The position numbers were made by a program, and so were the translations under genes. From a virus (Duplodnaviria > Heunggongvirae > Uroviricota > Caudoviricetes), in IMG/VR virus record IMGVR_UViG_3300034102_002786, positions 82,413 through 117,602 of that record: a DNA stretch of 35,190 nt; one strand, given 5' to 3'. Below, piece by piece: positions 1-35,190 of the stretch (positions within the stretch are counted from its first letter, which is position 1; every line of letters starts with the position of its first letter). The notes under the pieces are model-generated. The model was given only the letters and a program-made list of their open reading frames with translations. It made no database searches and had not been told where the DNA came from.

Positions 1-2
1 AC

Positions 3-503
3 GCTACCCACATTTTTGCGTGTTCTTTGGAGAACGAATGGGATTATGAAGATTTGATAGGTAATGTTGATTCTGAACTTGGTTCTATTGAAGGTTATTC
101 AACTTACACAAAAAGTGACCCGAATGAATTAAGGTCATTTCCATCTCGTTCAATTTGTTCTATTGAGCGTGATTTTCAATACAAAGATTTCAGTTTAGAA
201 GTAGTTCTTACCGCTGTTGTACGTTCAGGTTACTATGAAGGTTGTAACTTAGATTGGCACGTTTGGTATGGTATCAATGGTAACCAATGTGATTTAGATG
301 ATATTGAAAGAACTTTGGAATGGGATACTAACCTTTCCAATTCACAACGATTAGCTTATTCTTTATTGGCTAACAAAAAAGCAGTAAAGATTACGGATGA
401 AATAGTAGAAGAAGTTGAGAAAGTGTTTGGTAACTATACCGATAAGTATGGAGTTACTGCCCGATTTTCAAATGGTGAAACAATTTATCATAAAGTTGCA
501 TAA
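3..503 (+). CDS. hypothetical protein, probably 5'-truncated by window edge
   Basis: Frame of ORF 27..503 stays open to position 3; no ATG near 27. Confidence 0.75.
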   Translation, partial: ATHIFACSLENEWDYEDLIGNVDSELGSIEGYSTYTKSDPNELRSFPSRSICSIERDFQYKDFSLEVVLTAVVRSGYYEGCNLDWHVWYGINGNQCDLDDIERTLEWDTNLSNSQRLAYSLLANKKAVKITDEIVEEVEKVFGNYTDKYGVTARFSNGETIYHKVA

Positions 504-504
504 T

Positions 505-666
505 ATGAAATCAGTATTTGACATTAAAGTAACCACTGTAGGTGGAGATTCGTTTAACCTTAAAGGTGTTCCGTATTCTACGGTAACTCAATTATCATAT
601 CAGATATTGACGATTAAGAATATTGAGATTGTAAAAGAGTATTTCAAAAAAGAAACTAAATATTAA
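505..666 (+). CDS. hypothetical protein (53 aa)
   Basis: ATG 505 directly after upstream TAA; MKSVFDIKVTTVGG. Confidence 0.7.
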   Translation: MKSVFDIKVTTVGGDSFNLKGVPYSTVTQLSYQILTIKNIEIVKEYFKKETKY

Positions 667-669
667 ACT

Positions 670-888
670 ATGGCTATTAAAAAGAAAGTGAGTAAGTCCA
701 CTATTGAAATTGACTTAACAGGACCTGATGGTAACGCATTTATGTTAATTGGTAGAGCTGGTAATTTAGCTAAGCAATTAGGATTGGACAAAGCTAAAAT
801 TCAAGCTGAAATGATGAGTGGTGATTACGAACATTTAGTAGCAACATTCGATAAGTATTTCGGACATTTTGTAACCTTATATAGATAA
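670..888 (+). CDS. conserved phage hypothetical protein (IDLTGPDGNAF motif)
   Basis: Tight packing, biased codons, motif recalled from phage hypotheticals. Confidence 0.8.
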   Translation: MAIKKKVSKSTIEIDLTGPDGNAFMLIGRAGNLAKQLGLDKAKIQAEMMSGDYEHLVATFDKYFGHFVTLYR

Positions 889-892
889 TACA

Positions 893-1234
893 ATGAGAAG
901 ATTTCGTTCACACTATCCACCTGTATCATTCCAAGGTACATTCAGTAACCAATGGTATGTTATATGTAGTTCCGATGGTGATGGTTGGGTAAAAGTAGAT
1001 AGGAGTTATAGATGGGATGAGTTGGAAAAGGTTTGGGATAAGATTGAGTATGGTGTTAAAGCTAAAGTAACTCCTGTTAAGAAAGAACGTAAGGAATATA
1101 AAGTAGCAGGTAGTAAAGGTAATACCTACAAAGTGATAAATGATGACGGTGTTTGGACTTGTAGTTGTCCTGCGCACGGTTTCGGACGTGGTAAAGATTG
1201 TAAACACATTGTTCAGATAAAAAATAAAAAATAA
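893..1234 (+). CDS. SWIM zinc-finger protein
   Basis: C-terminal WTCSCPAHGFGRGKDCKHI = CxC...CxH SWIM signature. Confidence 0.85.
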   Translation: MRRFRSHYPPVSFQGTFSNQWYVICSSDGDGWVKVDRSYRWDELEKVWDKIEYGVKAKVTPVKKERKEYKVAGSKGNTYKVINDDGVWTCSCPAHGFGRGKDCKHIVQIKNKK

Positions 1235-1238
1235 GTAT

Positions 1239-1484
1239 ATGAATTACAATTACACAGCGCCAAATGGCATTAGTTATTTTGAAGTAGAAGAAAGTAACCT
1301 GCGTGCAGAAAAATCTATGAGTGATTTTGGTGGAGCCAATATGTGGAACTTATATGTTAAAACTTCAAATGGCCGTTGGGAAGATGTACAATGGATGAAC
1401 GTATATAGGATTCAAGAGTTTTTCAAAACAAAACTTCCTGTATATAACGAACAAGAAAGTAAACAAAAATATTCATTAAAATAA
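1239..1484 (+). CDS. hypothetical protein
   Basis: ORF track, operon packing. Confidence 0.75.
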   Translation: MNYNYTAPNGISYFEVEESNLRAEKSMSDFGGANMWNLYVKTSNGRWEDVQWMNVYRIQEFFKTKLPVYNEQESKQKYSLK

Positions 1485-1495
1485 AAATTAAAGTT

Positions 1496-1915
1496 ATGGG
1501 ATTTTTTAGTTGGAAAACAATGGACACTGATAAGAGTATCAGTAACGAATCCTCTGTTAGAGGTACATTCCGAGTTCAAATGATGGATGATAAAGGTAAT
1601 GTTTGGACCGAAGATAACTATGAAGGTTATGGTGTATTTGGTGGTAAGGATTATTATGAATTACTTGCCGAAATGAATGGAGTAACTTCAGATTTGAAAG
1701 GTGAGAAATATACCAATTATATGAGAGGTGAGGGTATTGGTATTGCTTTCAAAGAAAATGGAAGTGGTGACCATACATTCGCAGTTAAGTATCCTAACTT
1801 AGTAGAAGAAGCTAAGGGTTGGAGATACAATTACTATGGACCTGATAGTTGTGAATCACAGGGATACTTTTACGATGATGAAGATTACGATGGCGAAGAT
1901 GATTATGAATCATAA
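1496..1915 (+). CDS. hypothetical protein with acidic tail
   Basis: ORF track; AAATTAAAGTTATG start context. Confidence 0.8.
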   Translation: MGFFSWKTMDTDKSISNESSVRGTFRVQMMDDKGNVWTEDNYEGYGVFGGKDYYELLAEMNGVTSDLKGEKYTNYMRGEGIGIAFKENGSGDHTFAVKYPNLVEEAKGWRYNYYGPDSCESQGYFYDDEDYDGEDDYES

Positions 1916-1926
1916 AATATAGTAGA

Positions 1927-2121
1927 ATGAAGAATACGCTTAAACAACGAACCTACAAATGTAAATGTGGGGCACTAACAAAGGAATATGTTTGGGATAA
2001 TGATTTGGATAAAACTAAAGTTAATTGTAGTGAATGTTCAAAGCAACTTACAAATAAAAATTTGGTAAGTACAAACATAAATTGGGCAGCTAGTATTAGA
2101 ACGCCAACAAAGAATAGATAA
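1927..2121 (+). CDS. small zinc-ribbon protein (FmdB-like)
   Basis: YKCKCG...CSEC cysteine pairs. Confidence 0.65.
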   Translation: MKNTLKQRTYKCKCGALTKEYVWDNDLDKTKVNCSECSKQLTNKNLVSTNINWAASIRTPTKNR

Positions 2122-2153
2122 TAAATTATAAAATAAAAATTAAAAATTAAGTT

Positions 2154-2606
2154 ATGGGATTAGACATGTATTTAAGTAAAAAGACGTATGTAAAGTATTG
2201 GGAGCACAATGGTGATAACAATTATGATGTTAAGGTCACTAAAGCTGGTAACCCTACAAACATTAACCCAAAGAAGGTAAGTTATATTGTAGAAGAAGTT
2301 GGGTATTGGAGAAAAGCAAACGCCATTCATCAATGGTTTGTGGATAACTGCCAGGGTGGTGTTGATGATTGTAGAGATGCCTATGTTAGTAGAGAGAATT
2401 TAGAGCAATTACTTAACCTTTGTAAGATTGTTAGTATTGATAACGATAAAGCTGAACAATTACTACCAACTGCTTCCGGATTTTTCTTTGGTGGTACTGG
2501 TTATGATGAGTGGTACTATGAAGGTATTAATAGTACAATAGAAATTTTAGAAGAAGCTCTTAGTGATGGAGATGCTGATGAGTTTTCATATCATTCAAGT
2601 TGGTAA
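2154..2606 (+). CDS. conserved phage protein, MGLDMY/YWRKANAIH family
   Basis: Motifs MGLDMYL, YWRKANAIHQWF, GFFFG, YHSSW. Confidence 0.8.
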   Translation: MGLDMYLSKKTYVKYWEHNGDNNYDVKVTKAGNPTNINPKKVSYIVEEVGYWRKANAIHQWFVDNCQGGVDDCRDAYVSRENLEQLLNLCKIVSIDNDKAEQLLPTASGFFFGGTGYDEWYYEGINSTIEILEEALSDGDADEFSYHSSW

Positions 2607-2624
2607 TATTAAAAACAAATTTAT

Positions 2625-3206
2625 ATGGGAGTAGATATATACGGCAGAAAGCCAATAGTAAAATCGGAAAGACCTGACCAAATAGATTATCAGGCTTCAA
2701 CCGATGACCAAAAACAAAAGTATTGGAATAAAGTAGATGAATGGGAAGAAGAAAATCCTGGCGTTTACTTTCGTTCTAATTGGTGGGGTTGGAGACCTAT
2801 TTGTATGTTATGTGAAATAGCAAACGATAAGTACAAACTCAAAATGAATATGGACCATTGGGGTTCAAATGATGGTAAAGGGCTTCGTACACAAAAGCAA
2901 TGTGATAAGTTAGCAGATGCATTGGAATTGATGTTGACTAATGATAGTGGTTACAATGAGTTTATGGCCGAAGATGATGACCGTATTCAGATAGTGATGG
3001 GTAGCTGGGTAAAGAGTGGTACAGGTCAATTCTATTCGGATGAGAACTTAGAATTGCAACAACAATATGAATATGGTACTATCCTTTACAACCCTATTGT
3101 TACAAAGAAAGGTGAGTTGGTTGAATCAGCTCATAGTTGTTCATTAGCACATATCAAGCGTTGGATTAATTTCCTTAGAGCTTGTGGTGGATTTAAAATT
3201 TGGTAA
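2625..3206 (+). CDS. conserved phage protein, MGVDIY/YFRxNWWxWRP family
   Basis: Motifs MGVDIYG, YFRSNWWGWRP, FLRACGGFKIW. Confidence 0.8.
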   Translation: MGVDIYGRKPIVKSERPDQIDYQASTDDQKQKYWNKVDEWEEENPGVYFRSNWWGWRPICMLCEIANDKYKLKMNMDHWGSNDGKGLRTQKQCDKLADALELMLTNDSGYNEFMAEDDDRIQIVMGSWVKSGTGQFYSDENLELQQQYEYGTILYNPIVTKKGELVESAHSCSLAHIKRWINFLRACGGFKIW

Positions 3207-3209
3207 GTT

Positions 3210-3617
3210 ATGGCAAAATTATTTGAAAGTGAATTTCACAAAGGAGTTATGGTAGCTGTGATTGAAGCCGGAGATTATCAGTATCAGGTCTTAGCACCAC
3301 TATTTAATGATTATGGATATGGATTTGTAGCGCCTGACCAAAAGTTGATATTCATTGATGGTAATCAACATAAATCAATATACAAAATCGTAGAGGCTCA
3401 CGAAGTAGCACATATCATTCTCAATCATACAGGTATTAAAGGACCAAACGATGAAGTTGAAGCAGATAGTTTGGCTATGGTATTGTTGAGAAAATATGGA
3501 TACTATGATGAAGCTAACATACTAATTCGTGAATTTAAAAAGAGACATGGTTATTCATATAACCACATTAAAAATAAACAAAATAAACTTAAAGCACATG
3601 CCTACACAAACTTTTGA
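3210..3617 (+). CDS. HExxH metallopeptidase-like protein (ImmA/IrrE-like)
   Basis: AHEVAHIIL followed by EVEADSLA. Confidence 0.7.
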   Translation: MAKLFESEFHKGVMVAVIEAGDYQYQVLAPLFNDYGYGFVAPDQKLIFIDGNQHKSIYKIVEAHEVAHIILNHTGIKGPNDEVEADSLAMVLLRKYGYYDEANILIREFKKRHGYSYNHIKNKQNKLKAHAYTNF

Positions 3618-3882
3618 TTTTTTTATAGACCGTAAGGTAACAATTTGGCAAAGAGAGTTCCACACAATTAAAGCTGAATCTTTAGATGATGCTAAAGCAG
3701 AAATGGCAGCTCGTTTTCACGATAATATGTGTGTTGATACTTTCGATGAGCAAGAAACACTATTCGAAACAGAAGAGTATTTGGAGCCGGGTGATAATGG
3801 TGGTAACCCAACTGCCGAATTGTATAGTGAAGAAGATGGACAATTAATAACTACAAACATAGATTTGTTAGATTCAAAATAA
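3598..3882 (+). CDS. acidic hypothetical protein
   Basis: Likely ATG 3598 (MPTQTFDFF) within ORF 3529..3882. Confidence 0.75.
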   Translation: MPTQTFDFFIDRKVTIWQREFHTIKAESLDDAKAEMAARFHDNMCVDTFDEQETLFETEEYLEPGDNGGNPTAELYSEEDGQLITTNIDLLDSK

Positions 3883-3895
3883 TTTCGTATATTTG
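3864..3895 (+). promoter_or_regulatory. Bacteroidota-type sigma promoter
   Basis: TTTG 3864-67, 20 bp, TATATTTG 3888-95. Confidence 0.75.
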
Positions 3896-3908
3896 TAAAA
3901 ACCCCTTT

Positions 3909-4517
3909 ATGAAAAGATTAAGTAAAAACGATAAAGCATTCATTCAGTTTGTTAAGGATGAGTGTAAGAGATTGGGTATAAAGACCCATATTAAAGATGT
4001 GAAGTATGTAAAACTTTCCGGTAACATTAGATGTAGTGGATACTTTGATGATGTAGATGCTATCTTAGCATGTTCAATGGGTAAGTCGGATGGATTGGAA
4101 ATATTGGTACACGAATATTGTCACCTTACACAATGGCAAGATGGTTTGCATTTATGGAAAAAAGCAGGTAGAGCATTGCCTGTTATTGATGAGTGGTTGG
4201 AAGGTAAGTACAAAAGACCTCAAACGTTGGAAAACGCTTTCAATATCGCTATTCAGTTGGAAAGGGATAATGAAATGAGAAGTGTAAGAATGATTAACGA
4301 ATGGGGATTGAGTATTGATACCGATAAGTACATTAAGAAAGCTAATAGTTACTTGATGTTCTATAATTGGATGAAGCAAACTCGTAGATGGTGTAAACCA
4401 AACAATATGCCATACCACAATAAGAAAGTTGTAGCAGCAATGCCAACAAACTTTAAGTTGGATTATAGTAAGTTACCTAAAAGATTTGAAACAATTTATA
4501 GAGAAGAAAATATTTAA
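3909..4517 (+). CDS. HExxH metallopeptidase-like protein
   Basis: ILVHEYCHLTQW plus downstream LERDNE. Confidence 0.7.
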   Translation: MKRLSKNDKAFIQFVKDECKRLGIKTHIKDVKYVKLSGNIRCSGYFDDVDAILACSMGKSDGLEILVHEYCHLTQWQDGLHLWKKAGRALPVIDEWLEGKYKRPQTLENAFNIAIQLERDNEMRSVRMINEWGLSIDTDKYIKKANSYLMFYNWMKQTRRWCKPNNMPYHNKKVVAAMPTNFKLDYSKLPKRFETIYREENI

Positions 4518-4518
4518 T

Positions 4519-4890
4519 ATGGGAAAACTAAAAGAAAAGTTACTCAATAACCTAACGCCGGAAGAAATGGATGAACGATTTGGAATTTCGGCATTTGAAT
4601 ATGTAGAATATATGGAAAATTACAAACAATACAAACAAGTATCACTATTTGATGATAATGGTGACCTAATGCCCAACGATGTATTAGATAAAATGCTCAT
4701 AGAAAGAGAGCAATTAGAAAACGAATATTATCAGCAATCTGAAATTGATGACATCAACGATAGTATAAAATTGAAGTACACAGATAATGATATTTTATAT
4801 GTATTAGATGGGTTGGCAGGACCCGTTTTGACCCGTATGATACTGGATAAATTAAGGGGTGTTTGGAATACCAAAAATGGTGTAGAATAG
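4519..4890 (+). CDS. hypothetical protein
   Basis: Likely ATG 4519 (MGKLKEKLL). Confidence 0.75.
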   Translation: MGKLKEKLLNNLTPEEMDERFGISAFEYVEYMENYKQYKQVSLFDDNGDLMPNDVLDKMLIEREQLENEYYQQSEIDDINDSIKLKYTDNDILYVLDGLAGPVLTRMILDKLRGVWNTKNGVE

Positions 4891-4996
4891 CCCGTTTTTA
4901 TTCGTTTCCTGATGGTTTTGGGTGCTGGGCTGGGTATTGACCTTATATTCAAAAAGACCCCCTAAAATCGGTTAAAAATGGCATAATATATATTGA

Positions 4997-5058
4997 ATTG
5001 ATAATCAACACGTTACGTGAGGTTTTTGAGACACCCGGCTAACGTGTTGATTATCAAT
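4997..5058. repeat. motif cluster 1: perfect 19-bp inverted repeat
   Basis: ATTGATAATCAACACGTTA (4997-5015) and TAACGTGTTGATTATCAAT (5040-5058), 24-bp spacer. Confidence 0.95.
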
Positions 5059-5088
5059 AAAATTTTTTTGAAGATTTTTCCCTAAAAA

Positions 5089-5130
5089 TTTGGTAGTTTC
5101 GGGTATTATTTGTAGTTTTACTATATAAAA
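5089..5130 (+). promoter_or_regulatory. Bacteroidota-type promoter, TTTA variant
   Basis: TTTG 5089-92, 20 bp, TAGTTTTA 5113-20, then CTATATAAAA. Confidence 0.7.
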
Positions 5131-5138
5131 TTAAGATT

Positions 5139-5498
5139 ATGAGTTTACCTTTTGACCCGATTAGGGTATTTGAAACCGCTCCATTGATTGAGGGTTATGA
5201 TGTTATTAAAAATTCTTTCCCCGTTGTAGGTAAGTACACGGGTAGAGTTATTACTTACGCCGATGCAGTATATTCGGCATTGGAATCCTTAACTGAAGAT
5301 TATTCAGATTGGCCGGAAGACCAGGGGTTTGGTAGTTCAGATATGACCTATGCTCGTCAAAATTTCATTGATACAATGATTAGTTTGGCTAACCTTAATG
5401 GTTACTATACTACCGATTTCAAACCTTACTTAAAGGTTGTTGAATATTCGGAAGCTGAATATCACGAAACGATGTTGCGTAGGGAGCAAGGTATCTAA
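5139..5498 (+). CDS. hypothetical protein
   Basis: ORF track; first gene after promoter. Confidence 0.8.
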   Translation: MSLPFDPIRVFETAPLIEGYDVIKNSFPVVGKYTGRVITYADAVYSALESLTEDYSDWPEDQGFGSSDMTYARQNFIDTMISLANLNGYYTTDFKPYLKVVEYSEAEYHETMLRREQGI

Positions 5499-5520
5499 TT
5501 AACAAATAAAAATTAAGTAT

Positions 5521-5817
5521 ATGAATAGTAATGTAACACAATATGAAATGGACGGTAGAAACCGAGTAGTTTCTGAATTAGAAAACGAATTCGCTGTATT
5601 GAATATATGCGATGTTTGGGATTGGTTCAAAGTTAGTTTGAATGTTGATATTATGGAATTGGATTGGAATGGTGAATGTGAACACATTCTAAAGTTTTGT
5701 GAAAATTTCAGATTGTATCTTTACGAAGTGCCTGGTGAAAACTTTTATGAGTGGGAAGGTATTGAGAAGGCAAAGAGTATGGGTTATAAAGGTGTAATAT
5801 TAAGTTCATTAAGTTAA
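5521..5817 (+). CDS. hypothetical protein
   Basis: ORF track; AAATTAAGTATATG start context. Confidence 0.8.
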   Translation: MNSNVTQYEMDGRNRVVSELENEFAVLNICDVWDWFKVSLNVDIMELDWNGECEHILKFCENFRLYLYEVPGENFYEWEGIEKAKSMGYKGVILSSLS

Positions 5818-5835
5818 TAAATAAAAATTAAGTAT

Positions 5836-6075
5836 ATGGCAAATTTGTATGAAGTAGAAGGATTTTATGGTACCCGAAATAGAGGTACTATTTTTGTTTA
5901 CGAAACATACAGCGGTAAACGCTGGTATTGTGTTGAAGGTAGTTGTAATATCAATTGTACCTATGATGAGATTAACGAAGGATGTAACGTTGAGAGGTTA
6001 TCGGACATTGATACAATGAGTAGTAGAAATGGTATAAACTCGGTGAGAGAGTTATACGATTATGTAATAAGTTAA
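5836..6075 (+). CDS. hypothetical protein
   Basis: ORF track; AAATTAAGTATATG start context. Confidence 0.8.
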   Translation: MANLYEVEGFYGTRNRGTIFVYETYSGKRWYCVEGSCNINCTYDEINEGCNVERLSDIDTMSSRNGINSVRELYDYVIS

Positions 6076-6086
6076 AAATAAATTTT

Positions 6087-6254
6087 ATGATACAACCAAA
6101 AGAAAGTAATTCAAAGAGCCACTTTTACATTTCTGTAACTAAAAGTGGTTTTCGTTTAGGTGCATGTTACGGATTATTTGTAGGTGACCTTTTCACAGCC
6201 GCTGTGTTATTCGCTGTAGCTGAAGTATTAGGAATAGCTGAAGAAATTTTTTAA
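6087..6254 (+). CDS. small membrane protein (55 aa), absent from ORF track
   Basis: Manual translation MIQPKESNSKSHFYISVTKSGFRLGACYGLFVGDLFTAAVLFAVAEVLGIAEEIF; fills gap exactly. Confidence 0.75.
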   Translation: MIQPKESNSKSHFYISVTKSGFRLGACYGLFVGDLFTAAVLFAVAEVLGIAEEIF

Positions 6255-6256
6255 AT

Positions 6257-6976
6257 ATGAAAAACTATCAAATAAAAGAAGTTAAAGATAGAGTGTTCGC
6301 TGTTATCATACCCAACCATTATGATAGGGCTATGACATTTTGTAGAGTACAGGAATTTTATGAATCACCTAACCCTGATTTTAGAGGTAAGCACTTTAAC
6401 ATTTGGGATTTTATTGAATGGTATAGTAAAGAGCATAGAGATGCTTTTACTTACGCATTTGATTGGGGTGGATTTAATATACCACTACCAATAGCTTGGG
6501 AATGTTACGAAGGTACTGAAAAACCTAAAAAGAAAAATGGGTTTGTAAATGGTGTTCGTTCTATGCCTGATAATTGGAAAAGTAAATGGGATGGTGTGAT
6601 GAAAGATATTGTATGGAATGTTCAAAGCCGTATGTTCAATAAAAAGAATAAAAGGGATATGAACGCTTATATTATTGGAGCTAACGATACTGAAAGTGAT
6701 ACTTTTATGCACGAAGTTTGTCATGGTTTATATTATACCAACAAAGAGTATAAGGAATTGATGGATGAAATTACCGATGCTATTCCTTTGGATATTCGTA
6801 TGAAATTCAGAAACAACCTAATAGATATGGGATATACCGATAGTGTGGTGTACGATGAGATTCAGGCGTATCTAACTTGGCATAGTGAGTACACAAAGTT
6901 CGCTCAAGGTGTATCTAAAAAGATTCTTAAACAATTAAACAAAGAATACCAAAAGGTGTTCAACAAATATTTATAG
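6257..6976 (+). CDS. HExxH-containing conserved phage protein
   Basis: TFMHEVCHGLY and later DEIQAY. Confidence 0.7.
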   Translation: MKNYQIKEVKDRVFAVIIPNHYDRAMTFCRVQEFYESPNPDFRGKHFNIWDFIEWYSKEHRDAFTYAFDWGGFNIPLPIAWECYEGTEKPKKKNGFVNGVRSMPDNWKSKWDGVMKDIVWNVQSRMFNKKNKRDMNAYIIGANDTESDTFMHEVCHGLYYTNKEYKELMDEITDAIPLDIRMKFRNNLIDMGYTDSVVYDEIQAYLTWHSEYTKFAQGVSKKILKQLNKEYQKVFNKYL

Positions 6977-6978
6977 GT

Positions 6979-7170
6979 ATGGATGGATTAACAATTTTAT
7001 TGATATGGATTCTTCTAAGCTTTCCGATTGTAAGACACGTTAATAGGAGAATGGAAGAAACCGAAGATGACCTTAGATTTAGGACATCATTTCAATTAAT
7101 ATTATTCATTAGAGCCCAATTTGAAGTACCAAAATGGTATTTACTTAGGCTTATAAAATTATTAAAATGA
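6979..7170 (+). CDS. small membrane protein
   Basis: Hydrophobic N-terminal helix. Confidence 0.7.
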   Translation: MDGLTILLIWILLSFPIVRHVNRRMEETEDDLRFRTSFQLILFIRAQFEVPKWYLLRLIKLLK

Positions 7171-7547
7171 GAAAAAAGAAACTAACCGCTGGTGAAAAAG
7201 CAATTAGAGTGAATGAGCAACGATTTGCTATGACTATAATTCTATGTAACCTATTAGAAGCTGAGAATGGTGTAAGTATGATTATAAAATCCGCAACCGC
7301 AGCATCTCTTATCAATATGATGGAGATGAGTATGATTGATGGTGATGATGATGGATTAAAAAATCTTATCAATAACGCTATTGACCAGTTTTGTTATGAA
7401 GTAGAAACAAAGCATGAAGTAGAGAATTATCGTAGTAGATTGATGGAAAGTGTTTTGGCATCTAGAAAATTGGTAGATGAAATTAAACAAAAAATTGGAA
7501 GAATTAAAGAAGGTGAAGATATACTTAAAAATATTTGTTTAAATTAA
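7167..7547 (+). CDS. hypothetical protein
   Basis: ORF track; ATGA overlap with upstream stop. Confidence 0.8.
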   Translation: MRKKKLTAGEKAIRVNEQRFAMTIILCNLLEAENGVSMIIKSATAASLINMMEMSMIDGDDDGLKNLINNAIDQFCYEVETKHEVENYRSRLMESVLASRKLVDEIKQKIGRIKEGEDILKNICLN

Positions 7548-7552
7548 AACTT

Positions 7553-7864
7553 ATGGCTACAATTAAAAAATTAGCAAGAGTGGTTAATACTTCAATCGAA
7601 GGAGAACCACAACACGCAGCCCTTCAGATTATAGAGACTAATAGAATATTTCAATTTTCAGAAGTGAAATATATTTTAGAGGGTGGTTCGGTAATACAAT
7701 TAGAAACTAGAATGAACGATAATGATTTGTACCAACCAACCATTCAGAAAATTTTAAATCAAGGGCATACAATAGAGGTTTCTTATTTTGAACCAACCGA
7801 AGGTCAATTATCACCTGACCAATTTCGGTATAATATGGACATAGATTTAACACTTCATTTTTAA
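7553..7864 (+). CDS. hypothetical protein
   Basis: Likely ATG 7553 (MATIKK). Confidence 0.75.
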   Translation: MATIKKLARVVNTSIEGEPQHAALQIIETNRIFQFSEVKYILEGGSVIQLETRMNDNDLYQPTIQKILNQGHTIEVSYFEPTEGQLSPDQFRYNMDIDLTLHF

Positions 7865-7874
7865 TAATAAAATT

Positions 7875-8006
7875 ATGTTACGCAAATTAGAATGGATATT
7901 TGATTATTATTTTGCTTGGATGTTCTATAATGGAATGAAGCAAGACCACTATGTTGAATATATGCGAAACAAATGGCCAGAAAAAATAAAAGATTTTGAA
8001 AATTAA
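7875..8006 (+). CDS. hypothetical micro-protein (43 aa)
   Basis: Manual translation MLRKLEWIFDYYFAWMFYNGMKQDHYVEYMRNKWPEKIKDFEN. Confidence 0.6.
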   Translation: MLRKLEWIFDYYFAWMFYNGMKQDHYVEYMRNKWPEKIKDFEN

Positions 8007-8025
8007 AAATATTTTTGTATCTTTG
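7995..8025 (+). promoter_or_regulatory. Bacteroidota-type sigma promoter
   Basis: TTTG 7995-98, 19 bp, TATCTTTG 8018-25. Confidence 0.75.
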
Positions 8026-8042
8026 TACATACTTAATAAGTT

Positions 8043-8801
8043 ATGAGAATTACACACATTTCAGATACACACAATAAGCACAATCAGCTTAATGGTAAAC
8101 TACCCGGTGGACAACTATTGATTCATTCGGGTGATTTTACGTCTATTGGTAGAAAGCACGAAGTTGAAGGATTCATTAAGTGGTTCGCTAAGCAGGATTA
8201 TACGCACAAAGTTTTCATAGCTGGTAATCACGACTTAGTTATGGATAGTGAAAGGTTGTATGAAGCTAAATCCGCTCACTTTGAACACAAAGAATACCCA
8301 ACACCTGGTGCCGAAGGTAAACCTGAATGGTTAGTTGAACTATTGAGTAACTTACCCGATGGTGTTTATTACTTAGAGAATAACTCTATTAAGTTAGAAG
8401 GTATCAACATTTGGGGTTCACCTTATTCACCGTCATTTGGTTATGGGTGGGGATTCAACAAAGATAGAGGTAATGATATTGCACAATGTTGGAATGAAAT
8501 ACCAATGGATACTGATATTGTTATTACCCACACTCCAATATATGGATACAATGATAGGGCTTCAAACACAAACCAAAATGTAGGATGTGCTGATTTGTAT
8601 CACCGAATAAAAGAGGTACAACCACACTTACACTTTTGTGGCCACATTCACGAAGCTTATGGTTGGAAAACTATGGGATTGACGAGTTGGTACGATTTAC
8701 AAACATTCAATGGTTGTAGCTGTAATTTAAGGTACGAAGCTGAAAACGCACCAATAAGCTTTGATTACAATTTTGAAAGTGGTGAGATAAATTTTATATA
8801 A
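8043..8801 (+). CDS. calcineurin-like metallophosphoesterase (MPPED/239FB-like)
   Basis: Motifs SDTH, GDFT, GNHD, THTP, GHIHE. Confidence 0.92.
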   Translation: MRITHISDTHNKHNQLNGKLPGGQLLIHSGDFTSIGRKHEVEGFIKWFAKQDYTHKVFIAGNHDLVMDSERLYEAKSAHFEHKEYPTPGAEGKPEWLVELLSNLPDGVYYLENNSIKLEGINIWGSPYSPSFGYGWGFNKDRGNDIAQCWNEIPMDTDIVITHTPIYGYNDRASNTNQNVGCADLYHRIKEVQPHLHFCGHIHEAYGWKTMGLTSWYDLQTFNGCSCNLRYEAENAPISFDYNFESGEINFI

Positions 8802-9220
8802 TGATAAAAAATAAAATGAGATTATATTTGGATGATGTAAGAACTCCAAAAGATAGTGGATGGGAAGTAGTTAAGAGTTATGATGAATTTATAAAACACA
8901 TTCAACTTAATCGCTTGGATGCCTATGAAGTTATTTCATTGGACCACGATTTGGGTAGAACTGCTATGGATGAATACTTTAACAATGTTCATCCTAATTA
9001 CACATTAGATTATAATAACATAAAAGAAAAAACAGGTTTAGATTGTGCTAAATGGTTAGTTGCCGAAAGTATGACTTCTAAAATACCACTTCCGCAAATC
9101 TATACACATTCAGCTAACCCAATTGGTTCGGCTAATATTATGGGATACATCAACAATTACTTAATGAATTGTAGATTACCACAAACTTGTGTAAGAGTAA
9201 AAATAGAACATACAATTTAA
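8801..9220 (+). CDS. cyclic-phosphate-processing receiver-like domain protein
   Basis: LYLDDVR, SLDHDLG, TGLDCAKWL, HSANPIG motifs recalled for this family. Confidence 0.75.
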   Translation: MIKNKMRLYLDDVRTPKDSGWEVVKSYDEFIKHIQLNRLDAYEVISLDHDLGRTAMDEYFNNVHPNYTLDYNNIKEKTGLDCAKWLVAESMTSKIPLPQIYTHSANPIGSANIMGYINNYLMNCRLPQTCVRVKIEHTI

Positions 9221-9240
9221 TAAAAACAAAAACAAATGTT

Positions 9241-9615
9241 ATGGGACTTAAAAAACAATTCTTAGAGAAAATTAAAGCAAACTATCCTGAATTTGATCTT
9301 GAAACTTCATCCGTAGAGATTGAGTTTTGTGGTGGTGGGGATAACTTTGATTCATTCACTTACGTTTCGGTTTCCGATTACAAAGATGGAAAGTATAAAG
9401 AGCTAGAAGGTAACTTTGATGCTAACACAAATGATAATGTAGATTTCCTATTTGAGATTATTGATGCAACTGGTGTTAGCTATAACTTCAACAACGCAGG
9501 AACAACAGGCCGTATTCGTTATGAAGATGGTGAGTTGACTTGTGAAACAACTGTATCCGATGAATATTGGGGTGAGTTGGAAGAAGATGAAGATGACGAA
9601 GAAGAAACTAAATAG
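9241..9615 (+). CDS. acidic protein, DUF6878-like
   Basis: IEFCGGGDNFD and NNAGTTGRI resemble DUF6878 (from memory); ATG 9241. Confidence 0.6.
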   Translation: MGLKKQFLEKIKANYPEFDLETSSVEIEFCGGGDNFDSFTYVSVSDYKDGKYKELEGNFDANTNDNVDFLFEIIDATGVSYNFNNAGTTGRIRYEDGELTCETTVSDEYWGELEEDEDDEEETK

Positions 9616-9617
9616 TT

Positions 9618-10022
9618 ATGGCAAATCCTTTAAAACATTCTCAATCATCCGTTAAGTTATGGGGTGGCAAGGTAGAAGACTACTTGCCACTTCATAATAA
9701 GATGGATAGTAGTAAGAAATATTTTTCCGATAATAGGCATCGTGCGTTGACCCACAATATGTTTTTTATCTTTGAAGTTATGATTCCACTATTCGGCGAA
9801 TACATTACCAATTCAGATGGTAAAATAGTTTCAGTAAAAGATATATGTGAGTGGCACATTTTGGAAGACTTTGGTAAAAAGTATATTCCAAATGTATCTG
9901 ATTACCTTTGTGAAATGGAAATAAAAAGTTGGATGGCTAATGGTATTGGTGAGGCGCCCGCATCACAAAAGAAAATGAAAACTGTAACCGAAAGAATTAC
10001 TAAAGTTATAAAGATAGATTAA
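9618..10022 (+). CDS. DUF6915-like protein
   Basis: HSQSSVKLWGG-EDYLPLH-DSSK-RHRALTH-HILEDFG motifs. Confidence 0.7.
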   Translation: MANPLKHSQSSVKLWGGKVEDYLPLHNKMDSSKKYFSDNRHRALTHNMFFIFEVMIPLFGEYITNSDGKIVSVKDICEWHILEDFGKKYIPNVSDYLCEMEIKSWMANGIGEAPASQKKMKTVTERITKVIKID

Positions 10023-10023
10023 T

Positions 10024-10332
10024 ATGAAAACTAAAAACAATAATGAAATTTATTTAGGTAGTTATGGATACTTAAATATAAAAACATCTGAAACTGTTGA
10101 AGCTAAAAATTTATTAAGGTTAAAAGTTGGAGATGATAAATACGAAATTTTAGAAGTAAAAATCTTAGCCGATTTCAGTAAAATACCTGATAAGTACCAC
10201 GAGGTTTTTTTAAATATGTTTAGTTCAAAGTATATGGATTCGGTTTCATTTGGTGATAACCCATTTTCACAATGTGTTCCACCACCAAAGAAAAGATGGT
10301 GGGAATTTTGGAAAGCTAATTTAAATATATAA
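10024..10332 (+). CDS. hypothetical protein, paralog of 21905..22216
   Basis: Shared ADFxxIPxxxH motif. Confidence 0.75.
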   Translation: MKTKNNNEIYLGSYGYLNIKTSETVEAKNLLRLKVGDDKYEILEVKILADFSKIPDKYHEVFLNMFSSKYMDSVSFGDNPFSQCVPPPKKRWWEFWKANLNI

Positions 10333-11303
10333 TGAAAATTACAGTTGTAGTTAGAACTTATAATAGGCCTGATTTTTTAAGAGAGGCTTTAGCATCAATA
10401 CAATTACAAACCCATCCTAATTGGGAAGTATTGATATTTGATGATGCTGCATCTGATATTAATTTTTCTATTTACAAAAAATTTAAATCTAATAATTTAG
10501 ATAAAAGAGTTTTATATTTAACAAGTCAGAGTGAATATGAACTATTTAAAAATTCTTGGCTATTAGCTCCAGATTTGGCAAATGGTGAAGTTATAGTCAG
10601 GTTAGATGATGATGATATGCTAACCGAAGATGCTTTAGAATTTGTAAATGAGATTTATGAAAAAAATAAAGAATTAGAATTCACTTATGGTTCTAGCGTA
10701 TTCTTTAAAGATAAAGATTTACAAAATTTAATATCTACAAAAAATCCATTCGAACACCCACCAAGCAGAGATATTTGGGCTCCTTATACAATTCCAAACA
10801 ACCACCCGTGGAGAGAACCTTGGACATTCATACAAAATTTTTATGACCAACCAAAAAACTATACATCAATAATACACGCAGCTAAAGCAAATGCATTTTG
10901 TATATACCATACCTATACAATGAGAACTGAATCTGTTAAACGTGTTAAAGATAAAATAACCGTAACGTCTAATTTTGTTGATGATTTGGAATTTTTAGGA
11001 AGTTTGGATAATCTAAGTTTGGGATACAATTCTGTAAAAAAGATTTTGTGTTATGTAAGAATACACGATTTGGGTAGAGTAACTGATAATGGTAGAGTAA
11101 CGGATAATACAAATATGTGGCAAGAAAACTTTAGAGTTAGAGACAAAGTTGATGAGCTAAGAAGTTCCGGCTTTATTTCAAAAATAATTCCTATCCAATC
11201 TGATAAAAATAAAAATGATGAGATTAATGATGAGCTAAAAGCTACATTTTTAACCTATATTGATAAAATACAGCCTATTGCTAACTCATTGATAATCAAT
11301 TAG
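10332..11303 (+). CDS. glycosyltransferase family 2
   Basis: ITVVVRTYNRPDFLREALASI, FDDA, RLDDDD. Confidence 0.88.
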   Translation: MKITVVVRTYNRPDFLREALASIQLQTHPNWEVLIFDDAASDINFSIYKKFKSNNLDKRVLYLTSQSEYELFKNSWLLAPDLANGEVIVRLDDDDMLTEDALEFVNEIYEKNKELEFTYGSSVFFKDKDLQNLISTKNPFEHPPSRDIWAPYTIPNNHPWREPWTFIQNFYDQPKNYTSIIHAAKANAFCIYHTYTMRTESVKRVKDKITVTSNFVDDLEFLGSLDNLSLGYNSVKKILCYVRIHDLGRVTDNGRVTDNTNMWQENFRVRDKVDELRSSGFISKIIPIQSDKNKNDEINDELKATFLTYIDKIQPIANSLIIN

Positions 11304-11325
11304 TTATAACTTATTGAAAATCAAC
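11280..11325. repeat. motif cluster 2: two tandem copies overlapping the GT2 stop
   Basis: GCTAACTCATTGATAATCAAT (11280-300) and TAACTTATTGAAAATCAAC (11307-25). Confidence 0.8.
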
Positions 11326-11345
11326 CGATTACAACCAAAAAATTA

Positions 11346-11389
11346 TTTGGTAATTTCAGGTATTTTTCGTATCTTTACTATGTAATAAA
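11346..11389 (+). promoter_or_regulatory. promoter, TATCTTTACTATGTAATAAA class
   Basis: TTTG 11346-49, 20 bp, TATCTTTA; 20-mer identical at 25955 and 28220. Confidence 0.8.
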
Positions 11390-11398
11390 GTCAAAGAT

Positions 11399-11827
11399 AT
11401 GAACACGAAACACCCTATTTCAGCTCAGAATTTAGTTCACTTAATCAACAAAGAAGGTAAAAAATTGAGTGGTGCTCCCTTTACTATTCGAAGTAAAAAG
11501 ACTGGTAAAGATTATACTTTTAAAGTATCGCAAGCACTATTCAATAACATTAACTACCTACATTTGAAAGTAGAGATTCAGTATCTTAATTTCAAATATA
11601 TGGGTTGGTACAAAGATGGTAAAGTGATTAACAAAAAAGTAGAAGTTAAAACACCCGCTTCTGAAGCTATTAGTTGGTTTATGAAAATGTTACTTACTAA
11701 CCGATTTGACGTGTTGGATACCAATGTTGATATTTTCCACTTAGGTAAATGTTTGAAGTGTGGTAAAACTTTAACCGATGCTAACTCAATCGAAGTTGGT
11801 TTTGGTCCTGTATGTAGAAATTTCTAA
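11399..11827 (+). CDS. DUF6011-like zinc-finger protein
   Basis: C-terminal CLKCGKTLTDANSIEVGFGPVC. Confidence 0.75.
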   Translation: MNTKHPISAQNLVHLINKEGKKLSGAPFTIRSKKTGKDYTFKVSQALFNNINYLHLKVEIQYLNFKYMGWYKDGKVINKKVEVKTPASEAISWFMKMLLTNRFDVLDTNVDIFHLGKCLKCGKTLTDANSIEVGFGPVCRNF

Positions 11828-11837
11828 AATTAAGTAT

Positions 11838-12239
11838 ATGAAACAAAATTCAGTTCAGTTGCCCGATTCCTTTATTAAGGGATTGATTGTTAAGGTTCAC
11901 GTTTCTCTTAATGGTAAAACCGATGTTAAAGAGTTAAAAGTATGTATGGTAAAAGCCCGTTCAATTACTTTTATAGAAGTTGATAGAGTTAATCGCCAAA
12001 ACATCTTTCGTAAAGTAGAGCGTAAAGATATTGTTGAATTCAGACCTACAGCTATTTGTGAAGTTACGGTTAGGGATGGTATATTGCCGGTTAGATGGGA
12101 AAGTAGTTGGGATAGTATTGGAATAAATCCAGTTAAAATGAGTCCTTATACTAGAAAACATTTTAGTACTCATTCAAAGGGATGGGCCCCAACACTTCCA
12201 TCAACAACAAATTCAGCAGCAGGATTTCCAATGGTATAA
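11838..12239 (+). CDS. hypothetical protein
   Basis: Likely ATG 11838 (MKQNSVQ). Confidence 0.75.
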   Translation: MKQNSVQLPDSFIKGLIVKVHVSLNGKTDVKELKVCMVKARSITFIEVDRVNRQNIFRKVERKDIVEFRPTAICEVTVRDGILPVRWESSWDSIGINPVKMSPYTRKHFSTHSKGWAPTLPSTTNSAAGFPMV

Positions 12240-12251
12240 AAATTATAAGAT

Positions 12252-12515
12252 ATGAATATGAAAGTAAATGTAAACAAATTAGAAATGACTAGTTGTACTA
12301 AATGTGGTAATGATATGCCACTTTTACGATTCACAAAGTATGGTTATAGAAGTTGTGTGAATTGTAGTACGGTAGCTAGAGTAGGTGGAGTAGCAATCGC
12401 TAACCACAAAACAGGTAATGAAATTCAGATAATGCCAGCCGAAGATGCGGATAGATTGTATAGATTGTCGCAACGAAGTGGTTATGGTGTTTGTAAAGGA
12501 ATGAAACATAATTAA
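12252..12515 (+). CDS. CxxC...CxxC zinc-finger protein
   Basis: CTKCG...CVNC. Confidence 0.7.
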   Translation: MNMKVNVNKLEMTSCTKCGNDMPLLRFTKYGYRSCVNCSTVARVGGVAIANHKTGNEIQIMPAEDADRLYRLSQRSGYGVCKGMKHN

Positions 12516-12516
12516 T

Positions 12517-12879
12517 ATGATAGAGAATTTAAGTAAGATTAAGGATATGGAATTCAATTTTCCAATTAAGAACGCTAGACAAGCTATGTATAAAGTTGTT
12601 AGTGTAAACGAATTGAGTAAAACAAATTCAACAACAGGTAATTGGGGAGCCGTTATACTTGCCGCAGTTGATAAAACGTTAGGGTATATGGTGCCGGAGC
12701 ATGTTGTATTTACAATTGAGTATGATACTGAAGTTATACCCACATTCAAAATAACAGCAATCACATCCGATAACGAAAGTGCTAAGATTGAAGTAAGTAG
12801 AAGTGGATTGAATACACCTGAAAGATTTTTTGAATCATTAAAATCATTAGCAGAGCATAGTGTAGTATTTAGAGCATAA
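12517..12879 (+). CDS. hypothetical protein
   Basis: ORF track. Confidence 0.75.
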   Translation: MIENLSKIKDMEFNFPIKNARQAMYKVVSVNELSKTNSTTGNWGAVILAAVDKTLGYMVPEHVVFTIEYDTEVIPTFKITAITSDNESAKIEVSRSGLNTPERFFESLKSLAEHSVVFRA

Positions 12880-12890
12880 AAACAAAAAAT

Positions 12891-13148
12891 ATGAGAGTAA
12901 TTTATAAATACGAATTAACACAAACAATTCAACTACCAATTGATTCACAAGTTTTAAAAGTTGGAATGCAAAATGGTATTATGCAAATGTGGGTATTAGT
13001 AGACCCAAATTGGAAACAAACATCCCAACGTAATTTTGAAATAATTGGTACGGGACATGAGTTTGAATTTGATTATTTAACGCATACCTACATTGATTCA
13101 TTATTCGATGGCCCATTTGTATGGCATATTTGGGAACTAAATAAATAA
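12891..13148 (+). CDS. conserved phage protein (IYKYxL...LxVxxQ...WxLVD...GTGH family)
   Basis: Motif pattern recalled from phage hypotheticals. Confidence 0.75.
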   Translation: MRVIYKYELTQTIQLPIDSQVLKVGMQNGIMQMWVLVDPNWKQTSQRNFEIIGTGHEFEFDYLTHTYIDSLFDGPFVWHIWELNK

Positions 13149-13159
13149 AAAATAAAGAT

Positions 13160-13348
13160 ATGTTTAACGAACAAATATTTTGGAAAGAAAATTTTACCGA
13201 TGGGGAAGCCAAAGGTGGATTCTTTGTTAGAGCAGTAGAACTTAAAAAGTTTTTAGAAATAGTTGAAGCGGCAGAGCATGGTGGTGAGGTTGTTGGACTT
13301 CGCTTTAGTGATAATAATTTAGAAGTAATTGTAACCCCTAAAAATTAA
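13160..13348 (+). CDS. hypothetical protein
   Basis: ORF track. Confidence 0.75.
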   Translation: MFNEQIFWKENFTDGEAKGGFFVRAVELKKFLEIVEAAEHGGEVVGLRFSDNNLEVIVTPKN

Positions 13349-13351
13349 AAT

Positions 13352-14452
13352 ATGTTATTTGAAACAATTTACAAAGCCACTAAAGGTGGTAAGGTGCAAG
13401 AGTGGACAATTGAAGTAGTAAAGAATAGGTATCGTACTATTTCAGGCCAAACTGACGGTAAGAAAGTAGTTAGTGAATGGACTAGTGTGTTTGGTAAAAA
13501 TGAAGGTAGAGCAAACGAAACTACCGCTAATGAGCAAGCAGTTAAAGAAGCTGAAGCTAAACATAAGTTGAAGTTGGAGCGTGGTTACTTTGAGAATATT
13601 AAGAACATTAATAAGAAACAATACTTTGAACCTATGTTGGCTGGTAAGTGGGAAGATAGAAAAGACAAGATTGAATACCCTATCTATTCACAACCAAAGC
13701 TGGACGGGATACGTTGTATTGTAACCATTGATGGTATGTTCAGTAGGAATGGTAAAGAGATTATATCAGCACCACATATTAGAGAATCGTTGGATAAACT
13801 ATTTCAGCACGAACCTGATTTGATATTGGATGGTGAGTTGTACGCTGATAAGTTCGCTAATGATTTCAACGCTATCGTATCATTGGTTAAGAAAACAAAA
13901 CCAACAGCGGATGACCTGAAACAAAGTGCTAAGAACATTGAGTATCACGTTTATGATATACCTTCTGTTGATGGTACTTTCAAAGAAAGGTGTATTGAGT
14001 TAGATGAATTGAGTTTAGATTTTCCTAAGTGTGTAAAGCAAGTTGAAACGCACATAGTGAAAAACGAAAGTGAAGTGACAGATTGGTATGAAAACTATGT
14101 TGAGAGGGGATATGAAGGTCAGATGTTGAGAACCGATGGAGTTTATGAAAACAAACGTTCAAAGAATTTGTTGAAGCACAAATCATTCATTGACGAAGAA
14201 TATACTATCATTGATATTTGTGAAGGTGAAGGTAATAGGGCAGGAACTGCGGGTTATATGGTATTTGAAACGGCAGAAGGTAAACGATTCAAATCAAATG
14301 TAAAGGGGACATGGGATGAAACTGCTGAAATGCTAAAGAGTAAAAAGAAACTAATAGGTAAGCAAGCAACGATTAAGTATTTCAACTTAACACCCGATGG
14401 TATCCCTCGTTTTCCTTTTGTGATTAATATTGATAGAAATTCATATGAGTAA
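13352..14452 (+). CDS. lig: ATP-dependent DNA ligase
   Basis: QPKLDGIRC (KxDG), LDGELY, YHVYD, EGQMLR, LLKHK, C-terminal OB fold ending GIPRFP. Confidence 0.93.
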   Translation: MLFETIYKATKGGKVQEWTIEVVKNRYRTISGQTDGKKVVSEWTSVFGKNEGRANETTANEQAVKEAEAKHKLKLERGYFENIKNINKKQYFEPMLAGKWEDRKDKIEYPIYSQPKLDGIRCIVTIDGMFSRNGKEIISAPHIRESLDKLFQHEPDLILDGELYADKFANDFNAIVSLVKKTKPTADDLKQSAKNIEYHVYDIPSVDGTFKERCIELDELSLDFPKCVKQVETHIVKNESEVTDWYENYVERGYEGQMLRTDGVYENKRSKNLLKHKSFIDEEYTIIDICEGEGNRAGTAGYMVFETAEGKRFKSNVKGTWDETAEMLKSKKKLIGKQATIKYFNLTPDGIPRFPFVINIDRNSYE

Positions 14453-14846
14453 AGAAAAAAAGAAACCTGATTTGGTTGTATGGGATGCTGAACGTGGTTA
14501 CTATCCAAGAGAATTAACCTATGGTAGTAATAACGGAGCACCTGCTATACAATTAGAGGATGTTGGTGGATGGAAACAAATACAAGCTCAAAACGCTAAT
14601 AAGATATTCACTAAAAAGTATGAGGAAATAAAAGATGAATTCAAAAAATTAGTGGATGAAGTTAGTTGGAATGAATTTGTATATTCAGCAACTTACAACT
14701 TTTTGCCTGTAATTGGTGAGACATATTATCTATATGAAAAAAAAGATGGTAGTCCATTCCTTTCATTAATAGCACCTAGTGAATGGAATATGGAATTTAT
14801 AGGAGCAACTAGATTAGAATCAAATAATAAATGGATAAAAATATGA
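14445..14846 (+). CDS. DUF2452-like protein
   Basis: YSATYNFLPVIGETYYLYE...FLSLIAPSEW. Confidence 0.75.
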   Translation: MSKEKKKPDLVVWDAERGYYPRELTYGSNNGAPAIQLEDVGGWKQIQAQNANKIFTKKYEEIKDEFKKLVDEVSWNEFVYSATYNFLPVIGETYYLYEKKDGSPFLSLIAPSEWNMEFIGATRLESNNKWIKI

Positions 14847-15136
14847 ACCCAACACAATTAGTACAACAAATTATTGCAAATTATCAAACATCTCCGGGTA
14901 CAATTTACAATACGCCAACAAAAACAAAAGCTATATTCGTAATGAGAGTACCATCTTCAATGGGTGCAGCTGAATTAAAAAATGTTAGGGATGCACTTTC
15001 AAAGGATAGTATTACAGATGATTATCATATTGTTGTAGTACCTAGTTCCGATAATGATTTTGGGTTTGAAATGTATAACGCTGATAAAATTGAAGTTCAA
15101 AAGTGGAATGAGTTAGTAAATAGAATTTTGAAATAA
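14843..15136 (+). CDS. hypothetical protein
   Basis: Likely ATG 14843. Confidence 0.75.
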   Translation: MNPTQLVQQIIANYQTSPGTIYNTPTKTKAIFVMRVPSSMGAAELKNVRDALSKDSITDDYHIVVVPSSDNDFGFEMYNADKIEVQKWNELVNRILK

Positions 15137-15137
15137 A

Positions 15138-15169
15138 TTTGGTAGATTAAAAAATTATTCGTATATTTG
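15138..15169 (+). promoter_or_regulatory. Bacteroidota-type promoter, likely (near-)leaderless mRNA
   Basis: TTTG 15138-41, 20 bp, TATATTTG 15162-69; ATG only 5 nt downstream. Confidence 0.75.
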
Positions 15170-15173
15170 TAAA

Positions 15174-16136
15174 ATGAAAAATTATAGTATTACATATAAT
15201 GGGATTGATGATAGTAAACAAAAGTTTTACTATTCACTCAATTCAGAAGAAAAGCAAAATGTTATTCTAAAAATTAATAATCAATATCTTGGAGTATGCG
15301 AATACACTTCAACTATGGAATTACATCCTGGTGTAATTTATTATACTCATTTTTTTACAAAAACGAGAGATAGATATGCTGAATTTATTGATGTAGAAAC
15401 AAATGAAGTGGTTGGTATGTTTTCATTAGATGGTGTTATAGGTTATAGAGATGTAGACCAAAACAAATATATTAAGAAAATACTGCCACATTTATCAAAA
15501 GTTGAAAAAAATGATTTAAACTTTATATTTAATGAAATTTTTACGAATGATACTTATTGTACCGATTTCATAACTGTTGAACAAGGTGATGTTGTTTTTG
15601 ATATTGGTTTTAATTATGGGTTGTTTTCACTACAAGCACTTTATAAAGGTGCTTCATTTGTATATGGATTTGAACCTAATAAAAAATTAGTAAATCTTTT
15701 TAATAATAATTGTGGTTCAAATAGAGTAAAATTATTTGAGGTAGCTGTTGGTTCGGAAAATGGAAAAGCAACATTTTTTGAAAATGAATGGCCGGGCAAA
15801 GCATCTATGGATTCCAATGTAAATTCAGATACTCAAACTATATCGTATAATGTTGATGTGAAAGCATTTAATGATATTTTGATTGAAAACAATATTACTA
15901 AAATAGATTATCTAAAAGTTGATTGTGAAGGTAGTGAATATGAAATATTTAAATCAATGGATAATAAATTCTTAAAAGAAAATGTAAATAAAATAGCCAT
16001 TGAATTTCACCATCCGCTAACTGATAAAAAGGTTATTGGATTAATTGAAAAACTTAGAATAACTGGATTTGAAACAAAATCTATTTACAAAGATGGGGAT
16101 ACAACAGGAATGCTTTACTGTAGGAAATTAAAATAA
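15174..16136 (+). CDS. FkbM-family SAM methyltransferase with N-terminal extension
   Basis: VVFDIGFNYGLF, GFEPN, IDYLKVDCEGSEY, IEFH. Confidence 0.9.
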   Translation: MKNYSITYNGIDDSKQKFYYSLNSEEKQNVILKINNQYLGVCEYTSTMELHPGVIYYTHFFTKTRDRYAEFIDVETNEVVGMFSLDGVIGYRDVDQNKYIKKILPHLSKVEKNDLNFIFNEIFTNDTYCTDFITVEQGDVVFDIGFNYGLFSLQALYKGASFVYGFEPNKKLVNLFNNNCGSNRVKLFEVAVGSENGKATFFENEWPGKASMDSNVNSDTQTISYNVDVKAFNDILIENNITKIDYLKVDCEGSEYEIFKSMDNKFLKENVNKIAIEFHHPLTDKKVIGLIEKLRITGFETKSIYKDGDTTGMLYCRKLK

Positions 16137-16148
16137 AAAACATAAACT

Positions 16149-16391
16149 ATGAAGTGTATTAAAAACAACAAAACAGGTGAAATTGAAAGGTTAGGCGATA
16201 GAGAAGCTTACAACAAAGTAGGTAATGCATGGAGTTATGTAGCTAAATCAGAATGGAAAGCTGCAACTCGTAAAGTAAAAGTAACCGAAGTAGTAAAAGA
16301 TGTAAATACTGATACTGATGGGGTAAACCAATTAACAATTGCGGAAAAGCAATTAAAAACTAAAAGAAAAAAAGTAAACGATGACAAATAA
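16149..16391 (+). CDS. hypothetical basic protein
   Basis: ORF track. Confidence 0.75.
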   Translation: MKCIKNNKTGEIERLGDREAYNKVGNAWSYVAKSEWKAATRKVKVTEVVKDVNTDTDGVNQLTIAEKQLKTKRKKVNDDK

Positions 16392-16965
16392 TAATAGTGA
16401 AAGAATTGTGGAATTGTATCCAGAGATGTTTACATACACAACTAGAGGGTATGAGCACAATTGGTTTGAGAAACAATACAATAATGCTTTAGCATACCTA
16501 CATAAAAAATTTAAGTGGACACGAAAGATTGATTATATCCAACAAACGAATCCATACAAATATGGTATTGATGTAGAGGATGGTTGGTTTAAAATCATTT
16601 ATGAATTGGTACATGGTATTAAAGTTAATGACTTAAAGAAAGGTGATTGGATTACAAAGGTGACTCAGATAAAAGAAAAATTTGGTGGGTTACGTTTTTA
16701 TGTAACTGGTACATCTGATAAAAATTGGGCATTGATTAGAAATGCCGAACAAAAATCGTATAATGTATGCGAAATATCGGGCTCAGAAGTTGAAGTTGGA
16801 ACTTGGACATTGGGATGGATTAGAACAATGTGCCGCCAACTAGCACTTAAAAAGTTTTATGAAATGTGTGATAATGGCGAATTGGATGGAAAAAAGTTTG
16901 ATGATGTTTGGAAAGCACGTGAAGCATCGGTAACTATCGAAACGCCAAAGAAAAAAAGAAAGTAA
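16381..16965 (+). CDS. conserved phage protein (GW...QIKEKFGGLRFY family)
   Basis: DGWFKII, QIKEKFGGLRFY, CEISG...C motifs. Confidence 0.8.
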   Translation: MTNNNSERIVELYPEMFTYTTRGYEHNWFEKQYNNALAYLHKKFKWTRKIDYIQQTNPYKYGIDVEDGWFKIIYELVHGIKVNDLKKGDWITKVTQIKEKFGGLRFYVTGTSDKNWALIRNAEQKSYNVCEISGSEVEVGTWTLGWIRTMCRQLALKKFYEMCDNGELDGKKFDDVWKAREASVTIETPKKKRK

Positions 16966-17243
16966 TGAGTTTAGCTCAGAGAGAGTTAGGAAATGTTTTT
17001 CAAAAAGATATTCGAACAAAAAATAAATCAATGCGCTTTATAGAAATTATAAGATACGATGGCAACAAAATTACAATATGGGAAACCTTTAATGGAGTTT
17101 TGGGTAAAGGTTGTCCTTTGACATATCCAAATTCTAAATTAGTAAAGATAAGTGATAGAATGATAGTGATGGATATTTCAAATGGTGAGGAATATTACGA
17201 TTGTAGGTATGAGGACTGTACAATAAAAAGGATAAACGGATGA
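16965..17243 (+). CDS. hypothetical protein
   Basis: ORF track; TAATG overlap. Confidence 0.7.
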   Translation: MSLAQRELGNVFQKDIRTKNKSMRFIEIIRYDGNKITIWETFNGVLGKGCPLTYPNSKLVKISDRMIVMDISNGEEYYDCRYEDCTIKRING

Positions 17244-17746
17244 TAAAGCGTAAAACAAAAATACTTTATATAATTACCACAATACTTTTTTGGATATTAT
17301 GTTATACTTGCACTACACAGGCACAAACAAAAAAAGTTTTACCTGAATTGGATTCGCTACCATATTTAACCGCCGATACGGCATTAAATAACTTTATGCT
17401 ACATTGGATAGGTAAACCTTATAAGTTAGGCGGTAAAACTGAAAAGGGAATTGATTGTTCACAATTTAATAAGAGGTTATATACCGATGTATATAAATTG
17501 AATTTGGAAAACGTATGTTATAAGCAGTGGGCTCAAACAAATAGAGTACCAAAAGATAGTTTACAAACTGGTGACCTCCTATTTTTTAGAAGTAAACAAT
17601 CACCAAGTGGATGGCATTGTGCAGTTTACTTAGGTGAAACTATGTTTGTACACGCAGCAAACAGATATGAAGGTGTAAAGATTAGCTCACTTAATGAGCC
17701 AAATTATAAAAGGGCATATAGAGGTGCCGGTAGATTATTAAAATAA
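17240..17746 (+). CDS. NlpC/P60 (C40) peptidoglycan hydrolase with signal/anchor
   Basis: GKPYKLGG, GIDCSQF (Cys), GDLLFF, HCAVY (His), FVHA. Confidence 0.92.
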   Translation: MIKRKTKILYIITTILFWILCYTCTTQAQTKKVLPELDSLPYLTADTALNNFMLHWIGKPYKLGGKTEKGIDCSQFNKRLYTDVYKLNLENVCYKQWAQTNRVPKDSLQTGDLLFFRSKQSPSGWHCAVYLGETMFVHAANRYEGVKISSLNEPNYKRAYRGAGRLLK

Positions 17747-17753
17747 TAAACTT

Positions 17754-17882
17754 ATGAAACAAAAATTAAATTGGGGAAAAGTATTCGAATTCATTGCGTA
17801 TTTAGGAGCAATGGGAGTTGGATTTGGAATTCTGTATTGGGGATTCTTATTTATTTGGCAAATTATTAAATCAATATTTTAA
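17754..17882 (+). CDS. single-TM micro-protein (42 aa)
   Basis: Manual translation MKQKLNWGKVFEFIAYLGAMGVGFGILYWGFLFIWQIIKSIF. Confidence 0.65.
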   Translation: MKQKLNWGKVFEFIAYLGAMGVGFGILYWGFLFIWQIIKSIF

Positions 17883-17893
17883 AAACATATATT

Positions 17894-18490
17894 ATGGCAT
17901 ATTTTATCATTTGGAGCTTTTTAGTGTTTGTAGTAGCAACACTAGCTAAGTTCATTTACGATGTACAACAAAACAAAAAGAAAGAAAAAGAAGCAGATGA
18001 ACTTTGTAAGATTGAAGCAGAGTTTGAAGCTAAAGAGCAGTTTCAAAAGTTAGCAGGTATTAAACCAATTGAAACCACTACTTCGGAATTACCTACGAAT
18101 GTTACAACAAAAAAGTTGAATGAACAAATTGTAGAAGCTCTATTGAAAGCAGCTGAGAATAGTGAGTTCCCAAAACCGGATGAATCAATCAATGTACGAA
18201 CTACAAAGATAACTACAATTGATACGAACTTTGGTAGTGATAATGACCCATTGGCATCAGTTCCAATGAGTAGAGTATCAACGGAAGGTAAAAAGAAAAT
18301 GGCTGATATTGCTAAGCAGGATATTAGTAAGCAATTAGAAGAAAAAACAGCAAACATCCATCCTAATGATTTATATGCAATAGAAACGGTGCTGGATAAT
18401 GTGAATAAAATGCCCGATGAAATTAAAGAGGCTATGATTATAGCTCCAATAGTAAAACCAAAACGTAAATATACAAAGAAAACAAAATAA
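17894..18490 (+). CDS. membrane-anchored hypothetical protein with basic tail
   Basis: N-terminal TM helix; ends KPKRKYTKKTK. Confidence 0.75.
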   Translation: MAYFIIWSFLVFVVATLAKFIYDVQQNKKKEKEADELCKIEAEFEAKEQFQKLAGIKPIETTTSELPTNVTTKKLNEQIVEALLKAAENSEFPKPDESINVRTTKITTIDTNFGSDNDPLASVPMSRVSTEGKKKMADIAKQDISKQLEEKTANIHPNDLYAIETVLDNVNKMPDEIKEAMIIAPIVKPKRKYTKKTK

Positions 18491-18491
18491 T

Positions 18492-18800
18492 ATGGCAGAA
18501 CAATTTGAATTAGCTAAACCATTAGCGGACAGAGTACTTATTGAAAAAGAGGAAGTACAAACAAAAACAGCAGGCGGTATTATAATTCCTGAAACTGCTA
18601 AAGCTGAAGATACAAAAATAGGCACCGTAGTTTCAGTTGGTGATGGTGTTTACACAAACGATGGTGTTAAAATACCAATGACTGTAAAGGTTGGGGATAA
18701 AGTAATGATGCCACAAATAGGAACTGCTCAGACGGTAAAACTAAACAATAAAGAATATTATTTGTTTAGAGAACAAGAATTATTAATGGTAATAAGATAA
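18492..18800 (+). CDS. groES: co-chaperonin GroES
   Basis: KPLADRVLI, KTAGGIIIPETA, VVSVGDG, VKVGDKV, LFREQELL. Confidence 0.95.
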   Translation: MAEQFELAKPLADRVLIEKEEVQTKTAGGIIIPETAKAEDTKIGTVVSVGDGVYTNDGVKIPMTVKVGDKVMMPQIGTAQTVKLNNKEYYLFREQELLMVIR

Positions 18801-18809
18801 AATAAAACT

Positions 18810-19256
18810 ATGGCAACAAAAGTATTAATTAAAACAGCAAAAGGTGACATGATAGCAGAGCTATACGATGAAACACCAATAGCATCCGGCAACTTTAAGA
18901 AATTAGTTGAGCAAGGATTCTATAACGGATTAAACTTTCACAGAGTTATTCCAAACTTTATGGTTCAGGGTGGATGTCCGAATGGTAGAGGTGACGGTGG
19001 ACCGGGGTATTCAATTCAATGTGAAGTGAGTGCACCAAAACAATATCACGATAGAGGTGTCCTAAGTATGGCACATCGGGGTAGAAACACCGGTGGTTCA
19101 CAATTCTTTATTTGTCACAATAGAGCAGGAGTTGCACATTTGGATGGCAACCATACGTGCTTTGGTAAAGTGATTGATGGAGTTGAAGTTATTGATTTTA
19201 TCAGACAAGGTGATGCTATTCATTCAATGGAAATCATTAAAGAAACAAACATTTAA
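18810..19256 (+). CDS. cyclophilin-type peptidyl-prolyl isomerase
   Basis: FYNGLNFHRVIPNFMVQGG, LSMAHRG, GGSQFFI, HLDGNHTCFGKV. Confidence 0.95.
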   Translation: MATKVLIKTAKGDMIAELYDETPIASGNFKKLVEQGFYNGLNFHRVIPNFMVQGGCPNGRGDGGPGYSIQCEVSAPKQYHDRGVLSMAHRGRNTGGSQFFICHNRAGVAHLDGNHTCFGKVIDGVEVIDFIRQGDAIHSMEIIKETNI

Positions 19257-19798
19257 TGGCTAACAAAGTTTATACAAAGAAAGGGGATAGTGGGACTACA
19301 TCGTTATTATCAGGCCGTAGAGTATCAAAACTTTATCCTGAAATTAGAGCAGTAGGTGCATTAGATGAATTGAATTCATTTGTAGGGTTACTCCGAACTG
19401 AATACAAACCTGAAGGTGGGTTGCTTGAGGAAATTCAATGGGATTTATTTAACGCAGGTTCAATGATTATCAATGATAACAATTCACCGATAACAAATGT
19501 AACGGAAGATGACATTGAAGTTTTGGAAACTGTTATGGATGGTTTAAATAATCAGTTGCCAGATTTGAAAAACTTTATTTTACCAAATGGTAGTAAAGCA
19601 CAAACATACGCACATATTTGTAGAACGATATGCCGTAGAGCCGAAATTGAGGTATTGAATTGTTTAGTTATGGAAAATACTGAAAGGGTTGCTATTATAA
19701 CTAAATACTTAAACCGATTAAGTGATTTCTTTTTTGTATTAGCACGATACATCGGACATAAAGAAAACATTGACGAAACAATTTGGAAAAATGATTGA
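19256..19798 (+). CDS. pduO: ATP:cob(I)alamin adenosyltransferase, PduO type
   Basis: KVYTKKGDSGTTSL, GALDELNS, FILPNGS, RTICRRAE, YLNRLSDFFFVLARY. Confidence 0.92.
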   Translation: MANKVYTKKGDSGTTSLLSGRRVSKLYPEIRAVGALDELNSFVGLLRTEYKPEGGLLEEIQWDLFNAGSMIINDNNSPITNVTEDDIEVLETVMDGLNNQLPDLKNFILPNGSKAQTYAHICRTICRRAEIEVLNCLVMENTERVAIITKYLNRLSDFFFVLARYIGHKENIDETIWKND

Positions 19799-20033
19799 GT
19801 TAAAGGAATGGATTAAGGACGGGATTGATATTCGTAAAACAAACGATGGGTATGTAGTATTCACAATACAAACACAGCACTTTGAAATAAAAGAGCTGGA
19901 TGAATTAACGCCGGATAAATTTAGGGAAATGGTTGAAAGGCAAAATCATTTCAGAGAATTAGAAGCTGAATTATTAGGTGAAGCATTTGGTAAAAGAGTT
20001 GAAGCTGGATTATTTAAAGACTTATTTGATTAA
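19791..20033 (+). CDS. hypothetical protein
   Basis: Likely ATG 19791 (MIELKEW). Confidence 0.7.
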   Translation: MIELKEWIKDGIDIRKTNDGYVVFTIQTQHFEIKELDELTPDKFREMVERQNHFRELEAELLGEAFGKRVEAGLFKDLFD

Positions 20034-20034
20034 T

Positions 20035-20256
20035 ATGAATTGGGAAATATTTGGCTACATAGGAACTGTGGTTGTTTTATACTCATTCTTAATTGAAAAC
20101 ATTTACCGATTACGTTTAATAAATTCAATCGGTTCTATGTTTTGGATAGTTTACGGATTAGGTATTATGGCATGGCCTACAATCATTGTAAATAGTTGCG
20201 TATTGATGATACATACCCAATGGTTTATAAAACACAGAAAAGAATGGCTAAAATAA
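20035..20256 (+). CDS. small 3-TM membrane protein (YgjV/PQ-loop-like)
   Basis: GYIGTVVVLYSF...LRLINSIGSMFWIVYG...PTIIVN; ATG 20035. Confidence 0.7.
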   Translation: MNWEIFGYIGTVVVLYSFLIENIYRLRLINSIGSMFWIVYGLGIMAWPTIIVNSCVLMIHTQWFIKHRKEWLK

Positions 20257-20411
20257 TTTATTTAGAAGATACGATTACATTAATGGCTAATACTAAAAAT
20301 GGAATGGAGTTAGTTCAACGTTTAGCAAAAATTGGTGAGTTTAAACAAACAGAAAATGGGTATCGTTATATAGTAATTGAAAACAATAATGAGGCAGATG
20401 GACGAAAATGA
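20244..20411 (+). CDS. hypothetical protein
   Basis: Likely ATG 20244 (MAKIIYLED). Confidence 0.6.
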   Translation: MAKIIYLEDTITLMANTKNGMELVQRLAKIGEFKQTENGYRYIVIENNNEADGRK

Positions 20412-20973
20412 AATATTAAATTGGTTAAGGAAAAACAAACCTAACATTTACTATTTGTACATTTCATCTAAAAGTTTAATTAATAATTCAAATGTAAGGG
20501 ACCTTAGTAAGTTGTACGCTGAAGCAAATGAGTTTATACAACGTGATTGGATAAATAGCAACACAAATGTAACGGTAGTAAAGCGTGAGGATTACGAACA
20601 TAGCGGAAATGCTGCTGGATTTGATTTAATTTCTATTGATGGTAAGTTGAAAATACAATCAAAGTTAAGATATAACGGATTGCATATTGAGCAGACGAGA
20701 CGAAATTCAGTTAAAAATAATAAAGCAACTAATTCAAATACGGGATACACAAGGTATGCTATTGGTGAGGCGGATGTTTATTTATTTTCAAAGCCACCTA
20801 CAATAGAATCTTATAATGATATTAATAGTTGGAATTTTATAGCAATACCAGAATCGGAATTAATTGATAAAAACTATCCGGGGTATTTATTAAGTAGTGT
20901 ACCTAAAAAAATATGGACAAGATTTTTAGGAAAAACAAAAGATGTAATTGAAAACGAATACAATATAAAGTAG
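20398..20973 (+). CDS. putative PD-(D/E)xK-fold nuclease
   Basis: AGFDLIS...KIQSK resembles restriction-fold motifs II/III; start 20377 or 20398. Confidence 0.5.
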   Translation: MDENEILNWLRKNKPNIYYLYISSKSLINNSNVRDLSKLYAEANEFIQRDWINSNTNVTVVKREDYEHSGNAAGFDLISIDGKLKIQSKLRYNGLHIEQTRRNSVKNNKATNSNTGYTRYAIGEADVYLFSKPPTIESYNDINSWNFIAIPESELIDKNYPGYLLSSVPKKIWTRFLGKTKDVIENEYNIK

Positions 20974-20974
20974 A

Positions 20975-21265
20975 ATGCTGAAGTTTGAAAACCTTAAAAC
21001 AATAGAAGGGCATTTATTTCATAATGGCAGATACCTTATTTACAAATGTGAGGACTCATTGGTAAAAACGTATTTTCACATTAAGGATTTAAAATCACCA
21101 TTTGCACAAATAATTGAATTAAGAAAAGAAGCAACGCCTGTTTATATATTGGAAAATACTTTCAATAAGACGATGGTATATTGTGATTTGGATGTGATTA
21201 AAGATAAAACATTATTTCTTAAAAAATTAGAATTGATAATTGATACATCAGTAACTTGGGAATGA
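20975..21265 (+). CDS. MLTIEN-family paralog 1
   Basis: MLKFENLKTIEG; IELRK; YIL. Confidence 0.75.
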   Translation: MLKFENLKTIEGHLFHNGRYLIYKCEDSLVKTYFHIKDLKSPFAQIIELRKEATPVYILENTFNKTMVYCDLDVIKDKTLFLKKLELIIDTSVTWE

Positions 21266-21606
21266 TTACAATAGAAAACATAAAAAGAATTGAAAAAACG
21301 TATTGGAACTTTGATTCTAAAACTATACAATGTATAAGAGTAGAACAAGTCAATGATGACCTTATATTGAATAGCAATAGTTACACATTTGATTTTGATA
21401 TTGGATTAGGGGATATACCATTAGTCATTTGGTTGGACAGACACAAAAATAAAGATAATGAAGGTTACCGATTTGAAAACAATTTAATAGAAGCTACCAA
21501 TTACGTTGATATAAAGGACTTGACAAATTACAATAGGTTTATTGTTATGTTGCAAGATTATTTAGTATCAATACAAAGTGAAATAAAAAGAAACTTTTTT
21601 AAGTAA
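21262..21606 (+). CDS. MLTIEN-family paralog 2
   Basis: MITIENIKRIEK; YTF; IWLDR; YRF. Confidence 0.8.
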   Translation: MITIENIKRIEKTYWNFDSKTIQCIRVEQVNDDLILNSNSYTFDFDIGLGDIPLVIWLDRHKNKDNEGYRFENNLIEATNYVDIKDLTNYNRFIVMLQDYLVSIQSEIKRNFFK

Positions 21607-21908
21607 TGCTTACAATAGAAAACATAACAAAGGTTTATAAAAAGGACGTTAGCAATTTGTGGCGTATTGGTAAAGTAGAAACAATAAATACCGCATACCT
21701 ATTCACACTAATGAACTCAGTTGGGCAAAGAATACAAATTAATTTAGAACGTAATCCAATAGGTGTACAATATGAATTATGGTGTTGGGATAGCTATCAG
21801 CACAATGCACCACTACCTACTGCAGTTCCTAAGCGTAGAATGTTGGATAAAACTAAATTACAAAACCCAGAACTATTAATACAACAAATAAAAGAATTAG
21901 TACAATGA
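21606..21908 (+). CDS. MLTIEN-family paralog 3
   Basis: MLTIENITKV; WRIG; YLF; INLER; YEL. Confidence 0.85.
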   Translation: MLTIENITKVYKKDVSNLWRIGKVETINTAYLFTLMNSVGQRIQINLERNPIGVQYELWCWDSYQHNAPLPTAVPKRRMLDKTKLQNPELLIQQIKELVQ

Positions 21909-22216
21909 GTAATTTATATATAACGCCGGACAATGGCAGTTTGACAATGAAGGGTAGCGGTAAGGTACAAATCAAAACTTCAATACAAATATACGGAACG
22001 GGTACTAAAATGCCGGTAACGGTTGAGGCTGATTTTACGGACATTCCGCATCACTTACATCAAACTTATTTTCAATCATTGGTAAGTCAATACAATACAT
22101 CGGTCAATGTATATAACAATACAAAGGATGACGAGCCGAAAACAATAGGGGAAAAAAAGAGTGAATGGCGGTTGAATAGAATTGTGGACATAATTAGTAA
22201 AGCAATATCAAAGTAA
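21905..22216 (+). CDS. hypothetical protein, paralog of 10024..10332
   Basis: VEADFTDIPHHLH motif. Confidence 0.75.
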   Translation: MSNLYITPDNGSLTMKGSGKVQIKTSIQIYGTGTKMPVTVEADFTDIPHHLHQTYFQSLVSQYNTSVNVYNNTKDDEPKTIGEKKSEWRLNRIVDIISKAISK

Positions 22217-22217
22217 T

Positions 22218-22559
22218 ATGCTTACAATAGACAACATACAAAATATAGAAGGTAAGGAATTCCAAATGAGCAGTGGACAGAAGTATGTAATTGGTATTGT
22301 ACGGAGTTGGTATGACCATTATAGTTTTGGGGTATTTCCACTAACCGAAATTGGGGTGGCTAGTATAAAGGATGGTATTGTATATAAATTGCATAGAACT
22401 AAAAAGAGTAGAAGGGGATATAAATTAGTTGCACCTAAAATGAGTTGGCAACCTTATGTGAAGCCGGAAAACTTAACCTTAGATAATTTCGTATTAGAAT
22501 TACACATACAAACTGGATTATTAAATGCTAACAATAGAAAACATAAACATACTCAATAG
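22218..22559 (+). CDS. MLTIEN-family paralog 4
   Basis: MLTIDNIQNIEG; YSF; YKLHR; YKL. Confidence 0.85.
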   Translation: MLTIDNIQNIEGKEFQMSSGQKYVIGIVRSWYDHYSFGVFPLTEIGVASIKDGIVYKLHRTKKSRRGYKLVAPKMSWQPYVKPENLTLDNFVLELHIQTGLLNANNRKHKHTQ

Positions 22560-22848
22560 TAAGTTCGCAGGTACGGCCGAATGGCAGATAGGTGAAATGT
22601 TTATAGGTTCACAAAACTATGTATTTGTAATCCACAAACGGGTAGGTTATTGGACAATTGGTGATTCTAAGCATGATGAATTGACGGTACGATTGCATAG
22701 GATAAAGGCAATGGATGGGTATGTAATGGAGACGGGAATAGTAAAACAAAACTATTATGGACGTTCGGTATATAGTATAGATAGAATGAAAACCATAACC
22801 GATTTTACAATATGCTTGGACAATCATATTAAAACTATAATAAGATAA
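22525..22848 (+). CDS. MLTIEN-family paralog 5
   Basis: MLTIENINIL; WQIG; YVF; VRLHR; YVM. Confidence 0.85.
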   Translation: MLTIENINILNSKFAGTAEWQIGEMFIGSQNYVFVIHKRVGYWTIGDSKHDELTVRLHRIKAMDGYVMETGIVKQNYYGRSVYSIDRMKTITDFTICLDNHIKTIIR

Positions 22849-23008
22849 TATATTCCTTTCAGTATTCATCGTATCGGAGAATCGGAAATCGGGTCGATGG
22901 GGAATTTTTTTGATAGTGTATGCCAACATAGCCAATAGGGAAGGGTTACAAACAATAGGGGTATATAGAATAAAAAAATAATGGGCGTATATTTAAATAA
23001 GAAAAAGG

Positions 23009-23251
23009 ATGGAAAACGAATATAGAGACCGGTTTAAAAGTAAGGTAAGGGAGGCCGGTTCGAATCACAAAGCCGTAATCGGAATATGTGGGGAATGGGG
23101 TATCGAAACCATCGAAACGGAATGGCTAAGCCCCGAAGTGTGGCGATTAAGTGGGGTATGGGTAAGTGAGGGATTGAATATAAAAATTTTAGGTGGGATT
23201 GCCGAAACTCAATTCCTATTAATACCAATAGAAGATGTACCAATATATTAA
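23009..23251 (+). CDS. hypothetical protein (weak)
   Basis: ORF track only; atypical composition. Confidence 0.45.
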   Translation: MENEYRDRFKSKVREAGSNHKAVIGICGEWGIETIETEWLSPEVWRLSGVWVSEGLNIKILGGIAETQFLLIPIEDVPIY

Positions 23252-23330
23252 GAAAATACTAAGCGATATTTATAAAGGTTTCGAATGGGCCGAAAAGAAT
23301 AGACACCATAATGGGTGGGGTAAGCTATAA
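23235..23330 (+). CDS. micro-ORF (31 aa)
   Basis: MYQYIKKILSDIYKGFEWAEKNRHHNGWGKL. Confidence 0.4.
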   Translation: MYQYIKKILSDIYKGFEWAEKNRHHNGWGKL

Positions 23331-23363
23331 GGCCGGACACGAATAACAATAATAGTACAGCAA

Positions 23364-23480
23364 ATGATAATAGTAACAATAGTATTCAGTATGTTAATAG
23401 GATACGGGATAGGACAGTACATAGTGGATAAGTGGATAAACACTAACCATAAGGATATAGAGGGAGACCGGAAAGATTAA
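23364..23480 (+). CDS. single-TM micro-protein (38 aa)
   Basis: MIIVTIVFSMLIGYGIGQYIVDKWINTNHKDIEGDRKD. Confidence 0.55.
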   Translation: MIIVTIVFSMLIGYGIGQYIVDKWINTNHKDIEGDRKD

Positions 23481-23517
23481 GTTCACTTAAAAGTAAACTA
23501 AATAAAATTTAGCTCAA

Positions 23518-23682
23518 ATGGAATTGAATAATGAATTAGAATTAGTAATAGGATGTACCCTGTATATAGTGTACATAGTGGGGATTAATTGGTCCTATAT
23601 AACGGAATACACTAAGGGTAACGGAGTAATCAAAAGAGGTACTGAATGGGATAATGATTGGCACCCTGATTCAAACTTATAA
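23518..23682 (+). CDS. micro-protein (54 aa), possible TM
   Basis: MELNNELELVIGCTLYIVYIVGINWSY... Confidence 0.5.
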   Translation: MELNNELELVIGCTLYIVYIVGINWSYITEYTKGNGVIKRGTEWDNDWHPDSNL

Positions 23683-23692
23683 AAGGCCGGAT

Positions 23693-23806
23693 ATGAATCT
23701 TATTAAAAGGATAAAAAGGAGCTGTAAGGGAATGGAAGGGTCCGAGCTCCTACTATTCACAATACTAATAGTAGCCCTATGGATAATACTAACTCACACA
23801 ATTTAA
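23693..23806 (+). CDS. single-TM micro-protein (37 aa)
   Basis: MNLIKRIKRSCKGMEGSELLLFTILIVALWIILTHTI. Confidence 0.55.
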   Translation: MNLIKRIKRSCKGMEGSELLLFTILIVALWIILTHTI

Positions 23807-23958
23807 CGGGTAGGGAACGTATCGAATTACAATCCCGAATACAAAAATTGGAATGGTTACTCAAAGAATGTATCGGGTTAGAGGAATACGAGCTATGCTC
23901 ACAAATACGAAATATCATCCATAACTCTTACCAAAAAATAGATGAGTCCCAAAGATAA
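23779..23958 (+). CDS. UVR (UvrB/UvrC coiled-coil)-like micro-protein (59 aa)
   Basis: IQKLEWLLKECIGLEEYELCSQIRNII resembles UVR consensus. Confidence 0.55.
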   Translation: MDNTNSHNLTGRERIELQSRIQKLEWLLKECIGLEEYELCSQIRNIIHNSYQKIDESQR

Positions 23959-24103
23959 AACCTTAAAGAGAATCGGTGAACTCGAAGGAATCTTAGCCCA
24001 TGCAAAGAGAATCAATCAACCGCCCCTAACCCGTCAAATCGAATACCTATTAAGAAATGAATACAAAGAATTACAAAAGATACGAAAACTCCGCCATAAT
24101 TGA
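23942..24103 (+). CDS. basic micro-protein (53 aa)
   Basis: MSPKDKTLKRIGELEGILAHAKRINQPPLTRQIEYLLRNEYKELQKIRKLRHN. Confidence 0.6.
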   Translation: MSPKDKTLKRIGELEGILAHAKRINQPPLTRQIEYLLRNEYKELQKIRKLRHN

Positions 24104-24114
24104 TTCACTACTTT

Positions 24115-24216
24115 ATGAAATCGAGACAAAGAAAAAACTATAAACCCTACTTCGAATTAGCACGTTGGGTATGGTGGGCTGGGCTTGTGGGGATGGCATT
24201 AACGTTATTATATTAA
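24115..24216 (+). CDS. single-TM micro-protein (33 aa)
   Basis: MKSRQRKNYKPYFELARWVWWAGLVGMALTLLY. Confidence 0.55.
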   Translation: MKSRQRKNYKPYFELARWVWWAGLVGMALTLLY

Positions 24217-24217
24217 T

Positions 24218-24376
24218 ATGCTACGTTTCATTCTTATAACAATAATATCTTTTTTTCTTTGTGGATTCCTTACAAATGATATAGATAAAATGATAGGATT
24301 AACAATGAGTATGAGCTTCTTTGTTACTATCTTTTGGGAATTGATTAGGTACTTTGTATTCAAAAAGAAAAACTAA
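24218..24376 (+). CDS. two-TM micro-protein (52 aa)
   Basis: MLRFILITIISFFLCGFL...FFVTIFWELIRYFVFKKKN; TAATATG coupling. Confidence 0.6.
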   Translation: MLRFILITIISFFLCGFLTNDIDKMIGLTMSMSFFVTIFWELIRYFVFKKKN

Positions 24377-24671
24377 TTTGATACACACGTTTTTTAATTA
24401 CCATTGCTACCTAAATATAAGGATACATTTGTACTTTTATATTTTGATGGTACATAGTAATTGAAAACCACGTCAATGTCAATTTAACACACATTCCCAC
24501 AAACTTACACTTTTTACCACTTCATAGAATAAACAGAGGTTAATTATCAGTTTATCATATCACAATGAGACCATATACGGATTCTTTAGCAAACGGCAAA
24601 ATTTTTCGTGGGGTATTTTCACACACATTCGGCCATTCGGATATTCGTATAAACAAATAAGCTACACAAAA

Positions 24672-24703
24672 TTTGGCTATGTCAAAAATATTTCGTATAT
24701 TTG
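24672..24703 (+). promoter_or_regulatory. Bacteroidota-type sigma promoter
   Basis: TTTG 24672-75, 20 bp, TATATTTG 24696-703. Confidence 0.75.
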
Positions 24704-24741
24704 TATATCAGAAATTCTATTTATAACCCCAAACGATATTT

Positions 24742-25101
24742 ATGAGAGTAAGTAATAAAAAAGCTGGTATGCGATTTGATTGTAACCGTTTATGGAATTG
24801 GGCCTACGAGAAGCTCGGTGAGAGTAGATGTGGAGCTATAGCATTCTATTGGGATACACGTGATGAAGCTGAGTTAGGTTACTATGATTGGGAAAAGACT
24901 ATTTGGATTAATTTAGCCCAATGTAAAAGAATGATAAGTGTCCAAAAAACTATTCTACACGAATGGACACACGCACAACAATCGTACAGGTGGTATAACC
25001 ATTATCAATTGAAATACGGATACAAAAAGAATCCATACGAAATACAAGCCCGAGAGAACGAAAAATTAGTTAAGCGTGCATACAAACGAAAATCAAAATA
25101 A
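24742..25101 (+). CDS. HExxH metallopeptidase-like protein
   Basis: ILHEWTHAQQ...NPYEIQA. Confidence 0.7.
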   Translation: MRVSNKKAGMRFDCNRLWNWAYEKLGESRCGAIAFYWDTRDEAELGYYDWEKTIWINLAQCKRMISVQKTILHEWTHAQQSYRWYNHYQLKYGYKKNPYEIQARENEKLVKRAYKRKSK

Positions 25102-25183
25102 TCCGGTCCGAAAAGTTGGAAACCCTGGCCGTAAAGCAAAGCCGGGTGAGCAGATAGCTTACAACAAAACACTACATTGTAAT

Positions 25184-25447
25184 ATGCAGCTATTCGAAAA
25201 TGAAGCGGGCGAGTATTACCCAGTAGTGGATAGGATGGACCAGCCCACATTAGTAAGGGGCGAATATCATCCTATTGGTAATCGTTTTCATTACCCTAAG
25301 CAGTGGGGTAGAAAATACGCTGCTACAAAACTATTGGAGCATAAAATAGAAGTACAAAAGGAAATAATAAGTAATGCTAATACTGAATTGGATAAATTAG
25401 AAAGGTGTTTAGCTTCTATAAAGGATTGGTCAGATACAGACGAATAA
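25184..25447 (+). CDS. hypothetical protein with C-terminal coiled coil
   Basis: Likely ATG 25184 (MQLFENE). Confidence 0.7.
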   Translation: MQLFENEAGEYYPVVDRMDQPTLVRGEYHPIGNRFHYPKQWGRKYAATKLLEHKIEVQKEIISNANTELDKLERCLASIKDWSDTDE

Positions 25448-25456
25448 ACAATATAT

Positions 25457-25630
25457 ATGCTTTCCGAAAACGAAATGATTCAAAGGGCCGCCGTTATTGG
25501 TATGGACGAAGAGGTAATCAGTTATGCTAAACAAATTCAACGTCAGCTTTCAGCAGAAGGTGATACGGCAGAATGGTTGGATTGCTTAGAGATGGCCTAT
25601 AACGAATTGATTCTCAATCAGTTACACTAG
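25457..25630 (+). CDS. hypothetical micro-protein (57 aa)
   Basis: Manual translation MLSENEMIQRAAVIGMDEEV...LNQLH. Confidence 0.7.
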   Translation: MLSENEMIQRAAVIGMDEEVISYAKQIQRQLSAEGDTAEWLDCLEMAYNELILNQLH

Positions 25631-25651
25631 CAAAAAATAATGGTAAAAAAG

Positions 25652-25683
25652 CTTGGAATTCTCAAGTATTTTCCGTAACTTTA
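25652..25683 (+). promoter_or_regulatory. possible promoter with no adjacent ORF
   Basis: CTTG 25652-55, 20 bp, TAACTTTA 25676-83. Confidence 0.55.
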
Positions 25684-25722
25684 GGGAGTGGAGGGCGGGG
25701 TAAGCCCCATTAGGGACCGGCA

Positions 25723-25895
25723 GGCTAACCTGTTGGTTTTCAATCGCTTATGGAATGTTATATAACGTATATTATGTTAAGTCACCAACACGCTGATTAT
25801 CAATCGGTTAGCTCGAAAAAAGGGGTGTTTTTCTTATATAATATATTATGTTAAATAGGACACCCGAGGCGGGGCGCAACGTGTTGATAACCAAT
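25723..25895. repeat. motif cluster 3: three degenerate copies
   Basis: GGCTAACCTGTTGGTTTTCAAT (25723-44), inverted GCTGATTATCAATCGGTTAGC (25792-812), GCAACGTGTTGATAACCAAT (25876-95). Confidence 0.8.
25755..25782. other. dif-like Xer recombination site
   Basis: ATGTTATATAA-CGTATA-TTATGTTAAGT: 11-6-11 layout, right arm 10/11 and spacer 5/6 identical to E. coli dif. Confidence 0.7.
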
Positions 25896-25931
25896 GGTTT
25901 ATACTTTTTTAAAAAATAATTGTAAAAAGTC

Positions 25932-25974
25932 TTTGCTATTTCAGGAATTTTACCTATCTTTACTATGTAATAAA
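25932..25974 (+). promoter_or_regulatory. promoter, TATCTTTACTATGTAATAAA class
   Basis: TTTG 25932-35, 19 bp, 20-mer 25955-74. Confidence 0.8.
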
Positions 25975-25984
25975 GATTGAAAAT

Positions 25985-26197
25985 ATGAGTTCCGTATTAA
26001 ACGTTAAGTTCGAATCAGAAGCCCAAATTAAGGCCATTACCAAAATGTTAAGTTCTATTTTCGGATGTCAGGTCCGCCCACGTGGTAGACATAGTAACCG
26101 AAAAGCTGTATTGGGTTACCGTTGGATGAGAGGTACTCAAAACGATATTCCGTGGAGAATGGCGGAGCGTGTTTCATTTTATACTATTTCTAAATAA
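25985..26197 (+). CDS. hypothetical basic protein
   Basis: ORF track; first gene after promoter. Confidence 0.75.
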   Translation: MSSVLNVKFESEAQIKAITKMLSSIFGCQVRPRGRHSNRKAVLGYRWMRGTQNDIPWRMAERVSFYTISK

Positions 26198-26215
26198 TTT
26201 TAACCCCTTATTGAT

Positions 26216-26431
26216 ATGAATCTATTAGAAAGAATGTCCCAAGCCGATGCGGCAGTAGTTAAAGAATTTAGTGCTAAGTATCCACTTACCGGTGGTGATT
26301 TGGTAAAAGAGTTGAAACGTAAGGATTCGTGGTTGGACCTTTCGTATCGCTCGGTTACTCAATTGTGTTCGGTTCTAAAGAGTGGTGATTATTCCCCTAT
26401 CTATATTGATAATCTTTTTTCTAACAAATAA
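26216..26431 (+). CDS. hypothetical protein
   Basis: ORF track. Confidence 0.75.
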   Translation: MNLLERMSQADAAVVKEFSAKYPLTGGDLVKELKRKDSWLDLSYRSVTQLCSVLKSGDYSPIYIDNLFSNK

Positions 26432-26445
26432 TTAAACCCCTTATA

Positions 26446-26745
26446 ATGAGAAAAATAACTAAAGAGTCTGTCCAAGCTTTTATCGAAGGACGTAAGTTTA
26501 ACAAAGGTAACATGAGTGTTGAAGTTGATTTAGGATACACTAAGTTAAAGTTGCATGGTAACACGATCGCCACTATTGATGCGCTGGGTGTTATGAGTGT
26601 ATCAAACGCAGGATGGGCTAGTAACACTACAAAAGAACGTTTGAATGGACTACCCAATGTACGAATCAATCAAAAGAATTGGAATTGGTATTTGAATGGT
26701 AATGAGTGGGATGGTACTTGGAGACGTATTGGATTTGTAAAATAA
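26446..26745 (+). CDS. conserved phage protein (LHGNxIA...GWxSxTTKERLN family)
   Basis: Motif pattern recalled from phage hypotheticals. Confidence 0.8.
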   Translation: MRKITKESVQAFIEGRKFNKGNMSVEVDLGYTKLKLHGNTIATIDALGVMSVSNAGWASNTTKERLNGLPNVRINQKNWNWYLNGNEWDGTWRRIGFVK

Positions 26746-26772
26746 TTTTAAACCCCTTAATTTAATAATATT

Positions 26773-27135
26773 ATGGCTACTAAGAAAAAAGTAACTAAAC
26801 CGGTATCTAAGAAAGTAACTAAGCCGGCGGCCAAGAAAAAGGCCACAAAGAAAGTAAGTAAGAAAGCTACGGCTATCGCTAAGGTTAAAGCCCTTAAACA
26901 TAAACGTATCGCTATGGAGCCAGTCCCACACGATACACTTACCGAAATGGTAAAGGTAACCGCAGGTCCTGAATGGGCTAGTGAATTGTTTGGCAAACGT
27001 TATGTATCCCTTAACTACGCTATTATGGCTATTGATACTATTGATGCCGAAAGGAATATAGCTAAAGGTGCTAAATCAGTACTAAAGGAAATGGATGCTG
27101 CTGGTATAACCCCTTTGGATGTTAATAACATCTAA
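26773..27135 (+). CDS. protein with histone-H1-like Lys/Ala-rich N-terminus
   Basis: MATKKKVTKPVSKKVTKPAAKKKATKKVSKKAT. Confidence 0.75.
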   Translation: MATKKKVTKPVSKKVTKPAAKKKATKKVSKKATAIAKVKALKHKRIAMEPVPHDTLTEMVKVTAGPEWASELFGKRYVSLNYAIMAIDTIDAERNIAKGAKSVLKEMDAAGITPLDVNNI

Positions 27136-27142
27136 AAATAAA

Positions 27143-27174
27143 TTTGGCGATATGAATAATTTTTCGTATATTTG
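27143..27174 (+). promoter_or_regulatory. tandem promoter P1
   Basis: TTTG 27143-46, 20 bp, TATATTTG 27167-74. Confidence 0.75.
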
Positions 27175-27231
27175 TATAGAGGTCCAAGCAGATACCTATG
27201 AAATGGAGCTGGACATCCTTAGTAAAATAAA

Positions 27232-27263
27232 TTTGGCGGATTCAAAATAATTTCGTATCTTTG
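27232..27263 (+). promoter_or_regulatory. tandem promoter P2
   Basis: TTTG 27232-35, 20 bp, TATCTTTG 27256-63. Confidence 0.75.
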
Positions 27264-27365
27264 AGTTCGCTTCAAAAGAGTATAGGGTAAAGAGCACCAC
27301 CCTGATTAACGGGCTCACTTATATAATAAAAACCTATTGGTGTTTGAGGTCAACCATTCAAAACT

Positions 27366-27557
27366 ATGGCAAATCGTAAAGCCGCAAAAAGAGGAAACAT
27401 TTATGAAACTGTTTCAAACAACATTCAGAAAATCACTCGTCCATCAGGTACTGTATCTTATAGAGTACGTGTAACTGAAGATGGTGTAATGTATTCTCAA
27501 TATGAGACATCATTGAAGAAAGCTAAGACTCTTCGTAATGAGTGGGTTGGTGCTTAA
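27366..27557 (+). CDS. small basic protein, AP2/integrase-arm-type DNA-binding fold candidate
   Basis: NIQKITRPSGTVSYRVRVTEDGVMYSQYETSLKKAKTLRNEW: three-strand plus helix pattern. Confidence 0.6.
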   Translation: MANRKAAKRGNIYETVSNNIQKITRPSGTVSYRVRVTEDGVMYSQYETSLKKAKTLRNEWVGA

Positions 27558-27569
27558 TTAAACTAAATA

Positions 27570-27605
27570 GGGACCGGTGGTAAAGCCCAACCGGTCCCAT
27601 TTTTT
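27570..27605 (+). terminator. intrinsic terminator
   Basis: GGGACCGGT / ACCGGTCCC stem then ATTTTTT. Confidence 0.85.
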
Positions 27606-27675
27606 AAGACAACCAATACTTATTAGAGTTACATTAAAAAGTAAACAAATTTAAACTTAAATAAAACAAACAAAG

Positions 27676-27852
27676 ATGAAAAAAGTAATCGCAATTTTCG
27701 CAATCGCTACTACATTGGTAGCTTGTGGTGGTAACGCTTCTACTGAAGCTACTGCTACTGACTCTACTGCTGTTGATACAACTGCTGTAGCTGTAGATAC
27801 AGCTGCTGTTGTTGCTGATACTACTGAGGTAGTACCTGCTGAAGTGAAGTAA
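27676..27852 (+). CDS. small secreted lipoprotein (58 aa), absent from ORF track
   Basis: MKKVIAIFAIATTLVA-CGGNASTEATATDSTAVDTTAVAVDTAAVVADTTEVVPAEVK; lipobox LVAC; strongly biased codons. Confidence 0.85.
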   Translation: MKKVIAIFAIATTLVACGGNASTEATATDSTAVDTTAVAVDTAAVVADTTEVVPAEVK

Positions 27853-27879
27853 TTAGACCCTTCTAACAGTACACATATT

Positions 27880-27908
27880 AAGGATACCAAAAAGGTATCC
27901 TTTTTTTA
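27880..27908 (+). terminator. intrinsic terminator
   Basis: AAGGATACC / GGTATCCTT stem then T-run. Confidence 0.85.
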
Positions 27909-27913
27909 TGCCC

Positions 27914-27960
27914 GTACTACACGTACCACTTGTACCAGTCGTACCACTTGTTCCACCAGT
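27914..27960. repeat. 9-bp tandem repeat x5
   Basis: GTACTACAC GTACCACTT GTACCAGTC GTACCACTT GTTCCACCA. Confidence 0.75.
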
Positions 27961-27983
27961 TTAATACAACTCGTATTTAACTA

Positions 27984-28165
27984 GCTAACTAACACGTTAG
28001 CAAATATCGTATGTAAAAAACAGCAATGTAATTCCGTTTCTTTCACGTTATCCCTTATTTTACCGGTCCCGTCTTCTTAGGGCCCTATATTGAAAATAGT
28101 CACAAATTGTACTCGAGCTAACTAGTTGATTATCAATAGGCCGGGCTAACGTGTTGATTATCAAT
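27984..28165. repeat. motif cluster 4: palindromic half-site pair plus two direct copies
   Basis: GCTAAC-TAACAC-GTTAGC (27984-28001); GCTAACTAGTTGATTATCAAT (28117-37); GCTAACGTGTTGATTATCAAT (28145-65). Confidence 0.9.
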
Positions 28166-28195
28166 AAAGAATTTTTAAAGATTTCGTGGAAAATA

Positions 28196-28239
28196 TTTGG
28201 CCATATCGGCTAACTGCCCTATCTTTACTATGTAATAAA
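28196..28239 (+). promoter_or_regulatory. promoter, TATCTTTACTATGTAATAAA class
   Basis: TTTG 28196-99, 20 bp, 20-mer 28220-39. Confidence 0.8.
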
Positions 28240-28240
28240 A

Positions 28241-28558
28241 ATGATAAATATGTATAACGAAAACCCCTTCAGACAGTTCTCCGCTAGTAAAATGAGTAAT
28301 AACCCCCGTTTCAACGTATCGGTTGAATATACGGACTTTATGGGTAATACTCACCGTATCCAATGTAAGACACGTAAAGCCCTTAATTCGGCTCGTGAGT
28401 TCCTTAGTATCTTTAAAGCTGAATCTACAGCGATTAATAAGATATTGGGTGAATACCCCGTTAAGATGGGTAAGTTCCCTAAGAAGTTCCACTCGGAAAT
28501 TAAGAGTGACCTTCAGGCCGCTGGTTTCGGTACTATTTCTAAATACCTTTTAAAATAA
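28241..28558 (+). CDS. hypothetical protein
   Basis: ORF track; start 28241 or 28250. Confidence 0.8.
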   Translation: MINMYNENPFRQFSASKMSNNPRFNVSVEYTDFMGNTHRIQCKTRKALNSAREFLSIFKAESTAINKILGEYPVKMGKFPKKFHSEIKSDLQAAGFGTISKYLLK

Positions 28559-28563
28559 TCACT

Positions 28564-28680
28564 ATGGGTACTACAATCACCTTAATCGAAGCCATCATTG
28601 TATCAGCTGTTTCTTTGTTTGGTTATGTGTTCTTTAAAACGGCTTATGAGTATTTTTTTCAAACCCCTAAATCTAAGTAA
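28564..28680 (+). CDS. single-TM micro-protein (38 aa)
   Basis: MGTTITLIEAIIVSAVSLFGYVFFKTAYEYFFQTPKSK. Confidence 0.65.
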   Translation: MGTTITLIEAIIVSAVSLFGYVFFKTAYEYFFQTPKSK

Positions 28681-28681
28681 T

Positions 28682-28999
28682 ATGAATATGAATAGTACAA
28701 CCGAAAAATTGGTTAATGTGTTTTCTCAAGATGAGTTGTCCGCATTGATGACCGCTGTAGCTGGATATGTGAATGTGAAACGTAAGCAAGGTAGAAGTAC
28801 CGGTATTGAGGTGGGTGTGTTTAACAAAGTGTGTGATGCTCTATTAGCAAGTAACTACTTAAACGCTGTTGAAGTTGAAACGATAGCCCGTAAAAACCCC
28901 TATTCAAAGGATGTACCTAAAGAGTATTGGGGTACGGCTAGTGGAAAGGCCCTATTGGCTGAGATGGAAGAAGGTAGTACAAACGCTTATTCTTACTAA
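28682..28999 (+). CDS. hypothetical protein
   Basis: Likely ATG 28682. Confidence 0.75.
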   Translation: MNMNSTTEKLVNVFSQDELSALMTAVAGYVNVKRKQGRSTGIEVGVFNKVCDALLASNYLNAVEVETIARKNPYSKDVPKEYWGTASGKALLAEMEEGSTNAYSY

Positions 29000-29018
29000 A
29001 CCCTACAAACCCCTTACT

Positions 29019-29234
29019 ATGTTAAAAGCTGAAATATATAAGAATCTTACTACGGTATCCGATGACCTTATTATGGATACATTCACCTACCCCTATTGTC
29101 CGCAAGTTGGTAACTTTGGTTATATGTACAATGGTATCCTATGGCGTGGTATAGATAGTTCTGATATAGTAATGAGGTCCGATGAGCAGATTGATAGACA
29201 GATATATAAGATATTAAGTAAATTAAATAAATAA
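29019..29234 (+). CDS. hypothetical protein
   Basis: Likely ATG 29019 (MLKAEIYK). Confidence 0.7.
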   Translation: MLKAEIYKNLTTVSDDLIMDTFTYPYCPQVGNFGYMYNGILWRGIDSSDIVMRSDEQIDRQIYKILSKLNK

Positions 29235-29237
29235 GAT

Positions 29238-29507
29238 ATGACAGTAAGTGAACAAATTAAAGTGGACCTGTTAGATATGGTCCTAAAGCATGATTATTCG
29301 TATATGTATTCCGATGACCATAGAGCTTGGGAAAGCGGTATGAGATACGAAAAAGAAATCGAAGCTAAGATACATGCACTATGTGCTATACACAAAGAAG
29401 ATGCATATAGCTTAATAGCTGAGTGTTTGGGTACACGTAGTGAACAATACACCGATGGACTGACACACAAAGTAATTAAAGGTTGGTTCAAGCCCTATAT
29501 AGGATAA
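29238..29507 (+). CDS. conserved phage protein (HDxxYxYSDD family)
   Basis: KHDYSYMYSDDHRAWESG. Confidence 0.8.
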   Translation: MTVSEQIKVDLLDMVLKHDYSYMYSDDHRAWESGMRYEKEIEAKIHALCAIHKEDAYSLIAECLGTRSEQYTDGLTHKVIKGWFKPYIG

Positions 29508-29539
29508 AGATATTATTTGGTTAGTTATATTTTCATTTT

Positions 29540-29569
29540 CCCCGCCTGTTTCTACCGGTGGGGTTTTTT
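29540..29569 (+). terminator. intrinsic terminator
   Basis: CCCCGCC / GGTGGGG stem then TTTTTT. Confidence 0.75.
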
Positions 29570-29611
29570 ATTTAGATTAATTCCAAATTACAAAAATATT
29601 TTCCAAACCCC

Positions 29612-29654
29612 TTGACTTTTACGAATATATTACTTACCTTTACTATGTAATAAA
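29612..29654 (+). promoter_or_regulatory. promoter, CTTTACTATGTAATAAA class
   Basis: TTG 29612-14, 20 bp, TACCTTTA 29635-42, CTATGTAATAAA. Confidence 0.75.
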
Positions 29655-29665
29655 AAGATAACGAT

Positions 29666-29920
29666 ATGAATACTCTCCGATTTAACCGCCACGAATTGTT
29701 CTCCGAAAAAATGATGGACTTTCACTCCACTACCCTTCGAATGGTTGAAGATTATCATATAGCTAGAGATGAAAGCTGGTTCACCCCACTATACAATATG
29801 TTGTGTGGTGTGTGGGATGGATACTACTATACTGAAATGTTAGAGATGGCCAAACAAATGGGATTACCTACCCACATCACTAACCGAATTGAATTTACTG
29901 AACGATACATTAAACTTTAA
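29666..29920 (+). CDS. hypothetical protein
   Basis: ORF track. Confidence 0.8.
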   Translation: MNTLRFNRHELFSEKMMDFHSTTLRMVEDYHIARDESWFTPLYNMLCGVWDGYYYTEMLEMAKQMGLPTHITNRIEFTERYIKL

Positions 29921-29923
29921 TAT

Positions 29924-30148
29924 ATGAGCTTTTCTAAACCCCTTTTACACGAAACTATTCTAGCTAACTTCGGTCCCTACCAAGTGGATACGGTAGTTGG
30001 TACAAATCAAATGTTCCTTCGATTTGGATATTGGCGGAGAATAGATGCTAAGCTACTTCAGGATATAGTAGGTGAATCTATTATAGTAGTAGAGGACTCA
30101 TTAGATGATGATGATTGTGGTACACTATGGAGCTATAAACTAAAATGA
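29924..30148 (+). CDS. hypothetical protein
   Basis: ORF track. Confidence 0.75.
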   Translation: MSFSKPLLHETILANFGPYQVDTVVGTNQMFLRFGYWRRIDAKLLQDIVGESIIVVEDSLDDDDCGTLWSYKLK

Positions 30149-30300
30149 AAAACTGGCAATTAATACTAACCGCCACTCTTAGCGGTGTTACTTTTGTGTT
30201 CACACTTACCGGTCCTAACTTACTTACCCCTACGGTTAGTTGGACACTGTGTGTACTATCCCTATATAGTATAGGCTATAAAAATAATTCAGCTAAATAA
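30145..30300 (+). CDS. two-TM micro-protein (51 aa)
   Basis: MKNWQLILTATLSGVTFVFTLTGPNLLTPTVSWTLCVLSLYSIGYKNNSAK; ATGA-type overlap with upstream stop. Confidence 0.6.
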   Translation: MKNWQLILTATLSGVTFVFTLTGPNLLTPTVSWTLCVLSLYSIGYKNNSAK

Positions 30301-30705
30301 AATACTCTTAGTATATACCCATGTAACATAGACCCGATGTGGGTTGCATGGCATGGGTGATACATATTGATACATACCTATTCCTATGCAACCGTTGGTA
30401 GCAGTGGGTTGCATGAGACGGGACGGGGGGGACTGAATTTCTTGTGACTGAGAAAATAAAAGTTTGGCATGACCCACGCCTATGCCGTTTCCGCCCCGAG
30501 CCCGGTTTTTTCCCGTATAGGATTTTTATAGGGTAAGGTAGTACCTAGCCTGCCTTAATAGGGTGGACCTCTATCAATTTAGCTATTTCCCTTTTAGGAT
30601 GGATTAGACCCCCTTATTTTTGATGGTTTCGGTATGGGGTGTATATTGGGGTGGTTTTATGGTAAAGCTCGGGAAATCACAGTAAAACCATATAATATGT
30701 ATCTC

Positions 30706-30767
30706 TTTAATAATCAATAGGTTAGCTCGGGTTTAGAGCGGGCCCGGCTAACGTGTTGATTATCAAT
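30706..30767. repeat. motif cluster 5: inverted pair
   Basis: TTTAATAATCAATAGGTTAGC (30706-26) and GCTAACGTGTTGATTATCAAT (30747-67); same 20-bp inner spacing as cluster 1. Confidence 0.9.
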
Positions 30768-30788
30768 GAGGAATTTTTGGGGTTTTTC

Positions 30789-30832
30789 ATTGCTATATGG
30801 GTATTTTTTCGTATCTTTGGTATGTTAATAAA
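30789..30832 (+). promoter_or_regulatory. Bacteroidota-type promoter
   Basis: ATTG 30789-92, 19 bp, TATCTTTG 30812-19, GTATGTTAATAAA. Confidence 0.7.
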
Positions 30833-30858
30833 TTTCTAAATAAACAAAAATTAAGATT

Positions 30859-31116
30859 ATGAAAAGTTTTAAAGTTTCAGATGGTAAGGTAATGGTAGAT
30901 GGTGTCCTTTATGGTACTACTCCTATTAATGATGTAAAGGTTAGGGGTAAGGTAGGTACTATCCATTCTATCAACATTGAAGGTAGAGGTCAGTTCTTCC
31001 CTATTAGTGGGTTATTCAACGATGGTTCTATAAAGGTTGTTGATTCTACTACTGATGTATTGGATGTGGATGTAAAAGTAGAAAAGAAGAAAAGGGCTAA
31101 AAAGAGTTCTAAGTAA
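30859..31116 (+). CDS. hypothetical protein with basic tail
   Basis: ORF track. Confidence 0.8.
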   Translation: MKSFKVSDGKVMVDGVLYGTTPINDVKVRGKVGTIHSINIEGRGQFFPISGLFNDGSIKVVDSTTDVLDVDVKVEKKKRAKKSSK

Positions 31117-31161
31117 TCCTTTTATACTATATACTATTTCTTTATTATAAATCCCCTTATT

Positions 31162-31398
31162 ATGTATAACAATTACAATGATGTCCAAGCGTATGAGGCT
31201 TTGGAGAACGAAAGATTACAAACGGCATTAGACCCGAAATACCAACAATGGGTAAAGGAACTTAACATTTCTCAATCGTATGTAGAGCCCGATGGGTTTA
31301 TTAGGGCTAAGCAATTAAATGAGCAATACGACTTTTCAAACAATAGTTCTAAATCACCAATTCTTAACTTTTTAAAGATTAAAGGTATATGGTCTTAA
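31162..31398 (+). CDS. hypothetical protein
   Basis: ORF track. Confidence 0.75.
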   Translation: MYNNYNDVQAYEALENERLQTALDPKYQQWVKELNISQSYVEPDGFIRAKQLNEQYDFSNNSSKSPILNFLKIKGIWS

Positions 31399-31748
31399 AC
31401 ATTAGTGGTATCAATAAACTTACCGGTCACATATTCCATAATCGGACTATCCAAAAGGTTTCATTAGCAGCAAGATATGGTGTGGATTCATCTTCGTATG
31501 TATTTTATTTTGCCGAAATACCTTATTACAAAAATGACCCGAATGGAATGAAACGATGGGAAGATGAATTTGAGATTCACCTATACCGCCGCCCCAAACA
31601 TGGTAAGTACGAATTGTTTTGGATGGGATTGCATGGTGTGACTTGTATGGAATTGGGTTGGAAAGATATTCAAAACTTTTCTACCTTTATTTCATCGTTA
31701 GGTATGGTGGTTGAAAGAGGTAAAAGGTATTGGACAGAAAATAGATAA
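31389..31748 (+). CDS. MLTIEN-family paralog 6
   Basis: MVLNISGINKLTGHIFHN; YVF; IHLYR; YEL. Confidence 0.75.
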   Translation: MVLNISGINKLTGHIFHNRTIQKVSLAARYGVDSSSYVFYFAEIPYYKNDPNGMKRWEDEFEIHLYRRPKHGKYELFWMGLHGVTCMELGWKDIQNFSTFISSLGMVVERGKRYWTENR

Positions 31749-31751
31749 GAT

Positions 31752-31859
31752 ATGATAAAGTATATAAAACAATATTGGAACGCATTAGGTGATAGTGAAA
31801 AGTTAATGGTAATCTATTTGGTTGCTATGGCTATCCTTATTCTTATCGCCACAAATTAA
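31752..31859 (+). CDS. single-TM micro-protein (35 aa)
   Basis: MIKYIKQYWNALGDSEKLMVIYLVAMAILILIATN. Confidence 0.6.
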   Translation: MIKYIKQYWNALGDSEKLMVIYLVAMAILILIATN

Positions 31860-31863
31860 TCCT

Positions 31864-32178
31864 ATGTTAAAGATTAAAAACCCTGAAAGGTTGAATATTA
31901 CAACAAAAGCTCTAACCGCTGATATACATTGTGAAATTGTATATCAAAGAGAAAATGCAGCTGAATACCTATTTCGTATTCTAAAGGATGGTGTATTGGA
32001 TGCTAAGATGACTATATCAAAAGATTGGAATGTAGGCGATACCGTTGTTGTACGATTTTGTGATAAGGATAATCATTGGATTCATTCTACTTACGAATTG
32101 GATTATGAAATGGTTAGTAATCGTAGTAAATTTATTTTTTGGATTACTGAAAGATTCCTTGATGATTATAAACAATAA
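31864..32178 (+). CDS. MLTIEN-family paralog 7 (divergent)
   Basis: MLKIKNPERL; YLF; MTISK. Confidence 0.7.
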   Translation: MLKIKNPERLNITTKALTADIHCEIVYQRENAAEYLFRILKDGVLDAKMTISKDWNVGDTVVVRFCDKDNHWIHSTYELDYEMVSNRSKFIFWITERFLDDYKQ

Positions 32179-32179
32179 T

Positions 32180-32479
32180 ATGCTAACCATAGAGAACTTA
32201 GATAAGATTACCAATTGCATTGGATTCAATGTGTGGAATGTTACTTATGATACTCATTATTCATTCTTTGTTGATGTGGGTGATAGCAAAGCAATAGAAG
32301 TTACACTAGCCCGTCATAAACCAAAATTACAAAATGGTAAACCACATCCACATAGTGATGAATATCTTTTACAATGTCACCATATCAGTTGGAAACACTA
32401 TTGGGTAACAAAGAATGATATAAGGGATATATGGGAGATGAGCAGATTAATTGAATCATTTATAAACGAAGTTAAGTAA
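32180..32479 (+). CDS. MLTIEN-family paralog 8
   Basis: MLTIENLDKI; YSF; VTLAR; YLL. Confidence 0.85.
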   Translation: MLTIENLDKITNCIGFNVWNVTYDTHYSFFVDVGDSKAIEVTLARHKPKLQNGKPHPHSDEYLLQCHHISWKHYWVTKNDIRDIWEMSRLIESFINEVK

Positions 32480-32787
32480 TGCTAATAATAGATAACATAG
32501 AGAAGATTAAACAATATCCATTCAACGTACATTGGAGATGCGATTCGGTTAGAGAAACGGATACCTTTTATCATTTCGTTGTTGAACGCTTGAATATAGA
32601 AGGTAAGATATGTGATGTTAGAAGGATAACCCTATCGAGAGTTGATATACCAAATATGGATGAGAATGAATTATGCTACGAATTATATTTGGATGATAGG
32701 AAGTTGAATCAACTTGTCACAACTTCATACTTAAAAAGTATAAACAACTTAGTAAATAAATTTACGGAAATATTACGGAGCTTATAA
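32479..32787 (+). CDS. MLTIEN-family paralog 9
   Basis: MLIIDNIEKI; WRC; ETDTFYHF; ITLSR; YEL. Confidence 0.85.
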   Translation: MLIIDNIEKIKQYPFNVHWRCDSVRETDTFYHFVVERLNIEGKICDVRRITLSRVDIPNMDENELCYELYLDDRKLNQLVTTSYLKSINNLVNKFTEILRSL

Positions 32788-32791
32788 TAAT

Positions 32792-33100
32792 ATGCTAAAG
32801 ATAGAGAACTATAAGAAATTAGTAGGATTAAAGTTTGGCGATTGGACTTGTGGACTAGTTGTAGAGCACGAAAAGATTTATCGTTTCTCGTTCCATAATG
32901 GGAATTCATCCTCTGCATCATATGGGGATACCTATTGGATAGAATTAGATAGAACATCCTACATAGATGCGGACGGTGATGAAGTCTACCCCTTAAACCA
33001 CCCGAATAAAAAACTAATAACAATAATATCAAAACAATATGTTAAGAAGATGGACAAGGTATCCACATTCTTCAACCAAATAATCAGAGATTATGCATGA
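32792..33100 (+). CDS. MLTIEN-family paralog 10
   Basis: MLKIENYKKLVG; FGDWTC; YRF; IELDR; YPL. Confidence 0.85.
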   Translation: MLKIENYKKLVGLKFGDWTCGLVVEHEKIYRFSFHNGNSSSASYGDTYWIELDRTSYIDADGDEVYPLNHPNKKLITIISKQYVKKMDKVSTFFNQIIRDYA

Positions 33101-33422
33101 CGTAGAAAAATATCTACATATAACCAACCATAAAAGAATGGAAGGTGAAGAATTCTACGATGGAAGATTCGTATGTACTACCACAGTAGAGACAGATACA
33201 AATTATCGTTTCCAATTCTGTGACCACAATTGGCCATCTCTCCGATATATATGGGTGGAAGTGAGCCGTTTTGGGGAATGGGACTCAAAAGATAGTAGAT
33301 GGGTATATAGATTAAACTACCCACAATCACCCACACATATCGTTTCTGCCCAATTCCTTTCGGATTTCCATAATGCGATTAAGACGATGGGAACGGCATT
33401 AAAATATTCAATAGATAAGTAA
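33093..33422 (+). CDS. MLTIEN-family paralog 11
   Basis: LHITNHKRMEG; ETDTNYRF; VEVSR; YRL. Confidence 0.8.
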   Translation: MHDVEKYLHITNHKRMEGEEFYDGRFVCTTTVETDTNYRFQFCDHNWPSLRYIWVEVSRFGEWDSKDSRWVYRLNYPQSPTHIVSAQFLSDFHNAIKTMGTALKYSIDK

Positions 33423-33901
33423 TGAGTATAATGCGAACAAAGGGAAACGGAAAGATAGTGATTACATCCACTCCAAAAGGTGGTGGCTGGGCTTCTGCTA
33501 TGGGCTGGGCGGCTAAGTATTATCAACAAAATCAAACCCAAAAAAATCCTAACTTCGACACGAATAGGAAGTTGGTGATACAAAACTATGCAAAGGATTT
33601 GGGTAGTGGTGTATTTTGGGGATGGGATGTTATCGCTGCTGATGAAACCGATGAAAATTATTTATTCCAATTAAGAAACCGAGAGAATGGTTCATTGAGG
33701 GTTTACATCACATTGGGTAGAGAATTACAAGTTTCCGATTTAGAGAACAACCTATATCAGATGTATCAATGTTATATACATGATGATTTAGCACAATGGG
33801 ATAAGAGGTTTTGGTTGGATGCTAAGGATATTAATCATAAAACCTTTTGGGGAATGATAGAAAAAATTGTGGATGGTTATCATCCATTATTACCATTTTA
33901 A
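33422..33901 (+). CDS. MLTIEN-family paralog 12 with ~48-aa N-terminal extension
   Basis: LVIQNYAKDLG; GWDV; ETDENYLF; ITLGR; YQM. Confidence 0.75.
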   Translation: MSIMRTKGNGKIVITSTPKGGGWASAMGWAAKYYQQNQTQKNPNFDTNRKLVIQNYAKDLGSGVFWGWDVIAADETDENYLFQLRNRENGSLRVYITLGRELQVSDLENNLYQMYQCYIHDDLAQWDKRFWLDAKDINHKTFWGMIEKIVDGYHPLLPF

Positions 33902-33903
33902 TT

Positions 33904-34215
33904 ATGCTAACAATAGAGAATTTTAAAAAAATAAAAAACCAATGGTTCGGTGATTGGCAGATTGGTAAAGGTATTATGGAAGAAAAAACCTATTATGCTT
34001 TACAATCACAACACTCAAGTGGAAAACGTAGTGTAACGATAGTTATACTAAGAGAGCCTAAGATGGATGAGAATTTCGAAAAGTATTATTCAATATCTCT
34101 GATAGATGATAATAAAGGTAGTTCATCTATAATAGAAGATATTATATACCATACTGTATTAGAAGATATGGAATTATTTGGAGAATCATTAGTACATTAT
34201 TTAAATACAATATAG
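33904..34215 (+). CDS. MLTIEN-family paralog 13
   Basis: MLTIENFKKIKNQWFGDWQIG; IVILR; YSI. Confidence 0.85.
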   Translation: MLTIENFKKIKNQWFGDWQIGKGIMEEKTYYALQSQHSSGKRSVTIVILREPKMDENFEKYYSISLIDDNKGSSSIIEDIIYHTVLEDMELFGESLVHYLNTI

Positions 34216-34218
34216 ATT

Positions 34219-34653
34219 ATGAAAAAAGAAAAAGCAATTATAGTTAGCGGATACTTTAATCCCCTACACAAAGGTCACTTAGATTTATTTAAAAAAGGTA
34301 AACAAATGGGTGATAAACTTTGGGTAATTGTTAATTCAGATTTCCAAAGAGAATTAAAAGGTTCATTGGAATTTATGTCTGATTCTGAAAGATTAGAAAT
34401 AGTTAAGGCTATTAGATATGTTGATTATGCATTAATATCATCCGATAGGGATAGAACTCAATGCTATACCTTACAACAGTTTCACAAAATGTTTGGAGAT
34501 AGATACGATTTAGTATTTGCAAATGGTGGTGACCAGAACAATGAAACAATACCAGAAAGAGAAGTTTGTGAGAGATTGGGTATTCAATTAATCGATGGAT
34601 TGGGTGATAAGATACAAAGTAGTAGTTGGTTACTAAAATCAAACATTATTTAA
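34219..34653 (+). CDS. HIGH-motif cytidylyl/adenylyltransferase (TagD/RfaE-II-like)
   Basis: VSGYFNPLHKGH, WVIVNSD, FANGGDQ, IQSSS. Confidence 0.9.
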   Translation: MKKEKAIIVSGYFNPLHKGHLDLFKKGKQMGDKLWVIVNSDFQRELKGSLEFMSDSERLEIVKAIRYVDYALISSDRDRTQCYTLQQFHKMFGDRYDLVFANGGDQNNETIPEREVCERLGIQLIDGLGDKIQSSSWLLKSNII

Positions 34654-34695
34654 ACACAATATAAAACAAAAATACATATATTTATAAAAAAGATT

Positions 34696-35034
34696 ATGGA
34701 AAATACATTTTTAATACAAAAGACACAACGTTATTTAGAGTTGTTTGCATCAAAAAACATCAAAGGATTAGAGGATGAAATATATAATGATTCAATTACT
34801 TTGAGAGATTGGAACGGTCAATGGGTTGGTAAACAAGCAGTTCTTCAAATGAATGAGGATTTGTTCAATAATGATTTTACAATTCAAATTGAAGATATTA
34901 AAGAATCTGAAGCAACCAGAACTACAATAGCCCTATTCAATTTAACAATAGCAGATACCACATATAAAGTTGTGGATATTATCGAATGGGATGCTATGAG
35001 TAAGATTTATAGAATCTTAGCATATAACGGATAA
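34696..35034 (+). CDS. NTF2/SnoaL-like protein
   Basis: YLELFASKNIKGL...ITLRDW...GKQAV...VVDIIEW pattern. Confidence 0.75.
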   Translation: MENTFLIQKTQRYLELFASKNIKGLEDEIYNDSITLRDWNGQWVGKQAVLQMNEDLFNNDFTIQIEDIKESEATRTTIALFNLTIADTTYKVVDIIEWDAMSKIYRILAYNG

Positions 35035-35068
35035 AAAGAAAGGGAGTGTTTAACTCCCTTTTTCTTTT
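35035..35068. terminator. bidirectional intrinsic terminator
   Basis: AGGGAGT / ACTCCCT stem flanked by A-run and T-run between convergent genes. Confidence 0.85.
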
Positions 35069-35095
35069 GAATACCTTGTGATTTATTATAACTTA

Positions 35096-35190
35096 TTAGA
35101 ATTTATTTCCGCAGTGTGGGCAGAACTTAAAAGATGATTTCTTTCTCTTAGCTCCACAATTTCCACAATAGTTAGTACCTACTTCTTCTG
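35096..35190 (-). CDS. 3' end of double zinc-ribbon protein (5'-truncated)
   Basis: Manual translation EEVGTNYCGNCGAKRKKSSFKFCPHCGNKF*. Confidence 0.8.
   Translation of the reverse strand, partial: EEVGTNYCGNCGAKRKKSSFKFCPHCGNKF

Follow-up and report, generated by a model that had tools for sequence, protein, structure and literature searches.

A 25-bp palindrome shared with Cytophagales chromosomes lies upstream of one promoter subclass in an uncultured phage

The window analysed here, a stretch of 35,190 nucleotides, is the final 35 kb of a 117,602-bp IMG/VR virus record (G000), which is 53% complete according to CheckV and has a G+C content of 33%. All genes of the window are on the + strand. 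Five clusters of a repeated sequence lie along it, described in an earlier note as 11 copies of a ~21-bp motif with a GCTAAC flank. The five clusters and all of these copies were found, together with a twelfth copy at 25600-25624. The motif is real, and upon reading the flanks at every core match, the full repeat unit proved to be a 25-bp palindrome, TAAC-N3-TTGAT-W-ATCAA-N3-GTTA, of which the 21-mer is a part and GCTAAC an outer arm. Two forms of it are present. In the symmetric form, spacers are mostly TCA or TGA, and neighbours often abut exactly, at 25-bp spacing. The asymmetric form, also common, consists of one outer arm and an A/T tract; it spans ~32 bp, (G)GC-TAAC-GTG-TTGATWATCAAT-AAAGAATTTTT, is found in either orientation and is in most cases the most promoter-proximal copy.

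The first cluster is an inverted pair. Its distal arm (4991-5015) has the outer GTTA arm on the right and a CAC spacer, i.e. the GTG type reversed, and is kept in homologous regions of three contigs. The promoter-proximal arm (5040-5064) is an asymmetric copy, GCTAAC-GTG-TTGATTATCAAT and then an A/T tract, centred 61 bp before the -7 box and kept in a relative; segments 4997-5015 and 5040-5058 form a perfect 19-bp inverted repeat, as had been stated. The promoter behind them, TTTG-N20-TAGTTTTA (5089-5120, + strand), precedes an ORF at 5139-5498 and has an orthologue in the syntenic relative G001 described below. In the second cluster, a palindrome without mismatch (11282-11306) overlaps the stop of a glycosyltransferase ORF (10332-11303) and is abutted, exactly 25 bp on, by a second copy with 2 mismatches (11307-11331), centred 51 bp before the -7 box; the pair has an orthologue in G001. 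Its promoter, TTTG-N20-TATCTTTA with the leader CTATGTAATAAA (11346-11377, + strand), precedes ORF 11399-11827. The third cluster comprises a degenerate copy whose core accounts for two of its 3 mismatches (25726-25750), a copy with 2 mismatches facing it (25786-25810), and a promoter-proximal copy of GTG type with 3 mismatches (25877-25901), centred 66 bp before the -7 box of promoter TTTG-N19-TATCTTTA, which has the leader CTATGTAATAAA (25932-25962, + strand) and precedes ORF 25985-26197. The twelfth copy, which has 1 mismatch, is within the 3' end of ORF 25457-25630. Two copies, this one and 11282-11306, therefore touch gene ends, where a single such case had been reported.

The fourth cluster is a direct pair with 28-bp spacing, an arrangement also seen in viral locus L020. 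Its first copy (28119-28143) is followed by a promoter-proximal GTG-type copy and then AAAGAATTTTT (28147-28171), centred 61 bp before the -7 box of promoter TTTG-N20-TATCTTTA, with leader CTATGTAATAAA (28196-28227, + strand), ahead of ORF 28241-28558. In the fifth, an inverted pair, a distal copy with 2 mismatches (30700-30724) and a promoter-proximal GTG-type copy (30749-30773), centred 51 bp before the -7 box, precede ORF 30859-31116; the -7 box itself, TATCTTTG (30812-30819, + strand), was read from the sequence and lacks the canonical TTTG at -33. Two further regularities were seen around the copies. A GTG spacer with a GC-rich left flank and AAAGAATTTTT as right flank recurs at 5040-5075, 28147-28182 and 30749-30785 of the window and at 77887 and 82273 of the genome. 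An ATAATAT(A/G)TAT box stands ahead of the distal copy in several clusters (4975-4995 and 30686-30700 in the window, 1800-1807 in the genome).

The repeat is far from randomly distributed. With at most 3 mismatches over the 19 defined positions, the 25-mer was counted 12 times in the window, against 0.05 in shuffles, and 23 times in the whole record, against 0.15 expected. The core TTGATWATCAA alone, with at most 1 mismatch, occurs 13 times in the window where 2.7 are expected, a count reached in 0/100 shuffles, and the previously proposed 21-mer, at 3 mismatches or fewer, matches 27 places in the record and none for the reversed control. Copies of the record make up 11 promoter-upstream clusters plus one gene-end copy. 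Taking 24 site centres, namely the 23 copies and a site with 4 mismatches at 82273, 21 are outside ORFs (p=2e-18). The view of these copies as non-random, intergenic cis-elements placed upstream of promoters is thus supported.

A promoter of the Bacteroidota type, TTTG-N19-21-TAnnTTT[AG], was found behind every cluster, in agreement with the earlier reading. These promoters belong to a particular subclass. Only ~10 of the 44 non-coding gaps of at least 90 bp in the record contain copies, and their occupation is associated with TAnnTTTA / CTATGTAATAAA promoters. The last base of the -7 box is A, where the consensus has G, in 8/11 cassette promoters compared to 5/18 promoters without cassette (Fisher p=0.027), and the leader CTATGTAATAAA is found in 5/11 of the former and 0/18 of the latter (p=0.004). 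Promoters with the perfect consensus TATATTTG are mostly cassette-free and occur in tight junctions. Promoters of this kind overlap the end of the gene before them or directly adjoin it; for instance, a -7 box at 3888 follows a stop at 3882 (window 3882-3895). The genes behind cassettes are small ORFans, and no DNA-binding domain was found in the genes adjoining cassettes. The leader is invariant and directly 3' of the -7 box at 11378-11389, 25963-25974 and 28228-28239 of the window, and at 77976 and 82362 of the genome; it may represent a transcript 5' end that is conserved, or an additional binding site.

Distances from the end of the last copy to the -7 box were reproduced (55, 45, 60, 55 and 45 bp), and it had been proposed from them that cassettes are placed in helical phase. 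This was not borne out: the Rayleigh test gave p=0.17 for the five clusters of the window, and p=0.78 for the 11 clusters of the record. Across these 11 clusters, the centre of the proximal copy is 41-69 bp away from the -7 box. Promoter distances thus span 28 bp without phase, which speaks against stereospecific activation.

We then compared the record with G001, a 101-kb contig which is a syntenic relative with ~70-80% nucleotide identity in aligned blocks. It contains 13 copies, whose clusters again precede promoters of this subclass, orthologous to those of the record. Within aligned orthologous spacers, identity was 70% for the sites and 72% for the promoter cores, against 48% for other spacer DNA. 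This alignment supports purifying selection on the sites in the relative. Four homologous modules of the 4997 type were also aligned: both arms are conserved islands, and the intervening loop has indels. In homologues, TGG or TCA is found in place of the GTG spacer, and at one orthologous site the asymmetric proximal unit has opposite orientations in the two genomes.

The same comparison bears on the suggestion that the cassettes serve in recombination, as crossover sites for a site-specific or homology-driven exchange of modules, like the promoter-stem-loop (PeSL) modules of T4-like phages or integron attC sites. Like the cassettes, PeSL modules are repeated, promoter-linked and placed between small early-type genes, and two clean swaps were indeed found at a cassette plus promoter, at genome positions 82354 and 87525 (window 5113). 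In both, the upstream gene, the cassette and the promoter are kept in G001, and the downstream gene is different. Moreover, cassette-plus-promoter modules are paralogous over ~100-200 bp, and therefore usable for homologous recombination, and the inversion of the proximal unit between orthologous loci would fit as well. However, gene order is broken between the two genomes at 37 of 88 junctions, and breaks are not in excess at cassettes: in this comparison with a single relative, based on crude gene calls, 5/9 cassette junctions were broken compared to 32/79 others (Fisher p=0.48), and most rearrangements are at tight, cassette-free gene junctions. The proposed link between cassettes and gene-content breakpoints is not significant, which is one difference from PeSL modules. 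Neither tyrosine nor serine recombinases (PF00589, PF00239) were found in G000, G001 or two motif-bearing phages that are 96-100% complete (G002 and G003). Single symmetric 25-mers and direct tandem arrays are unlike the attC architecture, and, in contrast to PeSL modules, the element is common to host chromosomes and its hairpin formation is not conserved. A role as recombination cassette, as the earlier note had also envisaged, is thus highly improbable.

At 77,000-90,000 of the genome (window 1-7,600), G000 and G001 differ by a dense shuffling of small-gene modules, with many breaks at gene junctions 2-25 bp wide in which no repeat is visible.

We also examined where else the palindrome is present. 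Among viruses, the GTG-type 19-mer was found in 54 IMG/VR stretches, and the form with any spacer in at least 118; a megablast search with 8 kb of the window gave no match among INPHARED phages. Among bacteria, at least 120 matches to the exact 25-bp pattern were found in GTDB species genomes. Nearly all of the matches listed are from Bacteroidota (Microscillaceae, Saprospiraceae, Emticicia, Bernardetiaceae, Chryseobacterium, Dokdonia, Prevotella), to which Fibrobacterota are to be added. Copies were then counted at 2 mismatches or fewer, with the forward pattern compared to a reversed-pattern control. The Microscillaceae MAG Prado074 (G009, 6.8 Mb) contains 3,285 copies against 4 for the control, i.e. 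about one per 2 kb (example loci L066, L077, L113 and L125); Emticicia has 84 versus 0, Chryseobacterium 12 versus 1, Dokdonia 6 versus 0 and Fibrobacter 4 versus 0. An even sample of Cytophagales, the order of this MAG, gave 78 positive genomes among 120 others, usually with 1-30 copies and at most 217, for a total of roughly 900 matches against 36 in the control. Sampled evenly over the whole phylum, genomes yielded ~52 matches against 24, and never more than 3 each. The phage density, ~1 per 5 kb, is comparable only to that of the richest host genomes.

As in the phage, bacterial sites are intergenic (200/204 distinct sites outside ORFs). Tandem, divergent and convergent gaps are occupied in near-random proportion, and no fixed distance to a promoter was found: over 120 listed loci, a consensus promoter lay within 300 bp in 11/434 oriented cases. 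Genes flanking the conserved low-copy sites of Fibrobacter and Dokdonia are unrelated, and therefore gave no lead to an autoregulated regulator.

A side observation concerns DnaA boxes. Paired DnaA boxes (TTATCCACAAGTTATCCACA) adjoin the GTG-type site in 15/72 contexts from one group of viral contigs (loci L009, L014, L038, L041, L045, L050-L053 and L062). DnaA boxes are rare beside the motif elsewhere (1/140 other viral contexts; 1/271). In G000, one half-site and one DnaA box are present at 67107-67146 of the genome, before the first promoter of the small-RNA row.

The earlier note had proposed, among other options, an undescribed phage regulon. The dispersion of the palindrome in Cytophagales chromosomes and in many unrelated viral contigs speaks against this idea, and makes a phage-private regulator unnecessary. 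A version of it can nevertheless be formulated, in which a phage-encoded activator or repressor binds the palindromes, especially their GTG variant, and times one class of promoters, the bacterial copies being unrelated users. The tight link to one promoter subclass would be accounted for, arrays of 2-3 sites resemble operator arrays, and the gene of the binder could lie in the missing half of a record that is 53% complete. In addition, TAACGTGTTGATWATCAAT is enriched in phages: it is present in 7 of ~24 arms of the phage and in the 54 viral stretches, and, like the GTG variant with its GC-rich left flank, it has no exact match among the more than 3,000 copies of the Microscillaceae MAG. This near absence from host copies hints at some extra specificity on the phage side. 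Yet the same 25-mer pattern and the same spectrum of N3 spacers are common to bacteria and unrelated phages, and the GTG spacer is not stable among homologues. Furthermore, sites are upstream of the promoter, with centres 41-69 bp before the -7 box, rather than over its core, and the adjoining genes, devoid of DNA-binding domain, offer no candidate regulator. We therefore hold a phage-encoded regulator to be quite unlikely.

We next asked whether the copies behave as duplex DNA sites or as hairpins. In the phage, mirror positions do not covary, neither in G000 nor in IMG/VR copies. Likewise, the N3 spacers of inverted arms show no covariation, and their complementarity is lost across the four homologous 4997-type modules. 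Upon folding, two inverted pairs were strong (-29.5 and -34.3 kcal/mol, z about -6 relative to shuffles), and three of the five clusters of the window were no better than shuffles. Since mirror positions do not covary, phage copies are best viewed as double-stranded DNA sites and not as hairpins. What is conserved in the phage is the duplex sequence, in either orientation, which points to a symmetric DNA-binding protein.

Terminators were considered and set aside: a scan reported no intrinsic terminator at the clusters, and in the two inverted pairs the U run is offset from the stem. A canonical GC-stem terminator is present on the + strand at 27880-27902, ~200 bp upstream of the 28119 cluster, so that termination near this cluster is attributable to a separate element. 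Rfam and tRNA scans of the window gave no match.

Bacterial copies gave a less uniform picture, which brings in another explanation, namely a REP- or MITE-like palindrome, selfish or structural, whose function, if any, would be exerted at the hairpin level (protection of 3' ends, termination, cruciforms). Mirror spacer positions covary modestly in bacteria (z=2.5-4.5). A minority of copies are terminator-like, 14% having at least 4 bp of additional palindromic flank and ~16% having T or A runs, and several of these are just 3' of tRNA genes. In NPL-UPA2 MAG-914, the palindrome is inside a MITE-like repeat of ~150 bp with inverted ends (CACGAGTTACGCA), which terminates many contigs (loci L063, L065, L074, L081, L084, L119, L160 and L170); no transposase was found near it. 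The strong folding of two inverted pairs of the window, and above all a copy number ranging from 0 to 3,285 among related genomes, are in line with such an element.

As regards REP elements and BIMEs of Proteobacteria, including the IHF-binding RIP and RIB, they resemble the present palindrome in being short and extragenic, in numbering from a few to thousands with uneven counts between relatives, and in having some copies that are terminator-like hairpins. A link to RAYT genes was rejected. RAYT genes (PF01797) are absent from 2 of the 5 motif-rich genomes, and only one match, with 3 mismatches, lies within ~1.5-2 kb of any of the six genes found, so that RAYT genes do not adjoin the palindromes. 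Moreover, the palindrome is A/T-rich and has no GTAG or CGTC tag, and unlike REP or BIME elements, it is found in phage genomes, where it is conserved before one promoter subclass. In the phage, the lack of covariation, the shuffle-like folding of three of five clusters, the separate terminator ahead of one of them, and the asymmetric proximal copies, for which a long hairpin is impossible, all stand against a hairpin-level function. So do the occupation of ~10 gaps out of 44, restricted to one promoter subclass, and the conservation of copies at orthologous positions. In bacteria, head-to-head gaps are occupied at chance frequency, which does not favour a hairpin function either. All in all, we consider a selfish or structural palindrome an unlikely explanation.

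If the copies are duplex sites for a symmetric protein, a candidate can be proposed from the half-site. Each half reads W-ATCAA-N4-TTA, and thus matches the E. coli consensus WATCAANNNNTTR of IHF, a proteobacterial heterodimer. In IHF complexes, the DNA is kinked at two places separated by 9 bp; WATCAR lies between them, and TTR is in the flank (10.1101/382655). In a logo of bacterial copies, which is biased towards the pattern as it was built after the filter of 2 mismatches or fewer, hardly any variation is seen in the core and the TAA/TTA ends, and the adjoining C/G is conserved at ~75%, as expected if this position belongs to the N4 of the IHF consensus. The IHF sites of λ pL, Mu Pe and ilvPG are, as here, upstream of promoters of the sigma-70 family, their consensus WATCAANNNNTTR is equal to each half-site of the palindrome, and the H' site of λ combines a consensus half with an A/T tract, like the asymmetric copies. 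At ilvPG, the effect of IHF is independent of orientation and phase, which resembles the situation of the cassettes. The present sites differ from IHF sites in their symmetric double consensus and in their Bacteroidota setting, and they are predicted sites only.

We know of no classical IHF heterodimer in Bacteroidota. The HU/IHF protein family is, as far as is known, present throughout the phylum, and the motif is strongly enriched in part of it only, which counts against this candidate. No PF00216 gene was found in G000 and five motif-bearing viral records, two of which are 96-100% complete. Five motif-rich Cytophagales were searched too: three of them have a single PF00216 gene, Emticicia has three, and the Microscillaceae MAG gave a weak partial match. 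A single gene would imply a homodimer, with a preference for palindromes. The one HU/IHF-family protein compared in genome G257 (L308:1465-1737) is about equally similar to IHF and to HU. The arm tip of this protein and of its Emticicia counterpart (L306) reads RNI-SKNT, compared to RNP-xTG in IHF and HU, so that an isoleucine replaces the intercalating wedge proline in the candidate host protein, which also weighs against an IHF-type binder. Between one and three HU/IHF proteins of a classical-like type have been described in Bacteroidota, and one of them acts in CTnDOT integration (PMC5499826).

The binder cannot be named from the core alone, because its 11-mer TTGATTATCAA is also the operator core of FabT, a repressor of the MarR family, and a winged-helix dimer could therefore read it as well. 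The FabT operator of streptococci, ANTTTGATTATCAAATT, differs from the palindrome in that it belongs to another phylum, lacks the outer TAAC/GTTA arms and governs a small metabolic regulon instead of thousands of copies. FabT was also the only relevant entry in the literature on this 11-mer. Another comparison is offered by KorA and KorB of IncP plasmids, where one palindrome is reused at many promoters with variable upstream distances, as here. These operators are bound by proteins that the plasmid encodes; no such element-encoded binder was seen here, and the sites are abundant in host genomes.

A more specific possibility can be put forward, which we hold only tentatively. Cytophagales, and some neighbouring lineages, may possess an undescribed architectural protein with sequence specificity, possibly a single HU-family homodimer with an isoleucine wedge. 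A palindromised IHF consensus would serve as its high-affinity site, thousands of copies of which would have accumulated in some genomes, and large phages of these hosts would have built this site into dedicated sub-consensus promoters.

The explanation that we favour, and to which we give about an even chance, is that a palindrome shared with the host is kept before one promoter class so that a dimeric host protein, which probably bends DNA, can dock there. The cassettes are a 25-bp palindromic element common to this phage, other uncultured phages and bacterial chromosomes, those of Cytophagales above all, which are probably the host lineage. Phage copies would act as double-stranded sites for a symmetric dimer, most likely encoded by the host, and selection would keep arrays of one to three of them, whose centres precede the inferred start sites by ~53 to 81 bp. 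The promoters served would be those whose -7 box, TAnnTTTA, falls short of the consensus and whose leader is CTATGTAATAAA. An HU/IHF-type DNA bender is the best candidate, because the half-site is exactly the IHF consensus WATCAA-N4-TTR. Its effect would be architectural, helping or insulating weaker promoters independently of orientation and helical face. A copy number of 0 to 3,285 within one order speaks against this explanation, as it looks more like a selfish repeat than like the sites of a regulator. We infer protein binding, host encoding, likeness to HU/IHF and the direction of the effect from sequence comparisons. The motif, its distribution, its association with promoters, its conservation and the lack of hairpin covariation in phages are direct observations. 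The cassette is therefore a real and conserved cis-element linked to promoters, and amounts to the use by a phage of a palindrome of its probable host lineage.

In the literature on Bacteroidetes REP elements and on BHFa and IHF, which provides background, we found this palindrome nowhere described. New in this study are its distribution in host genomes, its link to a promoter subclass, the results on conservation and covariation, and the negative results on phasing, breakpoints, RAYT genes and recombinases. The initial idea is corrected accordingly: the cassettes are neither a private phage regulon in helical phase nor, on present evidence, a hot spot of recombination. Transcription control in phages of Bacteroidota is almost unexplored, and a host-factor site at about a dozen promoters would offer a handle on temporal or host-dependent control in giant uncultured phages. 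The palindrome is also a possible sequence signature linking such phages to Cytophagales hosts. If an undescribed architectural host protein is indeed involved, the expression of phage genes would depend on it, as might host range, and the palindrome would be the first recognition sequence to be defined in Bacteroidota for a protein of the nucleoid type.

Follow-up and report, generated by a model that had tools for sequence, protein, structure and literature searches.

The question raised by this locus is whether a large tailed phage of Bacteroidota carries a copy of its host's dif site and, if so, what the phage would use it for. The window analysed here, a stretch of 35,190 nucleotides, makes up the final 35 kb of an IMG/VR virus record of 117.6 kb with a CheckV completeness of 53%. 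A sequence-only reading of the window had pointed to a near-canonical dif-like site flanked by facing copies of a GCTAAC motif, and had proposed that the phage uses Xer recombinases of the host or of its own for multimer resolution or integration.

Two dif-like sites in an early-region gap

The proposed site, ATGTTATATAA-CGTATA-TTATGTTAAGT, is present letter for letter at 25755-82 on the + strand, where ATGTTATATAA is the XerC arm, CGTATA the centre and TTATGTTAAGT the XerD arm. A search of the 117.6-kb record for further sites returned a second complete 11-6-11 site at 25829-56 (+ strand; XerC arm TTTTCTTATAT, centre AATATA, XerD arm TTATGTTAAAT) and no others. Both scored 23.0 bits against the host-derived matrix described below. 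The two complete 28-bp sites, hereafter site 1 and site 2, are directly repeated with a spacing of 74 bp, and the 46 bp that separate them are non-coding.

The pair sits within the 354 bp that separate two early-type genes and has a promoter on either side. Promoter P1 (25632-25683, + strand) is of the Bacteroidota type, with a −33 element TTGG at 25653-56 and a −7 element TAACTTTA at 25676-83; it is directed at the dif-like sites and is one of the three copies of promoter repeat family D9. The G-rich block GGGAGTGGAGGGCGGGGTA (25684-25702, + strand) lies at the predicted transcript start and occurs once in the 117.6-kb record and in three variant copies in the related contig L020. From the −7 element through this block, every column was identical in an alignment of the window with the related contigs L329, L022 and L026, the mean identity of the alignment being 71%. 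Promoter P2 (25911-25962, + strand; −33 TTTG at 25932-35; −7 TATCTTTA at 25955-62) serves the next gene (25985-26197) and belongs to repeat families D1 and D9.

The gap also holds three copies of the GCTAAC motif. The two facing copies reported earlier were confirmed at their positions, namely GGCTAACCTGTTGGTTTTCAAT at 25723-44 and GCTGATTATCAATCGGTTAGC at 25792-812. The first is a degenerate copy of GCTAAC-N3-TTGATNATCAA to the left of site 1 (25724-25744, + strand), and the second corresponds to the palindromic, IHF-like motif CTGATTATCAATCGGTTAGC (25793-25812, − strand), whose start is 10 bp past site 1. The third copy, GCAAC-GTG-TTGATAACCAA-TGGTTTAT (25876-25902, + strand), lies 27 bp past site 2 and is conserved in the alignment.

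A separate observation concerns the block of ~31 nt that spans the −7 element and the G-rich start (TTCGTAACTTTAGGGAGTGGAGGGCGGGGTA, window 25670-25702) and is invariant in four phages of ~70% identity. Variants of it were found in L020 at 1960-2010, 2150-2200 and 3165-3210, two of them with no dif-like site downstream. The block may mark a class of small transcription units, or it may be a G-rich R-loop/G4 element.

The sites copy the dif of the host phylum

Host sites for comparison were collected by scanning one genome per prokaryote species with the pattern ATAA-N3-ATATTATGTTAART. At least 120 bacterial genomes matched, with one site each, and in Proteobacteria the scan recovered the classic dif. 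Among the matches listed, 52 Bacteroidota genomes gave the consensus WTGTCYTATAA-TTWATA-TTATGTTAART, in which seven left positions were left unconstrained by the pattern. A dif site was previously predicted in 19 of 19 Bacteroidetes genomes by Kono et al. (PMC3025954). On a complete Bacteroidia chromosome, the lone predicted dif was located at a polarity flip of the word GGGTAGGG (25 on the + and 7 on the − strand before it, 18 and 40 after it), which is what a terminus site should show, although the flip could simply follow GC skew.

The likeness to host dif extends to the level of the order. In the order of Fulvivirga and of the host-type genome G006, 42 of 61 genomes matched, usually once each, and the modal site was TGTTATATAA-TTTATA-TTATGTTAA. 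The XerC arm of site 1 equals the modal XerC arm (A)TGTTATATAA of this order, and is thus of the Cytophagales type; the same arm is found in Fulvivirga L075. Site 1 differs from the host dif at two central positions and at one base of the XerD arm, which reads AAGT compared to AAAT in Fulvivirga L075. When scored against TTATGTTAAAT, the XerD arm of site 2 (25846-56) is exact and that of site 1 (25772-82) matches at 10 of 11 positions, the host sites reading TTATGTTAART, and the XerC arm of site 2 is near the bottom of the range spanned by the host arms. The comparison with the Bacteroidota dif that had been suggested for this locus thus shows both sites to be mimics of the dif of the host phylum.

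A weight matrix was built from the 52 Bacteroidota chromosomal dif sites and used with a threshold of 12 bits. Sites 1 and 2 were its sole matches in the 117.6-kb record, at 23 bits each, and five shuffles gave between 0 and 1 match. In the 274-kb genome G001, a relative of this phage, there was no match outside its own pair. The left arms, which had not been used in finding the sites, were also significant when compared to all 11-mers of the genome (p=3e-4 for site 1 and 1.6e-3 for site 2). The XerD arm alone, with at most one mismatch, gave five matches against 7.9 expected, and by itself is not significant.

The tandem pair is conserved in related phages

The sequence-only reading had named a lack of conservation in relatives as one of the results that would speak against it. 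Both sites and their spacing turned out to be conserved: the tandem pair was found in 11 related phage loci from three clades, with a spacing of 74, 64 or 75 bp. The metagenome contig L329 (~74-85% nucleotide identity) has kept both sites and the 74-bp spacing while the flanks have diverged, and in its site 1 the XerC arm and centre are identical to those in the window and the XerD arm reads AAAT. L022 and L026, with ~70% amino-acid identity in a neighbouring gene, also have two sites 74 bp apart, and these pairs are the only exact matches to ATATTATGTTAAGT in their records, including the 274-kb G001. Pairs with 64-bp spacing were found in L221, L223, L224 and L325, pairs with 75-bp spacing in L258, L286 and L322, and L057 has a pair at 38 bp. 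A single syntenic site was found in L020, L032 and L035 and in ~20 short contigs that belong to this family of phages. The idea of a small IMEX inserted in such single-site relatives (L035 type) was rejected, as the short contigs are syntenic fragments of the same phage family.

The 6-bp centre between the arms is kept in all related phage sites. The XerD arm is nearly invariant across the loci and the XerC arms vary widely, with weak XerC arms in the first site of L022 and of L026 and in one site of L057. Given these weak arms, some of the phage sites may bind XerD only.

The module is not tied to one place in the genome. About 30 of 45 loci with a homologue of ORF-26446 have no dif-like site within 4 kb, and in clades 2 and 3 the module lies directly upstream of the homologue of window ORF 28241-28558, with no P1-type promoter or G-rich block ahead of the pair. 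Across all clades, no gene was found to adjoin the module consistently. The many relatives without a site and the use of another gap in clades 2 and 3 show that the module is accessory and mobile among the gaps of the early region.

Other word patterns were noted in the relatives. Exact copies of TTATCCACA, the DnaA-box consensus, occur four times in L020 (1655-3271), five times within 240 bp in L023 (1881-2124) and at L022:3106, often just ahead of a −33 element, and are absent from the window gap. A replication origin at this locus was considered and finds little favour, as an exact DnaA box is missing from the window gap and the promoter and G-rich block are missing from clades 2 and 3. In the single-site clade (L035:2690-2790; L226, L240, L252, L248, L267 and others), GGGTAGGG stands upstream and one to three copies of CCCTACCC stand downstream of the site. 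These converging words fit the E. coli KOPS consensus GGGNAGGG, but a T-run follows, so that a terminator stem is equally possible. No converging KOPS-like words flank the sites in the window.

An IHF-like motif stands at a fixed distance from the first site

The GCTAAC motifs had been proposed as accessory sites, and the copy next to site 1 behaves as one would. In every one of the 11 tandem loci (64-75 bp spacing) from the three clades, its TTGATNATCAA core starts exactly at +10 from the first site's XerD arm, and most of these loci have a match to the IHF consensus WATCAANNNNTTR at +15. In the window, TATCAATCGGTTA at 25797-809 matches WATCAANNNNTTR with 0 mismatches, this being the E. coli consensus, and the protein that reads the motif in Bacteroidota may differ. 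Among the first units of the 11 tandem loci, the match to WATCAANNNNTTR has 0 mismatches in seven and one mismatch in three, and L325 has none within one mismatch. Past the second site, the offset of the motif varies from +13 to +30, and no clear copy was seen in L258 or L325. At 64, 74 and 75 bp, the distances between the paired sites come near to whole numbers of helical turns (about 7; 6 in one clade).

No such motif was found beside the 52 host chromosomal dif sites, and the coupling is therefore specific to the phages. The GCTAAC-N3-TTGATNATCAA family has 11 copies in the record compared to 0 for a reversed control. It is also found ahead of many promoters that have no dif nearby, and thus part of its presence at this locus could be generic. 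A further arrangement was seen at window 28114-28166, where two direct copies of GCTAAC-N3-TTGATTATCAA, 28 bp apart, stand ahead of the promoter of ORF 28241-28558. A gene of the HU/IHF family was not found in the phage or in the colinear G001, and one was found in the host-type genome G006.

The phage is of the T4 type and has no recombinase gene of its own that we could find

Genome G001 (274 kb, complete according to CheckV) is colinear with the record that contains the window, with 62% of the record aligned at 78% identity. Its capsid gene is of the T4 gp23 type (E=8e-75), nearly all of its genes share one strand and it shows a monotone GC skew. The record itself encodes PolB, a ligase and many glycosyltransferases, and ORF 26446-26745 belongs to Kyano_Gp96, a family of T4-like cyanophages. 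This was the only family returned when the neighbouring ORFs were scanned with Pfam and PHROG; nothing Xer-related was found among them.

The tyrosine recombinase domain PF00589 had no match in G000 or G001. No xer gene and no integrase gene turned up in the phage, so that Xer activity, if there is any, must be supplied by the host; the earlier reading had allowed for enzymes of either the host or the phage. XafT (PF12375, DUF3653), the Xer activation factor of TLCphi-type IMEX, had no match in G000-G003 at E<=1. A search of 401 Bacteroidota genomes, which are a sample and no proof of absence, did not return the gp23-type capsid gene, and all contigs that carry the sites show phage context on both sides. 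Nothing in these results points to lysogeny.

A BLAST search with the 4 kb around the site gave no match among cultured phages. Matches of a 35-nt query to ~20 Phocaeicola phages were rejected as AT-rich terminator palindromes, which score 8.8 bits and are not dif. A 10-kb stretch of G001 (G001:C1:210001-220000, L208) was noted in which no ORF of at least 120 aa starts on either strand; it could be an array of RNA genes or a region of small genes.

The centres of the sites and a proposed mechanism

The central regions set the phage sites apart both from host dif and from each other. At position 12, in the centre, all 52 Bacteroidota dif sites and nearly every site from the order of G006 have T, but the tandem-clade phages have C or A. 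These phage sites keep the XerD-side ATA of host dif and differ at positions 12-13, on the XerC side. Within each phage, the centres of the two sites always differ. Homology in the central region is needed for Xer strand exchange. The differing centres should therefore block deletion between the two sites, and the departure from host dif on the XerC side should disfavour an XerC-first exchange or a stable cointegrate with the chromosome, while recombination should still be allowed between identical sites on sister phage genomes.

These features suggest the following model. Host XerC and XerD would bind each 11-6-11 site, and a host DNA bender, either of the IHF/HU type or another protein that reads the motif, would bind beside the XerD arm and shape the complex, in its logic like the accessory sequences of cer and psi. 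The complex would act on copies of the phage DNA, giving crossover or monomerisation of replication intermediates, and would not serve as an attP for lysogeny. Docking of host XerC and XerD at the sites is likely. Recombination between phage DNA copies that depends on host XerCD, follows the cer/psi logic and uses the IHF-like accessory site is the reading that we favour over the others, though we would sooner expect it to be wrong than right. The full proposal, in which virulent T4-type jumbo phages of Bacteroidota carry a dedicated tandem dif module that engages host XerC/XerD and an IHF-type bender for crossover or monomerisation during the lytic cycle, or for a roadblock or unloading function, is put forward tentatively. 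The main difficulty for the favoured reading lies in replication, which in T4-type phages is understood to proceed through linear branched concatemers, so that a need for Xer resolution is not obvious. Excision of circles could also hamper headful packaging.

Alternative explanations

The explanation closest to this model is binding without recombination, where the tandem sites dock XerCD and the bender as a fixed nucleoprotein structure. Possible roles include an insulator or roadblock separating early transcription units, an upstream element for P2, a signal at which FtsK-type translocases stop, the unloading of SMC-type complexes, or a sink that titrates Xer. The XDS sites of B. subtilis, where unloading of SMC-type complexes depends on XerD, provide a precedent for one of these roles. 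A nearly invariant XerD arm next to widely variable XerC arms fits such a structure, as do centres that match neither one another nor host dif. The in-phase spacing and the rigid +10 offset suggest architecture, and the locus has an early-type promoter on either side, the motif standing ~80 bp ahead of P2. However, the sites keep the full 11-6-11 layout, the exact 6-bp centre and significant XerC arms, all of which would be needless for pure XerD docking. The pairs of clades 2 and 3 also have no P1-type promoter ahead of them, and we know of no case in which XerCD acts as a transcription factor. Binding without recombination ranks second among the readings but is rather doubtful.

A second explanation is that the sites are an IMEX-type attP for insertion at host dif, or that the phage persists as an episomal circle and relies on FtsK-XerCD to resolve its dimers when the cell divides. 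Mimics of host dif in a genome where no integrase was found are the defining pattern of IMEX, including those of Bacteroidetes microviruses (PMC3091885), and the ATA half of the centre is that of host dif. Such a life cycle would also suit the KOPS-like GGGTAGGG/CCCTACCC words that converge on the site in the related single-site clade and the clusters of DnaA-box-like TTATCCACA near the locus in L020 and L023. Against it stand the T4 gp23-type capsid, for which the search of the 401 Bacteroidota genomes returned no homologue, the phage DNA on both sides of the sites in all related contigs, the C or A at centre position 12 of the tandem clades and the lack of any match to XafT. In addition, the sole metagenome contig with site 1 is colinear phage DNA. 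Integration, the alternative that the sequence-only reading had offered beside multimer resolution, is thus not supported for a T4-type phage whose capsid gene had no homologue among those 401 genomes and whose site centres depart on the XerC side from that of host dif. An IMEX or episomal life cycle is unlikely.

It is less probable still that another protein, encoded by the phage or by the host, reads the sites and that their likeness to dif is convergent or was inherited without Xer. Most of the small neighbouring ORFs match no known family, and the module travels with the early-gene region. In contrast, the phage sites copy the host site in both arms, in the 6-bp centre and even in the XerC arm TGTTATATAA, which is specific to the host order, and no gene stands beside the module in all clades.

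A structured non-coding RNA transcribed from P1, with the AU-rich 28-mers in hairpin loops, is a very improbable reading. It would make use of P1 and the invariant G-rich start directly upstream, of the inverted repeats that bracket both sites in the window and of a T-run at 25905-10. The second XerD arm had been described as lying in the loop of a stem, and the stem is indeed present (GGGGTGT at 25822-28 and ACACCC at 25860-65). However, this and the other bracketing stem are not conserved in L329, L022 and L026. The fold z-score was about −1.3 on each strand, no Rfam family matched at its gathering score or at E<=1, no tRNAs were found, and the P1 block is missing from clades 2 and 3. The conservation follows the layout of a dif protein site and not base pairs.

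Finally, a chance resemblance in AT-rich intergenic DNA, for which one could cite the estimate of one XerD-arm 11-mer per ~235 kb at this composition and the lack of enrichment of XerD-arm matches at up to one mismatch, can be set aside because the only two 23-bit sites in the 117.6 kb form this pair, with none in the rest of the 274-kb G001, because shuffles gave 0-1 matches and the left arms are significant, and in view of the cross-clade conservation at fixed spacing.

Comparison with known systems

Hijacking of Xer is textbook knowledge for plasmids (cer, psi) and for the small integrating ssDNA phages known as IMEX. For large virulent tailed phages it has, to our knowledge, yet to be established, and a search of the full-text literature returned no paper that describes dif/XerCD sites in T4-type or jumbo phages; if the model is true, it would be a use of Xer by tailed lytic phages of which no description was found. 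The distinctive features here are the phased tandem pair and its locked partner motif at +10, in a lineage of T4-type Bacteroidota phages. The module is conserved across several clades, is tied to an identifiable host order and has a measurable architecture. If XerCD does act at these sites, enzymes of host chromosome maintenance would have a part in lytic infection by abundant freshwater T4-type phages, and the mimicry of dif, with its order-specific XerC arm, would be a usable signal for predicting the hosts of uncultured phages.

The nearest functional parallels are cer of ColE1 and psi of pSC101, which use host XerCD together with adjacent accessory DNA bound by architectural proteins of the host. 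As in these plasmids, a dif-like core is present on a non-chromosomal replicon, and searches of the phage yielded no recombinase gene. The accessory DNA of cer and psi is ~180 bp long, flanks the XerC arm and is bound by PepA together with ArgR or ArcA, whereas the phage has a 20-bp IHF-like motif on the XerD side, two cores and a T4-type phage as the replicon.

IMEX are small ssDNA phages integrated at dif, and in CTXphi inverted sites fold in the single-stranded DNA. The sites of the present phage, in which no integrase was found, resemble the dif of the host as do those of CTXphi, VGJphi and TLCphi and of the proviruses BMV1-7, and some IMEX carry two sites. The BMV1-7 proviruses of Bacteroidetes microviruses are of this type (PMC3091885). 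In contrast, the sites described here are direct repeats in a ~270-kb phage with a T4-type capsid, for which no integrated copies and no XafT were found. A separate family of IMG/VR contigs (L225, L283 and L323) was seen to carry TAATCTTATAA-TAAATA-TTATGTTAAAT at or near a contig end; its members appear to be small IMEX or circular elements of Bacteroidota with no relation to this phage.

A match to the IHF consensus at a fixed distance from the core site of a tyrosine recombinase is also found at the H sites of lambda attP, and I1 of cosB is a further point of comparison. The phage motif differs from these IHF sites in being part of a longer palindrome, GCTAAC-N3-TTGATNATCAA, that is also found ahead of many promoters, and WATCAANNNNTTR is the E. 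coli consensus. In the pdif modules of Acinetobacter plasmids, inverted XerC/D and XerD/C sites flank a gene module, whereas the phage sites are direct and the DNA between them is non-coding. In the Cytophagales genome of Dyadobacter endophyticus (G008), the small contigs C3, C4 and C9 have four extra dif-like sites with varied centres besides the chromosomal dif, and these may be plasmid Xer sites or pdif-like modules.

Compared to the chromosomal dif of Bacteroidota, the phage pair has the 11-6-11 layout, the XerC arm of site 1, the exact XerD arm of site 2 and the ATA half of the centre in common with it. The chromosomal dif is single and located at the terminus, whereas the phage locus coincides with no switch in replication skew, the GC skew being monotone in the window as in G001. 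The phage sites are arranged in tandem, have CGT or AAT instead of TTT on the XerC side of the centre and, unlike host dif, are accompanied by an IHF-like motif at +10.

Follow-up and report, generated by a model that had tools for sequence, protein, structure and literature searches.

Sequence comparison confirms that clusters 1 and 5, two regions of the window (the whole analysed stretch of 35,190 nucleotides), are copies of one promoter control cassette. Our complete reading, to which we assign a probability of about 0.6, is that they are paralogous promoter cassettes on which a dimeric protein would dock, that they would serve one promoter class of Bacteroidota type and that they could act as a joint for gene shuffling. 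Homology, conservation of position, constrained spacing, a locked AT box, association with a promoter class and swapping of the genes behind are all legible in the compared sequences.

The window is the final 35 kb of a 117.6-kb IMG/VR phage contig. It has a G+C content of 33% and contains dozens of small ORFs, all on the + strand. Identifiable products are a DNA ligase, a glycosyltransferase, a methyltransferase and a phosphoesterase; most of the small genes fall into no Pfam or PHROG family. The contig represents a 53% fragment, in which no capsid gene is present. The gene behind cluster 1 is, however, common to this contig and to a complete 288-kb relative, G003 (76% identity), and because G003 encodes the T4 Gp23 capsid protein, we consider the phage group T4-type. 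It is a large, uncultured phage of Bacteroidota, and the window resembles one of the variable small-gene regions of such a group. Pieces of 8 kb and 6.5 kb, compared by BLAST in near and distant modes, gave no match among GenBank phages; tRNA and Rfam scans of the window found nothing.

Direct reading of the sequence located every motif listed in the original prediction where it had been placed. The parts of the two cassettes are:

4910..5138, + strand: cluster 1, paralogous cassette, 85-90% conserved in L304, L329, L365, L377, L395, L404, L429, L430, L318 and L400.
4910, + strand: TGATGGTTTTGG, read directly, as is TGATGGTTTCGG at 30621; G/T-rich tracts come after both (tract 4910-4934 in cluster 1).
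4955-4963 (cluster 1) and 30606..30614 (cluster 5), + strand: AGACCCCCT motif, read directly.
4984-4992, + strand: AT box of cluster 1, TAATATATA, 14 nt before the distal core.
4998-5008 and 5047-5057: left and right core of cluster 1, read directly.
5063-5069: T-tract of cluster 1.
5089-5092 and 5113-5120, + strand: predicted promoter of cluster 1, TTTG and TAGTTTTA.
30621..30662, + strand: G/T-rich tract of cluster 5, TGATGGTTTCGG, with GGGG runs; its composition is kept in L361, L393, G001 and G002, its sequence is not.
30693..30701, + strand: AT box of cluster 5, TAATATGTA, 14 nt before the distal core.
30707-30717 and 30756-30766: left and right core of cluster 5, read directly.
30707..30726, + strand: distal site of cluster 5, core TTAATAATCAA with TAG-GTTAGC flank, half of the family palindrome.
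30727..30742, no strand: spacer between the sites of cluster 5, without similarity to cluster 1; its length is fixed, its sequence free.
30743..30766, - strand: proximal site of cluster 5, CCCGGCTAACGTG-TTGATTATCAA, kept in 25 metagenome loci.
30772..30778, + strand: AATTTTT tract after the proximal site of cluster 5, kept in cluster-1-, cluster-4- and cluster-5-type modules.
30789..30832, + strand: predicted promoter of cluster 5 (family D1), ATTG, 19 nt, TATCTTTG, then GTATGTTAATAAA.
30859..31116, + strand: 85-aa gene behind cluster 5, of no known family.

In both clusters, two TTGATwATCAA cores stand exactly 49 bp apart, start to start. If the arms are counted as 20 nt, 20 nt remain between them, in agreement with the inverted pair with a 20-bp inner spacer described originally. 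The promoter that had been placed after the pair is present in both as well, in the form TTTG/ATTG - N19/20 - TAnnTTT(A/G), and ATG codons follow downstream of it at 5139 (cluster 1) and 30859 (cluster 5). The sites belong to a family with the palindrome TAAC-N3-TTGATwATCAA-N3-GTTA, which has about 24 members at 12 loci of the contig, nearly all of them placed shortly before promoters. For the 18-mer arm, 10 copies with at most 3 mismatches were counted where 0.05 would be expected. No loci of the contig other than clusters 1 and 5 have facing half-type sites whose cores are exactly 49 bp apart. In the proximal site of cluster 5, 25 nt are identical to cluster 1 (5034-5058) and 24/25 to cluster 4. 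The exact 21-mer of the proximal site had no occurrence in the viral contigs, and a full-text search of papers for the 11-mer core returned unrelated matches only, e.g. the streptococcal FabT operator.

Plain pairwise local alignment of clusters 1 and 5 is marginal in the flanks (z 1.9 and 1.8) and gives z 0.2 in the spacer. We built a profile from cluster-1-type relatives, with the window's own copy left out, and searched it against the whole contig. Cluster 1 scores 256 bits. Cluster 5 reaches 61.4 bits (E 3.9e-18) over profile positions 19-284 of 285, and is the sole other full-length match in the 117.6-kb contig; other loci, including cluster 4 with 66 bits, match from the sites onward only. 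The claim that clusters 1 and 5 are homologous regulatory modules is upheld by this full-length match. Further, cluster-5-type sequences were scored segment by segment with the cluster-1 profile against 900 shuffles. The AT box (6.6-10.7 bits, shuffle maximum 5.3), the promoter (7-21 bits, maximum 4.3) and, weakly, the far-left flank (4.7 bits, maximum 3.1) beat all of them, so these segments do match better than shuffled controls, the point on which the original prediction had staked the homology. The spacer of cluster-5-type sequences scores zero, and the left flank, taken by itself, gives a weak match on the genome-wide scale (E 0.33, rank 3). Outside the sites, the box and the promoter, homology is thus faint. 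Scans of metagenomes and genomes for more copies yielded ten further cluster-1-type modules, 85-90% identical to cluster 1, and two cluster-5-type modules, L361 and L393.

In the left part of the cassette, TGATGGTTTYGG is not retained in cluster-5-type relatives, only its G/T-richness is. The AGACCCCCT motif precedes the AT box by about 29 nt in cluster-1-type relatives and in unrelated small phages, and by 87 nt in cluster 5. AGACCCC has only 3 copies in the 117.6-kb contig, each of them on the + strand and part of a promoter-upstream module. Triple G-run clusters number 9 on the + strand vs 1 on the - strand, with 2.5 expected; G-quadruplex potential or a G-run-binding factor may be involved. 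Clusters of at least three G-runs are located at window 4920, 23153, 24167, 25684 and 30420 and at four places upstream of the window, and several of them fall in left flanks of modules.

The AT box is locked to the site. TAATATRTA is found at offset -14 in 9/564 and 7/143 oriented site contexts of two independent collections, and almost never at other offsets from -40 to -9. It is depleted in the contig (7 found vs 16 expected), and three of the seven lie at -14 of a core. In both clusters, TAA of the box ends 11 nt ahead of the left core. Because the box overlaps the palindrome flank (TAATATG-TAAC), we regard it as an extension of one side of the site.

An architectural constraint on the spacing of site pairs is well supported. 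The distance from core to core is 49 bp in clusters 1 and 5 of the window, in 10 cluster-1-type loci, in L361, in L393 and in the L008 type, and 48 bp in L009 and L082; one variant of 59 bp was found. A distance of 48 or 49 bp is retained over six unrelated spacers: the cluster-1 type, L009, cluster 5 of the window, L361/L393, the G002 orthologue of cluster 5 and the AT-rich "L008 type" (two phages). When the viral contigs were scanned for site pairs at any core-to-core distance from 23 to 53 bp, properly flanked pairs were distributed bimodally, with 15 pairs at 25 bp, 15 pairs at 48-50 bp and few between. The suggestion that spacing is kept while the spacer diverges is borne out by these six lineages and by the scan. 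Spacing also agrees within a genome, 49/49 in the window phage (4998-5057, 30707-30766) and 48/48 in G002 (L009, L082), and the proximal core is TTGATTATCAA in all three modules of the window phage and TTGATTCTCAA in both G001 modules (L008, L083). In this small sample, concerted evolution of modules inside one genome is possible.

Cluster-1-type modules always begin 97-109 nt after the stop codon of one upstream gene family. L009 of G002 is a positional orthologue of cluster 1. The upstream coding sequence is about 90% identical, and the intergenic region keeps the G/T tract, ACCCCTAAAATC, TAATATGTA, both cores and the promoter as footprints; its 48-bp spacer is unrelated to that of cluster 1. 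L304 is a positional orthologue of cluster 1 too. Regions orthologous to cluster 5 exist in G001 and G002, where the same conserved non-coding stretch precedes them, and also in L361 and L393. In G002, equivalents of clusters 1 and 5 follow in the same order, 27 kb apart. Because of these positional orthologues in related T4-type phages, we consider clusters 1 and 5 old, stable paralogues rather than recent duplicates or transposons. Of the [quoted passage not shown] suggested earlier, homology of the modules and constrained spacing therefore stand, whereas mobility and recent duplication are contradicted by the positional orthologues and the constant upstream gene.

Genes behind the modules are a different matter. 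Four genes are found behind cluster-1-type modules, starting MSLPFDP, MSKVNFDYDLF (geneX), MMNSE and MRQTE, and four other gene families behind modules of cluster-5 type or position. GeneX is absent from the window contig. It lies behind cluster-1-type modules in L304, L329 and L400, behind a cluster-4-type module in L372, and at the cluster 5 position behind a 59-bp pair in L353 and a 25-bp pair in G001. In L304 it is inserted, promoterless, between the module and the cluster-1 gene. Direct search of viral contigs yielded no relatives of the cluster-5 gene; its orthologues were reached via contigs of cluster-1-gene relatives. In G002, the orthologue of this 85-aa gene is located two genes downstream of the module. 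We infer from these arrangements that the mobile part is the gene behind the module, not the module. A side observation concerns L082:1150-1470 (G002), where the module orthologous to cluster 5 drives a 107-aa GIY-YIG / SegE-like gene (E 5e-4, below the Pfam cut-off), inserted ahead of the cluster-5 gene.

The closest known counterparts are PeSL (promoter-early stem-loop) cassettes of T4-type phages, which consist of a strong host-sigma-type early promoter with a terminating stem-loop just upstream, and which are associated with differences in gene content between related phages and with mini-circles arising from exchange between adjacent cassettes (Arbiol et al. 2010, PMC2839356; Comeau et al. 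2014, PMC4122927). Our cassettes are likewise small composite regulatory units, repeated in the small-gene region of a T4-type phage, with an inverted repeat ahead of a predicted host-sigma-type promoter. They are sited where gene content of related phages differs by insertion, deletion or replacement, and both kinds of cassette are proposed as recombination joints; the genes behind ours have no known family, as in T4 hyperplastic regions. There are four differences. Firstly, the upstream part is here a conserved palindromic pair with 49-bp spacing and an AT box, whereas in PeSL it is a short G/C stem-loop shown to terminate. Secondly, hairpin potential is not conserved here. Thirdly, the predicted promoter is of Bacteroidota -33/-7 type. 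Fourthly, the sites occur also in unrelated phages and in genomes of the host phylum. If our reading is right, portable promoter cassettes as gene-shuffling engines, described for T4-type phages that infect Proteobacteria and cyanobacteria, exist in T4-type phages of Bacteroidota too, in an anatomy with paired putative protein-docking palindromes at fixed spacing and no terminator stem-loop.

The main rival to protein binding is nevertheless a terminator of the PeSL kind. The inverted pair would be transcribed from the upstream gene, the hairpin would stop transcription before the cassette's own promoter, and conservation would reflect common descent only. We find this unlikely, in spite of several facts that speak for it. 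Clusters 1 and 5 of the window fold at -29.5 and -34.3 kcal/mol (z about -6), pairing from arm to arm is possible in 15 of the 17 modules with 48/49-bp spacing, a T-run follows, the interval from the upstream gene to the promoter contains no other terminator, and in some 49-bp pairs elsewhere (L095, L111) the spacer itself is a clean hairpin with a T-run. But neither cluster-5-type L361 (z -0.3) nor L082 retains the hairpin. On the left, N3 takes the forms CAC, TGA, TTA and TAT, and the right one is GTG throughout; changes on one side are thus not compensated on the other. The T-run is offset by 5-7 nt from the stem. Neither cluster shows the G+C-rich stem directly before a U-tract that marks an intrinsic terminator: no terminator-like site was called on the + strand in 4400-5600 and 30190-30860. 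Because AATTTTT is kept equally behind inverted pairs and behind direct-repeat (cluster-4-type) pairs, we take it for a DNA element and not for a terminator U-tract. Any two palindromic cores can pair, therefore folding potential is explained as a by-product. Loss of the hairpin, missing compensation in N3, the offset T-run and the absence of called terminators together favour protein binding.

Conservation inside the site points in the same direction. The core is conserved over phages of widely differing G+C and the N3 positions vary almost freely, a pattern which fits protein recognition better than an RNA stem. An RNA hairpin of single palindromes was considered and rejected, N3 complementarity within them being 0.418 vs 0.383 in shuffles, which is too weak. 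The paired arms may still play a role at the RNA level, given the strong hairpin of the window phage.

Which protein might bind? The IHF consensus is WATCAANNNNTTR with an A/T-rich element 5' of it, as in lambda H' and in IHF-assisted promoters. By sequence alone, both arms agree with it through AATCAACACGTTA: each arm, AATCAA-CACG-TTA, is a full match, an A/T element is present about 10-19 nt 5' (the AT box at the distal site, AATTTTT at the proximal one), and the sites are placed upstream of promoters. They differ from IHF sites in that two arms are fused into a mirror-symmetric 25-bp palindrome, in their pairing at 25 or 48-50 bp and in their setting, Bacteroidota and phages without an IHF/HU gene. 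The mirror-symmetric core is presumably 2 bp tighter than IHF geometry, which counts against an IHF-type reading, and we know of no sequence-specific IHF in Bacteroidota. An HU/IHF gene (PF00216) is absent from the contig and from three near-complete or complete relatives, hence a binder of this family, if any, would be derived from the host.

A possible working of the cassette is as follows. Clusters 1 and 5 represent two old paralogous lineages of one promoter cassette of modular build, located where this T4-type Bacteroidota phage has its small genes (the hyperplastic region). From 5' to 3', the cassette comprises a G/T-rich tract, AGACCCCC, the AT box TAATATRTA 14 bp before the distal site, a free spacer of 38 nt, the proximal site, an A/T tract and a putative Bacteroidota sigma-A-type promoter of the subclass TAnnTTT(A/G) + (C/G)TATGT(T)AATAAA. 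The sites may be understood as arms of TAAC-N3-TTGATwATCAA-N3-GTTA, that is two mirror-image IHF-type consensus elements, with centres at about -72/-121 in cluster 1 and -61/-110 in cluster 5. Two dimers of a sequence-specific, probably DNA-bending protein would bind them, and this protein would more likely be encoded by the host than by the phage. The bound dimers might then shape the upstream DNA and so set activity or timing of the promoter class. Because all cassettes share about 110 bp with proximal site and promoter, they could serve as joints for gain, loss and swap of small genes among related phages. Binding, identity of the protein, activation and recombination as the mechanism of swapping are what we infer here. 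The 49-bp rule, the position of the AT box at -14 and the site-bearing promoter subclass provide concrete, testable handles for finding the binder of this motif, which is widespread in phages and genomes of Bacteroidota.

Promoters of Bacteroidota have the consensus -33 TTTG / -7 TAnnTTTG, and the predicted promoters of the window are of this type, with 19-20 nt between the elements. Two subclasses can be distinguished contig-wide, a canonical one (for example window 3864, 15138, 24672, 27143) and one with TAnnTTTA/CTATGTAATAAA (for example 5089, 11346, 25932, 28196). In a scan of the contig, which missed cluster 5 owing to its ATTG, sites stand upstream of 6/6 promoters with TAnnTTTA + CTATGTAATAAA and of 2/23 with canonical TAnnTTTG. 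This suggests that the sites tune one temporal or strength class of predicted promoters. The distance from proximal site to promoter varies between loci (about -52 to -80), too much for a strict rule of helical phase, which was rejected.

The tie of the sites to one promoter subclass is also what a middle-mode or delayed-early switch would look like. They could then be operators for a temporal regulator, activator or repressor, encoded by the phage instead of the host, and many genes of the contig are indeed without a known family. We consider this improbable. The same palindrome occurs in the unrelated small phages L085, L115, L159 and L183 and on contigs of very different G+C; core with AT box occurs in Bacteroidota genomes; and a non-exhaustive search found no shared phage DNA-binding gene. 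In the small phages, the composite AGACCCCC..TTAAAAAGGGGC-TAATATGTA-N5-core is present (L115:11055-11200; L183:4700-4830; L085:7780-7900; two places in L159). The wide occurrence of AT box and core in Bacteroidota genomes as well as in unrelated phages is explained most simply by a factor that the hosts have in common. Behind the sites of L115 and L183 stand two tandem DnaA-box-like TGTGGATAA repeats; near clusters 1 and 5 no DnaA boxes were found.

Cluster 3 (window 25733-25894) has three sites, 60 and 91 bp apart, and each interval contains a dif-like AT-rich 24-28-mer. In a single alignment of short blocks, the cluster-1 profile matches the 91-bp pair (cores 25793, 25884) to the cluster-1-type spacer halves GGGGTGTTTT and AGGACACCCG, with a dif-like 24-mer between the two matches; 91 is 49 + 42, and the extra 42 bp make four helical turns. 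One might imagine the inverted site pair as a scaffold with a slot, empty in clusters 1 and 5 (49 bp) and filled with a host-dif-like core in cluster 3 (91 bp). Cassettes would be assembly sites for a complex of bending protein and recombinase, with AT box and G-tracts as further parts, and site-specific recombination would swap gene cassettes between positions of cluster-1, cluster-4 and cluster-5 type. This is highly speculative and we give it little credence. In three relatives of the gene downstream of cluster 3, no module exists at the place of the cluster-3 module, so these relatives bear neither way on the idea of a filled slot.

Very improbable is the proposal that clusters 1 and 5 themselves are degenerate Xer/dif sites, with the AT segment as a half-site and the palindromes as accessory sequences, and that recombination between them excises 25.7 kb. 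The AT segment of cluster 1 does match the left arm and central region of E. coli dif, related site pairs of cluster 3 flank fuller dif-like sequences, and the cluster 3 alignment sets such a piece between spacer halves of cluster-1 type. As in dif or plasmid cer-type Xer sites, the resembling piece is an AT-rich 9-14-mer. Unlike in them, the second arm is missing: clusters 1 and 5 do not contain two inverted 11-bp arms around a 6-8-bp central region, and by our own reading the position of the right arm overlaps the palindrome core and matches poorly, at about 4-5/11 positions of TTATGTTAA(A/G)T of cluster 3. Moreover, the box lies outside the site pair instead of between its members, many phages have it fixed at -14 from the core in the manner of a flank extension, and G002 retains both modules in order, 27 kb apart. 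The "dif left arm" of the original prediction is thus not a dif site, having no right arm, and a false lead is removed; the real link to dif is with the dif-like sites of cluster 3.

Hardly credible, finally, is a small MITE-like mobile element recently inserted at two places, for although L115 and the left half of cluster 1 share about 62 nt at about 90% identity and a repeat with AT box and core sits at many contig ends of the MAG JBEEMZ01, both modules have positional orthologues (the cluster-1 type constantly 108 nt behind the same upstream gene), clusters 1 and 5 have wholly different spacers and little in common over most of the left flank, all copies have one orientation relative to genes, and an unsystematic look revealed no target-site duplication. 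Near-identical copies at non-orthologous positions, with empty sites in relatives, would be the mark of such an element, and this does not describe the two modules. The repeat of this Bacteroidota MAG is dispersed, carries TAATATGTA-AATAA-TTGATTATCAA and lies about 50 nt from many contig ends (L197, L202, L205, L239, L248, L257, L276 and others); because of this location we consider it a multi-copy element that breaks the assembly.

Several minor observations concern the surroundings of the cassettes. Upstream of cluster 5, window 30300-30600 is a 300-nt non-coding stretch kept in L361, L393, L353, G001 and G002, with 80% identity over 115 nt in G001. It contains GTGGGTTGCATG at 30339 and 30404 and an inverted TGCAACC/GGTTGCA core near 30385. 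A structured RNA at 30330-30570 was rejected, since the RNAalifold consensus is -9.4 kcal/mol without covariation support. A terminator-like hairpin with a T-run at 29541-29570 is followed by a promoter at 29605-29667, of the CTATGTAATAAA class with a TTGAC-like -33 element and without a palindromic site; it heads three small genes missing at the orthologous place in G001 and G002. A clean intrinsic terminator is present at 35034-35075 (AAAGGGAGT..ACTCCCTTT and a T-run), after the last complete gene of the contig.

Follow-up and report, generated by a model that had tools for sequence, protein, structure and literature searches.

Thirteen co-oriented open reading frames (ORFs) on the + strand of the window (the whole stretch of 35,190 nucleotides of phage DNA analyzed here) encode diverged members, 11 of them firm, of a single, real protein family, for which we use the provisional name MLTIEN family. 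Five of them lie at 20975 to 22848 (array A) and eight at 31389 to 34215 (array B), with a spacing of ~9 kb between the arrays. An earlier note on this DNA, made from the letters alone, had proposed 13 paralogs in two tandem arrays, and all 13 were found where it had placed them; no extra copies were recovered in the whole 117.6-kb record to which the window belongs. The features of the two arrays are as follows.

20975 to 21265, + strand: A1, divergent family member, 96 aa (external profile, E = 1.5e-7)
21262 to 21606, + strand: A2, family member by profile tests, 114 aa; 21-nt box at its start with 2 mismatches
21606 to 21908, + strand: A3, family member, 100 aa (leave-one-out score, 32.3 bits); 21-nt box with 1 mismatch
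21905 to 22216, + strand: embedded conserved gene, 103 aa, not of the family (control ORF; hhalign probability, 0.4%)
22218 to 22559, + strand: A4, family member by profile tests, 113 aa; 21-nt box with 2 mismatches
22525 to 22848, + strand: A5, family member by profile tests, 107 aa; exact 21-nt box ATGCTAACAATAGAAAACATA
30808 to 30819, + strand: promoter-like -7 box TTCGTATCTTTG at the head of the operon containing array B
31389 to 31748, + strand: B1, probable divergent member, 119 aa, heading array B (hhalign probability, 87%; E = 3.8e-6)
31864 to 32178, + strand: B2, possible degenerate member, 104 aa, with the motifs in order (profile E = 0.004; hhalign probability, 15%)
32180 to 32479, + strand: B3, family member by profile tests, 99 aa; 21-nt box with 3 mismatches
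32479 to 32787, + strand: B4, family member with an AF2 model, 102 aa; 21-nt box with 2 mismatches
32792 to 33100, + strand: B5, family member, 102 aa; its closest paralog is B6
33093 to 33422, + strand: B6, family member by profile tests, 109 aa; motif from residue 7
33422 to 33901, + strand: B7, member, 159 aa, with an N-terminal extension of ~47 aa; family domain from about 33563
33904 to 34215, + strand: B8, family member by profile tests, 103 aa, closing array B

The genes are mostly stop/start coupled, as had been claimed: 11 of the 12 junctions fall between -35 and +4 nt (A5 overlaps A4 by 35 nt), the sole exception being the 115-nt gap from B1 to B2. In the relatives G1 and G2, the counterparts of the gene embedded in array A share 89% identity with it; the gene matched nothing over the cutoff in Pfam and nothing in PHROG. 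The box TTCGTATCTTTG is present as exact copies at six + strand sites, and with at most one mismatch, it has 13 matches against 1.7 expected.

All 13 ORFs display, in the same order and within ~100 aa, the motifs M-L-x-I-x-N, W (aromatic-x-[IV]), Y-x-F, [IV]-x-[LI]-x-R, and Y-x-L. In their alignment, L2, I4, N6, Y31, and F33 are each at least 90% conserved and the mean column identity is just 19%; the paralogs are <30% identical to one another, and pairwise BLAST matches are mostly weak, the best being that between B5 and B6 (E = 8e-10), which agrees with the shared motifs and low identity originally described. A profile of relatives from outside the window, built from 123 metagenomic cluster representatives, has the same motif columns as its most informative ones and ranked the 13 ORFs 1 to 13 among the 196 six-frame segments of the window, 11 of them at E ≤ 1.5e-7, B1 at 8.7e-5, and B2 at 0.004. 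When hidden Markov models (HMMs) were built with each ORF left out in turn, 10 of the 13 outscored all 300 shuffles of themselves, and A1, B1, and B2 failed. The members thus recover one another by profile. The value of B2 is tied with that of an unrelated-looking ORF at 12517 to 12879 (MIENLSKIKDMEF...), whose candidacy as a 14th member is unsupported, with only 13 N-terminal residues aligning. Against a 124-sequence family alignment, hhalign aligned all the motifs of B1 and was limited to the N-terminal third of B2. Given these profile E values and the hhalign probabilities of the individual ORFs, we count 11 firm members, 1 probable member (B1, 31389), and 1 possible member (B2, 31864). The orthologs of B1 in the relatives also stand first in array B (score, 4e-8), and no ortholog of B2 was found in three relatives.

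The absence of any known domain, as previously noted, was borne out. Searches with the Pfam-A, PHROGs v4, NCBIfam 20, and PADLOC 2.0 HMMs gave no match that reached or approached the curated threshold; the best E values (0.0006 to 0.02) were to unrelated families, none of which was matched by more than one member. A sequence-profile search of the PDB reached E = 0.34 at best, for a LAGLIDADG-like protein, which is at chance level. As judged from these sequence comparisons, the family is absent from Pfam, PHROGs, NCBIfam, PADLOC, and the PDB sequences. Among 90%-identity clusters, it comprises 336 proteins at E ≤ 0.01, and at 50% identity, its clusters number 132 or more, with 132 representatives matching at E ≤ 1e-3; the relatives are named only "hypothetical protein." Because all 132 representatives span just 48 to 158 aa, the family shows no fusions. 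Its members are soluble proteins of ~100 aa without another domain, and no second domain copy was found in the ~100-aa C-terminal extensions of the long relatives G2.20 and G3.10. A5 has 70 close homologs among the retrieved proteins.

The genomes that encode the family are those of large T4-type phages, recovered from metagenomes only. Three such phages related to that of the window carry 19, 23, and 13 copies in the same two arrays, and remoter phages have just one or two dispersed copies. No relatives of A5 were recovered when 185,579 prokaryote genomes were scanned for close relatives, and neither P-SSM2 nor the 595-kb record LR756511.1 gave a match to the family profile. A tblastn match of A3 in P-SSM2 (E = 2) falls inside a 1148-aa ORF, B5 gave no match, and the "RegB endoribonuclease" rows obtained with B6 in a tblastn search of cultured phages (E = 0.07) are spurious, the match being antisense to regB.

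Two of the 13 members, B4 and B7, were folded from separate alignments. The B4 AF2 model (pLDDT 85.6; pTM 0.76) has the elements H7-12, E19-26, E30-38, E44-55, E66-73, E76-83, and H88-101; that of B7, obtained with an alignment of its own orthologs, has residues 1 to 42 at pLDDT <50 and a helix, five strands, and a helix in residues 56 to 153. Both thus show the same beta-rich fold, predicted to be a two-layer alpha/beta structure in which a short segment and helix at the N terminus precede a five-stranded antiparallel meander sheet and a long helix forms the C terminus. Both also match one viral Atlas cluster (TM 0.77 and 0.65). Relative entropy alternates along the strands, being high at profile positions 44/46, 58/60/62, and 73/75 and near zero at the adjacent ones. 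The conserved residues (in B4, L2, I4, N6, W19, Y31, F33, I50, L52, R54, Y67, and L69) should, from their alternating strand positions, occupy the face packed against the helices. Deduced from this periodicity, one face of the sheet should be fixed, while the opposite face and the loops should vary between paralogs, much as the earlier note had envisaged in proposing a beta-rich scaffold with variable surfaces. The pI of the paralogs ranges from 4.9 to 9.7, and conservation within orthogroups is 0.7 to 0.9 where the orthogroup consensus residues differ, a partly circular measure in that the orthogroups are defined by similarity. A variable exposed face is expected in any small two-layer protein and is no proof of binding.

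Since the variable face would differ between paralogs yet be kept among orthologs, each paralog would most likely be a specialized binding module. On the reading that we tentatively prefer, to which we grant somewhat less than an even chance, every paralog would bind a fixed partner of its own, and together they would form a host-takeover or counter-defense repertoire of small cytoplasmic binders that take over or disarm the host, with the size of the repertoire tuned through cassette recombination. The conserved polar N/Y/R/Y set could, on the other hand, be a shared site instead of a structural clamp. On this reading, which we consider distinctly unlikely, N6, Y31, R54, and Y67 together with W19 would form a common pocket or docking site, with the variable surface being secondary, so that all the paralogs would bind one type of small molecule (e.g., a nucleotide signal, in the manner of phage sponge proteins) or one and the same protein of phage or host. 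In the profile, these five positions carry the most information (2.8 to 3.7 bits); they are kept in four of four orthogroups tested, and the strand register of B4 suggests that Y31, R54, and Y67 should sit at the same end of neighboring strands. However, they are in strand phase with the hydrophobic core residues F33, I50, L52, and L69, consistent with a buried clamp that holds the N-terminal segment; 13 to 23 old, distinct paralogs per genome are hard to square with one ligand, and known sponge or nucleotide-binding families gave no match.

The structural neighbors are generic, with a best Z score of 7.7 in the PDB, where Z 7 to 8 is the search tool's stated noise level for models without a true match; the fold therefore offers no functional lead. 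Foldseek searches of the PDB and BFVD returned nothing at E ≤ 1e-3, and the Atlas feature searches found no cluster with a Pfam family; an Atlas row labeled "TumE toxin-antitoxin family" (TM 0.54) was not reproduced with the second model and was dropped. The best-scoring neighbors were RWD/UBC-like domains and the central sheet of the actin capping protein CapZ, which are protein-protein interaction scaffolds; like the models, they have a helix at the N terminus, followed by an antiparallel meander sheet against one face of which the C-terminal helix packs (CapZ alpha at Z 7.7 over 91 residues, with an rmsd of 3.7; Ctf19-Mcm21 RWD at Z 6.7 over 75 residues, with an rmsd of 2.5). With two independent models, RWD, E2, and Mediator domains scored Z 5 to 7.1 against the tool's background level of 8. 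All these neighbors are set apart from the family in that Z is <8, identity is 4 to 16%, and no catalytic or motif residues are in common.

Among these weak likenesses are also the immunity proteins TriTu (Z 5.0) and Rv3902c (Z 5.1 to 5.2) and the N-domain of AcrIF24 (Z 6.1 over 67 residues), the only anti-defense likeness. Combined with an architecture of small, diverged alpha+beta paralogs arranged in tandem and built on a fixed core, they would suit an array of the immunity type, in which each paralog is the antidote to a different toxin of host abortive-infection systems, toxin-antitoxin systems, or competing elements. Against such a role, which we hold to be very unlikely, all three Z scores are within the noise, Pfam gave no match to an immunity family, the prokaryote scan recovered no relatives, and no toxin gene was recognized next to the arrays, the neighbors of which are a ligase, a methyltransferase, Cpn10, a cytidylyltransferase-like gene (at 34219, directly after B8), and small ORFs of unknown function. 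The SUKH/Imm poly-immunity loci (PMC3482391) likewise line up in tandem small alpha+beta paralogs that have diverged around a fixed hydrophobic core and differ in their surfaces, with a copy number that differs between relatives. In contrast to them, the MLTIEN family, with neither an immunity match nor nearby toxins, was found in genomes of lytic-type T4-like phages and not in bacterial ones, and its helix/five-strand/helix order may not be that of SUKH.

In the tree, members never group by phage, and the 14 window rows need 14 label changes, which points to paralog types that predate the split of these phages and form cross-phage orthogroups. A1 is placed with G1.05/G2.06, A4 is 94% identical to its G3 ortholog, and B5, for which no ortholog was found in the relatives, is sister to the B6 orthogroup. 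Between G1 and G2, the median dN/dS is 0.19 for 19 members versus 0.10 for 21 neighbors, and it is well below 1 in 18 of the 19 member pairs; the array genes are under purifying selection, contrary to the diversification that had been supposed. Very low pairwise identity and a B2 that is scarcely recognizable might suggest chance ORFs or decaying duplicates rather than functional genes, but this is contradicted by the dN/dS values, by the confident predicted folds of B4 and B7, and by same-length metagenomic homologs in the hundreds, such that its probability is negligible. Purifying selection and stable orthogroups are equally compatible with housekeeping-type phage functions and with counter-defense.

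Near-identical duplicates are absent from the window, the closest pair being B5/B6. With this absence, ancient orthogroups, and low dN/dS, the arrays show no recent amplification or diversifying selection and instead change by slow gain and loss of old cassettes. Two cassettes present in G2 (773 bp) are missing from G1, with a clean switch, in register, inside an identical 21-mer; in at least one case, therefore, cassettes were lost or gained by unequal recombination within the 21-nt box. Of the gene accordion previously proposed, copy number variation (13, 19, 23, and 13) and the indel junction in the box stand, while the age of the orthogroups and the lack of near-identical duplicates tell against it. 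In poxvirus K3L-type accordions, too, unequal recombination between tandem units changes the number of copies, as at the one junction here. Such accordions yield near-identical recent copies under strong selection, whereas the present paralogs are far diverged, predate the phage lineages, and are under purifying selection.

Gene order and orthogroups are conserved between phages, which, along with the coupled junctions and the occurrence of T3SS chaperones, RWD domains, and capping-protein scaffolds among the weak structural neighbors (Z 5 to 7.7), would favor coupled genes for parts of a hetero-oligomer or for accessory virion or assembly (chaperone-like) proteins. Yet the number of copies varies (13, 19, and 23), and even near-identical phages differ by the gain or loss of single cassettes; this argues against an obligate complex, which would not tolerate such change. 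The remoter phages make do with one or two dispersed copies, and in a complete 274-kb relative, the T4-type capsid gene (Gp23) lies ~180 kb from the arrays. We thus see only a small chance of an assembly role.

The 21-nt box ATGCTAACAATAGAAAACATA overlaps the start codon and is common to array members, with six copies, at family starts only, against 0.01 expected. Its sharing exceeds the amino acid requirement and is hence at the nucleotide level: the motif codons are CTN in 8 of 9 (p 4e-4), ATA in 8 of 9 (p 0.003), and AAC in 9 of 10 cases (p 5e-4), and this bias was not seen in codons 2 to 7 of other genes. Free positions of the box are A-rich and U-poor. Distant phages with dispersed members keep the L-T-I-x-N amino acids and use other codons for them, and the nucleotide box is therefore confined to the array-bearing clade, a pattern that concerted evolution would give. 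An improbable alternative is that the box is a nucleic acid signal read on the mRNA by an RNA-binding regulator, a nuclease, or the initiating ribosome, which would coregulate the members and make recombination a by-product. The fixed synonymous codons, the composition of the free positions, and the overlap with the start codon are in its favor; its restriction to one clade speaks against it, as does the absence of an antisense copy from the 117.6-kb record and of a RegA-type repressor (PF01818) from G000 and G001 in a search run without a positive control. Also unlikely is a built-in cassette system, in which a new small fold serves as the scaffold for many binders and each cassette opens with the same box, selected for exchange beyond descent. 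Since every cassette would share its 21-nt start, homologous recombination could bring in, remove, or exchange entire genes in register and would never yield a broken protein; if so, coinfecting phages would trade counter-defense or host-takeover repertoires.

The arrays recall the clusters of small early genes of T4 (hyperplastic regions; IPI-III) in their T4-type phage setting, their co-oriented small nonstructural genes, and their host-type promoter-like boxes. The small early genes of T4 are mostly mutually unrelated, whereas here one family fills both arrays. In T4 internal proteins, an N-terminal targeting leader ends at an (L/I)-x-E site of the prohead protease; as read on the sequence, the family start does not fit such a leader: M-L-T-I-E-N has T, and not L or I, two positions before E, and the motif of B6 and B7 lies away from the N terminus, within the folded domain. 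Large phages are also known to multiply one small domain in lineage-specific expansions, e.g., the approximately 35 zinc-ribbon copies of Bacillus phage G; these jumbo-phage expansions involve another fold and family, and the review describing them does not mention the MLTIEN family (PMC7824862).

In large phages, small genes whose role is unknown take up a large share of the genome, and families kept in 13 to 23 distinct, selected copies are good places to search for new ways of handling the host. With a profile, a fold model, a member list, and orthogroups, the MLTIEN family is now defined in a form that can be cloned and screened, and the start codon box as a crossover point offers a concrete, testable mechanism by which array size changes without damage to genes. 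Should the members bind different host proteins, the fold would offer a compact scaffold of natural origin; should they have one ligand in common, the family may be a new one of the sponge type.

All 13 ORFs that an earlier note had described as a divergent paralog family in two tandem arrays (provisionally MLTIEN; members A1 to A5 and B1 to B8) were found as described, with its motifs in order in their alignment, and the stop/start coupling it had reported is seen at 11 of the 12 junctions, which lie within -35 to +4 nt.

ORFs of the two arrays and two recognisable genes of the window
13352-14452, ATP-dependent DNA ligase
20975-21265, A1, array A
21262-21606, A2, array A
21606-21908, A3, array A
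22218-22559, A4, array A
22525-22848, A5, array A
31389-31748, B1, array B
31864-32178, B2, array B
32180-32479, B3, array B
32479-32787, B4, array B
32792-33100, B5, array B
33093-33422, B6, array B
33422-33901, B7, array B
33904-34215, B8, array B
34219-34653, cytidylyltransferase-like gene

In this alignment L2, I4, N6, Y31, and F33 are at least 90% conserved, and identity averages just 19% per column. Pairwise BLAST among the ORFs was weak for most pairs, and we therefore used profiles. Members do recover one another: leave-one-out hidden Markov models (HMMs) placed 10 of the 13 above all 300 shuffles, A1, B1, and B2 not ranking above theirs. With a profile from 123 metagenomic cluster representatives, the 13 outranked every other one of the window's 196 six-frame segments (11 at E ≤ 1.5e-7, B1 at 8.7e-5, and B2 at 0.004). 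Against a 124-sequence family alignment, hhalign gave B1 87% probability with every motif aligned, B2 15% over the N-terminal third only, and a control ORF 0.4%. B1-type genes also head array B in three related metagenomic phage records, G1, G2, and G3 (also G001/L008, G002/L009, and G003/L010), where scores reach 4e-8. From sequence comparison, we count 11 ORFs as firm members, one as probable, and one as possible. A further ORF (12517-12879; 120 aa, beginning MIENLSKIKDMEF) shares only its first 13 residues, the family's N-terminal motif, the remainder giving no alignment; it could be very distantly related to the family, or a chimera that arose at the start box (see below). The 103-aa gene between A3 and A4 (21905-22216), which keeps a fixed position inside array A, was rejected as a member (hhalign, 0.4%); its conservation (89% to G1 and G2) exceeds that of the members, and it matched nothing in Pfam above the cut-off and nothing in PHROG.

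The window takes up the final 35 kb of its IMG/VR virus record (117.6 kb; 53% completeness in CheckV), with a G+C content of about 33% and nearly all long ORFs on the + strand. Its other recognisable genes are an FkbM-type methyltransferase, a family-2 glycosyltransferase, a metallophosphoesterase, and a SnoaL-like gene. Related contigs show a similar order (ligase, Cpn10, cyclophilin-type isomerase, and Kyano_Gp96), and the complete 274-kb relative G1 carries a T4-type Gp23 capsid gene (PF07068; E = 8e-75). The family has 19 copies in G1, 23 in G2, and 13 in G3, arranged in G1 and G2 as two arrays separated by about 9 kb and in G3 as the same two arrays plus two more copies upstream; in phages further removed there are no more than one or two copies, dispersed. 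Maximum-likelihood analysis of 69 domains gave a tree, well supported at 29 of its 63 inner branches, in which members fall into orthogroups, each a paralog type traced across phages, and never group by phage; 14 label changes are required for the 14 window rows. Only for B5 does the picture suggest a more recent origin, as an offshoot of the B6 type. Given these old cross-phage orthogroups and the few copies in distant phages, the expansion is clade-specific, old, and maintained, and is not the recent amplification expected of the gene accordion that had been proposed. The paralogs held in these conserved arrays are thus old. They are also under selection: in the close pair G1 and G2, 19 members have a median dN/dS of 0.19 and 21 neighbours one of 0.10, with one member reaching 1.19. 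Window members are 44 to 71% identical in amino acids to their G1 orthologs, neighbouring genes 41 to 91%, and five window members have no ortholog in G1.

Two further observations concern these relatives. Divergence between G1 and G2 is a mosaic, with adjacent genes going from 100% down to 44 to 49% amino-acid identity equally in family and nonfamily genes, which suggests frequent single-gene replacement by recombination. Long forms of one paralog type (L009, 16899-17570; L010, 15718-16320) are extended at the C terminus by about 100 aa that end in RAKKAAF or RAKKAAY and are not a second domain copy; the window has no long form with such an extension, and its 85-aa gene at 30859-31116 ends in KKKRAKKSSK.

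Array members have a common 21-nt box at the start codon. With up to three mismatches allowed, there are six copies of the 21-mer ATGCTAACAATAGAAAACATA (0.01 expected), at family start codons only, and none antisense or elsewhere in the 117.6-kb record. Relative to window codon usage, the motif Leu is CTN in 8 of 9 cases (background, 0.30; P = 4e-4), Ile is ATA in 8 of 9 (0.38; P = 0.003), Asn is AAC in 9 of 10 (0.35; P = 5e-4), and the second Ile is ATA in 5 of 5 (P = 0.008), with no comparable bias in codons 2 to 7 of other genes. Distant phages with dispersed members keep the amino-acid motif in different codons; the constraint on the motif is therefore old and acts on the protein, and the box in the DNA is peculiar to the array-bearing clade. 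One main rival to our reading of the paralogs (given below) is that the box acts at the RNA level. The box also contains a junction between relatives: G1 matches the left flank of G2.14 (cassette, or array gene unit, 14 of G2) as far as the end of the 21-mer and matches G2.16 from the 21-mer on, so that two cassettes (773 bp) are absent from G1 exactly in register. Two more whole-cassette differences between G1 and G2 end at gene starts, without a clean box junction. Of the gene accordion, then, cassette gain and loss stands, with one junction within the shared start box, and recent amplification does not; this comparison shows a way in which the nucleotide box may matter. In the place of cassette G2.04, G1 has on its reverse strand (about 2710-2870 of the oriented region) an ORF of about 50 aa beginning MNVTIDDIKGIE, a family-like start followed by unrelated sequence, which might be the product expected of recombination at the box.

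The transcription context of both arrays can be inferred from promoter-like boxes. The Bacteroidota-type pattern TTTG-N17-23-TAnnTTTG is enriched (11 matches versus 2.8 expected), and TTCGTATNTTTG occurs on the + strand exactly at 3884, 15158, 24692, 27163, 27252, and 30808 and with up to one mismatch 13 times (1.7 expected). These copies fit -7 promoter boxes of the Bacteroidota type that would split the window into transcription units. An exact TTCGTATCTTTG box at 30808 lies about 40 nt ahead of the 85-aa gene that opens the array B operon, the closest one upstream of array A is at 15158, and no strong terminators are predicted between these boxes and the arrays. Directly upstream of box 30808, a region without ORFs that is G+C-rich for this genome (30300-30770) has an RNA fold z-score of -3.2 (0 of 100 shuffles fold equally well), 74% identity over about 230 nt in G3, shorter matches in G1 and G2, and no matching Rfam family; this stretch may form a structured RNA or bind a protein.

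The family is new. A 10-member profile recovered 336 proteins at E ≤ 0.01 from 90%-identity clusters and, in a library covered completely, 132 proteins that each represent a 50%-identity cluster (E ≤ 1e-3), all of 48 to 158 aa and therefore free of fusions to other domains. 'Hypothetical protein' is the sole name given to them in any source. Pfam, PHROG, NCBIfam, PADLOC, and PDB-sequence searches gave no match that stands, tblastn against 50,697 phage records gave no real match, and a scan of 185,579 prokaryote genomes found no close relative.

The shared scaffold that had been proposed reappears in two predicted models. B4, modelled from 10 paralogs (mean pLDDT, 85.6; pTM, 0.76), has a helix (7-12), strands (19-26, 30-38, 44-55, 66-73, and 76-83), and a helix (88-101); B7, modelled from 39 close relatives of its own, has the identical element order in residues 56-153. 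Both match the same viral Atlas cluster (TM, 0.77 and 0.65), and the predicted family fold is confident. The B7 N-terminal extension (residues 1-42) is of low confidence (pLDDT below 50). This leader (33422-33562; about 47 aa, predicted disordered, in which MRTKG and YYQQNQTQKNPNFD are conserved) is retained by dozens of B7 orthologs, also precedes the B8-like paralog P0123, and may be a separate short linear motif. Foldseek found no solved structure at E ≤ 1e-3. The best scores of an exhaustive aligner were Z = 7.1, 6.4, and 7.7, its neighbours comprising CapZ alpha, RWD and UBC-like domains, Mediator subunits, frataxin, type III secretion chaperones, the AcrIF24 N-domain, and two immunity proteins. 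By the aligner's guidance, Z < 8 is typical of models without a true match, and these neighbours are therefore read as a common two-layer arrangement, not family membership. The same reading covers the two immunity proteins, which bear on another main rival, that the paralogs are an immunity-type antidote array.

The most informative positions of the profile from outside the window are L, I, and N in the N-terminal motif, the strand 1 aromatic, Y-x-F in strand 2, I-x-L-x-R in strand 3, and Y-x-L in strand 4, intervening residues being near background. This alternation along the strands means that one sheet face is fixed, by inference the side beneath the helices, and the other is free. A further main rival has the invariant N/Y/R/Y residues forming a shared ligand or partner site. 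Within each of the four orthogroups large enough for the comparison, the majority of positions are well kept (0.6 to 0.9), and consensus residues differ between groups, a test that is partly circular because the groups are defined by similarity; the pI across the 13 members ranges from 4.9 to 9.7. That the paralogs are subunits of an assembly is likewise a main rival. Our own reading, to which we give slightly less than an even chance, is that each paralog would be a specialised small binder engaging its own partner and that these binders would serve host takeover or counter-defence.
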